Of a stretch of DNA of 64,000 nucleotides, positions 1-64,000 are shown one piece after another (the stretch's first letter is position 1; each line of letters begins with the position of its first letter). Under the pieces are notes generated by a model that saw only the letters and a program-made list of their open reading frames with translations, ran no database searches and had not been told where the DNA came from. Source of the DNA: a virus. Its lineage: Duplodnaviria; Caudoviricetes. The stretch is taken from the IMG/VR virus record IMGVR_UViG_3300035208_004923, positions 160,001 to 224,000 of that record; one strand, written 5' to 3'. Both the position numbers and the translations under genes were made by a program.

Positions 1-478
1 CTTCTAAAGTCGGCAGTGTCCAATTCCAATCCCATATACAAATTGGGAAATGCTTATCGAAATTGTAGTATTCTTTATATCTTCGTATTTTCGATATATC
101 TTTTCCAATTGGATATACATGAAAATGCCCAAATATGTTATATTCACAATTTGGGTAATCTTTTAAATCTATAGGTGTATGCGAATATGCAATGCCATCT
201 AGTGTGTATGTTGTGTTATAAACTTCGTCAAATACTTCAAGATACTTTTCATTTTTTGCTGAATCGTGATTTCCTTTAACTAAAATCTTATATCCAGGTA
301 ATGATTTAATTGTTTCTTTAACGTTGTCGAATTTACCTGCATGAACATCACCACAATGAATAACGATATCATTATTTGTTACTGAAGATTGCCATCCACT
401 TATCTGTAAATTTGAATAATTTTCAGTTAAATATGCTGTTCCATTAAAGTGTGTGTCTGATGTTACGAATACGCTCAT
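1..478 (-). CDS. Calcineurin-like metallophosphoesterase (partial, runs off the left edge)
   Basis: Not in the ORF track. Manual translation from ATG at 478 gives MSVFVTSDTHFNG...IHCGDVH...LVKGNHD...GHFH, the DxH / GD / GNHD / GHxH motif set. Confidence 0.85.
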   Translation of the reverse strand, partial: MSVFVTSDTHFNGTAYLTENYSNLQISGWQSSVTNNDIVIHCGDVHAGKFDNVKETIKSLPGYKILVKGNHDSAKNEKYLEVFDEVYNTTYTLDGIAYSHTPIDLKDYPNCEYNIFGHFHVYPIGKDISKIRRYKEYYNFDKHFPICIWDWNWTLPTLE

Positions 479-530
479 ATTAAATATATTTACAGTTATT
501 GTAATATATATTCGTAACATTTATATGATT

Positions 531-875
531 TTACATGCAATGTGCTCTATATTCTTCTATTATAATTTGACCATGGCAATAGTACTTGCCGCTTGTTGGA
601 TTTTTCGGCATGCACCAGCATCCTAAAACTTTTCCTTCTAGTGTATGTAATTGTGATAAAAGGTATTCGTTAGACAATAAGTATTCTCTATATTTTTCAA
701 TTGCTTCATCAACATTAGCAACTTTATATTTTGCTAATGTCCCTTCTTTATGCGAATACGGATTTCCCCATATTCCAACATCTCCGCATTTCAAACAACG
801 GCCTCTTCCGATGTATACATCATAATCCGAATACCGTAAATTTATTACAGTTGGTTCGCTATTCTTGAACAGCAT
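531..875 (-). CDS. DUF4326-like protein
   Basis: YIGRG...WGNPY...LGCWC...CHG pattern. Start placed at ATG 875 to minimise overlap with the upstream gene. Confidence 0.75.
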   Translation of the reverse strand: MLFKNSEPTVINLRYSDYDVYIGRGRCLKCGDVGIWGNPYSHKEGTLAKYKVANVDEAIEKYREYLLSNEYLLSQLHTLEGKVLGCWCMPKNPTSGKYYCHGQIIIEEYRAHCM

Positions 876-1614
876 TATTAATTTCTTCTTGAGAAACATC
901 TTTGATTTTTTTTGTAATATCGCGAATCACTGCGCATTTTTCGTAATCTTCCAATTCAGAAAAATATGTCATCATGTCAGATAATGTTTTTTTGACTTTA
1001 CCTGGCATAAATTTTATTACAACATCGCTATCTTCAAATAAAACAAGTTTGTTTATATCAATTCTTTTTCTATCCTTAATAGCATCAAACGCTCTTGTAT
1101 AAAACGTTGTTATGAACTCTGCTTCATTATCATCAATATCGCCTTCTTTATCTGGGTCAAACTGATATACAGTTTTTTCAGATTTAGTTGATTTGATTTT
1201 TTCTTTTAATTTATTCGATACTTTTTCAAATTCTTCTTGCGCATCAACATCATCATTCATAACTTGTTTATATAAGTATAATGCATTTTTTATTGACTTT
1301 ATTATACCTGCCTCCAGTTCTGGAATATCATATTTTCCATTTTCCGCAGTTGCAATTGGTGAGCCTTCGGGTAATTCACGGGCAGACATAATCAAAATGT
1401 TTCCGAAAACAGCAAATCTGAAGTACAAACTTCCAACAGAATTTAATTCACGTTCTTTTGACATATCAGTTGCAATAATAAAAGTGCCCATGTCAGCAAA
1501 CTTAATCGAATCTTCATCAGTTTCAAGTGAATTGGCAACACCTTTTATTGTGTACCGTTCGTTGTGCGGGTGCTCAACATTAAGATATCCATCTACCGTT
1601 ATTTTTACAGCCAT
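859..1614 (-). CDS. Hypothetical protein with a C-terminal UVR-like helical motif
   Basis: 251 aa ORF ending in EDYEKCAVIRD, which resembles the UvrB/C motif. Confidence 0.6.
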   Translation of the reverse strand: MAVKITVDGYLNVEHPHNERYTIKGVANSLETDEDSIKFADMGTFIIATDMSKERELNSVGSLYFRFAVFGNILIMSARELPEGSPIATAENGKYDIPELEAGIIKSIKNALYLYKQVMNDDVDAQEEFEKVSNKLKEKIKSTKSEKTVYQFDPDKEGDIDDNEAEFITTFYTRAFDAIKDRKRIDINKLVLFEDSDVVIKFMPGKVKKTLSDMMTYFSELEDYEKCAVIRDITKKIKDVSQEEINNAVQE

Positions 1615-1648
1615 ATATTATTTTTGTTTATTTTTATATTCAGAAGTA

Positions 1649-2740
1649 TTATTTAGTTTCTAAGTATAAAATGTAATTATTGAATTCATATAAGAATTTT
1701 GCAATATCTTCAATTGTTAAAGTTCCGATGTTAGAAATTCTAAATGTATTTGTATTCGATACTTTTCCTGGATATATTGTAATGCCTCTTTCCTTTAAAA
1801 AGTCATGCATATCATCAAATGAATATTTTGGATGTTCCAAATCAAAAAAACTTGTTATGATAACAGACGAATGCTCTTCTGGCGTATATTGTTTAACGCC
1901 AGCAACTTTCATGCCGTTAATCAACAACGTTCTATTATTTTTATAACGATTATGTCTACCGCCAACAGTTTCACTTGTTAATTCCTTTATTGCTTGATAA
2001 AAAGCATATATTGTTTGAACAGGTGGTGTAAATCTTAATTGCAAATTTTTCTGCATGTAATCCCATTGGTCGTATACATCAAAATAACAAGTTCTTGCTT
2101 GACCTTTTAGTTCCATTAATTTTTCTCGTCTAGCAATTATAAATCCAATGCCTGCAAATCCTTGTATGCATTTATTTGAACTTCCTATTAAAAAATCAAC
2201 ATTACTTTTTGTCATTTCTATTTCATATGCACCAACAGTACTCATTGCATCAATAATAAATGTCTTGTTATTTTCTTTACATAAATTTCCTATAAAGTCA
2301 ATATCATTTAGTATTCCTGTTGTCGTTTCGCAATGAACTGTATACACATGTGTTATATCCGGATTCGTTTCAATTAATTTAGATATCATTTCATAATTTA
2401 AAACTTTATCGCCACAGTCAATTTCAAACAAACGTATAGCGTATCTTTTTGCAATTTCTGCTGCTCGTCTACCGTATGCACCGTTTGTAATAACTAGTAG
2501 AAATGAATCTTTCGGCAAAGATGATATCATCGCTTCTATTGCACCGGTACCTGATGAACCAAATAAAATTGATTCATATCGTAAATGGTCAGTTGCAACA
2601 AATGTTGGCAAATGTACCATTATTGCATTCATGATACCACCAAATTCACGTTCTCGTGGACAAATATCGTCAACAATTTGTGCTTGCTTTACGCTTTCTG
2701 ACGTATTTGCAGGCCCAGGATTTAAAAGAATTTGTTTCAT
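1649..2740 (-). CDS. aepZ: 2-aminoethylphosphonate transaminase (PhnW/AepZ family, class V PLP enzyme)
   Basis: LLNPGP, HCETTTGILN, DAMS, SSNKCIQG (PLP lysine), RFTPP and IYPGK motifs. Lies in an operon with pepM and ppd. Confidence 0.92.
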   Translation of the reverse strand: MKQILLNPGPANTSESVKQAQIVDDICPREREFGGIMNAIMVHLPTFVATDHLRYESILFGSSGTGAIEAMISSLPKDSFLLVITNGAYGRRAAEIAKRYAIRLFEIDCGDKVLNYEMISKLIETNPDITHVYTVHCETTTGILNDIDFIGNLCKENNKTFIIDAMSTVGAYEIEMTKSNVDFLIGSSNKCIQGFAGIGFIIARREKLMELKGQARTCYFDVYDQWDYMQKNLQLRFTPPVQTIYAFYQAIKELTSETVGGRHNRYKNNRTLLINGMKVAGVKQYTPEEHSSVIITSFFDLEHPKYSFDDMHDFLKERGITIYPGKVSNTNTFRISNIGTLTIEDIAKFLYEFNNYILYLETK

Positions 2741-3462
2741 TATAAGATATTGTATAAAAGTGGGAATACTCTATTAACTGCTTTATAGTAATGAATAAGA
2801 TCATCGATTTCACACCATACATAATCAGTTTTCTCTAAATTGAATTGTACGCCATATTTTTTAGTTGCTTTAACTAAAACATGTTCATATTCAATTCTTG
2901 GATTATTTTTTAAGATATCTTCAGCGAATGGTAACAATACATTATTAACAGTATTTGCTGAAATGTGAGAAATTCCTAAAAATGAATGCTCGTGATTTTC
3001 CAAATCAGATGTTAATTTCGATACATTACTCATGCAATTGTTGAAAGATTCAACATAAACTTCATCATGATCTTTTGTTATGAATGATGTTACAATAATG
3101 TCTTTGTCGTTACCTATATGGTCAAGAATCTTTGCATCATATAAAATATCACTTTCAACAATCGTACATGCACCTTTCACTTCTTTCAAACCTACATACA
3201 AAGAATATCCGCTTCCACTGTCAACGTAATTGCCATTATGAATTGTTGACACTTCTTTATATCCTTTGGCAAATTTTTCGTAGTATTCAGATTTATGTCC
3301 TGTTACAATTAATATCTTTTCATAACCTTTTTTCAATAAATTTTCAACGGACATTTCAATCAATGATTTTCCGCAGATTCTTAAAAAGCCTTTTGGCATA
3401 GTTTCAGTTAGTAAACCGACCCTGCTTCCAAGACCTGCTGCTAGTATGATTGCTGTTTTCAT
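2740..3462 (-). CDS. NTP transferase, LicC/PntC-like (probable phosphonate cytidylyltransferase)
   Basis: ILAAGLGSR...PKG N-terminal signature, ESDILY and WCEIDD. Stop overlaps the aepZ start. Confidence 0.85.
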   Translation of the reverse strand: MKTAIILAAGLGSRVGLLTETMPKGFLRICGKSLIEMSVENLLKKGYEKILIVTGHKSEYYEKFAKGYKEVSTIHNGNYVDSGSGYSLYVGLKEVKGACTIVESDILYDAKILDHIGNDKDIIVTSFITKDHDEVYVESFNNCMSNVSKLTSDLENHEHSFLGISHISANTVNNVLLPFAEDILKNNPRIEYEHVLVKATKKYGVQFNLEKTDYVWCEIDDLIHYYKAVNRVFPLLYNIL

Positions 3463-3467
3463 TATTT

Positions 3468-4601
3468 TTATTTTTTTAAAAATTTCATTAATCGTTTCTT
3501 AACTTGTACTGGTGTAACTGCTGGTCGACCTAAAGGATCTTTTGAACCAGGAACTGTTGGCACAACAATTAGCTTCAATGTTCTTTCTTTATCTTTTTTC
3601 CAATTAGTTAATGCATTTTCTAATTGGCCGTATGATCTAACAATAGCATTTTGGTAATTCATAGAAGACGCTAGTTTATTCCATGATACGTTATTCGATA
3701 ATGTAGCTTGTCCGCCTGTTGTGTCGTGAACATTATTATCAAGTAATATATGTAGCATGTTTGATGGCGCATATTCTGCAATCAATGGAAGAACACTTAA
3801 ACGCATTAATGCAGCACCGTCTCCATCAATGACATATACTTTTTTATCTGTATTCAACGCAACACCTAAGCCAATTGCACCAGCGCAACCCATCGAACCG
3901 ACCATATACAAGTTATTTTTCTTATCTTTTATATCATACAATTCTCTGCCTGTCATTCCTGTTGTTGCGATATAAACAGCATCTTTGTCAATTGTTGAAA
4001 TTGATTTAAGTACCTCATATCGAGTCATGTCCATAACTTCTTGATTCAATGTATTTGCAAAGCCAATTGGCGCAACATCTTTTAATGTTTTTTGCTTTGG
4101 AATTAACTTAACAGAATTAAAAGTATCTTTTTCAACAAGAATAAAATATGGCATATTAGTTTTTGCCATTATTGCTTTTGCTTCTGCTATCTGTTGTTTT
4201 GCAATTTCATCATCTTTCGATAAAACAACGGATTTCATTTTCATTGTTTTTATCAATTTTGCAGTAATCACGCCCATTAATTCATGTTGAGGTTCAGTGT
4301 CAGAACCGGTTCGCATACTAACAAAAACCAATGATGGAATTTTGAATATGTAATTTAATGAAGTAAGTGGGGAAACTGCATTTCCGAATCCGGAATTTTG
4401 CATCATGACAACTGTATTTCGACCTGCTATGTGTGCGCCTGCAGCTATTGCAATTGCATCACCTTCATTTGCTGCATTGTAATATTCACAATCATTTTGC
4501 GCATAATTAATTAAACTTTTCATCCAAGAGCAAGGAACTCCTGTAAAAAAATCAAATCCTTCTTGTTTTAAAAAATCTCCAAATTTTTGTGTGTCTACCA
4601 T
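3468..4601 (-). CDS. aepY: Phosphonopyruvate decarboxylase (ThDP-dependent)
   Basis: FFTGVPCS, ANEGDAIA, MQNSGFGN, EPQH, GSMG, DGDGA and NNVHDTTGGQ motifs. Confidence 0.93.
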   Translation of the reverse strand: MVDTQKFGDFLKQEGFDFFTGVPCSWMKSLINYAQNDCEYYNAANEGDAIAIAAGAHIAGRNTVVMMQNSGFGNAVSPLTSLNYIFKIPSLVFVSMRTGSDTEPQHELMGVITAKLIKTMKMKSVVLSKDDEIAKQQIAEAKAIMAKTNMPYFILVEKDTFNSVKLIPKQKTLKDVAPIGFANTLNQEVMDMTRYEVLKSISTIDKDAVYIATTGMTGRELYDIKDKKNNLYMVGSMGCAGAIGLGVALNTDKKVYVIDGDGAALMRLSVLPLIAEYAPSNMLHILLDNNVHDTTGGQATLSNNVSWNKLASSMNYQNAIVRSYGQLENALTNWKKDKERTLKLIVVPTVPGSKDPLGRPAVTPVQVKKRLMKFLKK

Positions 4602-4615
4602 ATTATGTATTTTAA

Positions 4616-5911
4616 TTATTTTGTTCCTGGTATTAATTCAAGTATATCATTTATACTCATGCATAATGTTTTATCAACATTTTCTGATTTGCCGTCTAAA
4701 AGAATTCCTTTTGCTGTTTTTAGCATTGCTGGATATGCAGAACGTAATAAATGATTTGCATAAATCACTATATTAGCACCAGCTTTTTCAAATTCATCAA
4801 TATGAATTTTATTGAAACTAGAAGGAACTACAACGATAGGTGTTTGTTTATCGAATTCTCTAAATCTTTTAATAAATTCAAATATTTCTACACCGTCTTT
4901 ATTTCTTGAATGTATCATGATAGCATCAGCACCTGCGTTAACATAAGCAAACGAACGTTCTAGTGCATCTTCTAATCCTTTTTCTAAAATTAAACTTTCG
5001 CATCTAGCAATGATCATAAAGTTTTTTGTTATCTGCGCAGCTTTACCCATTTTTATTTTATGACAGAAGTCACAAATACAATCCTGCGACTGGTCAACAT
5101 CATTTCCAAATAATGAATTTTTCTTCAAACCAGTTTTATCTTCAATTATTGCAGCAGATACGCCAACACGTTCTAAACTTCGAACTGTAAATTGAAAATG
5201 TTCAGGTTTACCGCCTGTATCGGCATCATATATCATCGGTTTTGTTGTTACCTCAAATATTTCATTTATTGTTGTAAGACGAGCAGTTGTATCAACAGCT
5301 TCAATATCAGGTTTGCCTTTCGATGTAGAATCGGTCAAAGAACTTGACCACATGCCATCAAACTGCGTGTTATCAATTTTTGTGTGTTCGACAATTAATC
5401 CGCTTAAAGCATTATGAACTTCAAGTATTCTTAGAATTTTCTTTTCACGCAATAATCTTCGCAATGAATTACTTCTAACTGTTGATGTTATACCTAATGC
5501 AGTTACTTGTTCTTTTATATTGATACTGTTGATTTCTTTTGAATATTCTGGCTCAATTAATTCGCCATGAATTTCTAATATGTAATCTAATACTTCATCT
5601 CTATATTTCTTCAGGTGATTTGTTTTCCAATCAGTTCCATGAACAACTATAGTAGCACCAATTTTTTTTAAATTTGGTAGGCATGATGCAGATTCTTGTG
5701 GAATAATTTCAGACACGCACCCAATTGCGGCAATTGCAATTCTTCTATTTTCATATGATAAATAAGGAACGTCGTTTATTTCCCTACATGCATCTTCAGT
5801 TAGTAATCCTACAATTACTTTGCCATGTTTACTTGCTTCTGTTAAAATTGATACATGACCTGCGTGTATCAAATCAGCAATCATGCTAACATAAACTATT
5901 GTTTCATTCAT
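4616..5911 (-). CDS. aepX: Phosphoenolpyruvate mutase (PepM/AepX) with an N-terminal cytidylyltransferase domain
   Basis: Diagnostic EDKx5NS motif (EDKTGLKKNS), plus WSSSL and DADTGG. N-terminal DLIHAGH is a HIGH-type motif. Confidence 0.95.
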   Translation of the reverse strand: MNETIVYVSMIADLIHAGHVSILTEASKHGKVIVGLLTEDACREINDVPYLSYENRRIAIAAIGCVSEIIPQESASCLPNLKKIGATIVVHGTDWKTNHLKKYRDEVLDYILEIHGELIEPEYSKEINSINIKEQVTALGITSTVRSNSLRRLLREKKILRILEVHNALSGLIVEHTKIDNTQFDGMWSSSLTDSTSKGKPDIEAVDTTARLTTINEIFEVTTKPMIYDADTGGKPEHFQFTVRSLERVGVSAAIIEDKTGLKKNSLFGNDVDQSQDCICDFCHKIKMGKAAQITKNFMIIARCESLILEKGLEDALERSFAYVNAGADAIMIHSRNKDGVEIFEFIKRFREFDKQTPIVVVPSSFNKIHIDEFEKAGANIVIYANHLLRSAYPAMLKTAKGILLDGKSENVDKTLCMSINDILELIPGTK

Positions 5912-5931
5912 TTGTTTTTGTATAAAGTGTA

Positions 5932-5973
5932 AATAAAAATTAGCATAATTTTTTAGATTATGCTAATTTTATT
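5932..5973 (-). terminator. Intrinsic terminator downstream of nrdJ
   Basis: Inverted repeat AAAATTAGCATAAT / ATTATGCTAATTTT with a T-run on the minus strand. Confidence 0.65.
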
Positions 5974-5981
5974 ATATATTC
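5972..5981 (-). promoter_or_regulatory. Putative late promoter GAATATATAA upstream of the phosphonate operon
   Basis: Exact copy of a 10-mer found 11 times in intergenic positions upstream of minus-strand genes. Confidence 0.6.
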
Positions 5982-7844
5982 TTATTTTAATTCGCATCCG
6001 CCAGATCCGCATGCCAATTCTCCAGATAAATCTGTTTCATCAGTGCCTTCGTGAATTTGCGTAACGTCAACAAATTTCAAATGTTGAATTCTTCTGTTAT
6101 ATTCTTCTTCTGTAATTTCTTCAAACGGTGCTTGAATGTATGTTCCTCCGTCATACGGAAGTACTGATAAACCATTATAGTATTTTCTGTTTTCCCACAT
6201 CCATTCGCCTACTGCTTCCCATTCGTTTTCTTTTATGAAAACTGTTGCAGATACGTTGTTGTAATTTTCACCTTTTCGGTGACCGCCATATACCCATTTA
6301 GTATTGAACTTTTTGATTCGATTTAAGAATGCAAATATTGATTCATCACGAGTTATTGCATCAGAAGGCGATTTTTGTGGCACTTCAATAATTCCAGTGT
6401 CATGTGGTCTGAAGTAATCATCAACCACAAGTTCAGGATGATTTGCTGCTAAGAATTTGTAAAGTGTTTCGTTTTTACCAATTCGCATTCTTCGAATGTA
6501 ATATTTTGCAAACCAAGCGTGAATACCTGATGATGTACCAAGAACAAGCGAACTAGTACCTGCAGGTTTTACGGTTGTTGTTCTTGCCGCTTTACTAATT
6601 TTCAATAAATCAGCAGCACGTGCGTTTTCTTCTTTAACCGCTTTTGCAGCATCTTTCATATCGAGATTCAATATTCCTTGTGAAGCAATACCTGTCATAC
6701 CTACACCAACAAGTGCATCTTTTTCAGTTGTTCGTTGCCAAATTGAACGTAAGTAATGGAATTCTGTATAACTTGCTTGTAACGTTCCAATGAAAGATGC
6801 AGCTCTACAACGTGCATTCAATTCTTCTTGGTCATATACATTTGATACGTTTACTTCTGTTAGATTGCAAAATTGAAATGGCTTTAATGCAATTTCACCG
6901 CAAGGATTTGTTCCCCAATCTTTATCATTTGAAAAAATAAATCCTGGTTCGCCAGCACCCGATGCTTGAATTTTTTTGAACAAATCAACAAAGAATTCTT
7001 TGCTAATTTTATGTCTCATTAGTAATGCTGAATTGTTTGCTCGTCCTCTTTGTGGGTTACGTTCCCACCAATCTCCAAATTTACAAGTTAACATTGTTTC
7101 ATCATCAGCAGAGAATAAAGAAATTAATGCAGCTCTACGAATACCGCCTGCCAATACGGCATCAGCAATGTAACAAACAATGTCATGAACTTCTAATGTT
7201 GTTAATGAATCGCCTGTATTTTTTTGGTCAAAAATCCCCTTTACTTTAATGATACATTCCTTCAAAGGTTGTGGTCCTGGTGCTTTTCCACCTGATGTTA
7301 CAAGTTGTGCACCTTTTTGTCGAATATCTGCAAAGTCAAAATTGATTGTTGAACCGCCAAAGAAATATGATTTCATTAAAACTTTTATTGCATCAGCCCA
7401 TCCTTCAATTGAATCACCGATTAAGTATCGTCTGTTTCTGTCAGGATTTGGTTTATTTATGAGCGGCAATTTTTCAACGTGATGACGTTGTACTGAATAA
7501 CCAATGCCCGTGCCTCCTAATAAAAGAAACATAATTTCGGAAAATGCACGCCAATCATCAATAGGTAAATAACCGCAGTTATAAATTCTATTAGGCGATA
7601 TTTCAATAGGTTTACCGCTAAATTGCATACTTCTCATTGACGGCAATACTTTCTTATCGTACACGTATTTATACGCAGCATTAATGTCTGCTTTTAGGTG
7701 TGGATATTTTTTGATATGCATTGCCTTGTTTCTTGTAACAAGTTCATCCCATGTTTCTCTTCTACCAAGATCCTTGTCAAATCTTGCGTATTTTGTAAAA
7801 ATTGTTAAGTCGCTTAACGTTTTAATGTCTAAATTTTCTTCCAT
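5982..7844 (-). CDS. nrdJ: Class II (adenosylcobalamin-dependent) ribonucleotide reductase
   Basis: PSMR, YNC, GGIRRAALI, TNPCGEI (thiyl cysteine), TTVKPAGT and C-terminal ACGSGGCE. ATG at 7844; the ORF track uses TTG at 7850. Confidence 0.92.
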   Translation of the reverse strand: MEENLDIKTLSDLTIFTKYARFDKDLGRRETWDELVTRNKAMHIKKYPHLKADINAAYKYVYDKKVLPSMRSMQFSGKPIEISPNRIYNCGYLPIDDWRAFSEIMFLLLGGTGIGYSVQRHHVEKLPLINKPNPDRNRRYLIGDSIEGWADAIKVLMKSYFFGGSTINFDFADIRQKGAQLVTSGGKAPGPQPLKECIIKVKGIFDQKNTGDSLTTLEVHDIVCYIADAVLAGGIRRAALISLFSADDETMLTCKFGDWWERNPQRGRANNSALLMRHKISKEFFVDLFKKIQASGAGEPGFIFSNDKDWGTNPCGEIALKPFQFCNLTEVNVSNVYDQEELNARCRAASFIGTLQASYTEFHYLRSIWQRTTEKDALVGVGMTGIASQGILNLDMKDAAKAVKEENARAADLLKISKAARTTTVKPAGTSSLVLGTSSGIHAWFAKYYIRRMRIGKNETLYKFLAANHPELVVDDYFRPHDTGIIEVPQKSPSDAITRDESIFAFLNRIKKFNTKWVYGGHRKGENYNNVSATVFIKENEWEAVGEWMWENRKYYNGLSVLPYDGGTYIQAPFEEITEEEYNRRIQHLKFVDVTQIHEGTDETDLSGELACGSGGCELK

Positions 7845-7865
7845 TTTCAAATTATGTTAAAATTA

Positions 7866-7915
7866 AAAAGCGGAATACACAAGGTTCCTTGCCAAAGAAC
7901 ATTATGTATCCGCTT
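7866..7915 (-). terminator. Long hairpin with a U-tract in the nrdJ leader (terminator or attenuator)
   Basis: Minus strand reads AAGCGGATACATAA-TGTTCTTTGGCAAGGAAC-CTTGTGTATTCCGCTTTTT. Confidence 0.55.
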
Positions 7916-8007
7916 GTGTTATTTTGTGTATGTAAAATTCATATTTAATGATTGATATTAATATATATTCATTACGAATAATGTTTTTATTAAAAAAAAG
8001 CTTATTT

Positions 8008-9399
8008 TTATATTTTTTCTAACTCAGCTTTCAATTTCTTAAGTTCCTGTATTTCATTTTGAACAGCAAACATTTGTTTCTTTGCGGATTTTCTTTGTCC
8101 ATAAAAATCAGTTAAAATTGTTCTAAATACAGAATCTTCGGCATCATTAAAATACGCGCCAGATGCAGTGTATGTAATGTTTTCAATATCTGGTTTCTTT
8201 GCTTCTTTACCCATGAATGCTTCAGGTGACATATTCCATTGTCGCATAATAGATGGGTACAGTGATGCAAAGTCAAAAGAAGCAACCCAATCGTATATTC
8301 CTTTTACGGGTGGAAATACAAAGGCACCTTCGTAACCTGTTTTATTTACGTTTCGGTTTTTGATTGTTGGGAATATTCGATTTCTGCCGTAGAATTCACG
8401 AGTCATCACAGATTCAGCCATTGCGATTGGTGAGAATGCTCTATTTGCTTCAACCTTTGTAATGTTACCCAATTTTAAATATGTTGACATTGTTGATAAC
8501 TTTGCATCAATCAATTTTACAAGAATTGAATCGACGCCATTATAGTAAACATATTGTTCAAAATCAGATTCATATAAATCCTGAAGTGTTCCGTTGTACG
8601 GAATTTTACCCATACCCAATGCTGCAGTTGCAACATATTGTAGCGTATTGTTATCTTTGAAGATTACTCTATCCCATTTTTTATAAAGTTCCATGTAATC
8701 GACAACAACTCTGTGCATCGGTAATTCTTCACGACCTACAAGTTTGCCATTTACTGCTGCAACAGATGGGTCAATTGATAAATTACGACAACGATTTACA
8801 AGATACGCCCAGTCAAAGTTTATAAAGTTCCATCCGGTAATCAATGGCATTTTTTGTATTGCCTTATTGAAAAATGAATATAACAAATCATATTCTGTTT
8901 TGAAATAAACATATGAAAACTTAATTTCTGGATAATTATGATCTGTTAAGTACTTGTTTATTTTGATTTCGATATTTCTTATCTGAACGGGAAGCAATGG
9001 TTTTGTTCCTAATACAGCAAGCATATTATCGTGCGCAAATGATATTGCGGTTACCTTATGTCTTGCAACAGATGGTTTTGGCCATTCATCATCAACTTCA
9101 GTTTCAATATCCACAAAGAATTTCTTTGGGTCATTTTTTGAATAAATCTTTTCTTTAATGTAATCTGGCTGTTTCATGAGAATTTCCTCAATTCTCCATT
9201 TGTTCAAAAAGAAAGCTTTTTTCTTTTGAACTAATTTGCCATCCCAACTTTTGAATGAAGGTTCCGCTTTTCCTACGGTATATGGAACCCATTCAAAAAA
9301 ATCCTCTTGTTCTATAGGAATTATTTGGAAAGCAACATCTCCATTTTCATCGAAGTAAGATACCTTAAGGTTTTTCTCTACTTGTTCGACGTTAATCAT
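8008..9399 (-). CDS. Family B DNA polymerase, N-terminal subunit (3'-5' exonuclease plus motif A; split gp43-like)
   Basis: ExoI VDIETE, ExoII GWNFINFD, ExoIII YNGVD and motif A DFASLYPSIM. The ORF ends before motifs B and C. Confidence 0.88.
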   Translation of the reverse strand: MINVEQVEKNLKVSYFDENGDVAFQIIPIEQEDFFEWVPYTVGKAEPSFKSWDGKLVQKKKAFFLNKWRIEEILMKQPDYIKEKIYSKNDPKKFFVDIETEVDDEWPKPSVARHKVTAISFAHDNMLAVLGTKPLLPVQIRNIEIKINKYLTDHNYPEIKFSYVYFKTEYDLLYSFFNKAIQKMPLITGWNFINFDWAYLVNRCRNLSIDPSVAAVNGKLVGREELPMHRVVVDYMELYKKWDRVIFKDNNTLQYVATAALGMGKIPYNGTLQDLYESDFEQYVYYNGVDSILVKLIDAKLSTMSTYLKLGNITKVEANRAFSPIAMAESVMTREFYGRNRIFPTIKNRNVNKTGYEGAFVFPPVKGIYDWVASFDFASLYPSIMRQWNMSPEAFMGKEAKKPDIENITYTASGAYFNDAEDSVFRTILTDFYGQRKSAKKQMFAVQNEIQELKKLKAELEKI

Positions 9400-9400
9400 A

Positions 9401-9637
9401 TTATTTGCTTAAATCTGTTGATACTTTGTTTTGTTTTACTTTTGGAATGAATTCTTCATTCACATGGCCACATTTTGTGCATTGTAATACAGGAATCGGA
9501 AATACTTGGTCTTTATCTGCACCTAGCATAAATTTCGATACTTTTTTTATCATTACCACTTCATTAAAAAATGGATTTTGACATTCATTACAAACAATGT
9601 CTATCGCCTGCGATAAATCAATTTGAGGTTGTTGCAT
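9401..9637 (-). CDS. Small zinc-ribbon protein
   Basis: CNEC...CTKC pairs. Start at ATG 9637 avoids overlap with dut. Confidence 0.7.
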   Translation of the reverse strand: MQQPQIDLSQAIDIVCNECQNPFFNEVVMIKKVSKFMLGADKDQVFPIPVLQCTKCGHVNEEFIPKVKQNKVSTDLSK

Positions 9638-9641
9638 AATA

Positions 9642-10181
9642 TTACTGTTTATTTGTTGAACCGAATCCGCCAGTTCCACGCTCTGTTATTTCTGTAAAAA
9701 GATCTTGTTCTGTTGTTTCTTCAATGTCTGAATAATCAACATGCACTTCAAGGAATTGAATTAATTTCTCATTCTCGCAAATTTCAACAATGAAGTTTGA
9801 TGTATTTACGATACTTAAGTGCATTTCGCCTTGGTAATCTTCATCAATTACTTCAGCTAATCTGTCAAGACCTTTCTTTACGCCAATGCCTGATTTGTTA
9901 TGAGCGTTTAATGCGATTTGTTCGTGACCGCGGATTTTGATTCCTGATGGTATCATCAGTCTTTCGTGTGGGGCAAGCAATATTTTTTTTGCTTGTTCGT
10001 CAATGTAGTAGGAATAATTTCCAGGACGGAGTTGGGAGTAATTTGGATTTTTGGCAATAAGGTCGAATAAGAATTGGTCATTAAACTCTGGCATGAAAAA
10101 ATCAATTCCTGCTGAACGAGATGTGCCTCTTTCTGGTTGTTTTACAGCACGTGTTCTTGCGTAGAATAATTTTTTTTGCAT
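9642..10181 (-). CDS. dut: dUTPase (trimeric type)
   Basis: SAGIDF, KSG, VIDEDYQGE, LIQF and RGTGGFGST motifs. Confidence 0.93.
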   Translation of the reverse strand: MQKKLFYARTRAVKQPERGTSRSAGIDFFMPEFNDQFLFDLIAKNPNYSQLRPGNYSYYIDEQAKKILLAPHERLMIPSGIKIRGHEQIALNAHNKSGIGVKKGLDRLAEVIDEDYQGEMHLSIVNTSNFIVEICENEKLIQFLEVHVDYSDIEETTEQDLFTEITERGTGGFGSTNKQ

Positions 10182-10223
10182 ATTAGAATTTTGTGTTTTA
10201 GTTACTTGTTTGTTAATTTAAAA

Positions 10224-10249
10224 TTATATACATTAAAGTTCCATAGTTT
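10224..10249 (-). promoter_or_regulatory. Bipartite promoter AAACTA-N11-TGTATATAA upstream of dut
   Basis: One of six copies with identical spacing. Confidence 0.6.
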
Positions 10250-10258
10250 TAAATAACC

Positions 10259-10281
10259 AAAGGTTGCTTGGGACAACCTTT
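10259..10281 (-). terminator. Hairpin, possible terminator
   Basis: AAAGGTTG-cttggga-CAACCTTT just downstream of the 293 aa gene. Confidence 0.4.
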
Positions 10282-10301
10282 AGTATATTTTAATGGGTTT
10301 T

Positions 10302-11183
10302 TTATAAACGTGTTCCGCAGTTAGAACAGAATTTTGCAGTTGCTTTTGAAGATTTTGTTCCACATTCTGTACAATAAACTCGATGATTTACATCAGAAGA
10401 ATCACTATGTTTTTGGCTTTCAGGTAACAATTGTAAAGAAATTGCATGTATGCAAATATCAGAAAATTCTTTATCAACATACACTAAATTTTGACTTGAC
10501 GCAGAACCTTTTTCAACTCTTCCTGTTTCAATATCTAGTGATTTTTTAGAACGAATACGTTGTCCATTATCTGTACTACCTTTGAATGATTTTGTGTTGC
10601 TTTCATCAGAAAATTCCATATTAAAGTCATGCATAGATGTGTATGACATTGATGCAGCAGAATTACTTGTTAATGTCGTATTGCATGTAGAACCTGATGA
10701 AATAGTAGTTGTACCGAATGATGGTGCGCCAGTGTTTTGTGAATAGTAAATTCCTGGGTTAAAAATTGTTGGTGAACCTACGTACGTTGGCTGATTTATA
10801 GTTCGCCAAATTTCAGGCTGAAGTTTTTCTTCGTAGAACTTAATATCAACATTGCCATTTTTCATAATTGCATTTGCAACTTCAGCAGAATTACCTGAAA
10901 CATTATATGTGCTAAATAAAAATTTTCGATTTTCATTTAAATAACGTTCAAGAAAAACACGTTCGCCTGGTCTAAGAATTAATCCACCACCTTGTAAAGT
11001 AGTTCCATTAATACTGATAATTGATAAAATGTTTTTTTGTGTCGGGTTGAATAACTCGATTTGGAATGTTTGTCTATCCTTAAGATAAACTTTGTTATCG
11101 TAAGATTTTAAACGATTTTTGTTTACTGCAATGTATGCAGACGGTTTGCTAGGCGTGTGAGCCCATTGATTTGAATGTAACAT
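10302..11183 (-). CDS. Hypothetical protein with a C-terminal double zinc ribbon
   Basis: CTECG...CSNCG at the C-terminus, a beta-rich N-terminal domain and an S/T-rich linker. Confidence 0.7.
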   Translation of the reverse strand: MLHSNQWAHTPSKPSAYIAVNKNRLKSYDNKVYLKDRQTFQIELFNPTQKNILSIISINGTTLQGGGLILRPGERVFLERYLNENRKFLFSTYNVSGNSAEVANAIMKNGNVDIKFYEEKLQPEIWRTINQPTYVGSPTIFNPGIYYSQNTGAPSFGTTTISSGSTCNTTLTSNSAASMSYTSMHDFNMEFSDESNTKSFKGSTDNGQRIRSKKSLDIETGRVEKGSASSQNLVYVDKEFSDICIHAISLQLLPESQKHSDSSDVNHRVYCTECGTKSSKATAKFCSNCGTRL

Positions 11184-11188
11184 AAATA

Positions 11189-11300
11189 TAACTTTATTTT
11201 ATGCAGTTACTAATCATTTCGTTACCCCAAGAATAACTCAAATGCCACAAGGACACATGACCAATAAACAGCTGTTTGTTTTAACGTATCAATAAAGTTA
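11189..11300 (-). ncRNA. Candidate structured 5' leader (multi-stem junction)
   Basis: 10-bp outer stem TAACTTTATT/AATAAAGTTA, inner stem TTGGTCAT/ATGATTAG, and two enclosed hairpins. Confidence 0.45.
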
Positions 11301-11327
11301 ATTACCTTAATAGGTTATTCAATTGTA

Positions 11328-11355
11328 TTATATATTCAGAACTATTAAATAGTTT
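11328..11355 (-). promoter_or_regulatory. Promoter matching both the bipartite AAACTA class and the GAATATATAA class
   Basis: Minus strand reads AAACTATTTAATAGTTCTGAATATATAA. Confidence 0.6.
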
Positions 11356-11371
11356 CAGATTTCTTATCTTT

Positions 11372-11746
11372 TTACATCAAATTACTTGTTCCGCCTTGAT
11401 ATGTTCCAGTGCTTACACGTATTAATGTATCAATATGTAATTCTTTGTAATAATCGCTATACCCTAAATTTGCATCAGTATTTTTGTAACGTTCAATAAT
11501 TGGAACAAATGCAAATATTCTGTTACTGCTGAGTCCTAAACCAATAAAATATCTGCCGTATTCTTGCCATACTGTAATTTCTCTAGTTTTCCAGCCAAGT
11601 CCTTGTATAAATTGAATTTCTTCTACAAGAGCAGGCGGTAAATCTTTTAATTTCAAATCTTTCTTTGTGCTTTCATCTCTTAATTGCAAAACAAGTTTGC
11701 TTTCGTTCAACGAAAATTCTTCTAATGTTGGTATTCTTTGTTTCAT
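11372..11746 (-). CDS. Hypothetical protein with the RIPTLxEF leader (putative head-packaged protein)
   Basis: ATG at 11746 gives MKQRIPTLEEFSLNES. Confidence 0.7.
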   Translation of the reverse strand: MKQRIPTLEEFSLNESKLVLQLRDESTKKDLKLKDLPPALVEEIQFIQGLGWKTREITVWQEYGRYFIGLGLSSNRIFAFVPIIERYKNTDANLGYSDYYKELHIDTLIRVSTGTYQGGTSNLM

Positions 11747-11753
11747 ACTTAAT

Positions 11754-12116
11754 TTAATTTTTTCCAAATTTATTTGCGCCGATGAATTTTGCGTGAAAGT
11801 CAAGACTGCTTATTGCATTATCCAATTTTGATTGTACGCCTGGGTTATCTTTGACATGAATGATTGCTCTTGTCATTGAACCAGTTTCACCAAATTCTTG
11901 TTCAACTCTACAGTCAGTATCATTATCATCTGTGAATGCTGTATCTAATGCTTGTTGCAATTTTATAAAATTGCCATTACCAACAGCAACAGGAAATTCT
12001 AATGTTATAACAATTTCGGTAAAAGTCTTTTGCGAGCCAGCCGACGGTGTCGGTATGGCTTTCGCAAGTACTTCTTGTTCTATGTATTCGTTAAGTGTTA
12101 GTAAACGCTTTTGCAT
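11754..12116 (-). CDS. Hypothetical protein with the leader motif
   Basis: ATG at 12116 gives MQKRLLTLNEYIEQE. Confidence 0.7.
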   Translation of the reverse strand: MQKRLLTLNEYIEQEVLAKAIPTPSAGSQKTFTEIVITLEFPVAVGNGNFIKLQQALDTAFTDDNDTDCRVEQEFGETGSMTRAIIHVKDNPGVQSKLDNAISSLDFHAKFIGANKFGKN

Positions 12117-12117
12117 A

Positions 12118-14511
12118 TTACGATTCTTGTAAACTATTTTTGATGAAATCATCTAAAGTATATAAACGTTTCATATTGAAACGACTAGCACCAGATCTGT
12201 TTAAACCTGCGTTTGCTGGTAATTGGTCGTCATCAAATTTATCACCTGAACCTGTTAAACCTGGGCCTGGTAAATATACATTGCCCATTCCTGGTACATT
12301 CGACACAGTTGATGCATCAGTTTCATTTATTTTTGTTTCGATTTTAATAGTAGATACGCCAGTTTCAAATTCAACCAAATATGCGCCTTCAGATACCGAT
12401 AAAATAGTTCCTATTCCATTAGGAAATTTGTATTTTTCGCCAAGTTCCATAATGTCTGACATCTCAGCAACAGATTCATTTGATTTATCACCGTCACCTT
12501 TTTCTCCTTCTTTCTCAACAGATAATAATTCGATATATGATTTAAGGTCGTCAAAACTGATTTCCCATTCTTTTGATAATCTTGTTATTTCTTCATCACC
12601 AATGGTAACAGCTCCAGCATCAGCAATTAATTGTTTTAATTCTGCTTTTTGTTCGTCAGTTAATAACTTTTTATCATCGTCTTCCTTAGGTTCTTCCTTA
12701 GGTTCTTCCTTAGGTTCTTCCTTAGGTTCTTCCTTAGGTTCTTCCTTAGGTTCTTCCTTAGGTTCTTCCTTAGGTTCTTCCTTAGGTTCTTCAACTTTTG
12801 GTGCGTCAGCAGTTGGCGTTGGTTTAACTTCTTCATCTTTAACTGTTGATTCTGCTGGTTTTGCAGGTTCTTCAACAGGTTTTGCAGGTTCAGCTGCAGG
12901 TTTAGCTTTAGGTTCAACACCTAACAATTCTTTTGCAAGTTTTATTGCATCTTCTTCATCAGATAAACCGTCAGCAACTAATTTTGAATAATATTTAGGA
13001 TCTTCCCATAAATGATCTCGTGCAATTTCTGCAGCTTTCTTAATGTCATCAGTATGTTCGATTTCAACTTTTTTACCTACTTCTAATTCTTTGAATATGC
13101 CATCTTCTGAAACGCTATGTTTGTTTGCAATATCGGCAATTGATTTTCTATCAGATACACCGCCTGGGATTTGGTCAGGTTCACCTGTTTTTGGTTTTGC
13201 AACATCTGCATTGGCAGGATCTGTATCATCAACTTTAACATCAGGTGCTTTAGTCCCAGTGTCATCAGTATTTATTGGTTCTACAGATTTATCAGCTTTA
13301 GTTTCGTCATCAGTTTTAGGAACAGTTTTGTCGTCAGCATCAGGCGCAGGTGCTTTATCAGCATCAGTTCCTTCAACATCGGTATTTGTATCGACCGGTT
13401 TTTCAGCGGCAGGTTCACCATCTACAGGTTTTTCTGTTGACGTATCACCTGTATTATCAGTAGCAGTTTGGTCAGAACCAGCAGGATCTAAACCAGGCAC
13501 TTTAATATCTGATGTTGTTTCTCCATCTGTACCAGCAGCAGGTTGTTCAGCTGTTGTATCAATTGATGTAGGTTCAGATTCAGCAGCTGCTTTGAAAAAT
13601 TCAGCACCCCAGTTATCAGGTTTAGCTTTTGTATAAAATTCTGAATCTCGTTTTAAATTTCCAATAACAATTCTTAATGTTTGAATAGGGTCGTTGCCAG
13701 TAACATCGGCATCTTCGCCTGCAGCAGAACCATTTGCAAGTAATACAACTTCCATACCAATTTTTAATTGGTCCATGTTATATGCAGCAACATCAATTCC
13801 TTGTTGTTTTGCAATTGCTTTAATTAACGAATCTGAATAATCTTCTAATAAAATTTCTTCTAATGAAACATTTTCATTAATTGTTGTTCTGTTTAATACG
13901 CGTACCCCAAAAGCAGATAATTCAAAGAATTTTTGTTTTGTTTCTTTGTCTTCTGTTACTTTGAATAAATGCGCGTTTTGTCGAACCCAAGCAAAAGTTG
14001 TTTTTCTGCCAGATTCTTCATTCATTTGTTTTATATATGCTATAAAAGCAGATCTTTCAATTTTACCAGATTCTGCGATATGCGCTAATACTTTATTTCT
14101 AACAGGTGTTGCAATTTGTGCAGTTTTTGCAGGATGCAAGTCTGTGTATTTTCTTTTTACTGTTGCTAATGCACCTTCTCCAATAATGTCGATATATACA
14201 TCCTCTGTTGCTGAAGATTCTGCAAGAACTTTATTACCAAGTTCATTTAAAGATACAAAGTAATTTTGTCCATTTTTTGTACGTTGGAAATATTTGCTAT
14301 TTTCGTAAACCCAACCCAATGGAGTATTCGTTGTTGTTTCGCTCAAGCCATTAATGAATATTGATAATGTACTTTCAGCAATACTTCCGCATTTTTTTAC
14401 GTATGCAAGAATTGCGTTGGCATTCGATGTAATCAATTCCGATGGTCGAGTAAATTCTTTTCTCTCTACGTCAACTGATTCATTTAAACGTGATGTCTTT
14501 TTAAAGTTCAT
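12118..14511 (-). CDS. Large acidic low-complexity protein with DUF5661-like domain(s); putative head/core protein
   Basis: GKKVEIEHT...IARDHLWEDPKYYSKL motif plus a degenerate second copy, duplicated N-terminal domain, long D/E/P/K/A/T linkers and EEPK repeats. Confidence 0.7.
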   Translation of the reverse strand: MNFKKTSRLNESVDVERKEFTRPSELITSNANAILAYVKKCGSIAESTLSIFINGLSETTTNTPLGWVYENSKYFQRTKNGQNYFVSLNELGNKVLAESSATEDVYIDIIGEGALATVKRKYTDLHPAKTAQIATPVRNKVLAHIAESGKIERSAFIAYIKQMNEESGRKTTFAWVRQNAHLFKVTEDKETKQKFFELSAFGVRVLNRTTINENVSLEEILLEDYSDSLIKAIAKQQGIDVAAYNMDQLKIGMEVVLLANGSAAGEDADVTGNDPIQTLRIVIGNLKRDSEFYTKAKPDNWGAEFFKAAAESEPTSIDTTAEQPAAGTDGETTSDIKVPGLDPAGSDQTATDNTGDTSTEKPVDGEPAAEKPVDTNTDVEGTDADKAPAPDADDKTVPKTDDETKADKSVEPINTDDTGTKAPDVKVDDTDPANADVAKPKTGEPDQIPGGVSDRKSIADIANKHSVSEDGIFKELEVGKKVEIEHTDDIKKAAEIARDHLWEDPKYYSKLVADGLSDEEDAIKLAKELLGVEPKAKPAAEPAKPVEEPAKPAESTVKDEEVKPTPTADAPKVEEPKEEPKEEPKEEPKEEPKEEPKEEPKEEPKEEPKEDDDKKLLTDEQKAELKQLIADAGAVTIGDEEITRLSKEWEISFDDLKSYIELLSVEKEGEKGDGDKSNESVAEMSDIMELGEKYKFPNGIGTILSVSEGAYLVEFETGVSTIKIETKINETDASTVSNVPGMGNVYLPGPGLTGSGDKFDDDQLPANAGLNRSGASRFNMKRLYTLDDFIKNSLQES
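12680..12792. repeat. Perfect 12-bp tandem repeat (about 9.4 units) encoding (EEPK)9
   Basis: TCTTCCTTAGGT repeated without mismatch. Confidence 0.95.
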
Positions 14512-14547
14512 GTGTATAATCTTATTTTTGTATTTATTTATATATTC

Positions 14548-15645
14548 TTATTTATTTCTAAACTTTGTAAATTGATTAAAGTCAAAAATGTTATCTTTTG
14601 TAAGAATATAGTCTTGTATTTGTTTTACTAACTTATTATGTTTTTCGATAAACTCTGCATTTAACAATCCTCGTTCAAAAAGAGGCTTATTAAATATCGT
14701 TAAAAATATTCTTAAAAGATATTCATATCTTTCATCTTTCAAATATTTTTTAGTTTTTTGATTCGATATGTATCGTATCCCAAGCGAACCTGTTGAACTT
14801 ATGAATGCTGGTGGATTAATTAGCATTGTTTCAATTGAATCACCAGATTCTTCTATAAAACGATTAAATGCTTCGCATATAAAATTTGCAAATTTCATAT
14901 CTTTGTTTTTTGCGTCAACGTGTATGTCTGTAAAATCTAATTGCGATACAAAATCCGATAGTTCCATTATAAGCATTTCATAACCAGATGTATTTACCTT
15001 TGGAAATACCTTACGTTCAAATCTGTTGTCTTCTAATTTATAAAGTTTATCATTTATTTTGAAAATGTATCCTTCTATTAAATCGGATTTATTTAATGAC
15101 ATACTTGTTGCGTTATCACCAAATAAATTGTGCATTATCTCAGGTAGAATGCCTCCATTCTCAATGTAATTGACAATATCTTTAATGTGTTTTCGTTTCA
15201 TTAGCTTGCCTTCAAATACCACTGGCTGACATGCTACATTCAATTGTTTCGCAACAACTTCCAATGAATCATTTACCTTTGTTTTTGATTTCGGAAAACT
15301 CATATCTGTTAGCAATAACATACTTTCAGGTTTCTTTGTGTATATTACATCTAAATCATGGCCTACAAAATAAAAATTGAACGTTCCTTGTGGAATGTTT
15401 TCTTTGTTTGCAATTAAATGCGTTATGAAATCTTCATACAGGTCAGATAATATTCTGTCGTATGTTTTGATGGGTTCAGACTTTTTCTTTGCATAAAATT
15501 CAACGTTGTTAAGTCTGTCTTTTAAAATAGATACACGATGTGCATTTATTTTTTCTGTTATACTTACTTTACTTTCTGTAAGTAATTCAATTAATTTTTC
15601 TTTGCCATTTTGTTGCAAATAATCGGATAGTGTTTCTACGCCCAT
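14548..15645 (-). CDS. Hypothetical protein with a degenerate RNA-ligase-like nucleotidyltransferase fold
   Basis: ITEKINA (KxDG-like motif I), IEGYIFK (motif IV) and LYKL (motif V). Confidence 0.55.
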   Translation of the reverse strand: MGVETLSDYLQQNGKEKLIELLTESKVSITEKINAHRVSILKDRLNNVEFYAKKKSEPIKTYDRILSDLYEDFITHLIANKENIPQGTFNFYFVGHDLDVIYTKKPESMLLLTDMSFPKSKTKVNDSLEVVAKQLNVACQPVVFEGKLMKRKHIKDIVNYIENGGILPEIMHNLFGDNATSMSLNKSDLIEGYIFKINDKLYKLEDNRFERKVFPKVNTSGYEMLIMELSDFVSQLDFTDIHVDAKNKDMKFANFICEAFNRFIEESGDSIETMLINPPAFISSTGSLGIRYISNQKTKKYLKDERYEYLLRIFLTIFNKPLFERGLLNAEFIEKHNKLVKQIQDYILTKDNIFDFNQFTKFRNK

Positions 15646-15669
15646 AATGTTTGTTCTCTGTTTAAAATA

Positions 15670-15688
15670 AATATATAATTATATATTC
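15670..15688. promoter_or_regulatory. Palindromic pair of putative late promoters between divergent genes
   Basis: 18-bp perfect palindrome AATATATAATTATATATT at 15670-15687. Confidence 0.55.
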
Positions 15689-15697
15689 TAATAAAAA

Positions 15698-16042
15698 ATG
15701 AGCGAAATAAGCATTAAAGATTGGGCAAATTACAAAGAAGGTAGTGATGCGGAAGCAAACTACTATTTGTTATTAGCAGTATTAAAAAAAGTTAGTACTG
15801 TTTCTGTTGAAAATAAATCGTTAGGAATTTCGATTTTAAAAGATATGATGGGTGATTTAGAAATGGCACATCTTGAATATTTTGAAGATCCCAATAGATT
15901 AAAACATTTGCTTTTAGGCAAATATGTTGTAAGCTTATTTTATATGAATCTTAAGCACAAGGATAAAATTTTGCCACTTGATGTAATGGCACAAAAGAAA
16001 ATATGGAAGAAAATAAAAATAGAAAGCACCACTGCCGTCTAA
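15698..16042 (+). CDS. Hypothetical protein (the only credible plus-strand gene)
   Basis: Fills a gap with no minus-strand gene, has an A-rich start context, and is flanked by a promoter-like motif and a hairpin. Confidence 0.7.
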   Translation: MSEISIKDWANYKEGSDAEANYYLLLAVLKKVSTVSVENKSLGISILKDMMGDLEMAHLEYFEDPNRLKHLLLGKYVVSLFYMNLKHKDKILPLDVMAQKKIWKKIKIESTTAV

Positions 16043-16076
16043 TCCCACCCTGTTGTTCGTGTCCAGCGTAATAGAC

Positions 16077-16102
16077 AAAAGCCCTCTTAAACAGTGGGCT
16101 TT
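16077..16102. terminator. Bidirectional terminator between convergent genes
   Basis: AAAAGCCC-N11-GGGCTTT. Confidence 0.55.
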
Positions 16103-16109
16103 CTTACTT

Positions 16110-16445
16110 TTATCTTGTTTTTCCTTTTTGAATAACATCTGCAAAAACAGAATCTTCAGTTTTGAACAAATTCTTCAAATTATAAGTTTTTCGTAATTTT
16201 TCGATATCATCGAATGACGTTATCTTATGTGCAGTTACAATGTGCGGTCCGCTACTTGTACGTGCATCTTTATTTGCATCATCTTTATCTTCCCATACGT
16301 ATGCGTATTTTCTGTCTTGGTCATTCGTATAGTAATGCATAGTTATATAAATTGGATAATGCGGTTCAGTTTTTATGCCAAGAGTGTATTCATATATTGA
16401 ATTTTCTTTTATATAGTCGTCTAGACTAGGTATTCTTCGGTTCAT
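16110..16445 (-). CDS. Hypothetical protein with the leader motif
   Basis: Begins MNRRIPSLDDYIKENS. Confidence 0.7.
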   Translation of the reverse strand: MNRRIPSLDDYIKENSIYEYTLGIKTEPHYPIYITMHYYTNDQDRKYAYVWEDKDDANKDARTSSGPHIVTAHKITSFDDIEKLRKTYNLKNLFKTEDSVFADVIQKGKTR

Positions 16446-16451
16446 AATAAT

Positions 16452-18410
16452 TTAAAATTTTAATGCAGAAATTATTTGGTGTATAGGTGCAAATGCGCCT
16501 GTTAATTTGAACAATCTTCCACCATAATTGAAACAAATGCCTTCAGATGGAAATATTGCATCGATGCCACCTGCATTTTCCAATGATTGTAAATGAATTT
16601 TCAATTTTGCTAAAGCGCCTTCATCGCCTGATTTATTTATATCGTCTATTGCTTTATTAAAGTCAGCTTTTAATTGATTAAGTGATGCATCAGGATTTGG
16701 CGCAAGTATTGTTTGTAAACTTTTAATTATTGCAACACCTACTTGTACAAAAATTGTTCCAACGATTCTTTTTATTTCGCCACCTATTTTTGCGGCGTCC
16801 TTTGCTTCAAAATCTTTGGCCCATGCTAATGTTTTTTCATCAGGAATGTTATCTTTGTTTATTCTAAATGATTTGTCATCAGTTAGCCATCGGCCAATCA
16901 AACCTGCCAATTGAACATCTGTTAATGAATAACCCATTTTTAATATTCTATCTTTCCATTCAGCAGTATAAAAATCTAAGAACGTGTTATTATCTTTAAA
17001 ATTCCATTTTGCTTTTATTTCATCAACCTTTGCATTGAAATACGTTTTTTCTTTATCAAAATTTACGCCATCTTTTAATTTAACATAAGGCGAGCCTTGT
17101 ATTTTAAATGTTTTTTCGATATCTTTATTAATATCTGCTATCATTTTTGCAAGCTTATCTGCCGCTGCACGATCTTGTGATAATGGATTGCCGGCTGTAT
17201 CATATTCAGTCACGTTATGAAATACCATTAAGTTTGTATTGTACGGTACCGTAATCATTGCAGGCGAATAGATTACTTCAAGATGCATGAAGCATTTTCC
17301 ATTTTTAAATATACTTTCAAGATCTTTTTTGTTAAGATCTTTTATTGCATCTTCAAGATCATCGAATGCAAGGTTATATGCATCAGCAATAGGTCCTCTA
17401 CCTGCAAATTTTGCCATTAACGCATTTTTATCAACTGCGTTTTCACCAAAATTCTTATATTCACCTTTATTTCTTGCTGTAACAATTTTTCCATCTTTGT
17501 AACTAATTGCAATTGTAACGCCATCAGTTTTTTCAACGGTATTCTCTAATTTGCCTGAAAGTCCAAGATTTATAATTTCTTTCATTTGTCCAAATGTAAT
17601 TGTCAAATCATCATAAACATGTTCAAGATGACCGAATGCGCCGCCTTCATCAATTCCTGCAAAACCTTTAAATGCATTTGGACCCATAAACATTCCATCC
17701 AAGTCTTTCCATCCATTCGGATAATATTCCGCGTAATCTTTACAAACGGCAGGATGCGTTTCATTAGATTCTTTTATTGAATTTAATTTAGTATTCAATA
17801 AATTAAAAATGCCTGCATCTAGTTTCTTGTATATTTTTTTAAAGAAATTTTCTTTATCTTTTATTGCGTGGCTATTATCTCTGAAATAGTTGCGTACTTC
17901 TGTTGCACTCATGTTAACAGATGGCGAATTTTCTTGTACATAGATATATCCTTTTGTTTCATATCCATCAAGTTCAACATTGTCATTGTATATGTCAAAG
18001 TATTTTCCTCTTGTTAATCGTTCAGCATCTTTACCACCAAGAACAGTAATCAATGCAGTATCTTTTGTAAACATTGTAAGCAATTCGGTAGGTGCATAAG
18101 TATTTTTTACTTTAACAATTTTTGATGGCGGTATTTTAAACATTTTTGTCATTATCAATTTTTTCTCATCAAAAGACAAGAAATGATTATCGTCATACGC
18201 TGCCTTGCCTACTTCAGATTGATTAAGATCTCCGGTTGTTATGTATACATTTTCTTTGCCAAATTTTGCAACTAATTGTTCATATATATCGAAATGCCCG
18301 ATATGAAAAGGCTGAAATTTGCCACTGTAACTAACAACAAAATTTCCATTTTTATTTGTTTCATTAATAAATTGTTCCAGCGTTTTAAGTTTGCTTATTT
18401 CTATTTTCAT
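16452..18410 (-). CDS. Fusion of a HIGH-family nucleotidyltransferase and a ligase-fold (DUF6267-like) domain
   Basis: GKFQPFHIGH and MSATEVR in the N-half; GHLEHVYDD, VEKTDG, SEGICF and FKLTG in the C-half. Leader KLKTLEQFINE. Confidence 0.75.
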   Translation of the reverse strand: MKIEISKLKTLEQFINETNKNGNFVVSYSGKFQPFHIGHFDIYEQLVAKFGKENVYITTGDLNQSEVGKAAYDDNHFLSFDEKKLIMTKMFKIPPSKIVKVKNTYAPTELLTMFTKDTALITVLGGKDAERLTRGKYFDIYNDNVELDGYETKGYIYVQENSPSVNMSATEVRNYFRDNSHAIKDKENFFKKIYKKLDAGIFNLLNTKLNSIKESNETHPAVCKDYAEYYPNGWKDLDGMFMGPNAFKGFAGIDEGGAFGHLEHVYDDLTITFGQMKEIINLGLSGKLENTVEKTDGVTIAISYKDGKIVTARNKGEYKNFGENAVDKNALMAKFAGRGPIADAYNLAFDDLEDAIKDLNKKDLESIFKNGKCFMHLEVIYSPAMITVPYNTNLMVFHNVTEYDTAGNPLSQDRAAADKLAKMIADINKDIEKTFKIQGSPYVKLKDGVNFDKEKTYFNAKVDEIKAKWNFKDNNTFLDFYTAEWKDRILKMGYSLTDVQLAGLIGRWLTDDKSFRINKDNIPDEKTLAWAKDFEAKDAAKIGGEIKRIVGTIFVQVGVAIIKSLQTILAPNPDASLNQLKADFNKAIDDINKSGDEGALAKLKIHLQSLENAGGIDAIFPSEGICFNYGGRLFKLTGAFAPIHQIISALKF

Positions 18411-18482
18411 TTTATTGAATTATATTATGTGGATAATTAGATTCTGACATACTTGAAAATCTTCTAATTCTCATATTTTCTA

Positions 18483-19286
18483 TTAGTAACGGCCGTATGC
18501 AGATTGATTTTCAAAAGAACCTGCTATGAATTCTTTGCCATCAACTTTAACAGTAACAACCGATGACCATCTTTGTGTATCTATTTGAACAAAACCGATA
18601 GAGTTATGAATAGTGTCACTACTAATGCTTGTGTTATTTTTATCAATTTCAATTTTTGATGTAGGTGTAACTTTTACTTTATTTTTCTTAAGTCCGTCTA
18701 GCGTCATTGTTAATACTTTAGTAAAATCTGAACCAGCATAGGCAGAATAACTTGTCTTTCTTGCTACAGCTACTGCTACATTTAATAACGATGCAGCTGC
18801 ATCAGATGTCCATGATTTTAATACATTTATAATATTTGTTAATGCATCTCTCATTGCAGGTAAATCTTTATTTGCTGCTTTAAATTCAGGTTCTATTCTT
18901 TTTATTGCATCTGACAAAGGACCTTGCGATCTTCCGCCTGGCGCAGCATCAGTGTATAAAAATGCAACAAATTCAATAATAGGTGCAGATGCAACACCTG
19001 TTTTTAAATATGTAGTTGCAGATTTAATAACTTCTTTAAATTTTTCAACTGGTGCTTCATCTCCAAAGTATGTATATCGCAATCCTGCTGTTGGCCATCC
19101 TGCTTCATAATGAAACAATGAACATACTGTTCTTATTTCACCTTTTAAATAAGTTTTAAATGTAGTTGTTTTTTCAAGACCGTGACGAGTTGCAAACTCA
19201 AGTCCTGATTCCTCAATTGCTTCATTAATTGCATTCGATTTTTCTATGAATATAAATTCATTCAATGATGGTATTCTATTTTTCAT
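18483..19286 (-). CDS. Hypothetical protein with the leader motif
   Basis: Begins MKNRIPSLNEF...AINEAIEES. Confidence 0.7.
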   Translation of the reverse strand: MKNRIPSLNEFIFIEKSNAINEAIEESGLEFATRHGLEKTTTFKTYLKGEIRTVCSLFHYEAGWPTAGLRYTYFGDEAPVEKFKEVIKSATTYLKTGVASAPIIEFVAFLYTDAAPGGRSQGPLSDAIKRIEPEFKAANKDLPAMRDALTNIINVLKSWTSDAAASLLNVAVAVARKTSYSAYAGSDFTKVLTMTLDGLKKNKVKVTPTSKIEIDKNNTSISSDTIHNSIGFVQIDTQRWSSVVTVKVDGKEFIAGSFENQSAYGRY

Positions 19287-19306
19287 AATATGTTTTTATT
19301 TATTTT

Positions 19307-20467
19307 TTACTTGATTATGTTATGAGGATAATTAAATTCTCTATTTTGGAACTTTAATATTTTTTCGTTACGAATATTGCCACTGCAAATATCTATTGCG
19401 TTCATTATCGTACAATCATTTGACCATGATTCTTCGCCAATCATTAGCGTTTCTATGTATGGAATTAAACTTAAAGAAATTTCTCGTGTTGCTGAATTCC
19501 ATAAATAAGATGGCGAATGGTCAACTGAATAGTATGTTATATTTTTTCCTACTTTAAATGTAGGATCATCGAATGATGTTGGTTTTGCAAAATAAAATCC
19601 CATGTTCTCATCACAACTTATATCAATTATTGATGTAAATTGTTTTAGAGAATTTGCTTGTTTTATATTAGATATAAACATCATTGGGTTGGTGACATCT
19701 TGCAATACGCCATTAACTATGATATCACTACTTCGAAGTTCTTCGATAAGATGTGATATTTTTCCTTCTGTTGAAATAACTGAAAGGTAATCAGTTTCAG
19801 GAAAGTTAATCATTTGGTTATAATATACGTCTGGGTTTTTATCTGCTATTAAATGAACAGGGCGTTTTGTGAATACATGAATGTTATTAAATCCCCGTCC
19901 TTGTAATGCATAAATTGCACCTTTACTGACAGAGCCGTATCCTAAAATAGATACTTTTTTTCTAGGTCCGTACATTCCGTCTAAACCTTGTAATCCTAAA
20001 TAATGAATAACACCTGCATATCCTGCAAGTTCATTGTTTCGATAAAATATGTGCAATGATTTTTCTCCATTATTCCATGTATGCATTTCTTCCCATGCAA
20101 TTAAAGTCAATTTTTTTGCAATTGCAATCTCAGCGATTTCAAATTGTTGAATTGCATGAGACCAACCGCAAAGAATTTGGCCGTCTTTCATTTGTTTTAA
20201 ATCGTCAATTACAGGTTTTGGCAATATGATCATATCACACATTTCAAATAAAGAATCACGAGATACAATATTGTAACCTGCTTTTATAAAATCTTCATCA
20301 GGAATTCCGAAATTTGTTCCGTAATTTTCTTCTAGATAAATTGAAGATATTAAATTATAACTTATCAATGATAATAAGTGTTGCGGATGAATCGGCAATC
20401 GTTTTTCGTTTTCCTTTTTAGATGTTTTAAAAAGGCCAGTCTTTAAATATTTATTTGCCGTATTCAT
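19307..20467 (-). CDS. ceo: N5-(carboxyethyl)ornithine synthase (AlaDH/PNT superfamily)
   Basis: KENEKRLPIHP, AWEEM, FYRNNELAGYAGV, GYGSVSKG Rossmann motif, DISCD and VDHSPS. Confidence 0.85.
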   Translation of the reverse strand: MNTANKYLKTGLFKTSKKENEKRLPIHPQHLLSLISYNLISSIYLEENYGTNFGIPDEDFIKAGYNIVSRDSLFEMCDMIILPKPVIDDLKQMKDGQILCGWSHAIQQFEIAEIAIAKKLTLIAWEEMHTWNNGEKSLHIFYRNNELAGYAGVIHYLGLQGLDGMYGPRKKVSILGYGSVSKGAIYALQGRGFNNIHVFTKRPVHLIADKNPDVYYNQMINFPETDYLSVISTEGKISHLIEELRSSDIIVNGVLQDVTNPMMFISNIKQANSLKQFTSIIDISCDENMGFYFAKPTSFDDPTFKVGKNITYYSVDHSPSYLWNSATREISLSLIPYIETLMIGEESWSNDCTIMNAIDICSGNIRNEKILKFQNREFNYPHNIIK

Positions 20468-21554
20468 CTATGATTGGATATTTTGCTAATATTCCTTCAT
20501 AATCCATTGGCCATTTTGAAGATAATATTTCTTCTTTGTATTCAGGCCAATAAATTGAATGACCTTGTGACATATATTTTCTCCAAAGTTCTTCTTTGAA
20601 CGAATCTGGCAATTCTCTTCGGTAAAAATCTTTATAAACTTCCATGTATACTTCACAAAGTTTTACACTTCCTAATCCTGTTGCACTATTCGTTTCAAGT
20701 ACCCATATTTTACCTTGTTTATCAACAACCACATCCAAAGACCAAAGGCCAAGTTCAATTTCTTTTCGTACTTCACCAGATATTCGATAAATCTCATTCA
20801 TGAAATCATCAGGAATTTTATTCATATCTTGATATGCATATATGAATTTTACCTTTTCATCAACTTTTTTTGTTCGTATTGATTGGTCTTCTTTTATTGT
20901 TGGTACACGTTCATTTATAATAAAACATTTATCATTTAAAAATACGCATCGGTATTCTCTATCAAAATCAATGAATTGAGAATATAAATCAAATGATTTT
21001 TCTTCTCCTCTTAATTCAAATGTTTCAGGCTCTTTTTTAAGATCTGCTGCTGTATCAATTTTTTTTATGCCTAATCCCGAATGTCCTTTTGCTATTTTTG
21101 CGATAACAGGAAATCCCACAGCACCTTCGATTGCTTCTTCTCGTTTAAAAACTGTTTTTGGAAGCCAATCGCAATTTGCAAATATTTTCGAGAATTGTAC
21201 TTTATCGCCTGATTTTAACATTGGTTCAGGAAGATTATACATTCTTTTTGGATTTACATTAAATTTATTAATAAATTGTAAAGATTCCTTTGAATTACCG
21301 CCATAATAAATAACTGGCAGATTTCTAGGTATAATGATATCATCACGTTTTACATCTGTTGCTGTGTAATATGATATGTACAATTGGTCAATTGCTGCTT
21401 TATTGATTGCTGCTTCTCTTTCTGATGTATCTCCTGATAATGCTGCAAGATCTGCTCCTTGTCTGATGAAAATAATTTTCTTGTCGAATTGGTCACTTAA
21501 ACCTAATGTAATGAATTCTTCAAGCGTTTTTAGTTTGCCTAATTGTATTGCCAT
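20451..21554 (-). CDS. ATP-grasp ligase (RimK-like) with the leader motif
   Basis: DK, LPKT, FPVIAK, GHSGLGI, QFID, EYR, SLDVV and VLETNS motifs. Leader KLKTLEEF. Confidence 0.82.
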   Translation of the reverse strand: MAIQLGKLKTLEEFITLGLSDQFDKKIIFIRQGADLAALSGDTSEREAAINKAAIDQLYISYYTATDVKRDDIIIPRNLPVIYYGGNSKESLQFINKFNVNPKRMYNLPEPMLKSGDKVQFSKIFANCDWLPKTVFKREEAIEGAVGFPVIAKIAKGHSGLGIKKIDTAADLKKEPETFELRGEEKSFDLYSQFIDFDREYRCVFLNDKCFIINERVPTIKEDQSIRTKKVDEKVKFIYAYQDMNKIPDDFMNEIYRISGEVRKEIELGLWSLDVVVDKQGKIWVLETNSATGLGSVKLCEVYMEVYKDFYRRELPDSFKEELWRKYMSQGHSIYWPEYKEEILSSKWPMDYEGILAKYPIIDEYGK

Positions 21555-21575
21555 GCTGCTTTTTTGATTATTTTA

Positions 21576-21585
21576 TTATATATTC
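21576..21585 (-). promoter_or_regulatory. Putative late promoter GAATATATAA
   Basis: Exact motif about 22 nt upstream of the ATP-grasp start. Confidence 0.55.
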
Positions 21586-21599
21586 AGAATAATAAAATG

Positions 21600-21630
21600 A
21601 AAAAAGCAGTACTCTCTCGAATACTGCTTT
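21600..21630 (-). terminator. Intrinsic terminator
   Basis: AAAGCAGTA-N10-TACTGCTTT with a minus-strand T-run. Confidence 0.7.
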
Positions 21631-21647
21631 AATATGTTTAATGCTAA

Positions 21648-21908
21648 TTATTTATTTAGCATACCGATGATTGCTCCATAGTCTAAACCATCGTCTGATT
21701 TTTTCTTTAACAAACCTGTGATAACTTCATCAGCTTTTGCTTGGTCATATGAATCGCCATGCATTTTTTTCAATTTTTCTTCAGCCCAAGATTTGAATTC
21801 TTCATCAGAATTAATAGTGCCTTCTAAAATTGCTTGTTCTTCAGCTAATTTATCTGCTTGTAATTGTTCATTTACGAACTCGTCGATTGATAAGATTCTT
21901 CTTTTCAT
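21648..21908 (-). CDS. Small leader-motif protein, paralog of the C-terminus of the adjacent gene
   Basis: MKRRILSIDEFVNE leader and the shared DEEFKSWAEEKLKKMHGD domain. Confidence 0.75.
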   Translation of the reverse strand: MKRRILSIDEFVNEQLQADKLAEEQAILEGTINSDEEFKSWAEEKLKKMHGDSYDQAKADEVITGLLKKKSDDGLDYGAIIGMLNK

Positions 21909-21925
21909 TGTATGATATTTATTTT

Positions 21926-22576
21926 TTATTTATTTAACATTCCAATGATTGAACCGTAGTCTAAATCATCGTCTGATTTTTTCTTTAATAATCCAGTGAT
22001 AGTTTCGTCAGCTTTTGCTTGGTCGTATTTATCACCGTGCATTTTTTTCAATTTTTCTTCAGCCCAAGATTTGAATTCTTCGTCTGTTTTTATATCAGCT
22101 TCAAGAATTGCTGATTCTCTTAAAGATAATGGACCTTTATATTTTTTGATTTGTTTATCTAACTCATCAAGTTCTTTTTGTAAATCTGCTGGTGTTTTTT
22201 GTTTTAATGCTTCTTCTTCAAGAGCTTTTTGCATTGCTTGTAATTTATCAGCAGTTTCTTTTTTCTTTGCAATTGCTGCTAAATATTTATTATCATCAAT
22301 AGTTTCATCTTCCTCATCAATAGTATTAGCTGCATTTTTTGGTCCAACACCTTTAACCCAGCCTTCTTTAATTTTTGCAAAAAATTCACTGCGTTTTGTG
22401 TGATGCAATTGAGACATATGCGAAACACCAAAAGAATCTAAAGTTGAATGCCAATGTTTTTTGTATTGGTCCTTTAGACTTTCTGCTTCTTCTAAAAGTT
22501 CCAATTCAGAAACTTCAGATTCAAACATTTTTTCTTTTTGAACGTATTCGTCAATAGATAATATTTTTCTTTTCAT
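21926..22576 (-). CDS. Leader-motif protein, multi-domain
   Basis: MKRKILSIDEYV leader. The C-terminal ~60 aa are nearly identical to the neighbouring gene. Confidence 0.75.
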   Translation of the reverse strand: MKRKILSIDEYVQKEKMFESEVSELELLEEAESLKDQYKKHWHSTLDSFGVSHMSQLHHTKRSEFFAKIKEGWVKGVGPKNAANTIDEEDETIDDNKYLAAIAKKKETADKLQAMQKALEEEALKQKTPADLQKELDELDKQIKKYKGPLSLRESAILEADIKTDEEFKSWAEEKLKKMHGDKYDQAKADETITGLLKKKSDDDLDYGSIIGMLNK

Positions 22577-22607
22577 ATTATATAAATTTTTATTATATAT
22601 TCACGAA

Positions 22608-22796
22608 TTATTTGCAAATTTGTGATAATGTCGCAACGTATTCGTTAACAGACATATTTACACGTTTTGCTTCGTCAGTTAATACAGATAGCGTTTTTAA
22701 CATGCTTTCTTTTACATCGTTATTGTATTTTTCAAGTATAAAGAATTGTTGATTATCTTCTCTTACTTTTTCAACTACTGCTGATATTTTTTTCAT
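22608..22796 (-). CDS. Small hypothetical protein
   Basis: 62 aa ORF that fills the gap and has an A-rich start context. Confidence 0.55.
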   Translation of the reverse strand: MKKISAVVEKVREDNQQFFILEKYNNDVKESMLKTLSVLTDEAKRVNMSVNEYVATLSQICK

Positions 22797-22817
22797 TGCT
22801 GTTTATTTTATTTTAAT

Positions 22818-23696
22818 TTAATTTTCTCCTGAAGTGTCAGCTACTATTACAGTTTGCCATTTATCTAAACCGAATAAATCTTTAACTTTAAACGTTAAAT
22901 CTTTATCACCTAATTTAACTGCTGTTGTTAAATCTTTTGTTGTAAATGCAATAACTTCTGTATCGCCATTTTTTGGGTGAACATAATATGTAATACCTTT
23001 AAAAATAACTTCATATACATTTTTTTCAATCATATCACCTAATGCAGGTTTGACATCTTCGCCTTCGTTAATTAGTGTATGTTTTGTTATTTTTGTTTCT
23101 TCTTCAACTTTAGGTTTTTCGTTTTTCTTAACAACGTCTGTCATTTTAAAATCGTCAAGTATTTCTAACATGATATGTTTTTCATTAGATATTTTTCCGC
23201 CTCTTACAAGATCCATGAATTTTCTCCATCGTTTCTTAAAATCAGCCAATACTTCTGTATCATCAATTCGATTGCAAACTTCTTTATAAACTTTTGTTAA
23301 TTTATCTTCTTCATCAACATGTTTAGTGTCAATTTTTCTTACAGCATAATCATCAACTACGCCATAAACAAAAACAAATTTTTTCTCTTTGCTTTCTTTA
23401 GCCCAAACAATTACAAAAGTTACATCTTTATCATCTTTGTACTTTTTGATTTGTTCCCAATCGTCAACAGTATCAGCAACAGAAAAATCTTTTGTTACTT
23501 CGCATACTTCGTAACGATTACCATATCTATCCTCTACGATATTGCCTTTTTTCAATTCAGGAAGATTTGTTTTTGGTTTTATTACTTCCTCTTCCTCTAT
23601 ATGCGTGGGTTTTGTTTGCTCTCCTGTTGGCGATTCATTATCAGCCTTCATTTTAGCAACAAATTCATCTATAGAAAGAATTCTTTTGTTATTCAT
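22818..23696 (-). CDS. Hypothetical protein with the leader motif
   Basis: MNNKRILSIDEFV leader and internal E-rich linkers (LINEGE). Confidence 0.7.
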   Translation of the reverse strand: MNNKRILSIDEFVAKMKADNESPTGEQTKPTHIEEEEVIKPKTNLPELKKGNIVEDRYGNRYEVCEVTKDFSVADTVDDWEQIKKYKDDKDVTFVIVWAKESKEKKFVFVYGVVDDYAVRKIDTKHVDEEDKLTKVYKEVCNRIDDTEVLADFKKRWRKFMDLVRGGKISNEKHIMLEILDDFKMTDVVKKNEKPKVEEETKITKHTLINEGEDVKPALGDMIEKNVYEVIFKGITYYVHPKNGDTEVIAFTTKDLTTAVKLGDKDLTFKVKDLFGLDKWQTVIVADTSGEN

Positions 23697-23719
23697 ACAA
23701 GATATTTTATTTTATATAT

Positions 23720-25249
23720 TTAAAATGTAACCTTGTATATTTTATGTGGGAAACCTTGAGCAATATAAGTACGTATTCTTTCTTTACCATGTTTCAACAA
23801 ATAGTTTTCATCGCCTAATGTAAAATCATCAACAAAATCCCAAATTGTTACTCTTTCCTTTTCAGCATGCAATCGCATTCCACGGCCGATTGTTTGTCTA
23901 ATGATTCTATCAGACTTATAACTTTCTAACATGAAAATGTTAAATATGTTATTGATTGAGATACCTGTACTTAATGTACCAAATGAAGCAACAAGAATAA
24001 TGTTGTCGTTATTCTTCATTTTTTCAAAATAGTTTTCTCTAAGATGTATAGCAGTTCCACCATCTACATAATAAACTTCTTTATCAGTATTGTTTCTTAA
24101 CCAATCATAAACTTTACGTCCATAACCGTATTTGATGTCAGAAAATAATACCAATGAATTTCGTGTTGATTTTGCAACAAATCCACAAACGTAATTGAAT
24201 CTTCTTCTGCTTTCAATTACTACTTTCTTTTCGATATTTAATAGTTCTGAACCTTCGAATTCTGAACGACGTTCACGCAAATCTTTTAACTTTTGTCTTA
24301 ATTCGATTTCAAGGTATTTCATTTGAATAACTTTAACAGCAACTTTTGTTGCATATGAATTATCAATTAAGAATTTTGCAGATACGTCATTTACAAACGG
24401 ACCAAGATATGCTTGTAATGTAAAATGGTCTGCACTATCTTCTTCTTTTTTAAGTGTTCCTGATAGACCAAAACTGTATCTCAAATCTTTACATTTTGAA
24501 ATTACAGTTTTAACTGATGCGCTATTTGTGTAATGCGCTTCATCGACACAAACAACGTCAACGCCATCAAACCAATCAGCGTCACGTTTAACCAAAGATT
24601 GAAACGTTCCTATTACACATGCAGCATCAGATTTTCTTTTATCTGTCCCGCCATGTATTGGTTGAATTGTAAATTTAAGTTTTCCATTATTGTATTCTTC
24701 AAAATCTTCCATTGTTTGAATGATTAATGAAGTATTAGGTACAACAATCATGTATCTGCTTGCTTTTTTAGAATCAAGCAAATAAGCAAACATCATGAAT
24801 ATCATTAATGTTTTACCAGCAGACGTTGCAATTTCTGAACTTGAACGTTTAAATTTTAAAATGTTGTAAACTGAACTTATTTGGTAATCTCTAATTTCTT
24901 TAGGACCGCCTTTGCAATGTTTAGGATGATCTTTGAAAAAATCCCATACCCATGCTTCAAATATTTCGGGTGTTAACTCTGGGTCAACAATTGAATCGAA
25001 TCCTTCTATGTCAAGTTCAAATTCAAACTTTTTGCAACATACGTTAAGTTCATTCCATAAACCGATAGGTATTCGATTATATTTATCTATAAATGCGATA
25101 TATCCATCCCATATTTTCTTTTTAACGAGTGGGTGGAATCTCCAATTTTGTATTCTTCTTTTAAATGAAAATCTTATTTGGTCTATTTCTTGTTTCGTAT
25201 ATTCAGTAAGTTGTATAAAGTTTCCATCTTCGGTTACTTGAGCTTTCAT
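23720..25249 (-). CDS. uvsW: SF2 DNA helicase, UvsW-like
   Basis: RDYQ, ATSAGKT, DEAH, GLSGT and QTIGRGMR motifs in a T4-like context. Confidence 0.9.
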   Translation of the reverse strand: MKAQVTEDGNFIQLTEYTKQEIDQIRFSFKRRIQNWRFHPLVKKKIWDGYIAFIDKYNRIPIGLWNELNVCCKKFEFELDIEGFDSIVDPELTPEIFEAWVWDFFKDHPKHCKGGPKEIRDYQISSVYNILKFKRSSSEIATSAGKTLMIFMMFAYLLDSKKASRYMIVVPNTSLIIQTMEDFEEYNNGKLKFTIQPIHGGTDKRKSDAACVIGTFQSLVKRDADWFDGVDVVCVDEAHYTNSASVKTVISKCKDLRYSFGLSGTLKKEEDSADHFTLQAYLGPFVNDVSAKFLIDNSYATKVAVKVIQMKYLEIELRQKLKDLRERRSEFEGSELLNIEKKVVIESRRRFNYVCGFVAKSTRNSLVLFSDIKYGYGRKVYDWLRNNTDKEVYYVDGGTAIHLRENYFEKMKNNDNIILVASFGTLSTGISINNIFNIFMLESYKSDRIIRQTIGRGMRLHAEKERVTIWDFVDDFTLGDENYLLKHGKERIRTYIAQGFPHKIYKVTF

Positions 25250-25268
25250 CAGATTAATTTAGTTTATT

Positions 25269-25481
25269 TTAGTAAAACCGCAATTCTTCGGCTTTGTTTT
25301 GGTATTGAATTTTGCGTAAAAAACGTATAACTTCTTCATAATCTTTTCTATCAACAATTACATGCTCATCATCGACTGATAGCATTCGTTGTGTTGATGG
25401 GTGTGTATGCAGATAATCAAGTCCTATTCGTTTTCCTTCCAAAATATCTTTTTCTTTTGTTGTTTCGTTTTCTGTTGTCAT
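25269..25481 (-). CDS. Hypothetical protein
   Basis: 70 aa ORF tightly packed in the operon. Confidence 0.55.
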   Translation of the reverse strand: MTTENETTKEKDILEGKRIGLDYLHTHPSTQRMLSVDDEHVIVDRKDYEEVIRFLRKIQYQNKAEELRFY

Positions 25482-25485
25482 AATC

Positions 25486-25956
25486 TTAATGTTGTTTTCT
25501 TCTATATTGTTCTAATTCAATTCGCCATTTTATACCGTAATACATATGATCTAGCGAATCAACAGTTCCTCTCATATATGATAAATGCGTTGAAAATGTT
25601 TCAAGTGTTTTCACATGTTTTTCCAAATCAACATCAATAAACATATTTCTAGGTTCTTTGTCTAATCGGTAATCGCTTTCTTGCGTATAGTAAATAAAAC
25701 GTTCTTTTTTTAATTTTTTCAATTTTGCATTAATGCCTGTTATTAATTGCATTAATGTATGCGTGTATTCAAGAGCAACCTGCCGTTGTGATAAAACATC
25801 AACCAACACATCTGATACTTGTCCCATATCATACATACGTTGTGTTAAGCCCGCTATTTTTTCTTGCCATTCACGACGTTCTCTATCAAATCTTGCAGTA
25901 ATTGATTCTTTATCTTTTTCAGAAGAGTTTTCCTGATTTTTGTTTATTTCTTCCAT
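25486..25956 (-). CDS. uvsY: Recombination mediator, UvsY-like
   Basis: Helical 156 aa protein next to uvsW. C-terminal YGIKWRIELE pattern. Confidence 0.6.
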   Translation of the reverse strand: MEEINKNQENSSEKDKESITARFDRERREWQEKIAGLTQRMYDMGQVSDVLVDVLSQRQVALEYTHTLMQLITGINAKLKKLKKERFIYYTQESDYRLDKEPRNMFIDVDLEKHVKTLETFSTHLSYMRGTVDSLDHMYYGIKWRIELEQYRRKQH

Positions 25957-26182
25957 ATGTTATTTCTATTACTTCGACTTTCTTCTTCAATTTAATTTCG
26001 CCTGCCGTGTATTTAATTTCAGGTACTTCTTCTTCTATTTTTTGTGCAACATCAACGCCCATAAGATAATGTCTTGGTTTTAAGTATTCATCAAGTTCAT
26101 TTTCAAAATCTTCTTCTGTATGTTGAGTAACAGGTTCTTGTTTTGTTTTTTTAGTTATCATATGCCAAATTTGTTGAAACAT
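25919..26182 (-). CDS. Hypothetical protein
   Basis: 87 aa ORF within the operon. Confidence 0.5.
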   Translation of the reverse strand: MFQQIWHMITKKTKQEPVTQHTEEDFENELDEYLKPRHYLMGVDVAQKIEEEVPEIKYTAGEIKLKKKVEVIEITYGRNKQKSGKLF

Positions 26183-26194
26183 ATTTTATTTATT

Positions 26195-27289
26195 TTAAAT
26201 ATAGAAAGCATCATATTTGCTATCAGAGAAAAACCCATTTATTGGCAATAGATTTATCTTTGTTGATTTTGCTATAGTTACAACATCAGTGTAATCTAAT
26301 TTGTTTTTGTATATATTTATGCCAATATCAGCTATATATTTCTTCCATAAGAAAACAGATTCGCCTTCTTTGATTTTTTCAAGTGCTTTACTTGTTCCTG
26401 CTGAATCATAATCATACATATAACGTTTGTTTGAAATATCAAATGGGAATTCATTTTCCAAACCGCATGCACTCATTGCATTTCTGATAAGGAATGAATC
26501 CAAAGGTCCCTCGGTTATTGTAATCATTTCAGAAAAATCGGTTGTTGAAATTCCAAATATGAAAGATAACTTTGAAGATTCTTCAAATAATTTATCAGTA
26601 GGAATTGCAATTTCCATTTTCTTATAAATCATTTCCAATGTATGCGTAACATATTTAGGTTCTGTTTTAAAATTTCTAACTTGAAACCCTAATACTTTAC
26701 CTTCTAATGTTAAATTGAATATAAATAGACGTGTTAATTTTTTGTCCCAACCAAATACATTATTATTTGTTTGGTGTCTATCTTTTAAATATTTTCTAAT
26801 CCATCCATTTTCTGGTGCATCAATTTCTGTTAGATTCCAATGTTTAAATATTGCAGCCTTTGGTATTGCATATTTTTCTAAAATTGTGGGATCTATGAAA
26901 TATGAAATATCAACAGATTTTTCTGATGTAACAAATTTTGAAACTGATTCAGAATGGACATTTCTTGCATATATAGTTTCTGACGAATCGAGAGCTTTGC
27001 CAAAGTCAGATAAAAATTTTTCTATTGAAGTGTGTGTTTTGCAATTGTAACAATGAAAGCCATATCCTTTATAGTATATGTTTGCACGTTTTTTAGTTGC
27101 ATCTTTTGATGAGTCTCCGCAATATGGGCAGGCGAAGTTATATCGTTCTTCTCGAGGATATGGTTTTTGTTTTTCGTGTTCGCTATGTCGTTCTCTGAGT
27201 ATTTCATCTACTAGACCTGTTATTTTTTTGCGAAATTGTGTATCGTCGACTTCTTTATTGAAATCTGTAGGTGTTAAGTTAAGTGTCAT
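26195..27289 (-). CDS. DNA primase (T4 gp61-like)
   Basis: Zinc finger CPYCGDS...HCYNC, TOPRIM EGPLD and DYD motifs. Confidence 0.9.
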   Translation of the reverse strand: MTLNLTPTDFNKEVDDTQFRKKITGLVDEILRERHSEHEKQKPYPREERYNFACPYCGDSSKDATKKRANIYYKGYGFHCYNCKTHTSIEKFLSDFGKALDSSETIYARNVHSESVSKFVTSEKSVDISYFIDPTILEKYAIPKAAIFKHWNLTEIDAPENGWIRKYLKDRHQTNNNVFGWDKKLTRLFIFNLTLEGKVLGFQVRNFKTEPKYVTHTLEMIYKKMEIAIPTDKLFEESSKLSFIFGISTTDFSEMITITEGPLDSFLIRNAMSACGLENEFPFDISNKRYMYDYDSAGTSKALEKIKEGESVFLWKKYIADIGINIYKNKLDYTDVVTIAKSTKINLLPINGFFSDSKYDAFYI

Positions 27290-27314
27290 GTTAGAGAATT
27301 TAAGAGTTTATAAG

Positions 27315-27352
27315 AAAAAACGGCCAGAACATTGTGTTGTCTGGCCGTTTTT
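27315..27352 (-). terminator. Intrinsic terminator after the SSB gene
   Basis: AAAAACGGCCAGA-N11-TCTGGCCGTTTTT. Confidence 0.8.
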
Positions 27353-27368
27353 GAATTGTTAGATACGA

Positions 27369-28367
27369 TTATAATTTATCGTATAAATCTTCATCTGCCA
27401 TGTTGTCATCGAAGTTAATATCATCGATATTAAAATCTTCAGTTTCATTTACATCAGGAATTGAAGGAGCAGGAGCAGGAGCAGGTGTTGCTTTAGGAGC
27501 AGCAGGTGCAGCAACAGTTTTTGGTTCACCTATTGAAATGTTTGATTTTCCAGCAGGTGCATTACTTGCAGCTTTTGCATTTCCAGTTTGAAGACCTTCG
27601 ATTATTTTACCTTTAGGTACAGTGTTTTTGATAACTGTGTTAACGAATTCGATTGTTTCTTCGTCCCATTCACGGAAATCATATTTACCTAAATCAGGTG
27701 TGTTTTCTTTCAAGTATTCAACAATTTTTTGTAAATTGGCAGGTGTTTTTTCCATTGATTCACCATTGATTGAGAATGGCAATTTTTCGTCAAGGAAAGT
27801 ACAATTGTCATAATTGTTGTAGCCAGAAATTAACGAGATGCTGATTAAGAAAGGACGACCTTCAAATAAATCGAATGGAATATGTGGTTTTCCAAATTCT
27901 GGTTTAATTTGCGCCATGATTTTGTTGTGAATTTTTATTCCGTATGGGAATACTAAAATTTTCCCAACAAGGTCAGGTTGATTATCATCTTTGATGATTT
28001 GTACTAAAGAAGCAAAAGTTTGACGTCTTGAAAAAGATTTTGCAAGTTCTTGTTCTGCAACTGATTCTGATTTGCGTAATTTCCAATAGATGTCTTGTAG
28101 TAAAGATTTTTTACCTACAGTTGAAGGACAATCAACATATTTACCGTCGCCTGAAATAGGATCCACTAGCCATGCTGTCCATTTTGACATGATTGATTTT
28201 TTTGGGTCTGCGTGCCAAGGTAAGAATCTTACCACTGATTTATACACGTTGTCTTTGCCTGATTTGGCATCTGGTTTGTAGCGTTCGATTTCGCCTTTGC
28301 CTGATTTTGTTGGTTCTGCGAAGTCGCTTGCTCCGAGATTGAAGAGGTCTGAATAGTTTTCTTCCAT
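27369..28367 (-). CDS. Single-stranded DNA-binding protein (T4 gp32-like)
   Basis: VRFLP, CPST, GKI...YGIKI, PFDLFEG and NYD motifs, with an acidic C-terminal tail. Confidence 0.88.
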   Translation of the reverse strand: MEENYSDLFNLGASDFAEPTKSGKGEIERYKPDAKSGKDNVYKSVVRFLPWHADPKKSIMSKWTAWLVDPISGDGKYVDCPSTVGKKSLLQDIYWKLRKSESVAEQELAKSFSRRQTFASLVQIIKDDNQPDLVGKILVFPYGIKIHNKIMAQIKPEFGKPHIPFDLFEGRPFLISISLISGYNNYDNCTFLDEKLPFSINGESMEKTPANLQKIVEYLKENTPDLGKYDFREWDEETIEFVNTVIKNTVPKGKIIEGLQTGNAKAASNAPAGKSNISIGEPKTVAAPAAPKATPAPAPAPSIPDVNETEDFNIDDINFDDNMADEDLYDKL

Positions 28368-28484
28368 TGTCTTAGTTTTTTTTAGTTATAATTTAGATTA
28401 GTTAGTAGAGAACTAACAATGTATTATAAGACAATGAATTTAAAGGAGGGCAATTTTGTTAAGTATTATTTTATTCTCTAATAT

Positions 28485-28510
28485 TTGTATACACAAGAAA
28501 TAAATAGTTT
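28485..28510 (-). promoter_or_regulatory. Bipartite promoter AAACTA-N11-TGTATACAA upstream of the SSB gene
   Basis: Same fixed spacing as the other copies. Confidence 0.6.
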
Positions 28511-28522
28511 CATTTTTTGTGA

Positions 28523-28789
28523 TTATTTCTTTAGCTTTTCGATTTCAGATAATATAAAGTTTCCAACATGCTTACTTATTTCAGGTATTTCGATACCTGT
28601 TTCTTTAGATATCTTGTGCATCCATTCAACTTCTGATGTACGAATCTGTTCAACTTTTTCTGACAACTGCTGTTGAACAGTTGAAAGGTTATTTAATTTT
28701 TCTTGATTTGCATCAATTTCTTTTTGCAATTCAACAAATGATGTAAATATTTCAAGTGCTCGTGTTTTTTGTTCTTCTGTAAGTGTCAT
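28523..28789 (-). CDS. Small coiled-coil hypothetical protein
   Basis: 88 aa heptad-rich ORF with its own promoter motif. Confidence 0.65.
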   Translation of the reverse strand: MTLTEEQKTRALEIFTSFVELQKEIDANQEKLNNLSTVQQQLSEKVEQIRTSEVEWMHKISKETGIEIPEISKHVGNFILSEIEKLKK

Positions 28790-28811
28790 TTTATATTTAG
28801 TTTTATAGAAT

Positions 28812-28837
28812 TTATATACAAGATAATGAATTAGTTT
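28812..28837 (-). promoter_or_regulatory. Bipartite promoter AAACTA-N11-TGTATATAA
   Basis: Same fixed spacing as the other copies. Confidence 0.6.
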
Positions 28838-28913
28838 TATTTGTATAGTTGTATACTTAAAGTTATTAAAAGTTCATCCATGATCGTTGTATGATCATTT
28901 ACAAATAGAATAG

Positions 28914-29588
28914 TTATTTAGTTTCTTTTGTCTTTTTTTCTTTATCATTTTGTATTTTATCGTATAAACATTTAGCAACCCATAAAGAATCGACAATATC
29001 ATCAATAGGTTTTGCCCAATGTTTTGCTTTTGGCGATTGAAATAATTCTACATGTGAAATTAAATGTTGTTGTAACTTCATTTCCGCAAAAAACTCTGAA
29101 CGTATGTATGCTTCTATCATTTCAGGTTTTTTATAATTGCCTTTACCTGCTGTTTTCTTAACAGTACCTGGCGAAAAGATATGGATATCTTCGTATTTAA
29201 TACCTAATGTTTTTACTAAAACATATCGCAAAACAAAATGATATCCTGCATATGTCAATATTGAAGATCCTGTACTTGCAAACGATAATCCTTCTAATCC
29301 TATATGTATTTTTTGTCCATTTGCAATTTTTCCAATTGCTTTACAAATATTATCAGCTAATAGTTCGGCATCATAACTATATGAACACTCCATATTATCC
29401 AAATTTGTAAATGCATCAGTATGTTCCATTATTTCAACTGTTACTTCTGCAGATTCAAATGTTTCAACATATTTATCTTTAATATTGCCACGTCGAGGAA
29501 ACGCATATGACTTAATGCCAGAATCGCTTATAACTGTCATTGCGCTTGATGTTCTTGAATAGTCAAGTCCTATAAAAATTTCATTCAT
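28914..29588 (-). CDS. RuvC-like Holliday junction resolvase
   Basis: IGLDYS, IGLEGLSF, PGTVKK..GKGN..K and DDIVDS acidic residues. ATG at 29588. Confidence 0.8.
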   Translation of the reverse strand: MNEIFIGLDYSRTSSAMTVISDSGIKSYAFPRRGNIKDKYVETFESAEVTVEIMEHTDAFTNLDNMECSYSYDAELLADNICKAIGKIANGQKIHIGLEGLSFASTGSSILTYAGYHFVLRYVLVKTLGIKYEDIHIFSPGTVKKTAGKGNYKKPEMIEAYIRSEFFAEMKLQQHLISHVELFQSPKAKHWAKPIDDIVDSLWVAKCLYDKIQNDKEKKTKETK

Positions 29589-29622
29589 ATTTAATTTGTT
29601 TTGCACAATATGTGCGTGAATA

Positions 29623-29946
29623 CTATCGGCCGCCTATCGCAGCACCTAATGCAGTTGTAACAAGACGAGATGTTAATGTATCATACAAAATTCCTTGTGT
29701 TATACCTAATGCATGACAAATTGCTTTTCCAATTGCAGGACCTGCAACTGCACCGGCAATACCGCCAACAATTGAACCAAAAAGTCCTTCGTCCATATTA
29801 TCTAATGTTCCACCATTTTCAAGATGTTCTAATAACTTAACATAAACTATTTCAGCTTCTTTTAATTCTATTGGCGTTAAACCTTGTACCATTTCGCCTT
29901 CTAATAATGGCTTATCTTCTGCTACTATTTCTTTAAAATCTTTCAT
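29623..29946 (-). CDS. Glycine-zipper membrane-active small protein
   Basis: Acidic N-half followed by GLFGSIVGGIAGAVAGPAIG and ALGAAIGG. Confidence 0.65.
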   Translation of the reverse strand: MKDFKEIVAEDKPLLEGEMVQGLTPIELKEAEIVYVKLLEHLENGGTLDNMDEGLFGSIVGGIAGAVAGPAIGKAICHALGITQGILYDTLTSRLVTTALGAAIGGR

Positions 29947-29947
29947 T

Positions 29948-30493
29948 TTAATCTAATCTTTTTATTATGTGTGGGTAATTGTATGCAAAGTCGCATGTAA
30001 ATGTTTTAAATTCAGGTGTGTTACTAGAAAATGATAAATCTAAAGCAGAAATGCCTGTGAATATTATCTTTTCAAATTTGAATGCAATTAATTCAAATCC
30101 CGTGTTATCTAAAAATTGTAATACGAAATCATTTAACATATAATTTGTTTGGTCGTATGAATAAAACTTTTGAAGTTGTTCAAACATAATCCAGTAATTT
30201 ATATATCCCTCATATAATTTGAATGTTATCGAAAATTCTCTAGTTAGCCATCTTTCTAATTTACCTCGACCTCTCCATTTAATAGGATCTTCAAATGACG
30301 TTTGGTCAACAGTAGGTCCAGCAGCAGCGGGAAACGAAACTCCTTGTATACTTGCATTTACAAAATCTGGAATATTATCGTACGGAACTGGAAGTCGATT
30401 CAAATAAAATTCATACTTTTCAGTTACATCTTTATAAAAAAATTCCTTTGGAATTTCTAATCTAAAATTATTGTTCTTTGCATTTAAAATCAT
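29948..30493 (-). CDS. Tail tube-like or baseplate tube initiator protein (gp19/gp54 fold)
   Basis: IQGVSFP, FSITFKL.E...NY, LDLSF and FTCDFAY pattern in a structural context. Confidence 0.6.
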   Translation of the reverse strand: MILNAKNNNFRLEIPKEFFYKDVTEKYEFYLNRLPVPYDNIPDFVNASIQGVSFPAAAGPTVDQTSFEDPIKWRGRGKLERWLTREFSITFKLYEGYINYWIMFEQLQKFYSYDQTNYMLNDFVLQFLDNTGFELIAFKFEKIIFTGISALDLSFSSNTPEFKTFTCDFAYNYPHIIKRLD

Positions 30494-30503
30494 ATTGTTC
30501 TAC

Positions 30504-32720
30504 TTATTTTCCGCAACCTGTTGAACTATCAGTTGCTGTTCCATTCGTTGTTGCATTTGCACCTGATGTACCGATATTACTACCGTTATCATTATTACCC
30601 GTGTTATTACCGCCTGGTGGTACAATTGTCTTATTAATTTTATTCGTATCGTCAACAACTGTTTGATTTGCCGATGAACTTGAACCATTACCTGTTCCAC
30701 CTGTTATAATTGCGGGATCTTTAGATATTGCAATACCGTTAGTTAATGTACTAGTACTTACTTGTGCAATTGTTGATGGTAATGCATTTTTAATTGCTTG
30801 TTGTTGTGAAGCAGACAATAAAGATATCGCATTAAGAATAGCAGTTAATTGTTTTTGCAATTCAGCTGACTGTTTTGCCAACATAAATCTATCTTGTTCT
30901 AATTTTGAATATTCTGAAGCCAATAAAAGTTTCATTGCATTTAAACGTGCTTCCCATTCTTTCATAAAATCAATAAATGGCTGATTTGCATCTAACGGAT
31001 TATATTCATTAGAATCTTTAAATTTGCCATGATATATAAGTGTTTCCAATGATGAACTATCAGCAACTGATACAATGTAAAAAGATTTTTCTTTTATTTG
31101 TTTTAATATTTTTTGAGAATCTTCACGTTTTATTAAAGCTTTGCATTCGCCATTTTGTCCATTCGTTTTCTCCATAGGAAAACTTAATACTTGTCCATTA
31201 TCTAAAATTATATTAAGAAATAAATTTAGATTAGTAATATTTTTTGGTATGTAACTGCCATTTACTAAAGATACTATTGCAAACTGTATAACATTATCGA
31301 ATTTGCTGATGTAAATAGTAACCTCACCTTGACCATAAAATATTTTTGTATCTTTTACCTCAGATGTTTCAACATTTAATGCAACATTATATCTGTCAGT
31401 ATACACATCAACGTATTTTGTCGATACCGGCATTGGTTTACTTACAGCAGCAGTTGTTCCTTGTAATCGTTTAAGATTGATGACTTTATTATATACTTTT
31501 AACGGTTTTATTGAAACATCAATATTTATTTTCATCAATCCTTTTCCATATTTCGATGGTTCGAGTGATGTTAAACTTGCAGTTCTAATAATTTGTTCGG
31601 AAGTTGCTCTGTTAAAGAATTTCATTACATAATAAATTGTAAATGAAAATGCAGTAGCAGCATTCTTTATTATTGGTCTAAAATAATTAGGTGTATCATA
31701 ATTTTCATTTTGCACTTGAGTTATTTGTGCTGTTTGATTTACATCAACACCAACTTGTTCAAGAACCCTAATTTCGTTAACTACTGTCCAATCATTATTT
31801 CCTGTTGAGTTAAGATTATTTATGTAATTGTCAATAAATGTTCCTTGCCATGTTGGATAGTATTCAAAGTAATCACCATCGGCACCTTCTTTAACAACAC
31901 ATTGTAAATTTGAAAAATTATCAGTGCATAAAACTGATGCAGTTACTTGATTTCTAACATCGAAATAATCTACATCATTTATTGTTTCAACATTCACCAA
32001 TTCATGTAATGTAAAGAAAATTGGTGAATCTTTAACAATCCCACCTGGGTTTGTGTTTTGTGCAATTGTTGGATGCGTATAGTTATATTCAAAACCTGTA
32101 GCATTATCAGGATTTTGCCAATATTCTGTTTGTATAAACTCCAATGATGGCATACTGAATGTAAGATATTTATCGTACATTTTTTCAGATAGCATAACAG
32201 GTGACGGATTAAACACAGGTGTTTGTGTTTGCAAATCAGCGGAAAAACAGAATGTTGCGACTTTTAGATTTGACTTTGAGTTTTCTTTAAAGAAAACTTC
32301 TAGCACGAATCCGTCTATACCTTCAAAATTATAGCCTGATAACACATGCATTTTCAATGTATCATAACTAACATTTGAGATTCGACTATTATAATCTTCC
32401 AAAACAATTTCTGGGTGCTGTGTAAACACGTTTTCACCACTTCCTATTGTTGATAATGCCCATTTTGTTTGTTGCGCATTAACTGGGAGTGCAGTCCAAT
32501 CTAAACAGTTGCCTGTTATATGCATGCCATTTACTGGTGCACCTTGGTTTACAAATTGATATTCGTTAGTGAAAGAATTTGTTATTCTATATATGCCTGC
32601 ATACGTATCACCAACAGTTTCCGGAACTGTTGGATAATTTAAACTTGTAGGCGCATTCGCTGTGTACGAATACTCAAGTAATAACCAATCATTTAACTGT
32701 ATGTATCTTGATGTTACCAT
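30504..32720 (-). CDS. Putative virion structural protein
   Basis: 738 aa, beta-rich with a coiled coil and a G/S/T/N-rich tail, inside the structural block. Confidence 0.55.
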   Translation of the reverse strand: MVTSRYIQLNDWLLLEYSYTANAPTSLNYPTVPETVGDTYAGIYRITNSFTNEYQFVNQGAPVNGMHITGNCLDWTALPVNAQQTKWALSTIGSGENVFTQHPEIVLEDYNSRISNVSYDTLKMHVLSGYNFEGIDGFVLEVFFKENSKSNLKVATFCFSADLQTQTPVFNPSPVMLSEKMYDKYLTFSMPSLEFIQTEYWQNPDNATGFEYNYTHPTIAQNTNPGGIVKDSPIFFTLHELVNVETINDVDYFDVRNQVTASVLCTDNFSNLQCVVKEGADGDYFEYYPTWQGTFIDNYINNLNSTGNNDWTVVNEIRVLEQVGVDVNQTAQITQVQNENYDTPNYFRPIIKNAATAFSFTIYYVMKFFNRATSEQIIRTASLTSLEPSKYGKGLMKINIDVSIKPLKVYNKVINLKRLQGTTAAVSKPMPVSTKYVDVYTDRYNVALNVETSEVKDTKIFYGQGEVTIYISKFDNVIQFAIVSLVNGSYIPKNITNLNLFLNIILDNGQVLSFPMEKTNGQNGECKALIKREDSQKILKQIKEKSFYIVSVADSSSLETLIYHGKFKDSNEYNPLDANQPFIDFMKEWEARLNAMKLLLASEYSKLEQDRFMLAKQSAELQKQLTAILNAISLLSASQQQAIKNALPSTIAQVSTSTLTNGIAISKDPAIITGGTGNGSSSSANQTVVDDTNKINKTIVPPGGNNTGNNDNGSNIGTSGANATTNGTATDSSTGCGK

Positions 32721-32722
32721 AA

Positions 32723-33580
32723 TTAAAATTCAAATATTTTATACGTTAAGCCGATTCCAATAAAAACTGAAGGATTGAATCCTGTCGATATTCCGAATCC
32801 AATTTGTGGTCCAACAACAAAACGTTTTCTTGGGAAATACGATTTTATTAAAGGATCTTTTTGTGGGTCAATAATTGCTCCTTCTAATTCACTAATAACA
32901 AATCCTGGATAATCTGAACGAACAAATATTCGTAATGTATTATCTTTTTTGTCACGTTCTAATCCTGTAACAATTGCAACATGAATTTCATCTTCTACTG
33001 CAACGTTAACTGCATTTTTATCAATAACAGGTAACTTTACATTAAATGTTTTATTACCTTTTATAATTTGTACATTAACTGTAGAATCTTGTAAAAAACC
33101 AACATCAATAGAACCTGAAATTATATGTTCATTTCCTTTTGAATAAATTTTATCATAATTAAATGTTACTGTTTGCGTACCGTCTTTATTTACAGTAACA
33201 TCAACCGCACCTGGATTTGTTGTGTTGTTTAATTTTGCAATCGAATCTTTCAATGCAGCGTTTAATTTTGTAATGTAAATAACTTTTCCTTTTTCTTTGT
33301 TAACTTCATCAGACAATCCTTTGTTTAATGTTTTCAAATTGCCGTTTTCTGCCGCAAGTACGCCTCTCTTATATTCTATTTCTTTTGCTTTATTTCTTTC
33401 AACAATAATAGAATCATGCTGTGCTGTTATATTTTGTTTCAATCTAGTTATTTCTTTATCTTGCGAATTTTGACCACAACCTTTAAAAATAAAAATTGAC
33501 ATAATGAATATAACAACAAGTAATGCTGTTTTCTGTACTGTTTGGTTTTTTAACCAATCTTTAATTGTATTTGTATTCAT
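32723..33580 (-). CDS. Spanin-like membrane/lipoprotein
   Basis: N-terminal hydrophobic helix ending FKGC, a coiled coil, and C-terminal amphipathic beta strands ending in F (GPQIGFG...IGIGLTYKIFEF). Confidence 0.55.
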   Translation of the reverse strand: MNTNTIKDWLKNQTVQKTALLVVIFIMSIFIFKGCGQNSQDKEITRLKQNITAQHDSIIVERNKAKEIEYKRGVLAAENGNLKTLNKGLSDEVNKEKGKVIYITKLNAALKDSIAKLNNTTNPGAVDVTVNKDGTQTVTFNYDKIYSKGNEHIISGSIDVGFLQDSTVNVQIIKGNKTFNVKLPVIDKNAVNVAVEDEIHVAIVTGLERDKKDNTLRIFVRSDYPGFVISELEGAIIDPQKDPLIKSYFPRKRFVVGPQIGFGISTGFNPSVFIGIGLTYKIFEF

Positions 33581-33582
33581 AA

Positions 33583-34458
33583 TTATGGTTTTACTTGTCC
33601 TGTTAAATCATAAGTTGGTATTGCTGGTATGATTATGTTTTCAACTATCCAAAAGTTACCTGGCGTATTTGATGGGTATCCGTCAAAAGGTAACGGAGAA
33701 TATGGAACATAATTTTCAATATACCTTAATTTTATTATTTTTTCTGAAAATGCAATTGCTTGCATTTTCTTCTCTGTACTTTGTGCGTAATATTTTAGAT
33801 TGTCTGTCGTTGATACAGAATCGGCAACTAAATCACTCCATGAAAATAAATTTTTTTTTCTATCATACGTAACATACGCAGAGCCGTGAAAAATCATATT
33901 ACTAGGCGATGTACCATCAACTATTAAAGATGACGAAGATCCATTTGAACTATAATGCGTGGCATTATAATGCGAAAGATACTCCATGAAATTTGTGTTG
34001 AAGTTATAATCTTTTGACGTAATTGAATATTCTGTGCTATCTAATTGTTCATTCCAAAAATCGCCATGAACTTTTGTTGGCAATAAACTACCTGGAGCAC
34101 CGCCTGTTGGGTACGCAAATTGTCCTGGGCTACTTGTTGGAGTAAACATAGGAAACAAAATATTTTGTACTTGAGATTTTCCAGCAGTTACAGGAATTTT
34201 GTCTGAATAATTATGCGGCCATAATAATAATCCAATAGTTCCGTATTTTATAGGTGGATTCGTCGAATCGCATCCTAAATGAATAGTCAATTCATAACCG
34301 CTATACACATCTTTCGGCGGTTCAATTCTATAAATGTATCGTGAACCTGCACGGGTTTCGATATTATTACTCAATCTTATATAATTTTTCGTAAATTGTG
34401 ATAAGTCTAATATTTTAAAATTAGATGCTGTATAATCGTAATAATCTTTTCTTGCCAT
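33583..34458 (-). CDS. Hypothetical protein (tail-fibre associated)
   Basis: 291 aa, directly downstream of the collagen-repeat gene. Confidence 0.55.
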   Translation of the reverse strand: MARKDYYDYTASNFKILDLSQFTKNYIRLSNNIETRAGSRYIYRIEPPKDVYSGYELTIHLGCDSTNPPIKYGTIGLLLWPHNYSDKIPVTAGKSQVQNILFPMFTPTSSPGQFAYPTGGAPGSLLPTKVHGDFWNEQLDSTEYSITSKDYNFNTNFMEYLSHYNATHYSSNGSSSSLIVDGTSPSNMIFHGSAYVTYDRKKNLFSWSDLVADSVSTTDNLKYYAQSTEKKMQAIAFSEKIIKLRYIENYVPYSPLPFDGYPSNTPGNFWIVENIIIPAIPTYDLTGQVKP

Positions 34459-34460
34459 TT

Positions 34461-37025
34461 TTATAAATTTTGTATGTTAATGTATGTGTTATCGTCATAT
34501 GTAATATCGCTTGTTGACCCGCCAGATTGCGCTAAATTTTCAATTGTAACGATACGCCATTTATATTTATCAGCATCATATATTTTAGTTGCTTGTGATA
34601 CTAAATGTATGTATGCTGATTTATATTTTATCAATTTTAATTTTATCAAAAATTGATTTCCTGCTGATATTATTTTTTTGTCTTTTTGCGTTAATGTATA
34701 TGCAGTTTGTACAACGTTATTTATATCATTGAATACTATTTTTATTGTAGTGCTAGATAAATTAAGAACAGGCTTTGTGCTATCAACAGTACTAAATATT
34801 ATAGTATGTTCTTCACCTAAGTTTTCTTCTATATTTGATAAAGTATATGTAGGCAATACAATGTCTAAAGTGCTCACAGGTATTGATACATTATCATATT
34901 GCACCTGCCAAATTGGCCATTCAAATATATGATATAAACAATCTTTTGAAATAGACTGTCCTGTTGCTGCATTAACGCCAAATCCCATTCCAATCAATAC
35001 AGATAAATCAAAGTACTCATATTTTCCAACAATTGTTTGCATTGATTGCCATTGAGCAATACCGTCTGCTGTTTTACTTGTTAATACTTTGCCTAATACA
35101 TTTGTTGAATCAGGCGTCATTTGAAATCTTGCATTATCCAAAAACAATGCAACTGATTTATCAGTTGGGTTTGTAGGTTTATATGAAGCACTTGTTTGTG
35201 CTGTTGGCGTACTTTTCAGCCAAAGATAATTTTCGCTTGGTATTGTATGATTATCAGTATATCTAAAAAAGCCTAAAGTATATGAATCTTGTATGCCCCA
35301 TATATGGCCATTTATCATATAGTTCGGACCAAATGTATCACCTATATTGCTTATATATGCAGATCTGCCTTGTATTGTTGTAACAGTACTTGCCCATGCG
35401 TATTGTTGTTCTCGTATTTTCGAGTACGTTTGGTCAGGGCGTATTAATTCAACATATGATTTCGCATTGAGATTTGCACGTATGCCTAATGATATGCCAG
35501 GGTTACTTGTTGGTGTTTGTGGAAATACTGCAAAATATTCAGGTGTTCCAGTACCGTTGCCAAATTTGATTTCTGTTTTAAATATTGCGTCAGCAATACC
35601 TGAATGCCAAGTAGGAACACCGCCAAAATAATATTTTGATTTATATGTACTTGCTATATCTACTGTATCATATGCTGCTGCAATATCTTTACCTGATATA
35701 AATGCAATTGCGCCATTTTCATCAATTCTCATTGATTGAAAACGTGCAGTATCAGCATCTGTCTTAATTAAATTACCTGCTGCATTATTATTGCCGTTAT
35801 ATATGTTTATGCTACCAGCATGCGTTCCTGTTGCAGTTGTAACAATTTCTACACCTGTCATTAGTTTCAAATTATCGCCATTGCCATCATTTGTATAAGA
35901 TGCTATACCGAAATTTGTTTTAATTGGCGTTGCTGAAAAATTAGATGCAGATACGATAGTTGAATAATATCTATCATATGCACTTGTTTGTTCATTAGCT
36001 TCAGATATAAATGAACCTTCACTCCAAACTTTTTTAACTTTTAGATAAATGTCATTATTATTATTCTTTTCTGATGAAATGATTAAAACTGATTTATATT
36101 GGGTGTCATTTCCAAATTTTAACGGATCTTTTAATTTTTGAATAAATACGCCAAAATTTGATGCAAGAATAGGATCTTCGCTTAATGTATTATCTTCTTT
36201 TCTTACATGACCTTCTAAATATAAAACAGGAGCAGCAGTTCTTATATAATCAAACTTGCTCAAATCTGGGTTATAAACTGAACCAATTGTTATCGGAACA
36301 ACGTTAATATCTTCATAATTTGGTTGCAAATAGTTAACAGCGTCATACATGTTTGGTATTCTTGATGAAATTTCAACAATATCAGCATCTCTGAACTCGC
36401 TTCCAATAGGTGCACTTGTATTTGTTAATCCTAATTTGAAATGCGGCTTCTTATGAACCAAAATATCTGTATTATTTGAACCACCGAATGTTCCACTATT
36501 ATAATCTCTATAAGATACATACGCGTTACGTAATACATATTCATTTCCAGGATTTGCTTCATCAGCAGCACCTAAAAATGTTATGTTGTTTTCTAATGGG
36601 TATGTTGTCCAAACAGTATCTTGCGTTGTAGTAGGTGCAAATGAAGAAACTTGATAATCGTACGCAATTGGCGTGCCGATTGTTTCAACAATTTTGTATA
36701 ACTTGGTGTTCTCTACAAATGAATCGCCTATGTTATATGTTTTGTTTGCAATCAACGTTGGCAAATCATTAATAGCAGGTCTAGGTGTACCTGGGTATAA
36801 ATTGCTATTATCAGGTGTTGTGAAAAATATTCTAGTGCCATTTACGCCATCATCACCTTTTATTCCATTTCGTCCTTGCCCACCAGGTAATCCAGGTTGT
36901 CCACTCCCACCGCGTAATCCACGTGGCCCGCCATTTAGTTGTGCAATTTGTATGAAATTATCGTTTACCTTTTGTATGAAGACATCATATTGTTCGTTTC
37001 CTAATATCTTTTGAATATTTACCAT
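34461..37025 (-). CDS. Tail fibre/appendage protein with a short collagen-like repeat
   Basis: GPRGLRGGSGQPGLPGGQGRNGIKGDDGVNG (Gly-X-Y) and GKVLTSKTADGIAQW fibre-type motif. Confidence 0.7.
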   Translation of the reverse strand: MVNIQKILGNEQYDVFIQKVNDNFIQIAQLNGGPRGLRGGSGQPGLPGGQGRNGIKGDDGVNGTRIFFTTPDNSNLYPGTPRPAINDLPTLIANKTYNIGDSFVENTKLYKIVETIGTPIAYDYQVSSFAPTTTQDTVWTTYPLENNITFLGAADEANPGNEYVLRNAYVSYRDYNSGTFGGSNNTDILVHKKPHFKLGLTNTSAPIGSEFRDADIVEISSRIPNMYDAVNYLQPNYEDINVVPITIGSVYNPDLSKFDYIRTAAPVLYLEGHVRKEDNTLSEDPILASNFGVFIQKLKDPLKFGNDTQYKSVLIISSEKNNNNDIYLKVKKVWSEGSFISEANEQTSAYDRYYSTIVSASNFSATPIKTNFGIASYTNDGNGDNLKLMTGVEIVTTATGTHAGSINIYNGNNNAAGNLIKTDADTARFQSMRIDENGAIAFISGKDIAAAYDTVDIASTYKSKYYFGGVPTWHSGIADAIFKTEIKFGNGTGTPEYFAVFPQTPTSNPGISLGIRANLNAKSYVELIRPDQTYSKIREQQYAWASTVTTIQGRSAYISNIGDTFGPNYMINGHIWGIQDSYTLGFFRYTDNHTIPSENYLWLKSTPTAQTSASYKPTNPTDKSVALFLDNARFQMTPDSTNVLGKVLTSKTADGIAQWQSMQTIVGKYEYFDLSVLIGMGFGVNAATGQSISKDCLYHIFEWPIWQVQYDNVSIPVSTLDIVLPTYTLSNIEENLGEEHTIIFSTVDSTKPVLNLSSTTIKIVFNDINNVVQTAYTLTQKDKKIISAGNQFLIKLKLIKYKSAYIHLVSQATKIYDADKYKWRIVTIENLAQSGGSTSDITYDDNTYINIQNL

Positions 37026-37061
37026 GTTGATGATTAATTTATTTATATATTCCTTTTAAAA

Positions 37062-40000
37062 TTATATACGATTTACATCTATGCCAACTGAATATGTCAA
37101 ATAATCTTTAGTATCAACAAAAATCGAAATTGTCATTTGTAATTCAGATGTTTTGGTTATCTTTACATTTTTGTAATTTGAATATCCTGTGTTTAGTAAC
37201 ATTGATTCTGTTGTATCTAAATTTATTTGATTGCTGTTTGCTTTTATTGCTTTCTTTGCATATACTACAACATTTGTATAAGTATATAAATTTAAAATAT
37301 TAGCAGTAATATAATTTGACATATATAACTCTTTTTCAGCTTGTGACATGTTTGATACTAATGAATTGTCTACATTAGCACTTATCCAATCCAATTCTTT
37401 TATTGCATAATTATCAATCATTTCACGCAATAAACGTTTCTCCAAATTAAAAGTAATGTCAATTCTATTTTGTCCATTATCTATTGACGATATTGAGCCT
37501 ACTGATTTTAAAGCAGATACGTTTGCGCCTATGCTATTGATTTCTTTTATTGAATATTCGCTAGAATTAAAAGAAAAGAAATTAAAACCTTTAGGTACGT
37601 TCATAGTTTTACTTCCAAAAAACGATTTAATTTCAACAACATCGGCCATGCCATCAACTAATATTTTCTCATTTACTGTTGTGTTATTTACATAATATTT
37701 AGAATCCCATGAACTTGCAACAATGCATGTATCTTTTTTATCAATTGCAATTTCATCTATCAATGGATATTTGCTTTCGTAAGAAGAATCGTTTGAAAGT
37801 AATAAAATTTCTTTATCATTAACTTTATTATACGAATGATTAAGAATTACCGCATTATTTTCAATTGATGATCCTATAGATGTATTACATAATGTAAAAT
37901 CCTTTTTGAAATAATTTGAGAATTCAAGTTTTTCATTCAAGTTATATTCAATCACATTTCGCATTTTTGGCGCAAAATGTCCAGTGTAGCGATACAATAC
38001 TTCAGTTGAATCTGTTGACGCAATTGCATAACCTATAGTATCAATAGATTTAAGTTGCGTAGGCTTGTCAGTATCTTTTGTTACTTCTTGTATTTTTGTT
38101 TTTATGATTTTGTTATATTCAATGAATGACAATGCAAATTTATTATTGTATGAACCTTTTGAATCTACTGACACAAACTTTACAACATTGTGTTTTGTTT
38201 GTATCTTATCTGCAATATTTTTAAAAGACAATATATCTGATATTTTGCTATTATAGTTTTCACCACTATTTAGATAATAGATATTTCTATTTCCTCCACC
38301 TTGATGGGTTTCGTAATACGTCGAATTTGTTGTTAATGAATACTGTATTGCATTATTATCGAAATACATATTATAGTAATCATTAAAAGCAACAGGCGTA
38401 TATGTGTTAACTGCAGCAGGATCCTGTTTATCGCTTATATTTATTGACGAATTTGTTGCATTATACATATCTGAACCTAATAACATATCATACATATACA
38501 TTACTGATGGGTTATTTGGATATGACAATGTTTTTCTATAATGGTAAACAATACTTCCCGCTGTTGTTGCGCTTGGTTTATAATTAATGACACTTGGCCC
38601 TGCGTAATCATAGTATAAATTAGCAAAACCTTCAAATGAAATAATTTTACTTATTGGTAAGTTAACGCCATCGTTATCAAAATTTCCTACGTTATATGCT
38701 GTTTGTAAACTACCAGCATTAAATGGGCGGTATTCTTGAAAGTCAATTCCGTATTCGTCATTTAATGAATAATTAAGTTTTCTGTTATTTTTCTTTGTCG
38801 TAAATAACTGTTCAACATCTGTTTGTAATTGAATATCTTTATAGTCAACAATTACACCAAATTTATGCATATTCATATTTTTTTGCATATCATATTCGGT
38901 ATTCCACAAATCTTTCCATTCTCTAGAATTAATGTCTGTGTAAACTTTAATTGAATCTGACTTGAAAGCATTATTTATCGAATAAAGTGCAGCATAAGTT
39001 AACTTATCTAATTTATGATCTTGTAAAAATACTGTTACAACTATCGTAATATTTTTAAATACTTGGTTATCTATAATTTCAATATCATATAATTTATTAA
39101 GTGAAAATACGTCTACTGTTCTTTTTGTTAATATCGCAGTAAACTTATAATCTTCGTACTTTGTTGAATTTGCAACAATATTACCAAATTCGTCAATTTC
39201 ATCTATTTTAATATTAGCGCCATGAAACATTGTTTGTATTTCATTGATGCCATCAATCATTTTCGTAAATGTAAATCGTTCACTTTTTATTTTTGAAACA
39301 TTGTTATCATTATAATTTTCAACAGGATAACCAACTGAAAAATATTTTACGAAATAATCTGTACTTGTATCAGATAACAATTCTTTCCAAGTTCTTGTAT
39401 TATTTGTAAAATTTGGAACATCGCTTAATGATTCAAACATATAACTTCTAGCATTTTGTACAAAATCTATTGGAAATTGCGATGGGTGTTCATCAAGATA
39501 AAGCCATTCATGTGTGTACATACTAGGATCTTTAACAACATCAAAACTAGGCGAGAAGTTTGTTGCACCAAATGCAGATGATAAATTAAATCTGTATTTA
39601 TTGTCTCTAATGTCTGAGCCGTCACTTACCCATTTGTTTATATAAGGAACAACCATTGATGCTGTTGCCCATTCAGTTAAATAGTTTTCTTTTAATCTAT
39701 CGTATTCTGAAATTAACATATCATATACGAATCTACTAAAATCTTCAGCAGCGATTAATCCGCTAACGACTGATTCGTCCGCTAATGATAACAAATCACG
39801 TAATCCTGCAAATCCTTTAAATGTTTGCATGTCTCTATCAATATGTTCAGTTGATATTACAGAAATATTTTCTAAACCCGAATTAACGTTAATAACATTT
39901 TTGTTCATATACAAAAATTTCTCAAAAGTTAAAACTTGAGTACTGCTATTATTTCTTATTCTAATTTTTTCGTATTTTTTGCCTCTTATGTATCTTCTAT

Positions 40001-43000
40001 AAAACTGCGAATTAACATCTGTTACATGAAATATGCCAGGTGTGTATGTATTAAATAAACAGTCAGCAGGTTCTGCTGATAATAATTGTGGACTATTTAA
40101 AACAGGTTCAGCTGATTCGTATGGATAATTAACAGAATCGTATGCATATTCAGTAGAAATAATTTCCCATGTATTATCAATAAAACCTTCTAACGTTGGT
40201 TTGTTGTTACTGTCTGCTGCTGTTATTTTGTAAAATTCATTTAATTCTAATTCAAGTGTTTCATTGAAATTTACATTTAATTCATCAAAGTATTTTAGTA
40301 ATTCTGCAGTTGGCGTATACGCATATTGCGATTGGTAAAAATCAAAATCAAAATCTTGAACAGGAAAAAATGATAAAATTGAAAATGATGGTTTGAAAAC
40401 TTTGAATGCAGAAATTCGTAAATCGTTACTTGTATAGAATTCCATTGTTTCATCTTCTATTTCTATGATTTTATATGTATCAATATTTGCAAAACCCGAA
40501 AGTTTATTATCTACGTATAACGGTTCATCTAAATATGGCAATGCAATTAATTTATTACCATTAACGTCATATTCGCGTACAATTGAATACTTGTTACTTT
40601 GTGTTTGGAACCAATCTTCGTTTGTTACATTACTTGCAGTTGTAAAATCAATGCATGCTCTATTTCGTTTTCGCGTATTTCCACCTATGAAATTTGTTTT
40701 AACTTCATATGACATTGGTGAACCAATTGATGAAACGTTAGCAGGTAAGTCATAAAATTTCAAATTATCTTTATCACTTTCATCAGTTAATAAACGCGTG
40801 AAAGTATATGCATTGGCACCTGAGAATTTTTCTTTTGTGATAATGAAAACTTTATTATCAATTGCAACTGCATGCACAGGAATATTTTGAAATTGATTTA
40901 TGCAACCAGCAACTGCTATTGCAACATTGTTAGGATGTCCTTTAGGATTAAACGTATTAATAAATTCAAATACATCATTATTGTATAATGGGTAATCCCA
41001 CCAATCACCTTCTTGTAATCCAGTTTCATTAGCAATCATTGTCCATTTATGAAATTCACCATTTCTCTCCCACGCAATCGTTAGTTTTTCATTTGGGTTG
41101 AATACATATTTACTGTCTAATGAATCATATAAGTACAAAATACATTGTCCAAACGATTCATCCTTTAAAGTTGCAGGTAATTGGGCGCTTAAAGTTTCAA
41201 TACCGCATAATGATCCTGTGTTATATGTCTTATCATATAATTTAAAGTTTCTATATGTGACTGTTTCATTATCAATCGTTACATTTTCATCTGTTGCTGA
41301 ATGCACACGATTGAATACGCATTCTCTATTTTTAATTACAATGCATTTATTCTTATCTTCTAATTGTGTAGATGTCGGTAGCATATCTTCAATAATAACA
41401 GGTATACTTATTCCATCATCATTGGTTTGATTAAGTGCAGTTATTGAATAAGGTTGCAAATCAATATTTTTTCTAACAACTGGAATTTGATTTAATTCAT
41501 TTGCTAATATTGCGCTATTCACATTAAATTTTTTCAATTCTATATCGTTAACATAGAAACCAAAATATCTATTTATTGAATATTCATCTGCTTCATTATC
41601 GTCAAATAAGAATTCTAAATTTATTAAATTTTGTGAAATTATCGAATTTCTTTTAAATCCTTTTGTTATGTAATCGTCTAATTCTTTAATAGGTCTATCT
41701 GTTGTGAATACATCATATAAGTATTCGCCTTTTCCTGCAATTTGTCCATCTTCATACGAAACACCTGTCCATGTTGATAAAGTATCTTCATCAAATGATA
41801 CATATAATGGCGTTTGCGTAAAACTTGTATGATTTACAATATTTCTCAAATATGTGCCAATCTTTGTTCCTTGTCTTAAATCGAATGTTTTAACAATTTT
41901 AGCATTCGATAAAAATTCAGTTAATAAAGCTTCATTAGATAATCCTTTGTATGCCGCAATTGAAATTGGATGGTCAACTCTAAAAATAACAAAATTATCA
42001 GGTATGATTTTATTCAACCATATAGGTGCGAAGAAACTAAATTCTTCATCATATAAATTACTGTTTAATTGTGATACGCCATACGCATAAAAATTATCAT
42101 ATTGTAAATGATATTGATTCTTTGTGCTGTTATACAATGAATCATATTCTTTAATGTCAAAAATTACTTCAGACGGTACAGAACCATTATCTAGAAATCT
42201 GTATAAATCTGCTGCATAACTGGAATTTGGACTAAGTTTAAATTTCTTGAATCTTATGTCAGCAAGTGTTGGATTTGCATCAAATGAATTTAGCCAAATG
42301 TCATTATTGCTATCTGCTGTTATTTTTATATTACCTGAAATAAGAGGATTAGTTCGAATTAAAGAAGCTGACGCTTTGTCTGCATATAAAGCATTATCAT
42401 TAATAGGTAATTCATTTATGTTAGATCTTGATGCATTTTTATTCAATTTATATCCTGCAATGTCAAGTTCAACAAAATCAATTTTATAAACTGCATCCCA
42501 TATATTCTCGTCTAAATTTATATTTGAAATAACTTCATTAACTCCTTTGATTCCATTTTTCATATTAATCGCTGGATAATCTGATGCAATTTCTGTGTAT
42601 GTAGGCAAAAGTGTATCTAATGAAGGTATCTGTCCAGTGTATCTGAATTCGTATCCATCAACTCCATTATAAACAGGCTTATATGCACTAACAAGAATAA
42701 TAAATTTTGTTAGTTCGTCAGTTGTCCCATCATAATCAATTCTATATGCAAATTGTCCGCCTTTTCTTACTTTTTGCCACAATTCAGGTTTAGGCGCAAG
42801 GAATGTATCGAATGACGGGTTGCTACTAGGACTGCCTACATTATATTCATCATTTGTTCCATAAACATTTAATGCTTTATACGTTACGTAATTGTTTTGT
42901 ACGTAATTGCACGATTCATTTAATTCGATTCCGTTAATTTTAAATGAACTAGTGCTATTATTTTGTTTCACAGGAACAAGTGTTACATAATACTCTATTA

Positions 43001-43109
43001 AATTATCAGTCCATGCGTCTGTGAAATGTATACGTAGAAATCTTGTAGTTTTTCCGCTAAATATTAAATCATTAGGAAAATTTACATTATACCAAAAAGG
43101 GTTGCTCAT
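37062..43109 (-). CDS. Very large putative baseplate/tail structural protein
   Basis: 2015 aa, N/Y/F/D-rich, preceded by a GAATATATAA motif in the structural block. Confidence 0.6.
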   Translation of the reverse strand: MSNPFWYNVNFPNDLIFSGKTTRFLRIHFTDAWTDNLIEYYVTLVPVKQNNSTSSFKINGIELNESCNYVQNNYVTYKALNVYGTNDEYNVGSPSSNPSFDTFLAPKPELWQKVRKGGQFAYRIDYDGTTDELTKFIILVSAYKPVYNGVDGYEFRYTGQIPSLDTLLPTYTEIASDYPAINMKNGIKGVNEVISNINLDENIWDAVYKIDFVELDIAGYKLNKNASRSNINELPINDNALYADKASASLIRTNPLISGNIKITADSNNDIWLNSFDANPTLADIRFKKFKLSPNSSYAADLYRFLDNGSVPSEVIFDIKEYDSLYNSTKNQYHLQYDNFYAYGVSQLNSNLYDEEFSFFAPIWLNKIIPDNFVIFRVDHPISIAAYKGLSNEALLTEFLSNAKIVKTFDLRQGTKIGTYLRNIVNHTSFTQTPLYVSFDEDTLSTWTGVSYEDGQIAGKGEYLYDVFTTDRPIKELDDYITKGFKRNSIISQNLINLEFLFDDNEADEYSINRYFGFYVNDIELKKFNVNSAILANELNQIPVVRKNIDLQPYSITALNQTNDDGISIPVIIEDMLPTSTQLEDKNKCIVIKNRECVFNRVHSATDENVTIDNETVTYRNFKLYDKTYNTGSLCGIETLSAQLPATLKDESFGQCILYLYDSLDSKYVFNPNEKLTIAWERNGEFHKWTMIANETGLQEGDWWDYPLYNNDVFEFINTFNPKGHPNNVAIAVAGCINQFQNIPVHAVAIDNKVFIITKEKFSGANAYTFTRLLTDESDKDNLKFYDLPANVSSIGSPMSYEVKTNFIGGNTRKRNRACIDFTTASNVTNEDWFQTQSNKYSIVREYDVNGNKLIALPYLDEPLYVDNKLSGFANIDTYKIIEIEDETMEFYTSNDLRISAFKVFKPSFSILSFFPVQDFDFDFYQSQYAYTPTAELLKYFDELNVNFNETLELELNEFYKITAADSNNKPTLEGFIDNTWEIISTEYAYDSVNYPYESAEPVLNSPQLLSAEPADCLFNTYTPGIFHVTDVNSQFYRRYIRGKKYEKIRIRNNSSTQVLTFEKFLYMNKNVINVNSGLENISVISTEHIDRDMQTFKGFAGLRDLLSLADESVVSGLIAAEDFSRFVYDMLISEYDRLKENYLTEWATASMVVPYINKWVSDGSDIRDNKYRFNLSSAFGATNFSPSFDVVKDPSMYTHEWLYLDEHPSQFPIDFVQNARSYMFESLSDVPNFTNNTRTWKELLSDTSTDYFVKYFSVGYPVENYNDNNVSKIKSERFTFTKMIDGINEIQTMFHGANIKIDEIDEFGNIVANSTKYEDYKFTAILTKRTVDVFSLNKLYDIEIIDNQVFKNITIVVTVFLQDHKLDKLTYAALYSINNAFKSDSIKVYTDINSREWKDLWNTEYDMQKNMNMHKFGVIVDYKDIQLQTDVEQLFTTKKNNRKLNYSLNDEYGIDFQEYRPFNAGSLQTAYNVGNFDNDGVNLPISKIISFEGFANLYYDYAGPSVINYKPSATTAGSIVYHYRKTLSYPNNPSVMYMYDMLLGSDMYNATNSSINISDKQDPAAVNTYTPVAFNDYYNMYFDNNAIQYSLTTNSTYYETHQGGGNRNIYYLNSGENYNSKISDILSFKNIADKIQTKHNVVKFVSVDSKGSYNNKFALSFIEYNKIIKTKIQEVTKDTDKPTQLKSIDTIGYAIASTDSTEVLYRYTGHFAPKMRNVIEYNLNEKLEFSNYFKKDFTLCNTSIGSSIENNAVILNHSYNKVNDKEILLLSNDSSYESKYPLIDEIAIDKKDTCIVASSWDSKYYVNNTTVNEKILVDGMADVVEIKSFFGSKTMNVPKGFNFFSFNSSEYSIKEINSIGANVSALKSVGSISSIDNGQNRIDITFNLEKRLLREMIDNYAIKELDWISANVDNSLVSNMSQAEKELYMSNYITANILNLYTYTNVVVYAKKAIKANSNQINLDTTESMLLNTGYSNYKNVKITKTSELQMTISIFVDTKDYLTYSVGIDVNRI

Positions 43110-43136
43110 ACTTTATTGTTTATTTATATATTCATA

Positions 43137-43170
43137 AAAAAAGGGAAGTACTTTTTTGTACTTCCCTTTT
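43137..43170 (-). terminator. Intrinsic terminator
   Basis: AAAAGGGAAGTAC-TTTTTT-GTACTTCCCTTTT. Confidence 0.8.
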
Positions 43171-43186
43171 CAATCAATATGTTATG

Positions 43187-46100
43187 TTATAGTTTCTTCA
43201 ATGAACTTTTATTAATGTTTTGAGAAGACGATTGTATTGATGTTGTTGCAGTAGTACTTACCTTTTCTGTTACTGTTGTTTTTGCGTATTTAGCAGTTAC
43301 ATCAACATCAAATGAAAATGCTGTTTCATTTAACATATAGATATCTAATCCGATTCGTTTTTCATATGTTAAGTTTATATTTGAATCCGAATTTATGTCA
43401 GCAGACCAACCGCCAACAAATCCTTTATCCATTTCATCATGAAAATCTGTCATTCTGTATTGGAAATAAATTGGTATTTGAATAGTTGAACTATCATTTG
43501 CTTTTACAATTTTCTTTGCTCTAAAATCGGTTCCATCGACTAATAATTGGTCGAATGTTGCAGGCCCAACGAATAAATACGCGCCACATGTTTGTCTTCC
43601 TATCAAATATCTGTCATGCGGATAAAAACCTAATTTATCAGGATAACCGTATGCATGTGGAAATTCACCGCCTTGCGTATAACTTTCTGTACTCATCATG
43701 AATGTTAATTGTTTTGTACCGTTGTCTTTTGATGCGTCAACATTAAAATTGTAAGCATGTTTAAATGCAGATGCGCGTAACGGTCCTGACCAATTTCCTG
43801 TTGTCCAATCATAACCAATTTGTGGCGTCATGTAACTTCCGTTAAAAGATAATGTAGATGATGTATTCCACTCGCTTGGTGTTGATTTTTGCAATATAGG
43901 ACATTTGGTATGAATACAAAATTCTGTTAATTTACCACCACCCGTAGGTGTTGTTGTGATATCTTTTGTAGTATCCCAAATCCACGATTTTGCTGTTCCT
44001 GTTGCTTGTGTAGGAATTAATGCTCTATCTGCAGTTGTTGTAGGCTCTATGTACAAATCATTTATTAAACCTATGTCTTTATAACGTAAATACATGAATT
44101 GTGATTTCAATTGGCCAGAAGATAATACAGCACTTCTAATATTACTGTTACTACTGTTAGGATTACATTCATCAGGACTTAATGACATGTTACAAATTGG
44201 AACCATATCATATTTACGTTTTACAAAATAATCATATACATCAGGTGATGATGTATTATAAGAAGGAGTTGCAACACGCGTACTTTCTAATTTTTCACCT
44301 AGGCCACCTGGGAATCTAGAAATTAATTCTAAATTTGTTCCACCTGTGTTTGATAATTGAATAACATATTTTTTTGTAATGATTGCACCCTTTTGTTCAG
44401 ATGCAGCCAATTTTGCAATTTCATCAACGTAATAGCCTGCAAATAATTTAATGCTTGAACCATTTGATAAGCTAACAGCATTACCAGTTTCATCAATAAT
44501 TTTTACATCAAGTGTTGGACCTATATTATTTAATTGGTCTTGCAATTGTTTTATAAGTAAATCTTGCGATTTCAATTTTTCGTATAGACTAATTATCATG
44601 CCAGCAGTATCAAAGAAACCTGAATTAATGGTATCTGCGTGATGTGGCCAATATTGATTTCCTGTTTGTGTTGCTGATGATAAATGCAAATCTAAACCTT
44701 GAGCATTTAATGTTTCTTGAAATTTAACACGTGTTTCTTCAGCAGCAGCATTTGATAATGCAACTTGTGCTTCATCATTTTTCAATAATTCAATTGGAAA
44801 ATCTTCTGTTAAAACATTTGACCACCCAGAAAGTATTGGATTTAATGGCCAACCTGCTTCAGATATTGCACGAACTTTTATTTCAACTTTTTCACCCTTT
44901 GTGATAGGTATATCTATTTGGTTTATATTTTCAACTTCAGGGTCTTCAATATTTTCTGCTTTCCATTTATAATTGCCATCAACAGGATCATAGTATTTTT
45001 TTCTAACTGGTGATTTGACAAAATTCCATGGTGAGAAAGTTCCACGTTTCACTTGGTTATTTGCACTTGTAAATGAAAATTGCTGTGCTTGTGAAGGCGT
45101 GCCATCTAATTTTAAATATCTGTATGCATATTCAAATTGTATAATGTTTTGTTCTCCAGTATCAGTATTATGTACAGCACTTGGAATATCAAAGAATCCT
45201 CTTATTCGATATTTAGGTTTATCTAATGTTGCAGGATCATCTTTTGTGATTGATGTTAACTCTGCAATTGTTGATGCGTATAATGCTGATTTTGATGTCT
45301 TATCTCTAATTGCAGCATCAAGTGAGTTTTTTACCGCACGTCTTTCAGCTTCTGTTTTAAATTTAGTATTACCTAGAACTTGTTTTTTATCAGATATTGA
45401 TTTTTCAAGTTGTGCAATTTCAGATGCTAATTTAACTTTATCTGCACCTTTTTTACGAATATCATCAAGTTCTTTTGTACTAAATATATGCGAATTTACT
45501 TGAACTACTTGAAAATTACCAGCAGTTAATGTAGGTGTGTTTGGCACTTCTCCATATACAGCAGGTATTGGATTTTCTTTTGCTGCTCCGATAATTACTT
45601 TACCAAAATCAGTTACATTTTTTTGATAATATTCATATAATGTTTGTTCGCCTGATGTTGTAATAATTTTCAAATCATTAGTAAAAAAAGCAGTTCCTTT
45701 TGACCATTCTGTTGAAAGTAAATAATTTTCATCATCAATAGATTTGAAGAACACAACTTGTCTTTCACCATAACCCACAGGTATATCTGCTTGTTTTGCT
45801 GCTTGCGCATCAGAATATAATGCTAAAATATCTGCTCCAATTGAAATAGGATCATATCCATTTACGTTTTTTAATGTAACAGAATTTGTTGAAACATCAA
45901 CTGATGTTATTTCATATATTGAGTTTTTAACTATAAATTGATTGCCTGTTGCTAACGTTAGATTATTACTAATAGTTGATAAGTTATCAGAATACATCAA
46001 TGTATTTAGATAATATTTTCTATCAGTTGATACAACACCTGTAGATGAAGTTATGTTAACATCTTTAATGTTTATAACATCAAAAGAACCATGATATCTT

Positions 46101-46726
46101 AAAATAGATAAAGGTAATTCTCTTATGTCTTCATCATCAACATATGTAATGCCATTTTTTGTTGCCCAAGAAATTAATTCATCAAGAACAATATCATTTC
46201 TTCCTTTTACATTTTCATTAAACAATGTAATTTTTGCATCAGAATCAGGCGTTAATATAATTCTTTTTGATTGAATTCTTTTTGCATTTTGTGGCACATA
46301 CTTTGAAATATCAACACTTATATAAAGTAATGGGTTCAAGAAATTTTCAAAAAACCAATTAGGTTTTATTCTAAAATATAATGGTGTGTCTACTTGCGTA
46401 ATTTTTGCAGGTTCTTTTGATACTTTTGCTTGATAAATTCTACTCCATGTGCCATCAGAATTTCTAACGATACTTTGTCCGGTATCATTTAATCCAAGCA
46501 TAGTTTGTAATGTATTATCAATTCTATCCATATATGACTTCATGAATTTGTATGAAGGCATATTGTAAAGTATCTTATTACCATTTACGTCACTTAATTC
46601 AAAAGAAATAGATTCAGAGTCTGTTGTAACTGATTCACTAACTTTTTGCATTATCAGAAATGCGTTATTTTGCAAAACGATAAAATTTTGTATAAGTTCT
46701 GAAAATGAATTTTGAGATGTATTCAT
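43187..46726 (-). CDS. Putative virion structural protein with coiled-coil and FN3-like segments
   Basis: 1179 aa; VEIKVRAISEAGW...SGWS resembles the end of an FN3 domain. Confidence 0.6.
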   Translation of the reverse strand: MNTSQNSFSELIQNFIVLQNNAFLIMQKVSESVTTDSESISFELSDVNGNKILYNMPSYKFMKSYMDRIDNTLQTMLGLNDTGQSIVRNSDGTWSRIYQAKVSKEPAKITQVDTPLYFRIKPNWFFENFLNPLLYISVDISKYVPQNAKRIQSKRIILTPDSDAKITLFNENVKGRNDIVLDELISWATKNGITYVDDEDIRELPLSILRYHGSFDVINIKDVNITSSTGVVSTDRKYYLNTLMYSDNLSTISNNLTLATGNQFIVKNSIYEITSVDVSTNSVTLKNVNGYDPISIGADILALYSDAQAAKQADIPVGYGERQVVFFKSIDDENYLLSTEWSKGTAFFTNDLKIITTSGEQTLYEYYQKNVTDFGKVIIGAAKENPIPAVYGEVPNTPTLTAGNFQVVQVNSHIFSTKELDDIRKKGADKVKLASEIAQLEKSISDKKQVLGNTKFKTEAERRAVKNSLDAAIRDKTSKSALYASTIAELTSITKDDPATLDKPKYRIRGFFDIPSAVHNTDTGEQNIIQFEYAYRYLKLDGTPSQAQQFSFTSANNQVKRGTFSPWNFVKSPVRKKYYDPVDGNYKWKAENIEDPEVENINQIDIPITKGEKVEIKVRAISEAGWPLNPILSGWSNVLTEDFPIELLKNDEAQVALSNAAAEETRVKFQETLNAQGLDLHLSSATQTGNQYWPHHADTINSGFFDTAGMIISLYEKLKSQDLLIKQLQDQLNNIGPTLDVKIIDETGNAVSLSNGSSIKLFAGYYVDEIAKLAASEQKGAIITKKYVIQLSNTGGTNLELISRFPGGLGEKLESTRVATPSYNTSSPDVYDYFVKRKYDMVPICNMSLSPDECNPNSSNSNIRSAVLSSGQLKSQFMYLRYKDIGLINDLYIEPTTTADRALIPTQATGTAKSWIWDTTKDITTTPTGGGKLTEFCIHTKCPILQKSTPSEWNTSSTLSFNGSYMTPQIGYDWTTGNWSGPLRASAFKHAYNFNVDASKDNGTKQLTFMMSTESYTQGGEFPHAYGYPDKLGFYPHDRYLIGRQTCGAYLFVGPATFDQLLVDGTDFRAKKIVKANDSSTIQIPIYFQYRMTDFHDEMDKGFVGGWSADINSDSNINLTYEKRIGLDIYMLNETAFSFDVDVTAKYAKTTVTEKVSTTATTSIQSSSQNINKSSLKKL

Positions 46727-46743
46727 ATATAGTTTGTTTATTT

Positions 46744-48972
46744 TTAAAATATATCAGTTACGAATTTTAAATTATCTGCATCAATACAGATAAGTTCAAT
46801 CACCGGTTTATTATTTCTTATGGTAAATTGGTCATACGTAATAATTGCTGCTTGTGTATTGTATTTATAACCAGTGTTTAATTTGTCTAATGCATCAGTA
46901 TAAATGAAAAGATTAAATGTGCCATTTTCATTATCCATATTTAAACCGTTTTCAAAACTGATTCTTAATTTTTGCCCAACTTCCCATTTATTATTTGTAT
47001 CATCAGCATACATGTAAATATCTCTATCAATTAATAATGGGGTACCATAAGTACCGTCTGATATTCTTATGTAATTATCGAATGTTACAAGAGGATGAAT
47101 GTACTTATACAATTTTGCCAACATTGTAAAATCTGTGCCTATTTGAATAACCGGTTTTGCTCCTATGTTAAATCCTTGTCTTGTATTTGCAATTGTAACG
47201 TATGAGCCTGTACTTCTATCAATGTTTATTCCTGCACCTTGTTTAATAGAATCAAGGTTATATGACATTTGAACTGAAGTATAATTTTTGTAAATGTTAG
47301 TTATTTCTTCATAGTTTTTATTCAATAAAGCAACTAAATTTTCATTATTTAGCATAACGGCTGCAGCATCGTCTAATTGTTTTTGTATAGAGTCGATTTG
47401 CGCAGATAAATCGTCGTACGTTTGTTGTCCGTAAATTAAACTTTTTATTTGGTCAAGTTCAGTTAAAACATCTTTGTATGTTGATATGTGTGCAGTTAAA
47501 AGATCATTAGAATTACGCATTTCAGATAAAGCATCTAAGTATAAATGCAATGAATATGTATTATAATCATTTATCGAAATTTCAACAGCAGGATCTTGTG
47601 CAGTTACATCATAACGTATGTTAAGTTTAAACGCATATGCATTTCCGTTTTGTTGTAAAATAGTATCAGGCTTGTATTTTGTAATTGGCTGCATATAACT
47701 GCTAACGCCAGGAACAGTATCAATGTTATCTAAAAATAATACTCCAAAAAGATTTGTTACGTAATCAGATGGATTATCTTCATTATATACATCGTAATAA
47801 ACAAGTACAGTATTGAAACTGAATGATTCTGCATAAGCTGATGCATTATATTCACCTAGATTTTTTATATCTGAACTTGTTGCAATTTTATTGTAAACAG
47901 AAGGTTGAAATTCTAATGAAATACCGTCTAATCTATTTCTAATGAATTTGATATTTTGAAATTCCTCAGTATCGTTAGGATTTTGTCCAATTGCAAATAT
48001 ATCATTTTGTGCGTTATTAAAAGTAACTGGCTCAAGGTGATATGTATCTTTGTCTGCTGTTGGAAACCACCATTTAAAATCAGGTGCTGTTGAATCAACC
48101 CATACCATTGATACTGGATTAAAGTACCAACAAGCTGCATCTGCAACATTAAAATTATCTAATGAATCATAGTGTGCATTTATTCTTAAACCCGCAGGGT
48201 GTACATCATCAACAGATCTTCCATAAATAACCCCATCATTTAATGGGTCAACTGGAAGATTTTTGAAAATCATGTCTTCCTTGTAATTATTGTCTGATAT
48301 TGCATTAAACAAAACATCACGAGTAGAACCGTGATTTGTAGGTATATGCACATATACTTCAGAATATGAATTTGCGGGGTTTTTAACAGAATTTATAACG
48401 TTAATATTGCCAATGTATTTTACAACGCGTTCGTATATAAAATTACCGTTTGCATCATATGTTTCATCTTCTTCAACATATCGTGCACCGAATGCAGTAC
48501 CATTAGATGAATTTACCGCTAATTCATTTGAATTAGCTTGTCTAAATCGTATTGCACCAATTTCTTTAAGCCATTTAAAAAATACACGTTCCGATACAGT
48601 TCGTGGGTTATCAATCGTATACGTATCTTCTGCTGTTATTAAAGTTTCTAGGTTATAGTAATAATTTTGAAAACTTTCAGCAAATGTATTATTATTTTCA
48701 ACCGAATCCATCATATCAGCATAAAATTTATATGCTGCTGCAGGTGTATCTAATTGAATGTGATTAGGTTTAGGCATTGCCGTGTTTCCAAAATCAGCAT
48801 TCGAATATCGTAATCTTTTTAGTTCAGGCAATTTCAATAAAGAAAAGTTACTGAATCTAAACTTATTTTTTGATTCGGATAATGTTAATTGCAAATCTTC
48901 AGCTGCAGATGAACATGTGTAAAACGTGCCACCTTGTGTTTTGATTGGCTTTATAAAAGGAGCAATCTTCAT
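46744..48972 (-). CDS. Putative virion structural protein
   Basis: 742 aa with a coiled-coil segment, in the structural operon. Confidence 0.6.
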   Translation of the reverse strand: MKIAPFIKPIKTQGGTFYTCSSAAEDLQLTLSESKNKFRFSNFSLLKLPELKRLRYSNADFGNTAMPKPNHIQLDTPAAAYKFYADMMDSVENNNTFAESFQNYYYNLETLITAEDTYTIDNPRTVSERVFFKWLKEIGAIRFRQANSNELAVNSSNGTAFGARYVEEDETYDANGNFIYERVVKYIGNINVINSVKNPANSYSEVYVHIPTNHGSTRDVLFNAISDNNYKEDMIFKNLPVDPLNDGVIYGRSVDDVHPAGLRINAHYDSLDNFNVADAACWYFNPVSMVWVDSTAPDFKWWFPTADKDTYHLEPVTFNNAQNDIFAIGQNPNDTEEFQNIKFIRNRLDGISLEFQPSVYNKIATSSDIKNLGEYNASAYAESFSFNTVLVYYDVYNEDNPSDYVTNLFGVLFLDNIDTVPGVSSYMQPITKYKPDTILQQNGNAYAFKLNIRYDVTAQDPAVEISINDYNTYSLHLYLDALSEMRNSNDLLTAHISTYKDVLTELDQIKSLIYGQQTYDDLSAQIDSIQKQLDDAAAVMLNNENLVALLNKNYEEITNIYKNYTSVQMSYNLDSIKQGAGINIDRSTGSYVTIANTRQGFNIGAKPVIQIGTDFTMLAKLYKYIHPLVTFDNYIRISDGTYGTPLLIDRDIYMYADDTNNKWEVGQKLRISFENGLNMDNENGTFNLFIYTDALDKLNTGYKYNTQAAIITYDQFTIRNNKPVIELICIDADNLKFVTDIF

Positions 48973-48994
48973 ATCTTACTTTTGTTTATTTTAA

Positions 48995-49720
48995 TTAAAT
49001 TGTAACTTGAGATAAATCAGTAATACCAGCAACAGATATTACTTCCCATGCATTAGTTGCACTTGCGAATTGTAAAATCAATTTCAATTTACCTAAAATT
49101 GTTGGCGTAGCACTTATTGTTGCAATTGTAGTTCCTACTGCATTTTTCAATGTTAATGCGCCACTAGCAAATGTACCTGGGACATTATGTAAAATCAAAA
49201 TTTGTCCATCAACGCCATTTTCGATTGTTGCTTGTGTTGTTGTGTTCCAAGTAATTGATGCTGTTGATGATCCTGTTGATACTAATGGCGATTCTGGTGT
49301 AGGATTAACTGATGTTCTACGAGATACTATTAAAGCATCACCAAATAATGTTTTTATTCCTACAGTTAATGCTTTATCTGCACCGCTTAAATTGACATTA
49401 CTAGAAAAATTTGTTACATCATTAATATTCACTATGCTATTAACAGTTACCGATGTAGTTTGGCCAATTGTTCCTAATGTTAAGTTACCTGCAATAACGC
49501 CAGTTCCTTCACAGTTAAAGATAACATCTGTAATTGGACGAGAATATTTTTTAATTAAAGTTGTCCCAATAGTTAATGATCCACCTGTTGTTGATGTATT
49601 TAAAAATGTTTCAATTTTATTTGCCTCGTCAGCTAAAATTTTAAAGTTTGATGCAATGTCAGGACGAGAAGATGCCATATTATCGCTACCAAGAATGTCT
49701 TTTATCACTATTTGTGCCAT
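48995..49720 (-). CDS. Putative fibre-like structural protein
   Basis: T/S/G/I-rich. The N-terminus (IKDILGSD...IASNF) resembles that of the 854 aa fibre (IQKILGNE...VNDNF). Confidence 0.6.
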   Translation of the reverse strand: MAQIVIKDILGSDNMASSRPDIASNFKILADEANKIETFLNTSTTGGSLTIGTTLIKKYSRPITDVIFNCEGTGVIAGNLTLGTIGQTTSVTVNSIVNINDVTNFSSNVNLSGADKALTVGIKTLFGDALIVSRRTSVNPTPESPLVSTGSSTASITWNTTTQATIENGVDGQILILHNVPGTFASGALTLKNAVGTTIATISATPTILGKLKLILQFASATNAWEVISVAGITDLSQVTI

Positions 49721-49770
49721 GATGTATATTATTTTTATTTTATATATTCCTTAAAATTTTTATTCTAATT

Positions 49771-50466
49771 TTAAGATTGCAAATTTGCAATTGCATGAGC
49801 AGCATTAACAAGTGCCATTACGTCAGCTTCACAATATTTTACAATATCGTTAATTCTGCCAGCGTAAAAATATGCATGCACCATTGTACCGTCCATTTCT
49901 GATTTAGGGCTAGGAACACCTAAAGAATATGCCATTTCATCAAATGTAACTGATTCGTAAGATGAACTTTTCCAAAACTCCATTAAATCTAAACATGTTA
50001 TATCCCATGGTTTTTTGTTATACGTTGAAATGTTGCCAGATGGCACAATTCCATTCATACACATTTTTTTGAACACCCAAGGAATATCGAACGATTTTAT
50101 ATTATAGCCGCATAAAGTTAAGTTAACAGAATGCACTTGGTCGAATACTTTTTTTGCTTCTTTAATCAATAAAGATTCATCTTCATTTTTTATACTGCCG
50201 AGTTTTAGTGAGCCGTCAGTATTATAATATGCGTATGATATACATACAATTCTGCCATATTCTGCAATTAATGATGCATTCTTTTGATAGCATTCATCTA
50301 CAGTTCCAGTCCATTGTAAATCGTTTGGATTTTGTTTTTGTTTACGTTTTACTTTTCCTTCGAATAAGTGTGCACCTCTTTCATCGTTTTTTGAAAAAGA
50401 ATTAAAATCAGAATATTTGCCCGCTGTTTCGATATCCCAATAAAAAAGTTTGTTTGCGTTAATCAT
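49771..50466 (-). CDS. Stand-alone DEDDy 3'-5' exonuclease (PolB-exo/DnaQ-like)
   Basis: WDIET, GYNIKSFDIP, LDLM and YCEADV motifs. Confidence 0.85.
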   Translation of the reverse strand: MINANKLFYWDIETAGKYSDFNSFSKNDERGAHLFEGKVKRKQKQNPNDLQWTGTVDECYQKNASLIAEYGRIVCISYAYYNTDGSLKLGSIKNEDESLLIKEAKKVFDQVHSVNLTLCGYNIKSFDIPWVFKKMCMNGIVPSGNISTYNKKPWDITCLDLMEFWKSSSYESVTFDEMAYSLGVPSPKSEMDGTMVHAYFYAGRINDIVKYCEADVMALVNAAHAIANLQS

Positions 50467-50505
50467 TGTTAGAAATTTAAAGATTCTTATATAGTTAGTT
50501 ATAAA

Positions 50506-50531
50506 TTATATACATAATAAAAAAATAGTTT
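50506..50531 (-). promoter_or_regulatory. Bipartite promoter upstream of the exonuclease
   Basis: AAACTA-N11-TGTATATAA. Confidence 0.6.
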
Positions 50532-50556
50532 ATTTAAAAGTTTTTCTTCAAAAATG

Positions 50557-50582
50557 AAACTATTTCTGAAATCTGAATATAA
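50557..50582 (+). promoter_or_regulatory. Bipartite promoter pointing into a non-coding repeat element
   Basis: AAACTATTTCTGAAATCTGAATATAA on the plus strand. Confidence 0.55.
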
Positions 50583-50619
50583 TAATTACTCAATTTCGGT
50601 AAGGGTAGTATAGTAGTAG

Positions 50620-50718
50620 GTAGACTAAATACTCAGGTAAACTCAGGTTATTCTCAGTTTACTTTAATTATACATTTCTATAGGTAAAAACTCAGGTTAT
50701 TCTCAGTCGCTAGTCTAC
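50620..50718 (+). repeat. Non-coding element with two 20-bp direct repeats inside an 8-bp inverted repeat (small RNA or origin candidate)
   Basis: AAACTCAGGTTATTCTCAGT at 50639-50658 and 50688-50707, enclosed by GTAGACTA (50620-50627) and TAGTCTAC (50711-50718). Confidence 0.75.
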
Positions 50719-50723
50719 ACTAG

Positions 50724-51281
50724 TTAAACTTTTACTGTATTAATTGAAACATTAGGTATTGATTCTTCTAATGATTTAGCCATTTGCAGATTCTCTGCAT
50801 TATCATCAAAAAAGGTTAAATCTTTATAGCCTTGTTTAATCAATCTTATAATAGCTTCCTGTTTTCGTTCTGCAGTACTACCTTGTAAATTCCATTTAGG
50901 ATCTCCAATTGCAATTACCAATTGTGGAAGAATATCAATTTTATGATATAGAAAAAATTCTCTAATCATATCAGATTTTTGTCTAGCAGTAAGTATACAT
51001 ATGTGTGTGCCTTTTTGGTATTCGTGTTTAAGCAATAACATGTATTTTGTTAATTTGGATTTTCGTAATATGCCATAATCCTGGAAATCATCAAAGTTCA
51101 ATATTCTGCCTTCCTTTTCAACATACGTATTATATTCTGCAGGTGTTAATTCTTTAACCAAACTACCAGTTGCCGCATCCATTACTTTAATTTTTGCTTT
51201 ACTTATGACTAACGTGTCATCTAAATCAAATATCATTAATTTATCAGAACTTTTCCCTTTTATGTTAAATCCTTCGTTCAT
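50724..51281 (-). CDS. HAD-superfamily phosphatase
   Basis: FDLDDTL (motif I), LTAR (II), K (III) and FFDD (IV). Confidence 0.85.
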   Translation of the reverse strand: MNEGFNIKGKSSDKLMIFDLDDTLVISKAKIKVMDAATGSLVKELTPAEYNTYVEKEGRILNFDDFQDYGILRKSKLTKYMLLLKHEYQKGTHICILTARQKSDMIREFFLYHKIDILPQLVIAIGDPKWNLQGSTAERKQEAIIRLIKQGYKDLTFFDDNAENLQMAKSLEESIPNVSINTVKV

Positions 51282-51283
51282 TA

Positions 51284-52003
51284 TTAAATAGTTTTAAATG
51301 TTAATGATGGACTATAAATAGAACAATCATTTTCGTAATTTGCAAGTACTCTAATTTCATATGTTTCATCATAATCTAAATTATCGAAATGATATTTAGA
51401 TTCAGTTATATTTTCAATATATATCCATTCAGAATTTGCGGTATATAATTTTTTTCTGTATGATAGATTAAACGATACTGCATTTGTATTTTCATTTGTA
51501 AAATAAAAATCCAAAGAAACTGTGTTTGATGATCTTACAAGATTTGTTACATACAAATTATTTGGATAGTTTTTATTTAACGAATCGCTAATTATATATG
51601 CAAAATTGCACTTTAACAATTCATCAGCATCACTGTTTGCAATGTCTGTATTTGATAATACAGATATAAAAGTTGATATAGTATCAGTTGTTACATTAGT
51701 AACTTTTAGTACTACATCGTTTTCAGCATTAATATTAGGAAGTGTTTTATTACGAAATGCACATAATATTTCCTGTCCTATAAAAATTCTATTAGGCAAT
51801 ACATTAGAATTGCCATTGACATAATCTCCGGTAACTGTCAATAAATAACTTTTAACATTTTTTGGTACACCTGATGGACCTGTGACAGGTTGTTCTGTTA
51901 CAATTGAAACTGCAATGTCTAAATCATTCGCATTAATTAAACCGATGTTGCCATCACTATTAGCATTTTCAATAATAGTATATAAGTCGCCAATTTTTCT
52001 CAT
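51284..52003 (-). CDS. Structural protein with a C-terminal fibronectin type III domain
   Basis: NLDYDETYEIRVLA...S pattern. Confidence 0.65.
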   Translation of the reverse strand: MRKIGDLYTIIENANSDGNIGLINANDLDIAVSIVTEQPVTGPSGVPKNVKSYLLTVTGDYVNGNSNVLPNRIFIGQEILCAFRNKTLPNINAENDVVLKVTNVTTDTISTFISVLSNTDIANSDADELLKCNFAYIISDSLNKNYPNNLYVTNLVRSSNTVSLDFYFTNENTNAVSFNLSYRKKLYTANSEWIYIENITESKYHFDNLDYDETYEIRVLANYENDCSIYSPSLTFKTI

Positions 52004-55000
52004 TATCGTACATTTATTAAACCTTGTTTTGTTGTTACTGCTGAGTTACCATTTATATCGAATATTTCTAATGATACATCATATGCACCTTCCTTTGTAA
52101 ACGTCCAAATTAAATGTTCCTTTGTAACTACGCATTCATCAAGTTTTGTTTCGTGATTTGTTATTGTCCATTTATATGAATTTTTACCAGCGATTTTTGA
52201 GTTCGTTGCAATAAAGAATAACGTTGTCATTCTTTTAATATTCATTATTGTTCTTGACGCAATTAAATCATCCCATGTAAATGGGCTTGTTATTGCATAA
52301 TCATATAATAATCTATATGCATCAGCATATCTCCAATCAACACTGTTTATTAAAGATGGAAATTTAGCATATATAGTATCATTTAAATCTGCTGGTTCAT
52401 AATACAAGAATTTGTTTGCATTTGAATTATAAACGTATCGTTCAGATGGAATTACTGAATAATCAACTTTTTCGGCAGGATACCAACCTTTATTATCGGT
52501 ATGGTCATAGCCAAATTCATAATATGCTCGTGCAACAGGATTCCAATTTGCATATTTATTATCTAAACCATATATGTATGGATTAACCCAATTGCTCCAA
52601 TTACCAACAGGATATGTATGACTATAATTTGGGTCTGCATATTTACCTAATACTCCATTTGCAAATTGTAAATATCCTAAATAGTATATGCCTTCGCCTT
52701 TTGCTGTTGCGTTTATTTTATAAGTTATCGGCGAACCTACTGCGGATAAAGAATATCTGAATCTTTGAAGACCTTCGTTTTCAGTTGAATTTAATTCATC
52801 AACAGCAGCGATAAACTGTTCTTCTAATGTGCCATTAACAGGTATTGTCTTAAATTCAAAAAATGGCAATTCATTGAATTGTATTCTGCCGTTAGGTTTA
52901 ACCATCATAATTTCAAATTCACATAATGGTGCTTTGTTATATTCTAACATATTCCAAGTCAAATGACTACAGTCATCCCATGTAACTTCATCGAAATTAT
53001 CCCATGTATATATGTCAGTACCGTATCTGTTACGTGCATAATCTTCATCAAAAGTAATATAACTCATGTCAAAATCAGGTGACATATAATATAATTCAGA
53101 ATGCGTATCATCCAATGTTAATAACGTATTGTCATTTTCAAATCCTATGTTTGTTACAAGTAATGAGAAAGATCCATCATTAATAATGTAATCGAATCTC
53201 CAATCATTACTATCATACGCAAATTGTGCATTATAAGGGTAATCATTAAAATTCAAGAAAACTGTATTAGCATTTTCGTTATTATCAATAAAGTGTCTAA
53301 GTTTTACTGTAAACGACCAATATTCATATGAAATTTCATTTGTTGAACCTACCATAATGCCCATGTCATTATCAATTTCGATAACATCAAGTATTGTATT
53401 TGTGCCATCATATCGAATATGCTGAACATGCAATGATTGCTCTATAGGACCATAAGAAGTATTAGAAATAACTTTAATTATTGAAAACCCTGGTATTAAT
53501 TCATCGTAAGTAACGTTATCAAAAATATCAGTTGCTATAAATGGTAATGTTACAGTTTTGGTTTCAGCATTGAATGCAAAATTTCCATTAGATATTGTTC
53601 TTAATTTGTAAACTTTGCCATATTCAGATTTAACTTTATTTATTGCAACATCAGTATTTATTGCAACAATGTTTGATGATTCTGCAACAGTACCTGTTAT
53701 TAGAATATTAGAAACAACTGGCACATTAATCGAATCTTGTTCAAAAATTGCATATTCGCCAACAGCAATACCTTCATTATTATTATTTACTTTTGAAATA
53801 TCACCTTCAATTAAAACAGTACCGCCAACTTCTCGAAGTAAATCCCAATTCGTATTCACCCCTCTAGGTATGCTATCACATACTACAGTTGTTTCGCCTT
53901 CGATTGAATAATCAGCAGATAATACACCGGCTCTGTATATGATTTCATCACTCCGTAAGTAAACAAAATCTTGTGGAATTCCATTAATTGCATTTCTTAA
54001 TTTTGGCGTAACATATTGTCCGTCACAAATAATAGTATTTAATGAAACTCTGGTAATATTACCAACGTAACGATCTTTTTCTGAAATTCTTATTATTTTT
54101 CTTTTTTGATTTTGTATGAAAGGTTTTTCTTGGTCTTTATATTTTGATATATCCAAGTCATCCCATGTTAATCCATCCAAGTCATCCCATGTTACATCAT
54201 TTGCAATTGCAGGATTTCTCCATTGGCAATTCATTTCATCCCAAGTAGTATTTGGTAATTCATCCCACGTAAGTACAGTATTTAAAGAACGGCCAAATGC
54301 AATAAAATCAACATTAGGCAATGAAACAATTAATGTTTTTCTTTTTCTAACTGAATGATTTGTCAAGTCATATAAAATACATGTGATATTATACTCGCCA
54401 ATGTATGGTAAGTCAACGTAGACATTTTTATATGTCGATATTTTGCCTCTTACGTTATATGTAAATTTGCCTTTTGTTGAATGTTCAACAAGCCATTCAA
54501 CTTCATACATTTCTTTTTGAGCAATATCGTCCCATGTGGTTGCTACTAAATCGTCCCATGTTACAGGACAATCGTCCCATGCAAGTATAAAGTCATTTAA
54601 TATCAATTCAGTTCTACACGCAATTGGTCCAGCATTATTTTTAAATGGTCCAGCATTCATAAAATTATTTAGGAATATGTCCTTTAGCGTAGATATATTT
54701 GTGTCATCAGATGGTTGTTCAACATTTGGTTCTCCATAGTTTTGAAGATCCGTTATTAAACCATCATTTGCATTTATTGCAAAGTCTACCGTATCATTTC
54801 TGTTAATTTCATATGCAACAACATCATCTTTCCAAATGTTTACTGCCCATCTATCGAAATAGATACCTTCGCCAACAATATCAATTATTCTTGCATTTAA
54901 TGGCATGAATTTATTTTTCAAATATTCACGTAATGCAAATAATTTTATGATAACTTCATCTTCACTGAACATGAAAGCATCTTCGGTAATTGGCATTCCA

Positions 55001-56643
55001 TAAATATCATATTCACCAGATTCTTTTGTTATATCGTAGAAAAGACCGAATAAATTTGTTTTCTTCCAAACGTTATTTGGTAGCATTTCTTCTGATTGCC
55101 AATGCTTACCTTTTTGTGCAAGTTGCATCGGTATTTCAATTTGTTTGAAATATTGTTCTTGGATAGAAATGATTTCATCTTGTTCCATTGGCATAGGAAC
55201 AGTTGTTTGAATTGCTTGTATAACTTTTAATGAATCTAAATCATTTGACAAAACATTTTTACCTGTTGTTGGTTCTTGTATGTCTGAATTAATTTGGTAT
55301 ACACGTTTTCCTGTTATTCCTCTAGATTCCTCAGTTTTCATAAACGGTGTCAAGTTTCCGTTTTCTTTACTATTAAAATCAACATTATCTTCTCCGAATC
55401 TGCCAATTATTTCTGAATCTTCAGCTGGTAATGGGAATCCTTGTTTATTTAAAGAATTTGGCAATGGCTTAAATGAATTACCAAAACTATGTAATGAAGT
55501 TAAATCAATTGGCAAATTTGTAGATGCACTCATTGATGCCAATGAGTTTTTTGTTTTTAACTTTTGCGTTTTTTTCGCATTAAGCCAATATTCTTTTAAT
55601 CGAGTATCGCCATATCCAAAATAATTTATGATATTTATTAATGCTTTATACGATCCTATATATGGGAAAATATTATGATATTCTAAAAGCATTTCTTTTC
55701 TTTTTGCATTTAATAACAAAAAGTTAGGTAATTCTTCGTTAATATCTGAGTCTCTGAATATCTTTAATTCTTGAAGATTTACCTGTATGCCAAAATTTTC
55801 TAGCATCAATTTTAAACGTTCATCTTCACCTATTATTTCTGCTCTGAATTTTATCGTAGCATAAATGTAATCATTTCCTTGCACTGTTTCATATATAGAT
55901 AATGATCTTTCAAATATTCCTTCTACTTCAGATTTAACAGATACGTTAAATGAAATTGCATTACTTTTATTTAATATGATATTTCTTTTTCCGTTAAAAA
56001 CTTCATCTGATAAACCATCATCAATAATCGCAGTTGATACATTTACAATATTTACGAACGGCCGTTCATCACTTGTGTAATCAATATCAAATAATGAAAT
56101 TTCATCTTCTGTGTTATCTTCAAATTTGCCATTTAAAGATGTTGTAACAGTATTAAAAATATCTTTGTATGTTCTTGGAGATGTATAAACGCTTTCTTGT
56201 GAATTTATATCTGTCATTTCTTCTAGCATATAAATCTGCGCAGTTTCGATTAAACCTGTAGAGATTTTTGGCGTATAAACATCGCCCGTGTAAACATACG
56301 ATGGATAACAAAAACCTGTAGGATTTGCAGGCAATTGAATACTTAAGATTTCACCATCAGGACCTAACATTATAAAATCAGCAGAATCAATTAAATAAAC
56401 AGTCCCAGTGTCTTTATCATTTATAGTGATTGTGAGTTTATCGTTATATTTTGTTCCACCTTTTACAATATGAAATAATTCGATATTTCCATAAACATTA
56501 GTGACAACCTCAATTTTTGCATCAGCATAGTCAACAACCGTATCGTCATTTCGATTAACTGTAACCGTAACATATTCTTCTTTGTTAAGATTAAGTTTCT
56601 TTCCGTATTTGTCGAAAAAATGTAAATTGTGATATAATATCAT
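52003..56643 (-). CDS. Large baseplate wedge-like protein (gp7-like) with PKD-type domains and TWDD repeats
   Basis: YIGSYKALINIINYFGY wedge-like motif, C-terminal WTF.KEG.YDVSL PKD pattern, and position downstream of gp25 and gp6. Confidence 0.65.
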   Translation of the reverse strand: MILYHNLHFFDKYGKKLNLNKEEYVTVTVNRNDDTVVDYADAKIEVVTNVYGNIELFHIVKGGTKYNDKLTITINDKDTGTVYLIDSADFIMLGPDGEILSIQLPANPTGFCYPSYVYTGDVYTPKISTGLIETAQIYMLEEMTDINSQESVYTSPRTYKDIFNTVTTSLNGKFEDNTEDEISLFDIDYTSDERPFVNIVNVSTAIIDDGLSDEVFNGKRNIILNKSNAISFNVSVKSEVEGIFERSLSIYETVQGNDYIYATIKFRAEIIGEDERLKLMLENFGIQVNLQELKIFRDSDINEELPNFLLLNAKRKEMLLEYHNIFPYIGSYKALINIINYFGYGDTRLKEYWLNAKKTQKLKTKNSLASMSASTNLPIDLTSLHSFGNSFKPLPNSLNKQGFPLPAEDSEIIGRFGEDNVDFNSKENGNLTPFMKTEESRGITGKRVYQINSDIQEPTTGKNVLSNDLDSLKVIQAIQTTVPMPMEQDEIISIQEQYFKQIEIPMQLAQKGKHWQSEEMLPNNVWKKTNLFGLFYDITKESGEYDIYGMPITEDAFMFSEDEVIIKLFALREYLKNKFMPLNARIIDIVGEGIYFDRWAVNIWKDDVVAYEINRNDTVDFAINANDGLITDLQNYGEPNVEQPSDDTNISTLKDIFLNNFMNAGPFKNNAGPIACRTELILNDFILAWDDCPVTWDDLVATTWDDIAQKEMYEVEWLVEHSTKGKFTYNVRGKISTYKNVYVDLPYIGEYNITCILYDLTNHSVRKRKTLIVSLPNVDFIAFGRSLNTVLTWDELPNTTWDEMNCQWRNPAIANDVTWDDLDGLTWDDLDISKYKDQEKPFIQNQKRKIIRISEKDRYVGNITRVSLNTIICDGQYVTPKLRNAINGIPQDFVYLRSDEIIYRAGVLSADYSIEGETTVVCDSIPRGVNTNWDLLREVGGTVLIEGDISKVNNNNEGIAVGEYAIFEQDSINVPVVSNILITGTVAESSNIVAINTDVAINKVKSEYGKVYKLRTISNGNFAFNAETKTVTLPFIATDIFDNVTYDELIPGFSIIKVISNTSYGPIEQSLHVQHIRYDGTNTILDVIEIDNDMGIMVGSTNEISYEYWSFTVKLRHFIDNNENANTVFLNFNDYPYNAQFAYDSNDWRFDYIINDGSFSLLVTNIGFENDNTLLTLDDTHSELYYMSPDFDMSYITFDEDYARNRYGTDIYTWDNFDEVTWDDCSHLTWNMLEYNKAPLCEFEIMMVKPNGRIQFNELPFFEFKTIPVNGTLEEQFIAAVDELNSTENEGLQRFRYSLSAVGSPITYKINATAKGEGIYYLGYLQFANGVLGKYADPNYSHTYPVGNWSNWVNPYIYGLDNKYANWNPVARAYYEFGYDHTDNKGWYPAEKVDYSVIPSERYVYNSNANKFLYYEPADLNDTIYAKFPSLINSVDWRYADAYRLLYDYAITSPFTWDDLIASRTIMNIKRMTTLFFIATNSKIAGKNSYKWTITNHETKLDECVVTKEHLIWTFTKEGAYDVSLEIFDINGNSAVTTKQGLINVR

Positions 56644-56685
56644 TGTATCTTATTGATTATTTAATTATATATTCCACAAAAAATA

Positions 56686-56707
56686 AAGGGACATTTTATT
56701 GTCCCTT
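56686..56707 (-). terminator. Intrinsic terminator
   Basis: AAGGGACA-ttttat-TGTCCCTT followed by T-rich sequence on the minus strand. Confidence 0.65.
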
Positions 56708-56710
56708 CGT

Positions 56711-56977
56711 TTATCGCATTTTGATATGATTTTTATTTATTGCGTAGTTTCTGAATTTCTTTATATATTTAATTGAGTCAATAACGTATGATAGTAAATC
56801 GTCAAATGATTGAAGAATTCCAGTTTTCCGTGGGTCATCAAAATAAATTTTAGAAATTGAACGTTCAAATAATTTACCATGATAATCAAATCCGTAATTT
56901 TGTACGTCATCTTGAAAATGTTCTGCTACTTCAAAATAACTTGGTCTATTTGCATACTTATTATTTTTTGTTGCCAT
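56711..56977 (-). CDS. Small hypothetical protein (baseplate operon)
   Basis: 88 aa, translationally coupled to the gp6-like gene. Confidence 0.6.
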   Translation of the reverse strand: MATKNNKYANRPSYFEVAEHFQDDVQNYGFDYHGKLFERSISKIYFDDPRKTGILQSFDDLLSYVIDSIKYIKKFRNYAINKNHIKMR

Positions 56978-58662
56978 TACTTCTTAAGTTTATCCATATT
57001 AGCTTGATGCTTAGTCGCACTATATGATTTAGGTGTTATTTTTTCAAATATGATGTTTACCGGGCCTGGTTTAGAATTATCAATAACATCATTTATAACG
57101 ATTCCATTTCTATCTTTCCAACCGCCACGAATTAATGGCATTTCATTACGAGTTACAATGATATCTCCAAATTCATCAAGACCTAAATCTTGAGCGTTAA
57201 TATCATTTGCTTTAGATTGTTCGTTTTCTTCTGAAACAAACCAAATGTTTACACTATCAACGCCTTCAATGTTTTCGATTATTGCAATTAAGTCAGATTT
57301 TGGTATTCTATCACGTCGTTGATTTTTTAAAAGATAGTCCGATAATTTTGATACAATTTGGTCTTTAATCAAATCAGTACTATAATTTTCAAAAGTTATT
57401 AATGAAATGTTTATTGCGTATCTTTTAACAATTGGGTCAATAATTTGATTTACTACTGTTAAAACTTTTTGTCCGCTTTGTTCAATAAGATCATATATTT
57501 TTTTCTTTTCATCTTCAGATAATAAAAAATTTGATTGCGGAACGTTAAAGTAGTTTTCGTTTGCTCTTTTTCTTTTGTTAATGTCAGGCACTAAAAATAA
57601 ATACACAACATTATCATCAGCTGGATTGCTGTCATTGAATGTTGTATAAGCATCTATGTATGAAAAGTAATTAAACTTTTCTAAAAAGTATTCATAATTA
57701 ACAGTATTTGCTAATACATAATTTCTTGAGTTATGTGGAGCAATTAATTGTGTAAGATTTGTTGGTTCAGACGCAGAGCCAAAAGAAATACTTGTTTCTG
57801 CTGTAACTGTTACTGCATCGGTCATTGTAACTTCATTTCCTAACGCATCATAACCAACAGAATCGAATGTCCATCCAGAAGCATTTGATGTGCCTATGTT
57901 ACCTTCACCACCTGCAGTTACCAAGTATTGTATTTTTATTTCAACACCATAACCAGGTATTGCGCCATAATATCCATTGCCAAAGAAAACATCAATTCCT
58001 TCAGTTAATGATGTTTTTACTATGCAGCCTTTTGTTCCGTATGACATATCAGATAAACTGTCGTATATTTGCCATTCTTCAGAATTTACAAATACTTTAA
58101 CTTCATGCATATCAATATCTTTACCTTTTGCAGGAACAACATTGAATGAAAATAATTTATCGCCGTCACCGTATCTTCTTTGTGTTTCGATTTCACCTTG
58201 TTTAACATTTGCAATAAAAAAAGATCTTGGCTCCATTAATAAACGTGTATCTTCAGAAGGAAGGAATATAGTATAAGGTAATCCATTTTCTTTGCATGCA
58301 ACTTTACTAAAATTAGGAATAATTAAAGGGTTGCCATACATGTCAACCGATTCTTTATACGTAACACGAATAGTACCAGTTGCTGCAATTGCTCGTGTAG
58401 GATTATGTCCAGTTAAACGTGCTGCTCCATAAATAGAATTTTTCCTTGTTGCTGTTTGTATGTTTAACTCAGTTATTGAATCTTCGATATAATAAAACAT
58501 CAGTTGGCCCATATTCAAAATTACCTGAAGTAATTGACCGTATGGTGAAGCAACAGAAAAAACTTGTCCTGATTGTTGATACGTATCCGCAAGATAATGT
58601 ATAGCATCTTTATACATTTCATCGAACTTTATTCTATTTAGTTTGAAAATTTTTAATTCCAT
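56977..58662 (-). CDS. Baseplate wedge subunit (T4 gp6 / baseplate J-like)
   Basis: ELNIQTATRKNSIYGAARLTGHNP, FFGNGYYGAIP, YLVTAGGEGN and IEGVDSV patterns. Confidence 0.8.
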   Translation of the reverse strand: MELKIFKLNRIKFDEMYKDAIHYLADTYQQSGQVFSVASPYGQLLQVILNMGQLMFYYIEDSITELNIQTATRKNSIYGAARLTGHNPTRAIAATGTIRVTYKESVDMYGNPLIIPNFSKVACKENGLPYTIFLPSEDTRLLMEPRSFFIANVKQGEIETQRRYGDGDKLFSFNVVPAKGKDIDMHEVKVFVNSEEWQIYDSLSDMSYGTKGCIVKTSLTEGIDVFFGNGYYGAIPGYGVEIKIQYLVTAGGEGNIGTSNASGWTFDSVGYDALGNEVTMTDAVTVTAETSISFGSASEPTNLTQLIAPHNSRNYVLANTVNYEYFLEKFNYFSYIDAYTTFNDSNPADDNVVYLFLVPDINKRKRANENYFNVPQSNFLLSEDEKKKIYDLIEQSGQKVLTVVNQIIDPIVKRYAINISLITFENYSTDLIKDQIVSKLSDYLLKNQRRDRIPKSDLIAIIENIEGVDSVNIWFVSEENEQSKANDINAQDLGLDEFGDIIVTRNEMPLIRGGWKDRNGIVINDVIDNSKPGPVNIIFEKITPKSYSATKHQANMDKLKK

Positions 58663-58663
58663 T

Positions 58664-59026
58664 TTACTTTAATAATATTCCTATTGCAGGTGTTCCGTTT
58701 AGTTTTACGTCGATATAGCATATATCATTGGTTACACCTTGTTTAAATGAAATAACAACTTCTACATTAAAAAATTCCGATTCAGGAACGTATGTAGTTA
58801 TTTGTTGCAAAACCATCTTTTTCAAATCTTCGGCCGAAACTTTTGTTTCAAATACATAATCTTCAATACTTGTGCCAAAATCAGGTTCGCCTAAAACATC
58901 GCCTTTTCTTGTAAAAAGAATCATACGTATTTTAGAAAGAACGGCCTCATACAAATCACCATGTTCTAGTAATTCGGGTTGTATTGTTGGGTCATTTGCA
59001 GTTTTACAATAAATTTCTTTTAACAT
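58664..59026 (-). CDS. Baseplate wedge subunit, gp25-like
   Basis: ILFTRKGDVLGEPDFGTSIEDYVFE signature. Confidence 0.82.
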   Translation of the reverse strand: MLKEIYCKTANDPTIQPELLEHGDLYEAVLSKIRMILFTRKGDVLGEPDFGTSIEDYVFETKVSAEDLKKMVLQQITTYVPESEFFNVEVVISFKQGVTNDICYIDVKLNGTPAIGILLK

Positions 59027-59413
59027 TTATACTATAATTTTGTAAGCACCGTTTGCTTCTTTAAAACCTTTTTTTCTCATTACAGTAATTACAACAAGAA
59101 TTAATTCATTATTCTTTCTTGTAAGATTCGCAACAACATTTAAGTTATTTGCTGCATTTGAAATGCAATACTGTTTTCCAACAGTATCAATACCTTTTAA
59201 TTGTCTTTCTCCAATTTCTTCAATTGCTTTTTGTGTCGTATCTAAAATATCTTGGTTTGTAATTACATCACCGCCTTCATCTGTGTGACGAAACTTACGT
59301 TCTTCAGCATGTACAGTAGTATCAATTTCGATTTCAATTTTAATGTCATCGACTAGATTTCCTATTTTGCCTTCCGACATAAATTCATCAAAACTTGGTA
59401 TTCTTTTGTTCAT
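59027..59413 (-). CDS. Leader-motif protein with a possible RelE/DUF4258-like RNase fold
   Basis: MNKRIPSFDEFMSEG leader, TVHAEER and LVVITVMRK. Confidence 0.6.
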   Translation of the reverse strand: MNKRIPSFDEFMSEGKIGNLVDDIKIEIEIDTTVHAEERKFRHTDEGGDVITNQDILDTTQKAIEEIGERQLKGIDTVGKQYCISNAANNLNVVANLTRKNNELILVVITVMRKKGFKEANGAYKIIV

Positions 59414-59414
59414 G

Positions 59415-59543
59415 TTAAAAATTATTTTTTATGAATTGATAAATCTGCCATATTTTATTTTCTCTAAACCATTGCTTACAGTCTAAACAAAATATACGCC
59501 ATTTATCTTTTCGACTTATCTCTATTTTTTTCTTTTTTGCCAT
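59415..59543 (-). CDS. Possible 42 aa basic peptide with CxxC
   Basis: Manual translation gives MAKKKKIEISRKDKWRIFCLDCKQWFRENKIWQIYQFIKNNF, which fills the intergenic gap almost exactly. Confidence 0.45.
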   Translation of the reverse strand: MAKKKKIEISRKDKWRIFCLDCKQWFRENKIWQIYQFIKNNF

Positions 59544-59553
59544 TAAGACATTA

Positions 59554-59856
59554 TTAATAGTATTGTTCTTTTATAACTTTTATGGCTTCTTCGATTGCTG
59601 ACGATAATTCAGACTTAGTTAAGCCAACAGTGCCTAATGCTGTAAGAATTGCTGTTAATGATTTTTCTGCATCATTAATAACTTTTGTTGATGAATTCTC
59701 GTCAGCAGGTTTTGTCATTGTTCCTTCAGGTGTAACTTCTTCCTCATCAACAACTTTCTTTTCAGCTGATTGTTGTGGTTGTGTACTTTGTGCAGGAGTT
59801 GATTTTTGTGTTTCAATCCATTCGGCCATCGATGGAATTCTTTTTATTTCAGACAT
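59554..59856 (-). CDS. Hypothetical protein with the leader motif
   Basis: Begins MSEIKRIPSMAEWIE. Confidence 0.65.
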   Translation of the reverse strand: MSEIKRIPSMAEWIETQKSTPAQSTQPQQSAEKKVVDEEEVTPEGTMTKPADENSSTKVINDAEKSLTAILTALGTVGLTKSELSSAIEEAIKVIKEQYY

Positions 59857-59885
59857 AATGTATTTTATTTTATATATTCTTTACT

Positions 59886-60332
59886 TTATAATATCATAAA
59901 TTCAAATCTATATCCTGCCTTTAAACACGCAAGTTCTTTTAGATTATTTGTTTTCGATTGAATTTTATATGTAAAACTTGATTTGACTTCAATTATTTTT
60001 CTTTCAGATATGATATAGATATCTGGTATGTAACGATGATCTTTGCCATCAAGACCTTTATAATAAATTTTTCCGATAAACCTTGCAATTGCGTCATCAT
60101 CAACAACTATGTCAGATTCTGCATAATCATTTAAAAGTATGTCAAGTGCTTTAGGTTCTGAACCTTGTACCCACACATGTTTTCCTGATGGGAATGTATA
60201 TGATTTTTTTATAAATCTATTTCCATCATCTTTTTTGATTTCACCAGCACGCATCCATCCATCGTCGGGTCCTTCTCGATATGTCTTTGTGTTTCTGTGA
60301 ACAAATTCACTTGGTTTATCCTTTTCAAACAT
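59886..60332 (-). CDS. PD-(D/E)xK nuclease (TnsA/T4 gp4-like fold)
   Basis: HRYIPDIY...IIEVKS. Confidence 0.72.
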   Translation of the reverse strand: MFEKDKPSEFVHRNTKTYREGPDDGWMRAGEIKKDDGNRFIKKSYTFPSGKHVWVQGSEPKALDILLNDYAESDIVVDDDAIARFIGKIYYKGLDGKDHRYIPDIYIISERKIIEVKSSFTYKIQSKTNNLKELACLKAGYRFEFMIL

Positions 60333-60340
60333 AATTAATT

Positions 60341-60592
60341 TTATTCGTCTAATACGTCAATTGTTACACCAAATTCATCACGTAACATTTTACATGCTTT
60401 AATTTTATCTTCATCTTTTGCTGGACCACTTAAAGCAAATCTTTTACCATCGCCATCAATTGATACGATAATTTTTTTGTACCGCATGAAATTTTCCATG
60501 TACGAACATTGATTATTAACGCTTAAATCTCTGAAGTCGTGAATATTTTGTTCATTTATAAATTCTGTTAGCGTCGGTATTCTATTTTTCAT
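60341..60592 (-). CDS. Hypothetical protein with the leader motif
   Basis: Begins MKNRIPTLTEFINEQ. Confidence 0.7.
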   Translation of the reverse strand: MKNRIPTLTEFINEQNIHDFRDLSVNNQCSYMENFMRYKKIIVSIDGDGKRFALSGPAKDEDKIKACKMLRDEFGVTIDVLDE

Positions 60593-60597
60593 GTTTT

Positions 60598-60882
60598 TTA
60601 TTTATTTTCAATTTCGTGTCCGTTTGCTATAAGAATTTTTGCAATTATATTTAAAACACCGGATTGATGATGTGTTGCACCATAATGCATTATTATGCTA
60701 GCTATATCAGATCTGAATATAATTTTCTCATCTTTATCTGCTATATTAATTCCGAAATAATCATAAAAAACTTTCTTTAAAATGTCATATGTCCATTCAG
60801 ATTCTATATACGTTTTGTATGTTCTTGGTGAAACAAACATTTCATTTACATATTCGTTTAATGTAGGTATTCTATTTTTCAT
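60598..60882 (-). CDS. Hypothetical protein with the leader motif
   Basis: Begins MKNRIPTLNEYVNEM. Confidence 0.7.
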   Translation of the reverse strand: MKNRIPTLNEYVNEMFVSPRTYKTYIESEWTYDILKKVFYDYFGINIADKDEKIIFRSDIASIIMHYGATHHQSGVLNIIAKILIANGHEIENK

Positions 60883-60883
60883 A

Positions 60884-61411
60884 CTAATATAATTTATCTT
60901 TTAAGGATTGATATTTTTCTTCTGCTTTATCAGCTTTTATTTGTAATGGCGCTAATTCTTTTTTGATTTTCTCAATTTTTGTATTTAATTTATTCAATTC
61001 ACCACCTATGCGATTTGCTTCTTTGTCTTTTTCTGCATCTGTTTTAAGATGACCAATAGTTTCTTCTTGGTCATGCATCAAGTTATTATAGTCATCTTGG
61101 TAACTTTTAAGTTCGTATTTCAAATCGCTAACTTGTCCATCTAACGCATAATAAATGTCTTCTGCTTTTTTGATTTCTGTTCTTAATTTATCATCATCAT
61201 TTTTATTTGCTAAATATTGCAAATCATAATCACTGTATTCTTTATTCGATAAGCTAAACTTTCCGTTTTCTTTGCGTATCCATCCATGCTGCGTTTTCAT
61301 GAATTTTTCGCCTTGCACTTCAATGAATCCACCAATTGGAGTTTTTGCAAACCCTGCTGGTAATTTTCCTTCATTTAAAAATTCGTCGAATGTTGGTATT
61401 CTTTGTATCAT
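60884..61411 (-). CDS. Coiled-coil protein with the leader motif
   Basis: Begins MIQRIPTFDEFLNEG. Confidence 0.7.
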   Translation of the reverse strand: MIQRIPTFDEFLNEGKLPAGFAKTPIGGFIEVQGEKFMKTQHGWIRKENGKFSLSNKEYSDYDLQYLANKNDDDKLRTEIKKAEDIYYALDGQVSDLKYELKSYQDDYNNLMHDQEETIGHLKTDAEKDKEANRIGGELNKLNTKIEKIKKELAPLQIKADKAEEKYQSLKDKLY

Positions 61412-61415
61412 ATAT

Positions 61416-62030
61416 TTATTTTATTTCTTTAAATTCTTTTCCATTAAATTTGAACCATCCACCCATACTTGTATTTGGGCCACACTCCATGTCAATTTCA
61501 ACAGATATTTGTTTTGCATCGTTATAACCATTTTTTGCAATTGCATCAGCTACAAATTCATTTTCTAACATATCAGTATCAAAAGGATTTGAATCACCAA
61601 GACAAATAAAAATTTTATTAGATTCTTTATGCCAATAAGTTATCCCATATTCGTGATTGCAAATAATTTCAATTGCTTTGGCGTAATTTACAAGTTTTTC
61701 TTCATCTATCAGCGAAGAACTGCTTTCAAAAATATATGATTCATTAACCGGTTCTTTAATTGTTTCGATACTTTTTATAAAATCAGGACCATCACCATCC
61801 CATCCAAAAGATTTTTTGTATTTGCCTGCATCAGGGTCTACAACAATTTCGTATGAATGACCAGTATTGCCTATGCCAGCAATATGTTCTAGCATTTTTA
61901 ATAAACTGCCTGATGGATTTCTTGCAACAATTTTTATAACTATATCGTTATCAGCTATTTCTTTTAATTTTGAATTTACACTAAAATCTTCTTTTATGAA
62001 TTCATCAATAGTCGGTATTCTTTGTATCAT
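61416..62030 (-). CDS. Two-domain hypothetical protein with the leader motif
   Basis: MIQRIPTIDEFIKED leader and an internal PVNESYIFES linker. Confidence 0.7.
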   Translation of the reverse strand: MIQRIPTIDEFIKEDFSVNSKLKEIADNDIVIKIVARNPSGSLLKMLEHIAGIGNTGHSYEIVVDPDAGKYKKSFGWDGDGPDFIKSIETIKEPVNESYIFESSSSLIDEEKLVNYAKAIEIICNHEYGITYWHKESNKIFICLGDSNPFDTDMLENEFVADAIAKNGYNDAKQISVEIDMECGPNTSMGGWFKFNGKEFKEIK

Positions 62031-62048
62031 ATAAAAATGAATATTATT

Positions 62049-62780
62049 TTAATGGAATATCATGAACCAGTCTGGTGAGTTTTCAGAATCAATCTTTTCT
62101 AATAGTTCTTTTATTTCGTCTTGTCCTTCAGATTTTATACCCTCACCATTTATTGTTACGCCACCTGGTAAGTTATATGTAAACATTGTTAAAATTCTTC
62201 CTAATGATATTTTTGCTTGCGCTGTACAATATCTTTGGAATGTCCAATCTTCAAACATTTTGTCTTCTGCTATTTTTATATATGCTTGCATGAAAACATC
62301 AGCTTTAGGGTCTCTACCTAAAATAACTAAACGTCGTGTGTTGTGATTAAAGTCATACGCAATTCTATCTAAGAAAAATGCTCTAGATAAATCCCAATAA
62401 GATTCATATGCAGTTCTTAATACCATATCATCAGCGTTGAATGGCGATAAATAAATTTCCTGCGCAATCATTTTCTCTGCAGAGAAATCTGCACCAAAAT
62501 ACGTGATTCTAGAATTACCTTTGATTTCTTTTACTTCATAAACAGAAACAACACAATCAGGTAATTGAACGGAACGCGTTTTTTTGAATTCTGCAGATTG
62601 GAACACATCTTTCTTAATTACAAAATAATGAGTTTCTACCGAATATTGATAGTTGATGTATGCCCATTTTAATGCCAAGTCAATAATACGATTGAACTCT
62701 TTGTCTGGAATTGCGTATGGCAATGCGCATGCAACTGTGAGTTCATCTTTGATTTGTTGAATAAATTCTTGTCTAGTCAT
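62049..62780 (-). CDS. Neck protein (T4 gp13-like)
   Basis: QRYCTAQAKISLGRIL...LPGGVTING.GI..EG..E...L signature. Confidence 0.8.
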   Translation of the reverse strand: MTRQEFIQQIKDELTVACALPYAIPDKEFNRIIDLALKWAYINYQYSVETHYFVIKKDVFQSAEFKKTRSVQLPDCVVSVYEVKEIKGNSRITYFGADFSAEKMIAQEIYLSPFNADDMVLRTAYESYWDLSRAFFLDRIAYDFNHNTRRLVILGRDPKADVFMQAYIKIAEDKMFEDWTFQRYCTAQAKISLGRILTMFTYNLPGGVTINGEGIKSEGQDEIKELLEKIDSENSPDWFMIFH

Positions 62781-62794
62781 TATACGACATTATT

Positions 62795-63490
62795 TTATTT
62801 CCAGTCTTCTGGAAGTTCGTCAGGTTTACCTAAAGCTTTCGCTCTTTTTATTATGTGTTTTTTTGTTTCTGCTTTATTTGCACCTGTTCTGCCAAATGCA
62901 CGTATTGCGTTTTGCAAATCTTTAACAGTTTCAATTGGATATGAGCCATCTTCCATTGCAAAACCTTTATCTGTTAGTTTTTGTCTTTCTTCAGATGAAA
63001 ATTCCCGTTCAACAATATATGATATATGACTGAATGGCACATTTATTTCTTTTCCTTTATATTTAACAACAGCAAAATCTTCAGACCTTGATGATACACG
63101 ATTTATAACAGTTTCTTCTCCCAGTTCATTACTTGTTCCTGGGACAACAAATTCTATCTTATCACCTTTTGTTAATAAACGGATATCTTTATTTTCTAAT
63201 AATTCGCTTTCAAGAACAGCTTCAAGATCTTTTTTAACGAATTGTGTATTTGCATATATTCGCCATTCATCAAATTGATTTTGCATCATTGCAGCAATTT
63301 TTTCGGAACCTTTATAAATTTCATAATTCTTTAATCCATTCTTTTGGTTTATCTTATTGCATTTATATCCTTTTAATTTATTAGTTTCAATTGCTTTTAC
63401 TAATTTATCACTAGGTACCTCAATAAAATTAGAATCTTGATTTATTGATTCGTTTATAAATTCGTCTAATGTTGGTATTCTTTTTTTCAT
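62795..63490 (-). CDS. Leader-motif protein with a C-terminal DUF6582-like domain
   Basis: MKKRIPTLDEFINES leader and AMEDGSYPI...DLQNAIRAFGR...HIIKRAKALG. Confidence 0.7.
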   Translation of the reverse strand: MKKRIPTLDEFINESINQDSNFIEVPSDKLVKAIETNKLKGYKCNKINQKNGLKNYEIYKGSEKIAAMMQNQFDEWRIYANTQFVKKDLEAVLESELLENKDIRLLTKGDKIEFVVPGTSNELGEETVINRVSSRSEDFAVVKYKGKEINVPFSHISYIVEREFSSEERQKLTDKGFAMEDGSYPIETVKDLQNAIRAFGRTGANKAETKKHIIKRAKALGKPDELPEDWK

Positions 63491-63494
63491 GTGT

Positions 63495-64000
63495 TTATCT
63501 TTTTCCTTTTCCTTTAGTTGCTTTTAAAATTTTTGCTTGTTTATAATCTTTTGGATTAGGTTCTTTATAAACACCGAACGTTCCTTTAAGTCTTTTCGGT
63601 TTATCTTCAGTTATGCTAACAATACTTGTTTCTGGCGAGATATCTGCATTTGCACCTTTTTTACCTTTTCTGAAAACACCTTCCTCCATTTTGCAGTCAA
63701 TTATATAAATGCCATCATTTGCAACATAGCAATCTTGCATAAGATTCGATTTTTGAACATTTGTATTTTCAACTTTACAGCCTTTTAATGTGTTATCTTT
63801 AATTACATCACATTCAATAAAATGTGTTTTATCCATTTCGCAATTGTAAAATTTGCATCTTGTAAAAATTCCATAGCCAGTACAATGAACTAGTTCTAAA
63901 TCAAAGCATTCAACATTTTGCAAATCTGCATCTTTAATTTGTAATGCGCCTATTTCAGAATCGTAGTTAATATCCATTTTTTCACATTTTGATGCAACAA
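63495..64000 (-). CDS. C-terminal part of a protein with a beta-helix/pentapeptide-like region (partial)
   Basis: The frame stays open to the right edge, with repeating x-x-C-x-(F/L/V) pentads. Confidence 0.55.
   Translation of the reverse strand, partial: VASKCEKMDINYDSEIGALQIKDADLQNVECFDLELVHCTGYGIFTRCKFYNCEMDKTHFIECDVIKDNTLKGCKVENTNVQKSNLMQDCYVANDGIYIIDCKMEEGVFRKGKKGANADISPETSIVSITEDKPKRLKGTFGVYKEPNPKDYKQAKILKATKGKGKR

Follow-up and report, generated by a model that had tools for sequence, protein, structure and literature searches.

Phosphonyl-tailoring (Pnt) pathways are well known in bacteria. In the clusters of Treponema denticola (Tde1413-1415), Atopobium rimae and Olsenella uli, PntC makes CMP-AEP, the activated form of 2-aminoethylphosphonate (AEP); LicD-like genes are typical neighbours in bacteria, and some clusters have a separate nucleotidyltransferase in addition to the fused one (Rice et al. 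2019, PMC6697681). The same authors drew the analogy with the Lic1 pathway (LicA-D) of Haemophilus influenzae and Streptococcus pneumoniae (PMC6697681). As for viruses, a Ppm-Ppd-AEPT neighbourhood has been reported in an NCLDV metagenome-assembled genome (MAG), while no Ppm was found among 364 huge phages (Li and Horsman 2022, PMC8942020). In the literature, we found no account of the Pnt pathway in phages.

Here, we describe a complete and intact gene set for AEP synthesis and CMP activation on C1, a 425-kb contig of an uncultured phage. The chemistry is that of the known bacterial Pnt pathway; what is new is its carriage by a phage, together with a LicD bearing an N-terminal leader that resembles a phage capsid-targeting sequence. 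Both enzymes and logic are as in bacterial Pnt clusters and Bacteroides fragilis aepXYZ (Ppm, Ppd, AEPT, and PntC, with a LicD-like gene nearby), while the 425-kb phage carrier, the phage promoter motif, and the site between replication and cargo genes set C1 apart. In the window (i.e., the whole 64,000-nucleotide stretch that was analysed), the cassette consists of four co-directional genes on the minus strand, with intergenic gaps of 14, 5, and -1 nt. Its neighbours are phage genes, encoding a class II RNR, PolB, a gp32-like protein, a helicase, and a baseplate wedge protein. The first-pass annotation had described four tightly coupled phosphonate genes embedded between phage genes, and this description holds. 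Three of the four enzymes (the PepM fusion, Ppd, and the AEP transaminase) pass NCBIfam equivalog cut-offs, and the diagnostic motifs were all found.

The gene at 4616-5911 encodes a bifunctional 431-residue fusion of a cytidylyltransferase (CyTase) and a PEP mutase (PepM), in which an HxGH domain of the Fom1 CyTase type (PF01467, residues 13-115) precedes PepM (PF13714, residues 150-404). This protein scores 401.8 bits against TIGR02320 (cut-off 319.55), displays HAGH at residues 16-19 and EDKTGLKKNS at 257-266, and matches both the N-domain of Fom1 (5X3D, E 2.2e-24) and PEP mutase (1M1B, E 5e-41), which confirms the earlier assignment as an EDKx5NS-type PEP mutase fused to a cytidylyltransferase. 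Bacterial Ppm frequently has a PF01467 or PF12804 nucleotidyltransferase attached to it, the phage fusion being of the PF01467 kind. The domain order is also that of Fom1, which activates hydroxyethylphosphonate en route to the antibiotic fosfomycin; in the phage, by contrast, the AEP transaminase, PntC, and LicD indicate tailoring, and fosfomycin genes are absent. The next gene (3468-4601) encodes phosphonopyruvate decarboxylase (Ppd), a thiamine-diphosphate enzyme with 368.5 bits against TIGR03297 (cut-off 312.5) and the cofactor motif GDG...NN at residues 260-290.

The remaining two genes share a best solved relative, the characterised Tde1415 (6PD1), in which PntC and AEPT are fused, whereas they are separate genes in the phage. 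The 240-residue protein encoded at 2740-3462, previously called a LicC/PntC-like NTP transferase, hits PF12804 and PF00483 and proves to be a LicC-fold AEP cytidylyltransferase of the PntC type, since its match to Tde1415 PntC (E 2.5e-43, residues 2-236) is far better than that to LicC (1JYK, E 9e-14). Its E103 and E193 align with Glu104 and Glu196 of Tde-PntC, which touch the amine of AEP (PMC6697681), and it has Glu at a position where LicC has Asp. The protein encoded at 1649-2740 is a class V, PLP-dependent 2-aminoethylphosphonate:pyruvate transaminase (AEPT), with 399.9 bits against TIGR03301 (cut-off 360.8), matches to the AEPT domain of 6PD1 (E 2.2e-83) and to PhnW (1M32, E 5.8e-80), and an SSNKCIQG lysine that aligns with the SNK lysine of the structure chain. 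At the level of sequence, the four proteins therefore support the previously suggested route from PEP through phosphonopyruvate, phosphonoacetaldehyde, and AEP to CMP-AEP.

The cassette is headed by the promoter-like motif GAATATATAA (5972-5981, minus strand), which directly abuts the RNR stop codon. The window contains 11 exact copies of GAATATATAA, each of them on the minus strand, where about one is expected and none of 100 shuffles reached 11; the count is 53 for C1 as a whole, whereas the remaining 1.18 Mb of the bin has 19. For nine of the 11 copies, a start codon follows 14-34 nt after the motif, and the genes that they head include a tail-fibre-like gene, genes for proteins of 2015 and 1546 residues, and the baseplate operon, while no copy was found in the window upstream of PolB, RNR, the helicase, or the gp32-like gene. 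The claim that the phosphonate operon has the same motif as baseplate and tail genes thus stands, with the qualification that at pepM the motif ends 61 nt upstream of the ATG and that an AT-rich 14-bp hairpin followed by a U-run (5927-5970, minus strand) lies in between. This hairpin has a minimum free energy of -12.2 kcal/mol (z -5.08), equalled in none of 200 shuffles. It may serve to terminate RNR transcription, act as an attenuator, or stabilise the 5'-UTR, and its position between motif and pepM could make it a brake on expression. In the related contig L003, the order is terminator, motif, pepM, with CAATATATAA 26 nt upstream of pepM, while in L006 RNR and pepM are together under the same motif. 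From GAATATATAA to a single terminator (C1:156809-156832), the transcription unit spans ~9.1 kb, with no internal copy of the motif. Since the unit starts at a motif that also heads structural operons, it is probably expressed late; the earlier suggestion of a late promoter fits this distribution of the motif in the window but sits less easily with L006, where the motif drives RNR as well as pepM.

The same ~9.1-kb unit contains, as the fourth gene 3' of AEPT, a gene for a 248-residue LicD/FKRP-like phosphotransferase (C1:159233-159979, equivalent to L007:14233-14979, minus strand). For the window, which begins 21 nt after this gene ends, the first-pass annotation was correct to report no visible acceptor transferase, and the gene was missed because of the window edge alone; the recommended search for LicD in the rest of the genome finds it, as the sole LicD across the 1.6-Mb bin. 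The protein scores 20.1 bits against PF04991 alone and 25.3 with its frame neighbours (cut-off 22.6), matches the Mf1 cholinephosphotransferase family NF045866 (E 5e-12), and has the invariant DxGTLLGxxRD...DxD. Its AF2 model (pLDDT 82) resembles FKRP (Foldseek E 1.3e-6; VIA Z 15.4, rmsd 3.3 over 166 residues). Three minus-strand genes of other or unassigned function lie between AEPT and LicD. One encodes a 251-residue protein (859-1614; 43 representative homologues, AF2 pLDDT 87.6) with no assigned function and no convincing fold match; as it adjoins RNR and DUF4326 in L101, a contig without the cassette, it probably belongs to the backbone and not to the enzymes of the pathway. The others encode a calcineurin-like phosphoesterase (Metallophos, PF00149, E 4.5e-9; 1-520, truncated where the window begins, complete gene at C1:159969-160520) and a DUF4326 protein (531-899; PF14216, E 9.7e-17), a predicted ADP-ribose-related domain of the rhodanese-phosphatase superfamily (PMC9503650, PMC7824862). 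Since two of the three occur beside RNR without the cassette, the adjacency of LicD and cassette may be partly historical.

The LicD-like protein also has a phage-type N-terminus. On C1, 58 ORFs begin with M..RIP, a shared leader that we consider a putative capsid-targeting tag, and in a search with an HMM of this leader LicD-like N-termini outscored all 3812 control N-termini, the window phage's own LicD leader being degenerate (7.7 bits). Bacterial LicD neighbours have no such extension, while the four genes that follow LicD up to the terminator have canonical leaders. The capsid-targeted cargo of T4 (IPI-III and Alt, cleaved by the gp21 protease) similarly has a short N-terminal tag, ending in hydrophobic-x-Glu, that is common to many unrelated proteins. 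The C1 leader differs from the T4 tag in sequence, and we know of no LicD-family phosphotransferase among T4 cargo. C1 does encode a prohead protease domain of the T4 gp21 type (Peptidase_S77). The concept of the capsid-targeting sequence (CTS) is taken from the literature (PMC3012670).

How widespread is this arrangement? At least five independent contigs of related phages (L003, L006, L104, L105, and L107) share the block PepM-Ppd-(methyltransferase)-PntC-AEPT-unknown-DUF4326-(Metallophos)-LicD, which in two of them lies beside the same PolB and RNR, so that the synteny sought in related phages is present. In an unrooted tree, also called for by the first-pass annotation, phage PepM forms a separate clade (100% SH-aLRT), nearest to uncultured Campylobacterales with which it shares a 99%-supported group. 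Campylobacterales cassettes (L020-L025) have the same PF01467-PepM fusion, 63-65% identical to that of the phage, and the same gene order, PepM-Ppd-(PntC)-AEPT-LicD. In contrast, identity is low for Ppd (~31%), PntC (38%), AEPT (43-45%), and LicD (27-29%), which suggests that the cassette has long been part of the phage lineage or else is a mosaic. There is a very small chance that a cellular block was mis-assembled onto phage DNA or that a cellular contig was taken for a phage, as C1 was binned in a MAG with archaeal rRNA and the binning around it is unreliable. Yet the PolB-RNR-pepM and DUF4326-Metallophos-LicD junctions recur in independent assemblies from other samples (PolB, RNR, and dUTPase 80-84% identical), the only N runs in C1 are ~160 kb and ~255 kb away, the cassette has the GC content of the remainder of the window (0.31-0.32), the GAATATATAA in front of it is a phage-specific motif, and phage PepM has a clade of its own. 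Recurrence and phage-like GC in effect rule out a chimeric host insert. The archaeal rRNA of the MAG makes mis-binning of C1 the probable explanation, and structural relatives point to a Bacteroidota host.

Gene identities, catalytic motifs, operon architecture, and conservation in related phages are established for the cassette. We infer, with a probability of about 0.72, that the phage has a functional Pnt pathway, in which activities, timing, and coupling to LicD are predicted. PEP mutase would convert PEP to phosphonopyruvate, Ppd would draw this unfavourable step onward by forming phosphonoacetaldehyde, AEPT would yield AEP, and the PntC-type enzyme would combine AEP with CTP into CMP-AEP, from which the LicD-like enzyme would transfer aminoethylphosphonyl to an acceptor hydroxyl, releasing CMP. 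Like many bacterial clusters, the phage has a second cytidylyltransferase besides the PntC-type enzyme, namely the Fom1-type domain of the PepM fusion. The logic is that of Lic1, where a LicC-fold enzyme makes a CMP-linked donor and LicD modifies a glycan, except that Lic1 uses imported choline whereas the phage would make its phosphonate de novo, without a LicA kinase or LicB transporter. It is improbable that the pathway stops short of transfer, providing free AEP or soluble phosphonates for phosphorus sequestration or host enzyme inhibition, or that the transaminase runs in the catabolic direction. Its reaction is reversible in PhnW, the distant relative L102 retains a lone AEPT-like gene beside RNR (TIGR03301, 263 bits, below the cut-off), and AMG surveys list viral 'phosphonate metabolism' genes; but PepM and Ppd serve biosynthesis, the presence of two cytidylyltransferases alongside a co-transcribed LicD fits only an activated, transferred phosphonate, and no phosphonatase, C-P lyase, or exporter was found in the transcription unit.

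As for the acceptor, we tentatively favour a phage-side target, either a particle-associated glycoconjugate or a cargo protein. The leader-like N-terminus of LicD and the C1 cassette of glycosyltransferase and nonulosonic-acid genes (NeuB, GT25, GT2, and a CMP-sugar synthetase-RgpF), which also answers the earlier call to look for glycosyltransferases elsewhere in the genome, tilt towards such a target without proving it. The canonical leaders of the four genes after LicD, the gp21-type protease domain, and, in the relative L002, the linkage of the cassette to GT25, Gly_transf_sug, and a second LicD point the same way. Against it, a packaged LicD entering a new cell would find no phage-made CMP-AEP. 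A less likely acceptor is a glycan of the host envelope, be it lipo-oligosaccharide, capsule, a teichoic-acid-like polymer, or an S-layer glycan precursor; such late surface remodelling would mask receptors against superinfection or keep progeny off debris. To our knowledge, all characterised LicD-family enzymes use glycans or glycolipids (Lic1 pathway, Mf1, and FKRP), and the phage protein matches Mf1. Bacterial Pnt clusters serve the tailoring of the cell surface (PMC6697681), and the GT25 linked to the cassette in L002 belongs to a family of the LPS-core type. However, bacterial homologues lack the leader-like N-terminus, no flippase, polymerase, or CDP-alcohol transferase was found near the C1 cassette, and a lytic jumbo phage has little time for exporting a new glycan to the surface. 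DNA is a decidedly unlikely acceptor, aminoethylphosphonyl in that case capping the hydroxymethyl of a hydroxymethylated pyrimidine, or its sugar, with a phosphatase-resistant, cationic group. The cassette does sit amid DNA-metabolism genes (RNR, PolB, dUTPase, ligase, and topoisomerase II). Elsewhere, sugar genes of C1 are adjoined by a thymidylate-synthase homologue, a kinase-like gene, and a C5 methylase, and a putative capsid-addressed transferase would lie beside DNA. Nonetheless, we know of no LicD-family enzyme with a nucleic acid as substrate, the 248-residue protein has no evident DNA-binding domain, and the motif of its unit is found in front of structural genes, not of replication genes.

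Other viruses offer partial parallels. In the IMG/VR contig L100, terminase and portal are immediately followed by a PepM-CT fusion (TIGR02320, 323.5 bits), Ppd, and a nucleotide-sugar transferase; unlike in C1, AEPT, PntC, and LicD are missing in the stretch examined. A protein of Vibrio phage Va2 is divergent (89 bits, EDKx6NS) and doubtful as a PEP mutase, while the NCLDV precedent concerns eukaryotic hosts. In all three, phosphonate genes lie beside sugar-related genes.

Four ORFs on the minus strand of the window, separated by gaps of 14, 5 and -1 nt, had been read in the first-pass annotation as a fused PEP mutase (PepM), a phosphonopyruvate decarboxylase (Ppd), a nucleotidyltransferase and a 2-aminoethylphosphonate (AEP) transaminase (AEPT). 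This gene content is real and intact, since it is borne out by equivalog scores, motifs and matches to solved relatives, 6PD1 among them. The mutase part of the 431-aa fusion (4616-5911) scores 401.8 bits against TIGR02320, with an equivalog cut-off of 319.55, and displays at residues 257-266 the motif EDKTGLKKNS, which is of the EDKx5NS type that tells mutases from other enzymes of the isocitrate-lyase superfamily (PMC6697681). By score and motif the ORF is a PEP mutase, with conversion of PEP to phosphonopyruvate as its predicted activity. The domain N-terminal to the mutase matches PF01467 with 35.4 bits (cut-off 21), has HAGH at residues 16-19 and matches the cytidylyltransferase domain of Fom1 (5X3D, E 2.2e-24); fusions of PepM and pairs of nucleotidyltransferases are both frequent in bacteria (PMC6697681). 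Ppd (3468-4601) scores 368.5 against TIGR03297 (equivalog cut-off 312.5) and has both ThDP domains (PF02776 and PF02775), with the GDG-x-NN ThDP-Mg motif at residues 260-290. The third ORF (2740-3462, 240 aa) encodes a LicC-fold enzyme of the PntC type, for which there is no equivalog model. It matches PF12804 (E 3.2e-12), and its closest solved relative is the AEP cytidylyltransferase domain of Treponema denticola Tde1415 (6PD1, E 2.5e-43), pneumococcal LicC (1JYK) being a far weaker match (E 9.1e-14). Its E103 and E193 align with Glu104 and Glu196 of Tde-PntC, which contact the AEP amine and are Asp in LicC (PMC6697681). In fold and Glu pair the enzyme is a PntC, and a preference for AEP is predicted. 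Finally, the PhnW/AepZ-type AEPT (1649-2740) scores 399.9 against TIGR03301 (equivalog cut-off 360.8), has Tde1415 as its best structural match (6PD1, E 2.2e-83; 1M32 follows at E 5.8e-80) and aligns the Lys of SSNKCIQG with the PLP-binding SNK lysine of 6PD1.

These genes are set in phage DNA. The 425,361-bp contig C1 (31% GC), from which the window is taken as C1:160001-224000, encodes, within the window, a baseplate wedge protein, a T4-type helicase, a gp32-like protein and several very large proteins known only as PHROGs; a class II ribonucleotide reductase (RNR) and a B-family polymerase (PolB) adjoin the cassette, and an NAD-dependent ligase and topoisomerase II subunits lie just upstream of the window, in which no tRNAs were found. 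An alternative genetic code was rejected, as code 11 gives a normal coding density in C1 and in its metagenomic bin. The possibility, raised in the first-pass annotation, that the block is a chimeric host insert failed to hold. The GC content of the cassette (0.31-0.32) matches that of the window, the nearest runs of N are more than 150 kb away, and when the closest PepM and LicD homologues were looked up by exact sequence, the contigs retrieved were independent, came from other samples and shared the gene order of C1. A test of synteny in related phages had been proposed in the first-pass annotation; two of these contigs, L003 and L006, keep the upstream genes as well. Their PolB, RNR and dUTPase are 81-82%, 81-84% and 80-83% identical to those of C1, with 71-74% for PepM, 55-62% for Ppd, 39-67% for PntC, 52-58% for AEPT and 67-68% for LicD. 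PolB itself (window 8008-9399) has only 463 aa, covering the exonuclease domain and the first third of the polymerase domain; its length is identical in L003 and L006, and the rest of a split polymerase may be encoded at another place.

The cassette is probably expressed from a late, or at least non-early, promoter class. The motif GAATATATAA occurs 11 times in the window where about one copy is expected, on the coding strand every time, and 53 times in C1 vs 19 times in the other 1.18 Mb of the bin. For nine of the 11 window copies, a start codon follows 14-34 nt after the end of the motif. As the first-pass annotation had it, the motif preceding the cassette also precedes baseplate and tail genes: it heads the baseplate-wedge operon, a tail-fibre-like gene and the genes for proteins of 2015 and 1546 aa. 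We assign it to a putative non-early class because it stands before these structural genes, and no copy was found before the genes for PolB, RNR, the helicase and the gp32-like protein. A further copy heads an ATP-grasp ligase gene in the region 16452-21554, which also encodes an AlaDH/PNT-like dehydrogenase and a 652-aa protein that begins with an HxGH nucleotidyltransferase domain and whose 450 C-terminal residues have no assignment. From the copy at 5972-5981 to C1:156809-156832, where the first intergenic terminator-like hairpin is found, there is no further copy of the motif, even as a 9-mer, and the next one follows that hairpin. The predicted transcription unit therefore spans about 9.1 kb and 12 genes. 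The copy of GAATATATAA and the ATG of pepM are separated by an AT-rich hairpin of 14 bp that has a U-run (-12.2 kcal/mol, z -5.1). L003 has a terminator first, then the motif and then pepM, and in L006 the gap between RNR and pepM is 6 nt and the motif is placed before RNR.

The 12-gene unit includes a candidate acceptor transferase. That none is visible, as the first-pass annotation put it, is correct within the window, but a gene for a 248-aa LicD-like protein (C1:159233-159979) lies 21 nt beyond its edge, following AEPT, a 251-aa protein, DUF4326 and a calcineurin-like phosphoesterase whose gene runs across that edge. For the 251-aa protein, neither Pfam, NCBIfam nor PHROG gave an assignment, and no solved structure matched it by sequence or fold. 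Against PF04991, the LicD-like protein scores 20.1 bits alone and 25.3 bits with neighbouring matches in frame (gathering cut-off 22.6), and PF04991 is precomputed in all seven of its close homologues. It also matches NF045866, the Mycoplasma Mf1 cholinephosphotransferase model, with E 5e-12 and 46.4 bits, far under the equivalog cut-off of 225. We take D-x-G-T-L-L-G-x-x-R together with a DxD metal motif to be the signature of LicD sequences. The motif DxGTLLGxxRD...DxD is invariant in our alignment of homologues (D62, G64-G68, R71, D72, D79 and D81), down to a 395-aa homologue of 28% identity, and is likewise present in the LicD neighbours of Campylobacterales clusters. The AlphaFold model (pLDDT 82.3) matches FKRP, a LicD-family CDP-ribitol transferase, with a Foldseek E of 1.3e-6; in VIA it aligns with the FKRP catalytic domain (306-486) with Z 15.4 and an rmsd of 3.3 Å over 166 residues, the runner-up family reaching 10.1. 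The search for LicD suggested in the first-pass annotation found no second one anywhere in the bin, and no LicD-like relatives were matched among GenBank phages. A parallel search for CDP-alcohol phosphatidyltransferases, one of which a phosphonolipid route would need, found none on C1, the sole match in the bin being on a cellular contig. The predicted coupling of the LicD-like protein to the CMP-AEP donor rests on predicted cotranscription and conserved synteny.

What the activated phosphonate might be attached to is approached through an N-terminal leader. Fifty-eight otherwise unrelated C1 ORFs start with M..RIP (consensus about M-K-x-R-I-P-T-L-D-E-F-I-N-E), for example in the window at 59027-59413 and 60598-63490 and at C1:156837-159217, and among ATG starts in other contigs there are three loose matches only. 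The leader is carried by the four genes directly 3' of the LicD-like gene; a family search with the 242-, 144-, 273- and 120-aa genes after the LicD-like gene found none. With a leader HMM, six of eight close LicD homologues scored above all 3812 control N-termini; neither the upstream LicD copy of the related phage contig L002 nor the distant P0128 ranked when scored. The window phage's own copy is degenerate (7.7 bits), and an L002 copy scores 23.7 bits. This extension of about 20 residues is missing from the bacterial LicD neighbours. C1 also encodes a Peptidase_S77 domain, of the T4 gp21 prohead protease type (C1:282172-282525, in a 689-aa ORF), and in T4 itself unrelated proteins are loaded into the head by a short leader (PMC3012670). 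A leader-tagged LicD would join two otherwise separate phage features, a cargo-tag system and small-molecule metabolism.

The evidence tilts towards a predicted acceptor on the phage side, because of the LicD leaders, the sugar-gene neighbourhood in L002 and glycan genes of C1. The genes that surround the cassette in L002 are GT25, a DXD sugar transferase, methyltransferases and two LicD genes, with PhoH and Acb1-like phage genes also nearby. The glycosyltransferases sought at the suggestion of the first-pass annotation are found on C1 at about 244-250 kb, where NeuB, GT25, GT2 and a CMP-sugar synthetase-RgpF fusion are encoded. A thymidylate-synthase homologue, a kinase-like protein, an MptE-like protein and a C5 DNA methylase are encoded beside them (C1:242596-250962, L109:6596-14962), and the phage's own glycan-building genes thus adjoin base-modification genes. 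All LicD-family enzymes known to us transfer a phospho-alcohol to a sugar hydroxyl. Alternatively, the phosphonate may serve to remodel the host envelope or to modify DNA. We regard as unlikely a more specific version, in which the leader loads LicD into the capsid and phage-made CMP-AEP is used there on packaged DNA (for example on a hydroxymethyl-pyrimidine or a sugar on it) or on internal cargo proteins. If true, it would be the first case of a virion or nucleic acid that carries a phosphonate, and would offer the phage a new means, proof against phosphatases, of escaping host nucleases or other defences. More generally, if the acceptor belongs to the particle or is DNA, such a modification of virions or nucleic acids would be of a new kind. 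In L002 and L003, a class I SAM methyltransferase is inserted between ppd and pntC (L002:5921-6595 and L003:9741-10436), which may N-methylate AEP to a phosphonate analogue of choline; the window phage has none there, the gap being 5 nt.

Phosphonates are a large, poorly sourced pool of organic phosphorus, and those of bacteria are believed to shield the cell surface, in part from phages. This picture would be reversed by a phage whose predicted route leads all the way from PEP to a phosphonate activated for transfer; among prokaryotic viruses such an auxiliary pathway would be of a new class, and its compact gene set (five genes plus the acceptor) offers a way to ask what viruses use C-P chemistry for. 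The chemistry is that of the known Pnt pathway; of its carriage by phages we found no published description, and Li and Horsman detected Ppm (PepM) in none of 364 huge phages and in one NCLDV MAG (PMC8942020). The phage clade is small in the collections searched, with six close PepM clusters and seven close LicD clusters, and the only close PepM proteins in GenBank phages are on two short human-faecal "Bacteriophage sp." contigs (48% identity). A single-protein scan of IMG/VR for PepM returned nothing, and an alignment-based scan, which used two peptide patterns only and which divergent mutases can escape, returned one contig of 48 kb (IMGVR_UViG_3300031552_000007, L100). There, terminase, portal, a PepM-cytidylyltransferase fusion (EDKVGPKRNS), Ppd and a nucleotide-diphospho-sugar transferase follow one another (L100:4325-12981), making it by gene content a second predicted phage case that is independent of the C1 clade. 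Two annotated candidates were not convincing as mutases, the "prpB" of an Acinetobacter phage and the "PEP mutase" of Vibrio phage Va2 (89 bits, EDK-x6-NS). In Va2, a cultured phage (MW073017.1), the latter (L110:3893-5197) and a thiamine-diphosphate protein (L111:6838-7938) flank RNR genes.

The PepM tree proposed in the first-pass annotation was built with 91 sequences. In this quick-search, unrooted tree, all six proteins of the phage clade group together on a long stem (100% SH-aLRT), nested within a larger group with 99% support that also takes in sequences of uncultured Campylobacterales, SAR86, Thioalkalispiraceae and Caenarcaniphilales. Identity to Campylobacterales is 63-65% for PepM, about 31% for Ppd and 27-29% for LicD; the cassette may have been acquired whole or assembled as a mosaic, with transfer in either direction. 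These nearest bacterial clusters have the order PepM-Ppd-(PntC)-AEPT-LicD, with LicD directly after AEPT, which is the arrangement described by Rice et al. for bacterial phosphonyl tailoring (PMC6697681). The cassette seems to have been inserted into a phage region that is conserved, since the backbone occurs without it in L101 (RNR-251aa-DUF4326) or with an AEPT-like gene alone in L102. In the latter (L102:2-4367), an NrdJ-type RNR is followed by a single AEPT-like transaminase (263 bits for TIGR03301, below cut-off) and then by a homologue of the 251-aa protein, and the stretch examined lacks PepM, Ppd and PntC.

A 1179-aa protein of the phage has relatives in uncultured huge phages (LR756500-LR756503 and LR745206), Prevotella Lak phages, Sphingomonas phage PAU and jumbo phages of Tenacibaculum, Chryseobacterium and Flavobacterium, none of which are among the PepM matches. 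The cultured ones among these relatives suggest Bacteroidota as the host group. The bin (G000; see C3:11905-13341 and C5:42067-45282) was rejected as a guide to the host. Its SSU rRNA fits the archaeal model best (1307.6 bits), its rpoB scores below the bacterial cut-off, all 48 of the other genomes examined in the archaeal genus lack a relative of the 1179-aa protein, and no 22-mer match suggests a CRISPR-spacer link between the bin and C1. Because of these results we treat C1 as most likely mis-binned, by composition, into the MAG of a small-genome archaeon, which it inflates to 1.6 Mb. In the archaeal genus, four of 36 sampled genomes (G009, G008, G036 and G002) have their own PepM-cytidylyltransferase fusion and Ppd (L013-L016). 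These are about 50% identical to those of the phage and lie elsewhere in the tree, near Ignavibacteria and Bacteroidales; one of the four loci has an in-frame TGA.

Follow-up and report, generated by a model that had tools for sequence, protein, structure and literature searches.

The ATP-grasp ligase RimK carries out the glutamylation of ribosomal protein S6, and LysX and ArgX act in pathways of the amino-group carrier protein LysW. The N5-(carboxyethyl)ornithine synthase (CEOS) of Lactococcus, an enzyme with the two-domain fold of the alanine dehydrogenase/PNT (AlaDH/PNT) superfamily, acts on free amino acids. ATP-grasp peptide ligases of the R2K clade occur sporadically in jumbo phages; the paper that notes them (Iyer et al., 2021; PMC7824862) says nothing of a leader or of a partner dehydrogenase. 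In bacterial glycans, Providencia O-antigens contain uronic acid amides with N-epsilon-(1-carboxyethyl)lysine, and also alanopine (PMC10609480), and a TupA-like ATP-grasp enzyme is a proven glucuronate amidoligase (PMC11800379). The concept of capsid targeting comes from phage T4, in which a capsid targeting sequence serves to load internal proteins and Alt, and the gp21 prohead protease cleaves them (PMC9026906). Here we describe a 425-kb uncultivated phage in which the genes for an ATP-grasp amide ligase and a dehydrogenase lie side by side and are tightly coupled. Literature searches that combined CEOS with polysaccharide gene clusters, or alanine dehydrogenase with ATP-grasp enzymes of phages, returned no description of such a pair.

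Both genes are on the minus strand of the 64,000-nt stretch of DNA that we analysed (hereafter, the window). The ligase gene (20451..21554) encodes a protein of 367 aa and the dehydrogenase gene (19307..20467) an NAD(P)-dependent member of the AlaDH/PNT superfamily of 386 aa, and the 3' end of the former overlaps the start of the latter by 17 nt (20451..20467), from which we infer translational coupling. The ATG at 20467 is the sole usable start of the dehydrogenase, because the codon that matches the bacterial start is TTA. Upstream, a terminator-like hairpin on the same strand (21603..21630; 12-bp stem, 4-nt loop and T run) closes a gene of 86 aa, and a promoter-like box, GAATATATAA, occupies 21576..21585 on the minus strand, 22 nt before the ligase ATG. 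The first-pass annotation had described two overlapping genes that follow a terminator and a box of their own, and the two ORFs, the extent of their overlap and both upstream signals were confirmed.

The GAATATATAA box is present 11 times in the window, in every case on the minus (coding) strand, where 0.98 copies are expected, and none of 100 shuffles reached this count (0/100). As other copies precede long ORFs in a region of baseplate and tail-fibre-like genes, the box may be a late promoter. Downstream of the pair, three further minus-strand genes (16110..19286) encode products of 267, 652 and 111 aa, all of them leader-tagged; since neither a terminator nor a promoter box was found ahead of these genes, they are probably on the same transcript as the pair. 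The 652-aa protein is a HIGH-type nucleotidyltransferase whose C-terminal domain has no confident family, Pfam and PHROG having given nothing usable for this part, and its gene is close to the pair in only 7 related loci. The 267-aa protein belongs to no known family, and Pfam and PHROG again gave nothing usable. The pair as a whole sits within a replication and nucleotide module that includes UvsW, UvsY, primase, gp32, dUTPase, PolB and RNR.

Gene neighbourhoods in other phages uphold the view, taken in the first pass, that the two genes form a unit. Of the phage loci that have a close ATP-grasp homologue (ligase homologue score of at least 400 bits), 21 were informative; the dehydrogenase is present in 20 of these and abuts the ligase in 19, with a gap of -32 to +5 nt; in the reverse direction, all of the IMG/VR contigs found with the dehydrogenase also hold the ligase (17/17). 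This abutting or overlapping junction has been kept while the ligases diverged to 46-71% identity. The exceptions are one related phage in which the genes are 1.7 kb apart on opposite strands and one without the dehydrogenase, and more than 50 loci with distant ligase homologues are also without it. Such cases would suit a reading in which the two enzymes do unrelated jobs and became neighbours by historical accident, which we find hardly credible given the co-occurrence in both directions, the junction retained across diverged ligases and the recurrence of the same enzyme-class pairing in bacteria. We conclude that the ligase and the dehydrogenase are a conserved and apparently translationally coupled pair and not a chance adjacency. 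Where the ligase occurs in fused form, the fusion is always a tandem ATP-grasp, never one with a dehydrogenase or an acceptor domain. Against 50,697 deposited phage genomes, the dehydrogenase gave one weak partial match and the ligase two matches, both to metagenome-derived records; the dehydrogenase matched no PHROG family, and at the DNA level the pair found no match in the phage collection.

In 32 loci from other phage clades, a distant ligase homologue lies directly after a divergent thymidylate-synthase-like gene and two dNMP-kinase-like genes, and the thymidylate-synthase-like gene of the present phage has kinase-like and MazG-like genes on its flanks and lies about 3 kb from a GT2 gene. 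Together with the position of the pair inside the replication and nucleotide module, these arrangements favour a role in DNA hypermodification, in which the ligase, with or without the dehydrogenase, would extend an amino-acid-type substituent on a base derived from a hydroxymethyl-pyrimidine. We regard this role as improbable. To our knowledge, no ATP-grasp or AlaDH-fold enzyme takes part in the described thymidine and cytosine hypermodification pathways, the adjacency may reflect simply a conserved T4-like module order, and the leader and promoter box are ill suited to an enzyme that is active during replication.

Both domains of the dehydrogenase score above their Pfam cut-offs (PF05222, AlaDh_PNT_N, 59.4 bits; PF01262, AlaDh_PNT_C, 27.6 bits), and Arg23, Lys84, His104 and Asp286 are invariant alignment columns in its family. 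Against the alanine dehydrogenase equivalog model TIGR00518, its score is under the cut-off. The name N5-(carboxyethyl)ornithine synthase, which the first-pass annotation had given to the enzyme, proved too specific. Its identity to an L. garvieae plasmid protein annotated as CEOS is 27% (74 bits), compared with about 24% (65-77 bits) to alanine dehydrogenases, and in the tree a very long branch (length about 10) separates it from the annotated lactococcal CEOS; the specific assignment to EC 1.5.1.24 is therefore unsupported. The L. garvieae protein is 313 aa long, as against 386 aa for the phage enzyme, and its gene has no ligase neighbour, whereas a ligase always accompanies the phage enzyme. 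Judged by its sequence, the dehydrogenase belongs to a separate family that NCBI labels CEOS, a name given there to bacterial homologues of 40-57% identity; the family extends across many bacterial phyla at 45-57% identity. By analogy, its chemistry may be that of CEOS, with which it shares the AlaDH/PNT two-domain fold, namely the NAD(P)H-dependent reductive condensation of a 2-oxo acid with a side-chain amine. A derived bacterial subclade of the family adjoins saccharopine-dehydrogenase-type genes, and the reaction may therefore use either pyruvate or 2-oxoglutarate as keto acid and might run in either direction.

The nearest bacterial homologues of the dehydrogenase (50-57% identity) are found in surface-polysaccharide loci with Wzy, a flippase and glycosyltransferases. 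These homologues lie directly beside TupA-like or RimK-like ATP-grasps, or beside PP-loop (SGGxDS) or asparagine-synthase-type ligases, and in the tree it is these ligase-linked dehydrogenases that are nearest to the phage branch. The genes of the bacterial dehydrogenase-ligase cassettes often overlap; in a capsule locus on an E. coli plasmid, the dehydrogenase homologue overlaps its upstream gene, and a nucleotide-sugar dehydrogenase and an epimerase are present. With a TupA HMM made from five sequences, ligases were detected in no more than 9 of the 69 bacterial loci; a Pfam tally of operonic neighbours was more informative, though many of these neighbours belong to no family. The logic of a dehydrogenase plus a ligase is widespread in bacterial glycan loci, and the sole characterised relative of any one part of the cassettes is Cj1438C of Campylobacter jejuni, a TupA-like glucuronate amidoligase.

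Like the bacterial glycan cassettes, the phage pair places a dehydrogenase of the same family directly beside an ATP-dependent amide ligase. Unlike them, it uses a ligase from another ATP-grasp family, with a leader like that of virion cargo, and it lies among replication and tagged cargo genes rather than glycosyltransferases. When the window proteins between 10 and 26 kb were compared by BLASTP with three bacterial loci, the dehydrogenase was the sole shared protein, and an hhalign comparison of the phage ligase with a bacterial RimK-like neighbour matched the core ATP-grasp only (probability 90%). Because that match is confined to the core, it gives no sign that the ligase came with the dehydrogenase. 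The phage ligase thus appears to be related to the bacterial partner ligases at the superfamily level, with no relationship detectable beyond it.

The polysaccharide loci and adjoining amidoligases of the nearest bacterial homologues nonetheless lend weight to glycan decoration as a function of the phage pair, which would couple an opine-type amino acid through an amide to a sugar-acid carboxyl group, either on a host surface polysaccharide or on a glycan built by the phage, and so might alter the cell surface (superinfection exclusion) or decorate the virion. Elsewhere the phage has genes for a 2-aminoethylphosphonate pathway with CMP activation and for two GT2-type glycosyltransferases, and together these suggest a wider repertoire for tailoring glycoconjugates. 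We consider this function unlikely all the same, since the phage ligase has no match to the TupA family (PF14305), which scores up to 150 bits in ligases beside bacterial dehydrogenases, and its nearest structures are protein-directed ligases; moreover, no UDP-sugar 6-dehydrogenase is encoded on the phage contig, and the leader and promoter box indicate the head and not the envelope.

The ligase itself matches Dala_Dala_lig_C in Pfam (26.3 bits) and the RimK-like PHROG 2599. It has an ATP-grasp fold with the ATP-binding lysine and the Mg-binding acidic and E-x-N residues, and its active-site residues are intact (Lys153, Asp274 and Glu287-x-Asn289). In structural comparisons ArgX, LysX and RimK were closest, and Ddl and L-amino-acid ligases were also close neighbours. 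The ligase differs from RimK, LysX and ArgX in scoring 28.3 bits against TIGR00768, far under the cut-off of 143.4, and in carrying an additional C-terminal helical region of about 55 aa as well as the N-terminal leader. It resembles R2K-clade enzymes in being a phage-borne ATP-grasp and a predicted protein modifier (PMC7824862), but no R2K-clade model (PF18299, PF14243 or related ones) matched the window copy above its cut-off; the score against R2K_2 is 16.5 bits, under the threshold of 26.2, which distant relatives pass at 39-43 bits. No LysW-like small acidic carrier and no protein with a Glu or otherwise acidic tail was found among nine neighbouring products.

The product of the pair might instead be a free small molecule, a soluble opine or an opine-containing dipeptide that could work as an osmolyte or a signal, provide a sink for nitrogen or redox equivalents, or accompany the packed DNA as a counter-ion. 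The use of free amino acids by the lactococcal enzyme would agree with this, as would the structural closeness of Ddl and L-amino-acid ligases and the fact that no acceptor macromolecule was found among the neighbouring products. Yet the top structural matches of the ligase are protein-directed, and a cargo-type leader, conserved in many lineages, would be needless on a purely cytoplasmic metabolic enzyme; a free product therefore seems to us quite unlikely.

The leader of the ligase, KLKTLEEFITLG, comprises about the first 20 residues (21495..21554, minus strand), and we take it to resemble the capsid-targeting sequence of T4. It is a weak variant of a leader that about 30 ORFs of this phage, unrelated to one another, have in common: when loosely defined, the motif is present in the first 30 residues of 36 of the 457 ORFs on the contig, compared with 2-6 in internal 30-residue windows. 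Ligase homologues from many phage lineages start with a leader of the KLFE(E/Q)F(I/L)xE type, in most of them ending in INE, IYE or IFE, and their neighbours carry the same leader. In the structure prediction, the leader of the ligase has low pLDDT and is detached from the fold. No leader was ever found on the dehydrogenase, whether in the window copy or in other phages. As with the internal proteins and Alt of T4 (PMC9026906), then, many unrelated proteins of one phage share a short N-terminal leader, here with an I/L-x-E ending in most copies, and a gp21-family prohead protease is encoded on the same contig (Peptidase_S77, 45.5 bits). In contrast to T4 cargo, the candidate here is a biosynthetic ligase with an untagged small-molecule partner enzyme, and the window copy of its leader is without a cleavage-type ending. 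The packaging-type leader ascribed to the ligase in the first pass is present, but in a weak form that reads FITLG in place of the usual I-x-E end, and because this cleavage motif is missing the packaging of the window copy is uncertain.

The explanation that we tentatively put first, as possible but short of probable, is that the dehydrogenase produces an N-carboxyalkyl diamino acid, which the ligase then attaches through an amide bond to a macromolecule, probably a protein, that is associated with the head or belongs to the host. The pair would then be a two-enzyme tailoring module expressed alongside virion genes; its substrates, the order of its steps and its acceptor are inferred. In the first step, the untagged dehydrogenase may use NAD(P)H to condense pyruvate, or possibly 2-oxoglutarate, as the 2-oxo acid with a diamino acid (lysine or ornithine, for instance) through its side-chain amine, which is either free or already ligated to the acceptor; the outcome would be an opine-type N-carboxyalkyl amino acid. 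In the second, the ligase would convert a carboxylate into an acyl phosphate and form an amide bond to the alpha-amino group of this product. The acceptor would most likely not be a free metabolite but a protein, either one within the prohead or one of the host that is encountered once injection has taken place, because the ligase is similar to ArgX, LysX and RimK, whose targets are C-terminal glutamates of proteins, and has a leader like those that target the capsid.

Conserved coupling, the bacterial pairing, chemical precedent, the leader and the shared promoter box all speak for this explanation. Against it, an enzyme that uses a small molecule made late fits poorly with a solely post-injection role, no acceptor is found among the neighbours, the window copy of the leader is without the cleavage motif, the ligase is unlike its bacterial counterparts, the dehydrogenase is no closer to the annotated lactococcal CEOS than to AlaDH and one bacterial subclade has saccharopine-dehydrogenase-type neighbours. 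The modification of virion or host proteins, as suggested in the first-pass annotation, accordingly stands as our best guess, at the level of conjecture. A more specific version, which we hold to be doubtful, is that a head-loaded ligase and a cytoplasmic dehydrogenase of aquatic T4-like and huge phages install a new modification, in which an N-carboxyalkyl-lysyl or -ornithyl group is amide-linked to Glu, Asp or C-terminal carboxylates of packaged cargo or scaffold proteins or of proteins of the just-injected host.

If true, this would add a new class to the protein modifications made by phages, and if the ligase is a head cargo that uses an opine-type amino acid, the pair would represent a new chemistry of the virion or of host takeover and a portable system of tag plus enzyme. 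The bacterial homologues offer a candidate, at the level of genes, for the source of the carboxyethyl-lysine and alanopine with which O-antigens and capsules are decorated in a way so far unexplained. The pair is fixed across a whole lineage of uncultivated large phages, yet it is a gap among cultured phages. Together with the phosphonate pathway of the same window, it suggests that huge phages hold more small-molecule tailoring systems than has been recognised.

The 425,361-bp contig that contains the window (its bases 160001-224000) was binned with a 1.6-Mb genome (~30% GC), carries almost all of its ORFs on one strand and has 53 tRNA genes. It encodes a T4-like replication and morphogenesis set (UvsW, UvsY, primase, gp32, RuvC-like resolvase, dUTPase, split family-B polymerase, RNR and a baseplate wedge protein) as well as a gp21-family prohead protease, and, judging by these predicted proteins, the source of the window is a huge tailed phage. 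The match to Peptidase_S77, the gp21-family prohead protease domain, lies at G000:C1:282172-282525 inside a 689-aa open frame; T4 gp21 is far shorter than this. Code 11 reads the ORFs of the window normally, and ARAGORN placed two potential suppressor tRNAs for UGA and UAG (anticodons TCA and CTA) at G000:C1:8783-8856 and 125640-125713.

The ligase ORF (20451-21554, minus strand, 367 aa) and the dehydrogenase ORF (19307-20467, minus strand, 386 aa) overlap by 17 nt, as the first-pass annotation had reported, and the ATG at 20467 is the sole plausible dehydrogenase start. The terminator and separate promoter-like box also described there were both located: a hairpin resembling a terminator (12-bp stem) at 21630-21603 (minus strand) and, 22 nt 5' of the ligase ATG, GAATATATAA at 21585-21576 (minus strand). 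The window contains 11 copies of this box, on the coding strand every time, compared to ~1 expected copy, and no shuffle reached 11. Because a start codon lies within ~60 nt downstream of 10 of the 11 copies, and the genes so preceded include long ORFs of a baseplate/tail-fibre-like region, we infer that GAATATATAA is a late promoter. Another copy (5972-5981) precedes the genes of a complete predicted 2-aminoethylphosphonate pathway at 1649-5911 (minus strand), consisting of a 431-aa fusion of a cytidylyltransferase with PEP mutase, a TPP-dependent enzyme of 377 aa that resembles phosphonopyruvate decarboxylase, a 240-aa MobA/NTP-transferase and an aminotransferase of class V (363 aa). Downstream of the pair, a scan of the window found no more boxes and no convincing terminator until ~16.1 kb, so three genes for proteins with a short N-terminal leader (267, 652 and 111 aa; hereafter, tagged) are probably co-transcribed with the pair.

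This leader (motif M-x-x-R-I-P-T/S-L-D-E-F-I-N-E), which we take to resemble the T4 targeting sequence itself, was searched for in a loose form: 36 of the 457 contig ORFs have it within their first 30 residues, compared to 2-6 for internal 30-residue windows. Some 30 unrelated contig ORFs open with it (window starts include 16445, 18410, 19286, 21554, 21908, 22576 and 23696), and the same type heads gene runs in the distantly related IMG/VR phages L012, L021 and L031. In T4 capsid targeting, ~10 N-terminal residues direct the protein, and gp21 cleaves at an (L/I)-x-E site behind them (PMC9026906; PMC3012670). The phage leader matches this concept and looks like a portable capsid-targeting tag. 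The packaging-type leader previously claimed for the ligase is present, but the window copy is a degenerate form, KLKTLEEFITLG; clean leaders such as MKHIKLFEEFINEA open ligase homologues of many other phage lineages. Neighbours of tagged ligase homologues are also tagged; the adjoining dehydrogenase never is. Tagged proteins of 86 aa (21648-21908, minus strand) and 216 aa (21926-22576, minus strand) share a near-identical C-terminal ~40 residues (KMHGD.YDQAKADE.ITGLLKKKSDD.LDYG.IIGMLNK) and are paralogous putative cargo proteins. The tagged 652-aa protein (16452-18410, minus strand) begins with a HIGH-type nucleotidyltransferase domain (CTP_transf_like), followed by ~420 residues of no confident family with a weak match to an NAD-dependent DNA-ligase adenylation domain (E 0.015); in L001 and L003, the closest relatives, its gene adjoins the pair, and in four other phage loci (L010, L012, L013, L046) it lies ~3 kb upstream.

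Sequence models matched the ligase loosely (Dala_Dala_lig_C, 26.3 bits; YheCD, 25.1; RimK_fam, 28.3 against a cut-off of 143.4), as did PHROG 2599, "S6 glutaminyl transferase". Its AlphaFold model (pLDDT 91) is confident apart from the first ~20 residues, and Foldseek returned Ddl, LysX and RimK at TM ~0.5. The catalytic columns are invariant in 22 homologues. The family is modest: 1.84 billion representatives, searched by profile, yielded 106 clusters at E<=1e-30. Distant members pass R2K_2, YheCD or TTL thresholds, and the only fusions are tandem ATP-grasps. No LysW-like carrier was found among the neighbouring gene products. That the pair makes a free metabolite is unlikely.

Ligase homologues were surveyed at 79 IMG/VR loci and three others. 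Close ligases (400 bits or more) were found at 23 loci, 21 with enough downstream sequence to judge; the dehydrogenase is encoded at 20 of these, abutting the ligase at 19 (gap -32 to +5 nt) and lying 1.7 kb off on the opposite strand at one, and is missing from the remaining locus. In the other direction, a profile of the dehydrogenase recovered 17 IMG/VR contigs, every one of them already found via the ligase. The conservation of this neighbourhood, which the first-pass annotation had proposed to check, was thus confirmed from both sides, and adjacency by chance is highly improbable. Among more than 50 loci with distant ligase homologues (<=41% identity), no dehydrogenase was found; at 32 such loci, genes for topoisomerase II, for two proteins resembling dNMP kinases and for a divergent thymidylate-synthase-like protein precede the ligase. 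Deposited phage genomes yielded one weak partial match to the dehydrogenase, and the ligase in two metagenome-derived records only.

The pair itself lies in a nucleotide-module neighbourhood and, elsewhere on the contig, a thymidylate-synthase-like gene sits between a kinase-like and a MazG-like gene, and a GT2 gene lies ~3 kb away; both points suggest a role in DNA hypermodification, which we consider improbable. In that second region (G000:C1:241231-247223, beyond the window), the divergent thymidylate-synthase-like gene scores 70.9 bits; its neighbours on either side are a thymidylate-kinase-like gene and a MazG-like pyrophosphatase gene, and an MptE-like gene adjoins the kinase. The arrangement recalls the T4 genes for gp1, gp42 and gp56 and is a hint that the phage DNA may contain modified pyrimidines.

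The dehydrogenase carries both AlaDH/PNT domains but scores below the cut-off of the AlaDH equivalog model (62.8 vs 391.85 bits). Its homologues number in the thousands (51-67% identity among the best-scoring), are named "alanine dehydrogenase" or "N5-(carboxyethyl)ornithine synthase" (CEOS) at source and include named bacterial proteins of many phyla (44-57%). Because it is 41% and 40% identical to plasmid proteins named CEOS from E. coli and Streptomyces, only 27% to that of L. garvieae (313 aa) and ~24% to true AlaDHs, we place it in a distinct AlaDH-fold family. The earlier identification as CEOS did not hold up on these figures: by sequence comparison, the name is an annotation that does not by itself imply orthology.

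In bacteria, 80 genome loci were surveyed and 64 same-strand neighbours within 250 nt were scanned. Recurrent neighbours were TupA ATP-grasp (6), RimK ATP-grasp (4), Asn synthase (3), AsnA (1), PGA_cap (2) and Sacchrp_dh (6), together with polysaccharide flippases and Wzy; among the neighbour clusters without a family are those of a PP-loop enzyme with an SGGxDS motif and of another RimK-like ATP-grasp. Bacterial loci L091-L114 show a recurrent association of a CEOS-like dehydrogenase with a CapA/PGA_cap-like protein, a RimK-like ATP-grasp and a PP-loop (SGGxDS) protein that contains a Cys cluster and matches no Pfam family. This set is apparently a cassette for tailoring glycans or polyamides, uncharacterised and present in many phyla. 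Three directly inspected homologues are encoded among Wzy, flippase and GT2 genes and adjoin TupA-like or "sugar-transfer" ATP-grasps. In the E. coli plasmid capsule locus, the dehydrogenase gene overlaps an upstream hypothetical gene by 8 nt, and a flippase, glycosyltransferases, an NAD-dependent epimerase and a nucleotide-sugar dehydrogenase are also present. In Providencia O-antigens, galacturonic acid occurs amidated with N-epsilon-(1-carboxyethyl)lysine, and amides of alanopine are present as well (PMC10609480); further, glucuronate amidoligase activity is proven for a TupA-like ATP-grasp (PMC11800379), chemistry that would fit such dehydrogenase/ligase cassettes; our literature search found no paper tying these bacterial genes to the carboxyethyl-lysine or alanopine structures. 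Glycan decoration by the phage pair is somewhat unlikely.

In a maximum-likelihood tree, a branch with full support sets the 21 phage dehydrogenases apart, and the bacterial dehydrogenases closest to this branch are ligase-linked ones; a ~450-aa neighbour cluster, taken as the Sacchrp_dh genes, is confined to one derived clade. Time and again, in bacteria as in phages, the dehydrogenase family is coupled to an ATP-dependent carboxylate-amine ligase, whose own family varies; this recurrence argues that the ligase handles the product or substrate of the dehydrogenase. Given the nearest ligase structures, the conservation of a leader of cargo type and the presence of a promoter box of virion type, we tentatively favour an acceptor for the phage ligase that may be macromolecular, probably a protein, and connected with the head.
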